A stretch of 12,980 bases of DNA from Bdellovibrionales bacterium. Lineage in GTDB: Bacteria > Bdellovibrionota > Bdellovibrionia > Bdellovibrionales > UBA840. A program made the translations under genes and the position numbers. Below the pieces are notes generated by a model that saw nothing but the letters and a program-made list of their open reading frames with translations, searched no databases and had not been told where the DNA came from. Positions 1-12,980 of this stretch are shown in pieces. Numbering within the stretch: the first letter of the stretch is position 1; every line of letters starts with the position of its first letter. The stretch covers positions 1 to 12,980 of the forward strand of contig JBBKWS010000183.1 in NCBI GenBank assembly GCA_037969075.1, written 5' to 3'.

Positions 1-239
1 GTTTGAAAGTGCTCGCGACTTTTAGAGTTAATAAATTTAACGATGATACTGCCGTTTTCTTTGATCTTATATATATCTACGACTAAACCTTCTTTAATCT
101 GCACCGTGCGTATAACTGATAGAACTTTTGAGTTTTGCGGCGCTAACACGTTTTTAACCTTGTCCCTAAGGCTGCTACTGAATCCCAGAGTTAAGGAAAA
201 TGAAAATAAAATGGCAGAAACGATATATAGTGATTTCAC
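1..239 (-). CDS. Partial hypothetical protein (5' end; runs off the left edge) with an N-terminal hydrophobic anchor or signal
   Basis: Not in the ORF track; translated by hand. GTG at 239, 18 nt after the pgeF stop, opens a frame to the window edge: VKSLYIVSAILFSFSLTLGFSSSLRDKVKNVLAPQNSKVLSVIRTVQIKEGLVVDIYKIKENGSIIVKFINSKSREHFQ. Co-oriented with the operon. No clear SD. Confidence 0.7.
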   Translation of the reverse strand, partial: MKSLYIVSAILFSFSLTLGFSSSLRDKVKNVLAPQNSKVLSVIRTVQIKEGLVVDIYKIKENGSIIVKFINSKSREHFQ

Positions 240-257
240 ATACTATGTATCGGCTAC

Positions 258-920
258 TTATCCCCTTGTGTTTACGATAAAATGATATAGACGTTGGTCC
301 TGCTCTTTTCCCTCACGGTAAGAGTAATGATCAAGAGAGCTAAAGGTATCTACATCTAAATAATGGCAATTTTTAGGGTCTATGCCGTAACCTTCAAGTT
401 GGTGCTTTGTAATTGATTTTAGATCTAAGAACAGCTTTCCTTTGCTCTCAATATGGTAGGTGGTAGGTGATACGGGCTTTAATAGGTCCAGATCATTTTT
501 ACTAAACTCATAGTTTAGCGTGTGAATAAAGGGACCAACCCATGCTTGAATTTTAGATATGTCTGAATAAGGGTAAGCTATTTTTAAACTTTTTTTAATA
601 ATTTCAGATTGCAGTCCGCGCCAGCCAGCATGAATTCCTAAAACCGTATCGGTAGTGGGACAAAAAAAGAACAATGGTACGCAATCAGCTGTTTTAATAG
701 TTAATGCTAAGTTTCTATCAAACGTAAAATGGGCATCAGCCTTTTGCTCACCACCTGGTTTAGCGGCTAGGCATACATCGCTGTGGTATTGATTTAATGT
801 GCAAAACTGCAAGGACGGATGCTCTTTTTTTATATGATCAAGAGGGGCTGATTTTTTTCCAAAGAAAACAGTTAGGGAATCTTTTTGGTATACGTGCCCA
901 TGGGAGGTTTCAGTAAACAT
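258..920 (-). CDS. pgeF: YfiH/PgeF family protein (peptidoglycan editing factor / purine nucleoside phosphorylase, laccase-domain)
   Basis: Family motifs LNQYHS, TADCVP, HAGWRG, WVGP and YSYRE. Lies directly after rluD, the established rluD-yfiH pairing. Confidence 0.93.
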   Translation of the reverse strand: MFTETSHGHVYQKDSLTVFFGKKSAPLDHIKKEHPSLQFCTLNQYHSDVCLAAKPGGEQKADAHFTFDRNLALTIKTADCVPLFFFCPTTDTVLGIHAGWRGLQSEIIKKSLKIAYPYSDISKIQAWVGPFIHTLNYEFSKNDLDLLKPVSPTTYHIESKGKLFLDLKSITKHQLEGYGIDPKNCHYLDVDTFSSLDHYSYREGKEQDQRLYHFIVNTRG

Positions 921-922
921 AA

Positions 923-1894
923 TTAAACGTAACTGATAAAATCACAAAAAGTAAGTATATCCTTTAAACTTTCTGGAACAGGAGATTTAAATAATAGTGA
1001 TTCTTTAGTGATTGGGTGTATAAAACCTAGTTCTGCAGCGTGCAGTGCAAACCTACTAAGCTCAGAAACCTTTGCTCTCAATGCGGTGGATTGCAATGAT
1101 TTAACTTTGGTTGGGCTACAATAAAACCAATCAGCTAAGACAGGGTGTCCCATATCATTAAGATGTACTCGTATTTGGTGGGTACGCCCAGTTTCTAATT
1201 GCAATGAGAGAAGTGACAATTCTTTTTTGTAAGTAGAGAGCACTTTGTAATTAGTGACGGCAATTTTACCCTGAGCAACGCGGGATGAAAATTTTTTACG
1301 TTGGTTAGGAGCTCTTCCAATGAAGGTTTCAATTCGTCCTTGTGTTTGCTTTGGAGATCCAAAACATATCGCCCAGTATTTTCGGTGAACAGTCTTAGCT
1401 GCAAACTGTTTAGATAATGCATGGTGAGTAATATCATCTTTTGCCACCACTAGAAGGCCGCTTGTATCTTTGTCAATACGGTGGACAATACCAGGCCTGT
1501 CTTCGTTGAAGCCGACAGCTAGTTTTTTACAGTGAAATAATAGTGCGTTCACTAAAGTATCATCTTGGTGACCCGCGGCAGGGTGTACAACAAGACCGCT
1601 AGGTTTATTGATAACGATAAGATGATCGTCTTCAAAAACTATATCAAGGGGAATATCTTTAGCGACTAGTGATGATGGTGTTGTTTCTGGTATAATGAAT
1701 TCTATATTATCTTTTGCGGTAATTTTATAAGAGCTTTTAGTAGCAGTAAGACCATTGATTGCAACAAGCCCCTTTGCGATAAGCTCTTGGGCTCTGGTTC
1801 TAGAGCTGATGCTTTCAGTTTTTGAGAGTGCAACATCTAAGCGCTGATCAATATTAGTTGTATCAATTTCTAAAATTTTCTTAATGTTAGTCAC
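923..1894 (-). CDS. rluD: RluA-family 23S rRNA pseudouridine synthase with N-terminal S4 domain (RluD-type)
   Basis: S4 domain (QRLDVAL..SRTRAQELI), NKPSGLVVHP, catalytic HRIDKDTSG, GRTHQIRVH and LHAAELGF motifs. GTG start overlaps the upstream gene by 8 nt. Confidence 0.93.
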   Translation of the reverse strand: MTNIKKILEIDTTNIDQRLDVALSKTESISSRTRAQELIAKGLVAINGLTATKSSYKITAKDNIEFIIPETTPSSLVAKDIPLDIVFEDDHLIVINKPSGLVVHPAAGHQDDTLVNALLFHCKKLAVGFNEDRPGIVHRIDKDTSGLLVVAKDDITHHALSKQFAAKTVHRKYWAICFGSPKQTQGRIETFIGRAPNQRKKFSSRVAQGKIAVTNYKVLSTYKKELSLLSLQLETGRTHQIRVHLNDMGHPVLADWFYCSPTKVKSLQSTALRAKVSELSRFALHAAELGFIHPITKESLLFKSPVPESLKDILTFCDFISYV

Positions 1895-2555
1895 GAACGT
1901 CTTTAAGAATTCTCATGTAAGAGTCAGTAACTTTTTGTGAATCCAGTCCAAGGGTTTCAGCCATCTGCTTTACATAACCACGCACAAACACGCTGGCTGG
2001 AAGTTTGTTAAAGTCATTATTTTCAATTGCATTGAAGTGGTGACGGCCAATTTTTAAATGCTCGCAAAGAGTTTCTAGGTTTATGTTTTTATACACTCTT
2101 ACTTTTTTTAAATAAGTTCCATCGAACATTTCTTGTTGCAGTAATTCGTGCTCAACCATTGGATCAATGTTGTATTGCCCAAACCTAGTTATTCCAACGC
2201 CTTGCTTTGCTAACTCTTTTTTATCTTCAGATGTTAGCGGTGGAGCCTTCACTTGTGCTGTAACTTTCGCGGCAGCTACACTTGGAGCTTTATCATGAAT
2301 AACAGTAAAGTTTCCTGATTGTAGTTTTAAGTCATATTCTCTACGTTTAGCGTGGTGACTTAAAGTTTGATAAGCTTCATCTAATAAGTGATTTAGTTGA
2401 ACAGCTTCGTCTCTACTAAAAATAGTGTATATGGCGGGGCTATCAGGGGCATAAATGCCTTTGGCTCGCAAGTAAGCTTGCTGTACCTCATCTGCACTTG
2501 CATTTGTAGAGATCTCTAAGAGCTCATAATAAGTTTGTTCTTTAAAGTCTGACAC
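1887..2555 (-). CDS. Soluble protein with an N-terminal J-domain-like fold (HPD replaced by APD) and a C-terminal RodZ-type (HTH_25/XRE) helix-turn-helix
   Basis: J-like segment TYYELLEISTNASADEVQQAY..IYAPD..LDEAYQTLSHHAKRREYD. HTH segment GTYLKKVR..INLETLCEHLKI..AIENNDFNKLPASVFVRGYVKQMAETLGLD. Start reassigned to GTG at 2555, 4 nt after the ATPase stop, instead of the ORF-track start at 2615, which overlaps the upstream gene. Confidence 0.85.
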   Translation of the reverse strand: MSDFKEQTYYELLEISTNASADEVQQAYLRAKGIYAPDSPAIYTIFSRDEAVQLNHLLDEAYQTLSHHAKRREYDLKLQSGNFTVIHDKAPSVAAAKVTAQVKAPPLTSEDKKELAKQGVGITRFGQYNIDPMVEHELLQQEMFDGTYLKKVRVYKNINLETLCEHLKIGRHHFNAIENNDFNKLPASVFVRGYVKQMAETLGLDSQKVTDSYMRILKDVRD

Positions 2556-2559
2556 CTGA

Positions 2560-3522
2560 TTATAATACGGCGGTTTTAGCGGTAGAACCAACAAGATTTT
2601 TAGCAATTTTAGCAATTTGTTGGCTGACTGAAGATTGTGGATTTGCGATCATAACGGGTTGAGATTTTCTAAGAGACTGCCACACGGCATCATCATAGGA
2701 GATGGCTCCAAGATAAGTACACCATACACCGAAAAATTTATTACAAACACTAGCAATCCCATGCCCTACCTGTTCATCATGACTCATGCGAATCTGATTT
2801 AATACGACAGATAAATCCAATGACTGTAAATCATTCATAATATAGCGGCCTAGCACGGCATTTCGTTGATAAATATCTTTAACAATTTGATTTGGAGACT
2901 TCTCTTGAAACTGGTCACGGTGGGCTAGCAGTGAGTTTAGCTCATCTTGTGCCCCATGAGTGGTAATTGCATGCTGCAGTTTACGGTAGAAAAGTACTTT
3001 TAAAAATCTATAAGCATTTTCAATGCTAGTTGGTTCAGCAGACGCTACTAAGATTGAGTTATCAGCAGAGGTAAAAAAGTCTACGGTCGCCGCTGCCGTA
3101 CCCGCCCCAAGATCTAAAATTATGATGTCTGAGTTTAGAGTTTTAACACCTTTAATTAATTTTTGTACATCGGAGTCGCTTAGTTGCGTAATATTTAATG
3201 AATCAAAACAACCACTGATTAGCTTTAGGTTAATATATCTGGTGGGCTCTTCTAATTCTTTAAAATGTGTGATTTTGTCACTTAAGAAATCGCTTATCGT
3301 TGTGCGCACTGATTGCAAACCTAAGCATGTGTGTTGGTTTGAAGAGCCCAAGTCTAAATCCACCACAGTAACTTTTTTAAACCTGGATAAATAAATAGCT
3401 AGATTGGAAGTGAAAAAACTTTTTCCAATGCCACCTTTGCCGCCGCCGACAGCAATAATAGTAGGGGTGTTTGTAGAGTTATTATTTGTCATATTTGCTA
3501 TCGCCTCAATATTTTCAGACAT
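2560..3522 (-). CDS. MinD/ParA-family P-loop ATPase, FlhG/FleN-like paralog
   Basis: Deviant Walker A GGGKGGIGKS, DLDLGSSN (compare DADLGLAN), DLGAG and EPTSIENAY (compare EPTSITDAY). Start is ATG 3522 (overlaps tsaB by 8 nt) or ATG 3492. Confidence 0.9.
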   Translation of the reverse strand: MSENIEAIANMTNNNSTNTPTIIAVGGGKGGIGKSFFTSNLAIYLSRFKKVTVVDLDLGSSNQHTCLGLQSVRTTISDFLSDKITHFKELEEPTRYINLKLISGCFDSLNITQLSDSDVQKLIKGVKTLNSDIIILDLGAGTAAATVDFFTSADNSILVASAEPTSIENAYRFLKVLFYRKLQHAITTHGAQDELNSLLAHRDQFQEKSPNQIVKDIYQRNAVLGRYIMNDLQSLDLSVVLNQIRMSHDEQVGHGIASVCNKFFGVWCTYLGAISYDDAVWQSLRKSQPVMIANPQSSVSQQIAKIAKNLVGSTAKTAVL

Positions 3523-4213
3523 GGCGTTTAATTTCCCCTTTTACTAGCTTCTCTTCGGCAGCAGATAAGCGAATATAAAGGGGCTCTAACAACTTCCATT
3601 CTAAAGTCTTATTAAGTTTTAGATATACTAGACCCAATTCAGCCAGTGTTTCAGCTGTTGGATAATCGTCATATTGCTCACGCAATAAACTTTTGTTCAT
3701 AGAATCTGAGAAATCATCTTTTAATAAACCATAACCATCGCCAACAACAATATGAGGCGTGGTTATCATTTTCTCTAGTTGTTCCAATGACATAAGTTGT
3801 GGCGGCAAGGTTTCGGTAGCAAGACCATGTTCTACTTTAAACGTTGCACAGTAGACCTCTTGCCGTTGAGCATCTCTAATACTTAGCACGGGAAAATCTG
3901 TCTTTATTGGCTCAGCCATTAAGTGCAGGGAATCAACTGCGACAACGGGAATATTATTAGCGTAAGCAAATGCTTTTGCTGTGCTGACGCCAATGCGAAC
4001 ACCCGTAAAGCTACCTGGACCAATGTCACAAGCCACAAGAGAAATGTCTTTGGCGGTAAGTTTAACTGCAAGCAATCCCTCTTGAATACGCGGACCTAAT
4101 ATTTCGGCATGCGATTTATCGGCATGCCAAGAATTTTTATATAAGGTTTTCTTACCATCATGAAAACAAATACTTCCGTATGAGGTCGATGTAGTGATGG
4201 CAAGTATTAACAT
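3515..4213 (-). CDS. tsaB: tRNA threonylcarbamoyladenosine biosynthesis protein TsaB (YeaZ)
   Basis: MLILAITTST, HAE, GPGSFTGVRIG, DAQRQEVY and LEPLYIRLSAAE motifs. TAATG stop/start overlap with rseP. Confidence 0.95.
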   Translation of the reverse strand: MLILAITTSTSYGSICFHDGKKTLYKNSWHADKSHAEILGPRIQEGLLAVKLTAKDISLVACDIGPGSFTGVRIGVSTAKAFAYANNIPVVAVDSLHLMAEPIKTDFPVLSIRDAQRQEVYCATFKVEHGLATETLPPQLMSLEQLEKMITTPHIVVGDGYGLLKDDFSDSMNKSLLREQYDDYPTAETLAELGLVYLKLNKTLEWKLLEPLYIRLSAAEEKLVKGEIKRHV

Positions 4214-5883
4214 TAAGATCCTATAACTCTAGAGATATCGTTAAACATGGCGAATATCATTAGGAATAGAAGTAAGAAAAAGCCAATTTGCTGAGCGATG
4301 GCAACCTTATGTAAACTTACCGGCGCGCCTTTGATTGCCTCAATGGTAAACAAAACTAAGTGCCCGCCATCAAGAACAGGAATTGGCAGTAAGTTTATGA
4401 TAAAAAGATTTATAGAAATAATTGCCATAATCTTTAAAAAAGGAACTAAACCAACTTTAAAAGATTCGCTCGCGATTTGCCCAATCATAATAGGGCCACC
4501 GATTGATTTAGTGGAAACTCGGTTTTGAAAAAGCCTTAAGAATCCGACAACAGTAGATACAACCCAGTGGTTGGTTTCTTCAAGACCTACGATTAGTCCC
4601 TCAGAAATAGATTTTACAGGGAAAGCCTGTGTAGGCGGCGGCATCATAGTTAATATTGGCCCCACACCAATCTTTAATGATTCCTCTTTTTTGCCCGTCA
4701 TAGGGTTCTCTTGTGTAAGCATGGCGGGAGCAATTGCTATTTCTAAATCCTTGCCAGCACGTAAAATTTTAACATTGAGTGGTCCACTAGATTTAGAGTA
4801 AGCAGAAATATTTTTAGTCAAATCAGTCCAATGTACTAATGGCGTTCCGTTGATAGCTAAAAATTTATCACCAATCTGGAGCCCCGATTTATCAGCGGCT
4901 GAATCGGGACTGATAATGCCAACATATAGCTCTGGATTTTCAATTCCTACAGCCTCTAAGTTAGTTATAGACTCCACGCTTGGTAAAATAAACTCAAGCT
5001 CTTCGGGCGTCTCATTATCTGCCGAGGTTCTCTCTATTATAAGTTTTAAAGAGGCTACAGTATTCTCGGACACCATCTTTTCTAATTCATACCAGCGGCT
5101 AACGTCTTTGCCTTGAAATTTTATAATTCTATCGCCCGTTCTCAATCCACTCTTATAAGCCTGGCTATCAATATTACCGACGCCGATAGATGTTCCGTAT
5201 GTGATGACATCGATGCTTTCAATAGTTCTTATAGTTTCTTTCAGCGATAGTATATTGGGATTTTTAATGGTCTGTAGTTTTAAAGGAATTGAAATTTCAT
5301 TTTTATCTGCGTAGCTTTCAATTTTTAGTGTTACAGAATCGCTAGGTGACTTACTTAGTTCGTCTTTGTAATCGTCCCAATTAGCAATCAGGTTACCATT
5401 AACGGATAAAACTTTATCTCCGGGGCGCAAGCCAGACGTGAAAGCCTCGCTGTACGGTTGCACTTGCCCAATAATAGGTAAGGCCTTAAGGTCGCCAATT
5501 TTTGCGATTGCAAAAAATAGTACAAATGCAAAAAGGAGATTCATAAGAGGGCCGGCTAAAACCACGGCTATTCTTTGTCCAACAGGTTTATGCAAAAAAG
5601 AAACCTTACGGTCTTCTTCGCTGATCTCTTCAGTGGGATTTTCTCCGTACATTTTTACATAACCACCAAATGGTATCAGACTAAGGCAATATATGGTGTC
5701 GCCATGTTTAAACTGAATCAGTTTTTTTCCAAACCCTAGGCTGAAAACCTCAACCTTCACCCCGTAATATTTTGCTACTAAAAAATGCCCGAGCTCATGG
5801 ACAAAAATAAGTGCGCCCAACAAGATAATAAGTGGAATTAAAAAGCCAACCGATTGATGTAAAAAATTTTGTATCATTTCCAT
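4213..5883 (-). CDS. rseP: RIP metalloprotease RseP (site-2 protease, M50) with three PDZ domains
   Basis: HELGH zinc motif, FSLGFG, IPFGGYVKM, AGPLMN and NLLPIPVLDGGH. PDZ signatures SGLRPGDKV, SGLRTGDRI and SGLQIGDKF. Confidence 0.96.
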   Translation of the reverse strand: MEMIQNFLHQSVGFLIPLIILLGALIFVHELGHFLVAKYYGVKVEVFSLGFGKKLIQFKHGDTIYCLSLIPFGGYVKMYGENPTEEISEEDRKVSFLHKPVGQRIAVVLAGPLMNLLFAFVLFFAIAKIGDLKALPIIGQVQPYSEAFTSGLRPGDKVLSVNGNLIANWDDYKDELSKSPSDSVTLKIESYADKNEISIPLKLQTIKNPNILSLKETIRTIESIDVITYGTSIGVGNIDSQAYKSGLRTGDRIIKFQGKDVSRWYELEKMVSENTVASLKLIIERTSADNETPEELEFILPSVESITNLEAVGIENPELYVGIISPDSAADKSGLQIGDKFLAINGTPLVHWTDLTKNISAYSKSSGPLNVKILRAGKDLEIAIAPAMLTQENPMTGKKEESLKIGVGPILTMMPPPTQAFPVKSISEGLIVGLEETNHWVVSTVVGFLRLFQNRVSTKSIGGPIMIGQIASESFKVGLVPFLKIMAIISINLFIINLLPIPVLDGGHLVLFTIEAIKGAPVSLHKVAIAQQIGFFLLLFLMIFAMFNDISRVIGS

Positions 5884-5889
5884 GGATTG

Positions 5890-5918
5890 ATTTTAACAAT
5901 CAATAGCAATATTGGCTA
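5890..5918 (-). promoter_or_regulatory. Putative sigma70 promoter for rseP: -35 TAGCCA, 17-nt spacer, extended -10 TGtTAAAAT
   Basis: Minus strand reads TAGCCA(5918-5913)-atattgctattgattgt-TAAAAT(5895-5890)-caatcc-ATG. No SD before the ATG. Confidence 0.6.
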
Positions 5919-5949
5919 TGAAATACGGGGATTTAGACGAAAGTTCGCT

Positions 5950-6765
5950 TTATATAAACCAAGTTACATAACAATAGAAAACAGGAAATGAAAAGAGAAT
6001 GCTGTCTAAACGATCTAAATAACCGCCATGACCAGGCATGATACGTCCAGAGTCTTTCTTGCCAGCATTTCGTTTTAATACAGATTCAAACAGATCCCCA
6101 AATTGTGAAAATACCGAAGCAATAAGGCCAGCCAGCGTTAGGCCTAAGATATGGTCTTGTAGGCCTAATAACCAGCTAACACTAAAGGTTGTTACTAGTG
6201 CAGAGATGCAACCTGCTATCGAACCAAGTCTTGTCTTATTGGGTGATATCGTAGGTAAAAGTTTTATTTTACCAAATTTTCTTCCTATAAAATATGCCAT
6301 AACATCTGTAGCTATTACCGTAGCGATACATATAAAGAAAATTTCTAAACCTAGTGGATGCCAAAGAATAAGCTGGGCCGTAATGCCCGGTAAAATACCA
6401 ACATATATAAATCCCATCATGCAAGTTGCAATCAGAGATTGTTTGGCAAGGTTATCCTCATCTTTTCTAGCCATAAGCATGACTAGGGTAGATAAAAACA
6501 TTAAACCAAAAGCGATAAGAGCAGCAGAGACCTCAAATTGTTTGTTCGCAAAAGATAAAAATATAAGAAATGTAAATATAAAAAAAGAAGCTTTAAGTGT
6601 GCGTTTTGCAGAAGGAAAGCACAGCTTTATAAACTCATATTGAGCGCCTAGTGTTGCTAGTAAAGCGACAACGCCAAGACCATTTCTTTGCCATAACATG
6701 TATAAAGTAAAAACTAGAGCGGCAACGGCAACGGCAGATAGCATTCGAACTTTAGTTGAGCTCAT
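5950..6765 (-). CDS. cdsA: Phosphatidate cytidylyltransferase
   Basis: Multi-TM protein with TDVMAYFIGRKFG, PTISPNKT and GDLFESVLKRNAGKKDSGRIMPGHGGYLDRLDS. Start reassigned to ATG 6765 (MSSTKVRM), overlapping the end of uppS. Confidence 0.95.
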   Translation of the reverse strand: MSSTKVRMLSAVAVAALVFTLYMLWQRNGLGVVALLATLGAQYEFIKLCFPSAKRTLKASFFIFTFLIFLSFANKQFEVSAALIAFGLMFLSTLVMLMARKDEDNLAKQSLIATCMMGFIYVGILPGITAQLILWHPLGLEIFFICIATVIATDVMAYFIGRKFGKIKLLPTISPNKTRLGSIAGCISALVTTFSVSWLLGLQDHILGLTLAGLIASVFSQFGDLFESVLKRNAGKKDSGRIMPGHGGYLDRLDSILFSFPVFYCYVTWFI

Positions 6766-7501
6766 GTTTTTCGCCTTGTGTGGATTCGGTTGGAGTCTGG
6801 GATGGTGTTTTACCAAATCGTCTTTCTCTTCTTGCGTACTCAGCGAGGGCCTGTGTTAAATCACTGGCGACAAAGTCGGGCCAAGATTTTTCTATAATTA
6901 TTATCTCAGCATAGGCGGCCTGCCATAGTAAGAAATTCGATAGGCGATATTCACCACTCGTACGAATAATTAAGTCAGGGTCTGGCATATCAGCTGTTTG
7001 TAAATAGTTGCTAACTAGAGTTTCATCGATAGTATCAAGAGGCTTCGAACCATTTTTAAAATCTATGACTATCTGTCTAATTGCTTGCGTGATTTCTTGT
7101 CTGGATCCGTAGCTTAGTGCCAGTGTCAGAACCATGCCACTATTGCCCTTTGTTGCATCAACCGCTTTAGCTAGAATATCTTGTGCATCAGCAGGCAAGT
7201 AAGAGATATCGCCGATAGACTGCAGGCGGATATTTTGTTTATTTAGTTCACGGGTTTCTTTTTTTAAAAACTTAACAAGAAGCCGCATAAGCAAGCTAAC
7301 CTCTTCTTTGGGACGCATCCAATTTTCCATGCTAAAGGCATACAATGTTAAGTAGGGAATTTTTAATTTTGCAGAAGTGGTTACGACTTCACGAACTCTT
7401 CCAACGCCTTTAATGTGCCCAAACAGGCGACGCTTGCCTAAGCTTTGCGCCCAGCGCCCGTTACCATCCATAATAATTGCTAGATGATTAGGTAGAGCCA
7501 T
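6752..7501 (-). CDS. uppS: Undecaprenyl diphosphate synthase (cis-isoprenyl transferase)
   Basis: HLAIIMDGNGRWA, LYAFSMENW, LSYGSRQEI and DPDLIIRTSGEYRLSNFLLWQAAYAE. TAATG overlap with frr. Confidence 0.97.
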   Translation of the reverse strand: MALPNHLAIIMDGNGRWAQSLGKRRLFGHIKGVGRVREVVTTSAKLKIPYLTLYAFSMENWMRPKEEVSLLMRLLVKFLKKETRELNKQNIRLQSIGDISYLPADAQDILAKAVDATKGNSGMVLTLALSYGSRQEITQAIRQIVIDFKNGSKPLDTIDETLVSNYLQTADMPDPDLIIRTSGEYRLSNFLLWQAAYAEIIIIEKSWPDFVASDLTQALAEYARRERRFGKTPSQTPTESTQGEKHELN

Positions 7502-8058
7502 TATACAGTCATAATCTCTTTTTCTTTGTCCTCACCGACCTTATCCACTTTGGATATAAAATCATCGGTAACCTTTTGGATAGATTCAGATAATTTTTTA
7601 AACTCATCCTCAGACAATGTTTTTTCTTTTAAAGATTTTTTTAGCTCTTCATTTGCATCTCGGCGTTTCATGCGAATGGAAACTCTGGCTTCTTCGATAA
7701 TTTTCTTTGCGTGCTTTACTAGTTCTTTACGTCTTTCTTCGGTTAACTCAGGAAGACGCATGCGAATTACTTTCCCATCATTCATCGGCGCCATGCCTAG
7801 ATTACTTTTAACAATAGCAGCTTCAATTTCTTTTAATACAGACGACTCCCACGGGGAGATTAAAAAAGACCTGGCGTCGGGGCAACTTATAGCTGCCACC
7901 TGACTAATCGGTGATTGATTTCCATAATAATCAACACGAATAGCATCTAGCATTTGTACATTCGCGCGACCTGTTCTGATTTTAGACAATTCGTTTGATA
8001 ATGCTTCTAGAGATTTTTGCATTTCAGCTTCAACAGTTTTTTGAACAGCCACTGACAT
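7501..8058 (-). CDS. frr: Ribosome recycling factor (185 aa)
   Basis: IRTGRAN, VDYYG, NDGKVIR..PELTEERRKELVK and KEKEIMTV. Start reassigned to ATG 8058, with SD AAGGAG at 8065-8070. Confidence 0.97.
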   Translation of the reverse strand: MSVAVQKTVEAEMQKSLEALSNELSKIRTGRANVQMLDAIRVDYYGNQSPISQVAAISCPDARSFLISPWESSVLKEIEAAIVKSNLGMAPMNDGKVIRMRLPELTEERRKELVKHAKKIIEEARVSIRMKRRDANEELKKSLKEKTLSEDEFKKLSESIQKVTDDFISKVDKVGEDKEKEIMTV

Positions 8059-8059
8059 A

Positions 8060-8779
8060 TCAGTCTCCTTTAATGATTGTACCGATCTTTTCACCTTTAA
8101 CAGCTTTTAGGATATTTCCTTCGCCATTTAAGTTGAACGTTAAAATAGGAAGGTTGTTTTCCATACATAGAGTTATGGCGGTACTATCCATAACCTTTAA
8201 TTGTTTTTGGATGGCCTCAAGGTGAGATAAAGTTTCAAATTTAATTGCGTCTTTGTGTTGCATTGGATCTTTATCATAAACGCCATCGACTTTGGTTGCC
8301 TTCATAATTACGTCAGCTCCAATTTCAATAGCCCTTAATGCTGCCGCCGTATCGGTAGTAAAAAATGGATTTCCTGTTCCGGCTCCAAAAATCACTACAC
8401 GGTTTTTCTCAAGATGGCGGATTGCACGCCTACGAATATATGGCTCAGCAATTTCTGACATATCAATAGCGCTCTGCACTCGTGTTTTTACATCTAGTTT
8501 TTCAAGAGCATCCTGAAGGGCTAAAGCATTTATACAAGTAGCCAGCATTCCCATGTAATCAGAGCTAGCGCGATCCATGCCTTGTGCAGATGCGGCAACA
8601 CCTCTAAAGATGTTACCCCCACCAATCACAATACCAATTTGCACGCCAGTTTCTAAGGCTTGAGCAACCTGCCGGGCGATACCTTGGATAGTCTCAGCGT
8701 CGATGCCATAGCCTTTGTCTCCAGCTAAAGCCTCGCCGCTCAATTTTAGCACTATGCGTTCATAGATGCGTTTCGCCAA
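8060..8779 (-). CDS. pyrH: UMP kinase
   Basis: [41 protein letters not shown] and KVMDSTA. TTG start with SD (TAA)GGAG adjoining the tsf stop. Confidence 0.97.
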
Positions 8780-8790
8780 GATGCAACTCC

Positions 8791-9444
8791 TTACTGTACG
8801 TTAGATGCAGCCGCTACTTCTGCAGCAAAATCAGAACTACGCTTCTCTAGACCTTCACCCAGTTCAAATCTAGAAAACCTACGAATTACAATGTTTTCGC
8901 CGATAGAAGCAATGGTAGTTTTTAGGTAATCACCAATAGTAACATCTGGATTTTTAACAAACTGTTGCTCAATAAGAACTTTTTCAGATAGCCACTTTTT
9001 AATTTGGCCTTCAATGATCTTTTCTAAAAACTCTGGTTTTTTACCCTCTTCAATGGCTTTTGCTTTCAATAAGCTGCGCTCTTTTTCAACTAAGCTTGGA
9101 TCAACTTCTTCTGCTTTTACACAAAGCGGAGAGGTTGCAGCAATGTGCATGGCGATGTCTTTACAGAACTCTTGAAATTTTTCATTACGAGCAACGAAAT
9201 CTGTTTCAGAGTTAATTTCAACAAGTACGCCAATTTTTCCGGCGCCATGAATGTATGAAGAAACCATTCCTTCGGCAGCTGCGCGTCCAGCTTTTTTCTC
9301 AGCCTTTGCGATGCCTTTGGTACGAAGCCATTCGATGGCCTTTTCAAAGTTACCATTTGTTTCGGCAAGTGCTTTTTTGCAATCCATAAAACCAGCACCA
9401 GTTTTATCTCTTAATTCTTTTACAACGTTTGCGTCGATAGACAT
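8791..9444 (-). CDS. tsf: Elongation factor Ts, short (217 aa) form
   Basis: [31 protein letters not shown] and [24 protein letters not shown] upstream. Confidence 0.97.
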
Positions 9445-9488
9445 AGGAACTCCTAAAAAACTAAATGTTAAAAGTGTAAATGGGCTTT

Positions 9489-9518
9489 AAAAAAACAAGA
9501 GAGATTAACTCTCTTGTT
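9489..9518 (-). terminator. Intrinsic terminator/attenuator overlapping the rpsB stop codon
   Basis: Minus strand AACAAGAGAG-TTAAT-CTCTCTTGTT-TTTTT: a 10-bp perfect stem (9518-9509 / 9503-9494) followed by a U run. The TAA stop is in the loop. Confidence 0.7.
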
Positions 9519-10413
9519 CTTCTGTATCAGCAGTAGGCTCGTCAGTAATACCTTGTTCTACTTCAATGCTGATTTCAACATCTTCAGCAGTTCCGGCAGC
9601 CACTAGGCGACGAGTAGCTGTTGCCACTTTTGTCTTAATAACTTCAACTTTTTTAGCTTCTGGCTTTTTAGGGCTAGAGTCTTTTGGTGTATCAGAACCT
9701 TTGTCAGTTTGAGAACGTAATTTTTGCTCGTGAACTTTAGCGCCTTCAAGATAAGCTTCAGCCATCAAGTTAGAGAAAAGTTGGATCGAACGAATCGCAT
9801 CGTCATTTCCTGGAATTGGAAAATCGATCATAGACGGATCTGAATTTGTATCAGCAATTCCAACTACAGGAATTCCCAAAGTCTTGGCTTCAGCTACGGC
9901 AATTTTTTCTTTAATTAAATCTACAACAAACATCACGCTCGGCTGACCGCGAAGATCTTTGATACCCTCTAAGTAATCCACAAGTCGTGTGAATTCTTTA
10001 TCCATTTTAGATTGTTCTTTTTTAGAAAAAAGAGTCCATTCGCCTTCGGCTTTCATGCGCTCTAATTTTTTAAGACGATCAATAGATGCTTTGATAGTTT
10101 GAAAGTTAGTTAACATTCCACCAAGCCAACGCTTAGTTACGAAATATTGACCACACTTTTTTGCAGCTTCTTGAACCGGCTCAACGGCTTGTTGTTTTGT
10201 ACCAACAAAAATCATTTTTCCGCCTTGAGCAGCAACATCTCTTACTGCTTCAACTGCGCGCTGTGCGCCGGCTACTGATTTTTGAAGATCAATGATATGA
10301 ATCCCACCGCGCTCACCAAAAACGAAATTCTTCATCTTTGGATTCCAACGATGTATCTGATGTCCAAAGTGAACACCCGCATCTAACATTTCTTTCATAG
10401 TAATATTTGGCAT
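9505..10413 (-). CDS. rpsB: 30S ribosomal protein S2 (302 aa) with a long C-terminal extension
   Basis: [27 protein letters not shown] and [10 protein letters not shown]. Start reassigned to ATG 10413, with SD GGAGGA at 10417-10422. Confidence 0.98.
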
Positions 10414-10423
10414 ATTTCCTCCA

Positions 10424-10484
10424 TTCTGGTTAGGCCTCGTCTTCGACATTGGATACACACCAGTGGAGTGCCGAAGACTGTGAA
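10424..10484 (-). promoter_or_regulatory. S2 autoregulatory mRNA leader (t44/rpsB leader-like)
   Basis: Minus strand CACA-GTCTTCGGCA-loop-TGTCGAAGAC-GAGGCCTAACCAG. A 10-bp stem with one G-U (10478-10469 / 10448-10439). Loop CTGGT is complementary to downstream ACCAG. GAGGCCTAACC resembles the t44 3' motif. Lies immediately 5' of rpsB. Confidence 0.75.
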
Positions 10485-10650
10485 TTACTAAAACACTAAT
10501 AAATTAGTAGGGGATAAGTAACATAGGGTGGTTTAAAATGGCAGCCCGAAGTGTTGGGAGAAGGGTTTAGTGCGTGGCGTCAATAAGGGAGTGTCCGGCT
10601 CCGCTTCTGGGTCCCAGTGCGCAAAAGGTCTTTTAAACACATTTTTTATA

Positions 10651-11232
10651 TTATCGGTGATACCCAAGTGTGACGGGCTTGGCGCCAGTCACATATTCGT
10701 ACTGCCTCAAGAAGTCTTTATATTCCTCAGTCTTTGCGTACTCAGTTAGATGCGCGCTAGCAAGCTGGCGCTGCTCTTCGGTAAGAGGCTGAAACATGAT
10801 GCTCTCTTGGATGATAAATTCAAAGTCCAAAGGGGTTCCTATACCTCTATATAATGCCAGTTCATTTTGAATGTCCTGTAGTTCTTCGGGGCTAAGGGAT
10901 TTTGGGTCTCTTCGCTCCCAAGCCTTTGCCCACAAATGAACTCCAAATGTTCTAACAGCTTTATAGTACAACTCTGAACTATCATTACCGCCGGAAATAT
11001 TCATACAATTATAAAGTCTTCTGTCAGCGAACTTTCTGTCCTCGAACGTGCCACCCACCCAATAGGAAATGTCATGTTCAACGCAGCAGTGTCTCCAGCT
11101 TCCATCGATGGAAGCGGTGCAACCATCTGTCTTAACAGGTCTTATGATTTGTGGTGGCGCGGCCAGCGTTGAGGTACTAAAAAATCCAATAAATAAAAAA
11201 CATAATGTTTTAAGTAAAGTGCGTCTATCCAT
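10651..11232 (-). CDS. Exported phospholipase A2-like protein (His-Asp motif) with a twin-arginine signal peptide
   Basis: MDRRTLLK, a hydrophobic core and TLA-A cleavage site. TDGC...WRHCCVEHDISY...RKFADRRLYNCM matches the sPLA2-type CCxxHDxxY plus downstream AD..L..C pattern. GGGGGA SD upstream. Confidence 0.75.
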   Translation of the reverse strand: MDRRTLLKTLCFLFIGFFSTSTLAAPPQIIRPVKTDGCTASIDGSWRHCCVEHDISYWVGGTFEDRKFADRRLYNCMNISGGNDSSELYYKAVRTFGVHLWAKAWERRDPKSLSPEELQDIQNELALYRGIGTPLDFEFIIQESIMFQPLTEEQRQLASAHLTEYAKTEEYKDFLRQYEYVTGAKPVTLGYHR

Positions 11233-11384
11233 GCGAACTTCCCCCCGAGACCAATAATGATATCTATAAAGATAGATTGTTCCACTAAATGATGTAGAGG
11301 AGGCTGAGCGTTAACTAGGAGGTTTAAGGTGGGAAGGATTTGGTAATAGATGAGAGAAAAATAAAACTTAAATCTTCTTAAATT

Positions 11385-11412
11385 AACAAAGGGACCATTT
11401 GGTCCCTTTGTT
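11385..11412. terminator. Strong, potentially bidirectional intrinsic terminator
   Basis: AACAAAGGGACC-ATTT-GGTCCCTTTGTT is a perfect inverted repeat 11 nt after the stop of the 387-aa gene, U-rich on both exits. Confidence 0.85.
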
Positions 11413-11423
11413 GTTGATCGAAA

Positions 11424-12587
11424 TTATTTTTGATTTTTGATCGGTTGTTTTTTAGGTTTAACAACTCTTTTGGCTTTGATCTGAGCCAATTGCACTTTCA
11501 TTTTTTCTAAGAGAGCCTTCACTTTAACTGTGGCCTGCTTCCCTTTAGCTTGTACACGCGAAGCCTTCTTCTTTTGTAAGGCTATCGCAGCTTTTGCGGG
11601 TGCTGCAGCTTTTACTTTCGCGGTTGCTTGTGACATTCGAACCTGCTTCTTTTCTTTTTTAGGAAGCACTTTTTTTGCGGCACCGTATGCACCATCACAC
11701 CAGTATGACCCGTCATCATAACCATCGTCGTAGCCATCATCATACCCATCATAGTATCCATAAAAATAACCATCTTCGTATCCGTCATCGTAACCATCAT
11801 CATAAGCGTCATCGATTTCGTCTTCTAGATAATTAATTTCATCTTCTAGATCATCAACGTAATCTTCTAAATCATCAATATAGTCATAGGCATCGTCTAA
11901 ATCATCTTCGCAGGCATTGTAATCAGAGACTAAGCCGTTATAATTAATTACTAAAGTATCATAAAGACGGCCAAGACGTGTGTAGTCTACGAGTAGTTCT
12001 TGATACTCTTCATCACTTACGCCCACAAATGTTTCAAGAGGTGTGGAGCATAAGTCTACGCCTAGTAGTGAAATAATAGGAGTTAGACGTCGTACTGTCA
12101 TTTGCCCGCTATCAAGCGAGTTAATGCCATTTAACAGGTTGGCGTCAGGGTTGAATGTCCAAGATAAGTCGATCGTATGACAATCAACTAGCAAGGCATC
12201 CATTGTTCCAACAGCTCGATTGCCAGCATTTACTTGCGGCTCATTAAAACGCATGTAAGCGTTGGCTTCATATATCGTTAGGTTGGCCTCATATCCTGTC
12301 ATTGTTCCAAGAGCAACAAACCAAACTTTTTCTGTGCCGGCAGGATTATAAGTGTACCAATATATTCCTACATTATTGGTTCCATCAGAGGATTTAAAAT
12401 ATTCTATGTTAAAGCCTTGCCCAGAGAGAGTGCGCCCCTGACTGTCGACTTCTGGCTTGTAAAATGAGCCAGCAAATCCATAGCCAGCGTTGTCTACACT
12501 TGCAGGTAAGGGGTTTTGTGCATATAGCTGTGTGCTAATAAGTAACGTAAATGCCGTGCCTAATGCACGCGTATATAAACTTCTCAA
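11424..12587 (-). CDS. Secreted hypothetical protein: signal peptide, beta-rich domain, acidic coiled coil, (YDDG)x8, Lys/Ala-rich tail
   Basis: TTG start with AGGAGG SD at 12592-12597. Sec-type signal ending LYA-Q. 387 codons open, followed by its own terminator. Function unknown. Confidence 0.85.
   Translation of the reverse strand: MRSLYTRALGTAFTLLISTQLYAQNPLPASVDNAGYGFAGSFYKPEVDSQGRTLSGQGFNIEYFKSSDGTNNVGIYWYTYNPAGTEKVWFVALGTMTGYEANLTIYEANAYMRFNEPQVNAGNRAVGTMDALLVDCHTIDLSWTFNPDANLLNGINSLDSGQMTVRRLTPIISLLGVDLCSTPLETFVGVSDEEYQELLVDYTRLGRLYDTLVINYNGLVSDYNACEDDLDDAYDYIDDLEDYVDDLEDEINYLEDEIDDAYDDGYDDGYEDGYFYGYYDGYDDGYDDGYDDGSYWCDGAYGAAKKVLPKKEKKQVRMSQATAKVKAAAPAKAAIALQKKKASRVQAKGKQATVKVKALLEKMKVQLAQIKAKRVVKPKKQPIKNQK
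11709..11804 (-). repeat. Eight degenerate 12-bp coding repeats: YDDG YDDG YEDG YFYG YYDG YDDG YDDG YDDG
   Basis: Seen in both the translation and the DNA (TAYGAYGAYGGN). Third positions vary between copies. Confidence 0.9.
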
Positions 12588-12714
12588 GTTTCCTCCTAAA
12601 TTAATTCCCAGTAGGTCGAACTAACATCTGCTCGATAAAATGCAATAGGCTGGAGTGAGATAGAGTTTTTTATAGGGTCAAAGTGAAATTAGGTAATGAG
12701 TACAGCTGGTAACA

Positions 12715-12732
12715 CCTTGCCGGAGCGCAAGG
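12715..12732 (-). terminator. GC hairpin after the upstream gene (weak terminator or RNA stabiliser)
   Basis: CCTTGC-gctccg-GCAAGG, a 6-bp stem about 26 nt after the stop at 12759. Only a poor U-tract follows (TGTT). Confidence 0.35.
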
Positions 12733-12758
12733 CGATCATATACGTAGAATGAATTCAA

Positions 12759-12980
12759 TTAGTCTTTTATTACCGCGGGTTGTTCAAATGCAAAGACCTC
12801 TTCTATGGACTGCAGGCACTTTTTAGCTTGTAGAAACTTTCCATCTTGCCCCACTTGATCGCTCCACTGGCCCGAGGCCATGAATGCATTGCCAAGATTA
12901 CCAAGGGTCTGATTGCTATTTAACTCAATCGTTATTTTTGCATCAGAGAATGGGACGACTTTAATTTTTTCAAAAACTAA
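12759..12980 (-). CDS. Partial hypothetical protein (3' end; enters from the right edge)
   Basis: Not in the ORF track; translated by hand. 73 open codons from the edge to TAA at 12761-12759: LVFEKIKVVPFSDAKITIELNSNQTLGNLGNAFMASGQWSDQVGQDGKFLQAKKCLQSIEEVFAFEQPAVIKD. Confidence 0.65.
   Translation of the reverse strand, partial: LVFEKIKVVPFSDAKITIELNSNQTLGNLGNAFMASGQWSDQVGQDGKFLQAKKCLQSIEEVFAFEQPAVIKD

Follow-up and report, generated by a model that had tools for sequence, protein, structure and literature searches.

In the MinD-MinE, ParA-ParB, McdA-McdB and PomZ-PomXY systems, an ATPase of the ParA/MinD family is encoded adjacent to a dedicated partner. Stimulation of Hsp70 by J-domain co-chaperones requires an HPD motif. 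FlhG and MinD each have a C-terminal membrane tail, and a residue at equivalent positions, D152 in MinD and D171 in FlhG, is reported to govern activation of the ATPase (PMC7226244). The helix-turn-helix (HTH) of E. coli RodZ is described as contacting MreB through F60 and Y64 and as lacking DNA-binding activity (PMC6946637).

The window analyzed here, a stretch of 12,980 nucleotides from a Bdellovibrionales bacterium (contig JBBKWS010000183.1), is a minus-strand housekeeping block of rpsB, tsf, pyrH, frr, uppS, cdsA, rseP, tsaB, a gene pair, rluD, and pgeF. The gene names were assigned from translations, and those of tsaB, rluD, and pgeF were confirmed by domain searches. The pair, whose nearest named relatives are Bdellovibrionales proteins, consists of an ATPase and a partner, with the following features.

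3515..4213, minus strand: tsaB, the upstream neighbor, given for context only (ORF and Pfam; 8-nt overlap with the ATPase gene)
2560..3522, minus strand: FlhG/FleN-like ATPase gene, 320 aa (ORF, Pfam, and structure match)
2815..2991, minus strand: family-specific helical insert of the ATPase, residues about 178-236 (alignment and model)
1887..2555, minus strand: partner gene, 222 aa, soluble, GTG start (ORF, database call, and model)
2331..2534, minus strand: J-like domain of the partner, residues 8-75 (Pfam DnaJ and fold match)
1890..2129, minus strand: RodZ-type HTH of the partner, residues 143-222, with F190/Y194 (Pfam, structure, and alignment)
923..1894, minus strand: rluD-type pseudouridine synthase, the downstream neighbor (ORF and Pfam; 8-nt overlap with the partner gene)

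The favored start of the partner, GTG 2555, places 4 nt between the ATPase stop and the partner gene and agrees with a database call of 222 aa. The start in the ORF listing, TTG 2615, would give a 56-nt overlap with the ATPase gene, and the database call is preferred. An earlier, sequence-only reading of this DNA had described an FlhG-like, deviant-Walker-A ATPase followed after 4 nt by a two-domain protein, with tsaB and rluD as overlapping neighbors; the ORFs, the Pfam searches, and a PDB match confirm this arrangement. Among the 21 window ORFs of at least 80 aa (seven proteins scanned against Pfam, the others judged by translation), none is recognizable as flhF, fliA, minC, minE, or parB. 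Likewise, no minC- or minE-like ORF lies beside the ATPase.

By its motifs and predicted fold, the ATPase belongs to the ParA/MinD superfamily; dimerization on ATP and stimulated hydrolysis would be expected by analogy only. It matches the Pfam families ParA, CbiA, and AAA_31, and its Walker A motif, GGGKGGIGKS, is of the deviant type with the signature Lys. Residues K29, K34, D55, D57, N62, and D137 are intact, as is an Asn at the MinD N45 position. K29, K34, D55, D57, and D137 are invariant in all 63 aligned homologues, and within the tree set K29, K34, and D57 are kept in 26/26 ATPases from the phylum and in 30/30 from metagenomes, where conservation is partly selected since those loci were chosen with a Walker A pattern. 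As these alignments show, free-standing forms of the ATPase retain the catalytic residues. The best PDB sequence match is FleN (5j1j, E 3.7e-21). A predicted model (pLDDT 83.9) has a MinD-type fold and lies closest to FleN as seen in its complex with FleQ (Z 29.9, rmsd 2.2 over 244 residues), with scores of Z 28.2 against FlhG and Z 26.5 against MinD; the NCBIfam minD profile gives 69 bits, below its cut-off of 212.9. The insert is 59 residues long and lies between positions 177 and 237. Of 57 paired ATPases, 56 have an insert of 56-60 residues and the remaining one (G130) has lost it; the equivalent region has 8 residues in all 19 FlhG/FleN and 15 in MinD. Residues 171-236, which span the insert, have no Pfam match at E<=0.01. 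The position of MinD D152/FlhG D171 is Asn in 63/63 close homologues and Lys in a related family, f2.

The ATPase is present at 122 strong loci in 121 of the 151 genomes of the phylum, and the partner lies directly downstream of it on the same strand at 118 of these 122. One of the four misses is a contig break (genome G047); the other three belong to a sister subfamily, whose ATPases have an N-terminal GYF domain and lie beside Wzc-like genes. At 80 metagenome loci, kept out of 504, an HMM detects the partner 72 times; elsewhere the partner start is cut at a contig end (two loci), the contig ends at or just past the ATPase (four), or the partner is absent (two, L088 and L098). This adjacency is far beyond chance. 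The flanks, in turn, vary between loci, and rluD is a common, not an invariant, neighbor; tsaB, rluD, a radical SAM gene, and scpB were consequently not counted among the module genes. When longer forms were sought, 25 natural fusions of 490-551 aa emerged, some of them named Myxococcales or Myxococcota. In eight genomes the partner is present without the ATPase, in six of them at the same locus with tsaB directly upstream; one of the eight partners is HTH-only. Loss is one-sided: when one member is lost, the partner is the member that survives. On plasmids, no copy of the ATPase was found at E<=1e-15, and the partner gave partial HTH matches only. The partner profile has matches at E<=1e-30 among about 1,196 representatives of clusters made at 50% identity. 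Atlas clusters that share the domain sets seen here, which serve as leads only, carry the labels Bdellovibrionota, Myxococcota, Thermodesulfobacteriota, Acidobacteriota, and Aminicenantota; the range beyond the phylum rests on these cluster labels, on source names, on the metagenome loci, and on one paper. It is very probable that the ATPase and its partner work as one unit. The earlier proposal of a dedicated ATPase/adaptor pair is well supported by this survey of gene neighborhoods and fusions, in which the pair is conserved and natural fusions occur, and by a co-decay of the J-like loop that is described below.

A bolder reading, at a probability of roughly 0.35, is that the pair represents a new class of ParA/MinD system, in which a J-like domain would read the nucleotide state of the ATPase and a soluble RodZ mimic would relay it to MreB. 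Such a system would be an ATP-gated regulator of bacterial actin in the cytoplasm. This class would extend through Bdellovibrionota, Myxococcota, and other phyla, would lie directly upstream of the polarity factor gene romX in myxobacteria, and in some lineages would have become a scaffold with a fused pseudo-ATPase.

The evidence on the output side comes from the HTH of the partner, which matches Pfam HTH_25 (residues 148-209, E 7.5e-17) and also HTH_19. Its best structural match is RodZ as crystallized with MreB (2WUS; Z 11.5, rmsd 2.0, 79 residues), and the second is S. aureus YmfM, 3FYM (Z 10.6), which is tied with it within 1 Z unit. The title of the 3FYM entry names a putative DNA-binding protein. 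In the alignment, F190 and Y194 fall on F60 and Y64 of E. coli RodZ. In the 104 aligned partners that adjoin an ATPase, position 190 is always F or Y, and position 194 is so in 97, the Y64 equivalent being non-aromatic in the other seven; the RodZ arginine two residues beyond Y64 is variable across the family. An F/Y..Y/F pair is general to HTH_25, and the two aromatics may therefore be structural. They are kept in all eight ATPase-less partners and all 25 fusions, a pattern that points to the HTH as the probable output of the partner. The partner has no transmembrane segment: its peak hydropathy is 0.47, compared with 2.32 for the RodZ of the same genome and 1.94 for E. coli RodZ, and the peak exceeds 1.6 in 2/222 homologues. 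A canonical membrane RodZ (contig C27) and mreB are encoded elsewhere in this genome.

A transcriptional switch, in which the HTH would bind DNA in the manner of XRE-like proteins and the ATPase would be a FleN-style antiactivator, is unlikely, even though several observations are consistent with it. The closest structure to the ATPase is FleN from its complex with FleQ, which FleN is reported to inhibit by direct binding (PMC7226244). The partner is soluble, it matches HTH_19, and it outlives the ATPase in eight genomes, as an effector might. However, the HTH is nearer to RodZ and YmfM than to any toxin-antitoxin or repressor-type HTH, the best of which reaches Z 7.7, and the RodZ HTH of E. 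coli is the one reported not to bind DNA (PMC6946637). In addition, a consensus promoter scan of the region is at background level, with 15 found against 17.5 expected, as is a terminator scan. The sequence-only reading had coupled the HTH to either MreB or DNA; structure and residues favor MreB over DNA as the predicted target.

In a second alternative, the ATPase would position cargo along the membrane or nucleoid as ParA and MinD do, and the partner would both stimulate it and connect it to the cargo. The signature lysine and the Asn at the MinD N45 position are intact, and the two-gene layout resembles that of other ParA/MinD systems. Milner et al. list bd1326, bd2331, and bd3906 as the only ParA-like proteins in B. 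bacteriovorus and report MinC and MinD to be absent (PMC7186360). Nevertheless, the modeled ATPase chain stops five residues past the last core helix, without a C-terminal membrane-targeting tail: F and W are absent from the last 14 residues in 114/120 close ATPases, whereas 16/20 FlhG/MinD proteins have at least one there. The 'PRN' arginine of Soj-type proteins, which is present in the genome's own ParA and which we take to be a DNA-binding residue, aligns to Y276 of the ATPase; an invariant R245 is near, and the other basic site of Soj aligned unreliably at the insert. The fusions, which have lost the catalytic lysine, are hard to reconcile with a gradient-forming cycle. Finally, in B. bacteriovorus 109J, EP01_RS11240 and EP01_RS11245 lie between tsaB and a pseudouridylate synthase gene, and are likely orthologues of the pair by gene order only. 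Their Tn-seq fitness (W) values are 2.03/1.19/1.29/1.12 and 2.06/2.21/1.94/1.68, respectively; for comparison, a neutral control scores close to 1 and defects fall below 0.1. These noisy data were obtained with a host-independent strain (PMC6561027). Thus, the likely orthologues appear to have no fitness defect, and their mutants appear viable. This result, together with the lack of an evident membrane or nucleoid anchor, counts against a core role. Positioning in the manner of MinD or ParA, as the sequence-only reading had suggested, is doubtful, and the Tn-seq data speak against an essential role in morphogenesis.

On the input side, the partner matches Pfam DnaJ (PF00226, residues 8-75, E 5.7e-10, above the cut-off), and its predicted model (pLDDT 88.3) has a J fold by Foldseek and VIA, followed by a disordered linker at residues 88-103. 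In place of HPD there is APD, set within a family loop that bears A41 and Y43. Among parsed J segments, HPD is present in 0/195 database partners and in 0/39 and 0/66 locus partners (300 in total, with overlap possible). D38 is often kept, and some partners have H at position 36. Y43 is kept in 44/44 partners from the phylum and 70/71 aligned metagenome partners that adjoin an ATPase (114/115), in 2/7 ATPase-less partners, and in 0/25 fusions; the Walker A lysine, in turn, is found in 0/24 aligned fusions. Since Y43 is kept beside the ATPase and decays when the ATPase is lost or degenerates, the loop points to contact with an active ATPase. The ATPase-less partners represent about four lineages (two partners keep Y43) and the fusions represent few, so that these counts are not independent and amount to a hint rather than a statistic. 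It is a strong hint, from comparative data, that the J loop is probably the contact with the ATPase.

The J-like domain also allows a third alternative, namely, that the partner is a specialized DnaK co-chaperone that would use its J domain to bring Hsp70 to a client, with either the HTH or the ATPase holding that client. In Myxococcus xanthus, MXAN_3349 (WP_011553383.1), a 579-aa protein with J and HTH domains, co-precipitated with both MxDnaK1 and MxDnaK2, interactions that were confirmed by split luciferase, and the J sequence listed for it has the same family loop (PMC11019930). By domain layout and J-loop motif, it is an orthologue of the partner. The gene order at one metagenome locus (L107) is ATPase, partner, RomX, RluD, with a RomX that matches 8ZNA (E 9.6e-42), and in M. 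xanthus romX is MXAN_3350 (bioRxiv 10.1101/2024.02.20.581209); MXAN_3348 is thus the putative ATPase counterpart, assigned by gene order. RomX is present at 5/80 metagenome loci. The present genome has no clear RomX (best E 0.005 over 43 residues), which makes the romX link lineage-specific. An intact J fold, the frequent D38, and the occasional H at position 36 would suit a co-chaperone as well. However, no J segment that was parsed has HPD, the conserved loop residue follows the ATPase and not DnaK, and DnaK co-immunoprecipitation also catches substrates (PMC11019930). A co-chaperone role is therefore improbable. In its accessible text, the same study treats MXAN_3349 solely as one of 15 J-domain proteins and does not mention the adjacent ATPase; its supplements have 0 matches to MXAN_3348, which is also unmentioned in the main texts of the literature searched.

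The relationship of the ATPase to flagellar FlhG was examined by gene order, phylogeny, and co-occurrence. A canonical flhA-flhF-flhG cluster lies on contig C87 of the same genome, whereas the ATPase gene follows tsaB; the ATPase is therefore a paralogue in a genome that has a genuine FlhG as well, which corrects the earlier description of it as an orphan. The genome also encodes ParA, Mrp, and an ArsA-like protein. A quick, unrooted tree with 88 rows, insert columns dropped and long-branch ParA and Mrp rows excluded, places 65 paired or fused ATPases together behind one branch (SH-aLRT 98) and 19 FlhG/FleN with MinD behind another (SH-aLRT 99), setting the ATPase apart. In a first tree, which retained the insert columns and the ParA and Mrp rows, those rows attracted the fused proteins, and the tree was rebuilt without them. 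Family f13 has the pair in 29/29 genomes and an FlhF match at E<=1e-25 in 0/29, in a survey that scored 14 candidates per genome and that a diverged FlhF could escape. Conversely, family f14 has FlhF in 10/10 genomes with no strong match to either pair gene, the ATPase search scoring at FlhG level only. The distribution of the pair is decoupled from that of flhF. In IMG, many homologues of the ATPase are labeled 'flagellar biosynthesis protein FlhG', and the partner is labeled 'CbpA'. A second flagellar FlhG with an incidental neighbor, despite these IMG names and the FleN/FlhG structures nearest to the ATPase, is highly improbable and already largely refuted by the canonical flhG that follows flhF elsewhere, by the separate branch, by families f13 and f14, and by the presence of a partner orthologue in M. 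xanthus, which is not known to have flagella.

The preferred reading is an ATP switch: by way of a repurposed J domain, the ATPase would gate a soluble adaptor to MreB that resembles RodZ. First, the ATPase would dimerize on ATP, like FleN, FlhG, and MinD. Second, the HPD-less J-like domain would dock on the ATPase through the A41-x-Y43 loop, the family insert or its vicinity being the probable site, and would couple to the nucleotide state of the ATPase. Third, the HTH would bind MreB through F190/Y194 as RodZ does, without a membrane anchor. A soluble HTH that engages MreB without an anchor implies that the ATPase cycle would gate when or where the RodZ mimic does so. HTH-to-MreB coupling is favored over DNA binding as the predicted output, which could be a tuning of wall elongation or of MreB-dependent gliding; the pair would then be an accessory modulator rather than an essential division or shape factor. 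Taken as a whole, this chain is tentative, at somewhat below even odds. It does not explain the binding of the M. xanthus partner to DnaK1 and DnaK2.

The pair is real, widespread, and uncharacterized within the literature searched (listings and the starts of abstracts, with subscription journals mostly outside coverage), where no study of it was found; in this sense, the earlier suggestion that it is undescribed is sustained. The accessible portions of PMC9481161 hold nothing further on the locus, and the searched supplement text of PMC11025332, on polar proximity labeling in Bdellovibrio, and of PMC11046052 has no match for it. If the preferred reading is correct, a J-like domain with a RodZ-type HTH would be a new type of partner for the ParA/MinD family, MreB would be a possible new output of that family, and a J domain would have a role without HPD. 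The pair is unstudied in two tractable models, M. xanthus, where it lies beside romX, and B. bacteriovorus 109J, and the comparative data single out K34, Y43, F190/Y194, and the insert. The analysis also flags the IMG labels as a common misannotation.

Compared with described systems, the pair is distinct from FlhG, from RodZ, and from canonical co-chaperones. The ATPase shares its fold, deviant Walker A, switch motifs, and EPT motif with FleN of P. aeruginosa (5J1J, 8P53) and FlhG of Geobacillus (4RZ2). It differs from them in its helical insert of about 50 residues, in having no C-terminal membrane tail, in the Asn (Lys in f2) at the MinD D152/FlhG D171 position, and in a gene that belongs to a separate clade, is not beside flhF, and is accompanied by a partner gene of its own. 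RodZ (T. maritima 2WUS; E. coli b2516) and the partner have in common the five-helix HTH_25 domain and both aromatics of the MreB contact. However, RodZ is bitopic with an N-terminal HTH, whereas the HTH of the partner is C-terminal, after the J-like domain, and the partner has no transmembrane or periplasmic part. With J-domain co-chaperones the partner shares the J fold, and HPD is absent across its family. Finally, as in MinD-MinE, ParA-ParB, McdA-McdB, and PomZ-PomXY, a ParA/MinD-family ATPase has a dedicated partner encoded next to it; unlike in those systems, the partner matches the J and HTH_25 families and none of their stimulators, no membrane or nucleoid anchor is evident, and the fused forms are catalytically degenerate.

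The 25 natural ATPase-J-HTH fusion proteins found in the database (P0194-P0218) lack the Walker A lysine in all 24 that could be aligned, and the catalytic Asp is likewise mostly missing. Judging from these residues, the fused proteins are probably pseudo-ATPases. In genome G130 the ATPase (locus L152, 1333-2106) has lost the whole insert, while the partner gene still follows it; from other genomes in that genus the ATPase is gone altogether, and the insert-less gene looks like an intermediate in gene decay. At locus L103 (3003-3862) the partner seems to be split over two overlapping ORFs, one carrying the J part and the other the HTH part, which may reflect a frameshift or an assembly error.

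Insert-bearing ATPases with an N-terminal GYF_2 domain constitute a sister subfamily, present at three loci (genomes G013 and G021; locus-internal positions):

L143, 1886-3109, GYF_2-bearing ATPase
L158, 2655-3908, GYF_2-bearing ATPase
L159, 2058-3341, GYF_2-bearing ATPase

These form a separate branch in a quick, unrooted ATPase tree, and no J-HTH partner lies beside them at any of the three loci. A Wzc-like gene precedes the ATPase in L143 and L158, and a polysaccharide-export-like gene follows it in L143.

The window ATPase ends in a hydrophobic tetrapeptide (2563-2574), which is conserved among close homologues (RAVI in 56 of 120, RAVV in 26, KAVV in 10) and is not retained by distant members. 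This end is possibly a PDZ-binding or protease tag.

Elsewhere in the same genome, the canonical RodZ (contig C27; L034, 1483-2649) contains a long, Pro/Thr-rich periplasmic repeat with an 8-residue unit. Contig C180 (1584-2880; L119, L123) carries two P-loop ATPase matches side by side, one confirmed as ArsA-family.

Two further window genes encode predicted secreted proteins:

11424-12587, minus strand, 387 aa, acidic Y-D-D-G repeat stretch and basic C-terminal tail
10651-11232, minus strand, 193 aa, C-C-x-x-H-D motif

Pfam scans returned only a sub-threshold DUF2457 match for the former and nothing above cut-off for the latter, whose motif resembles that of phospholipase A2-like proteins.
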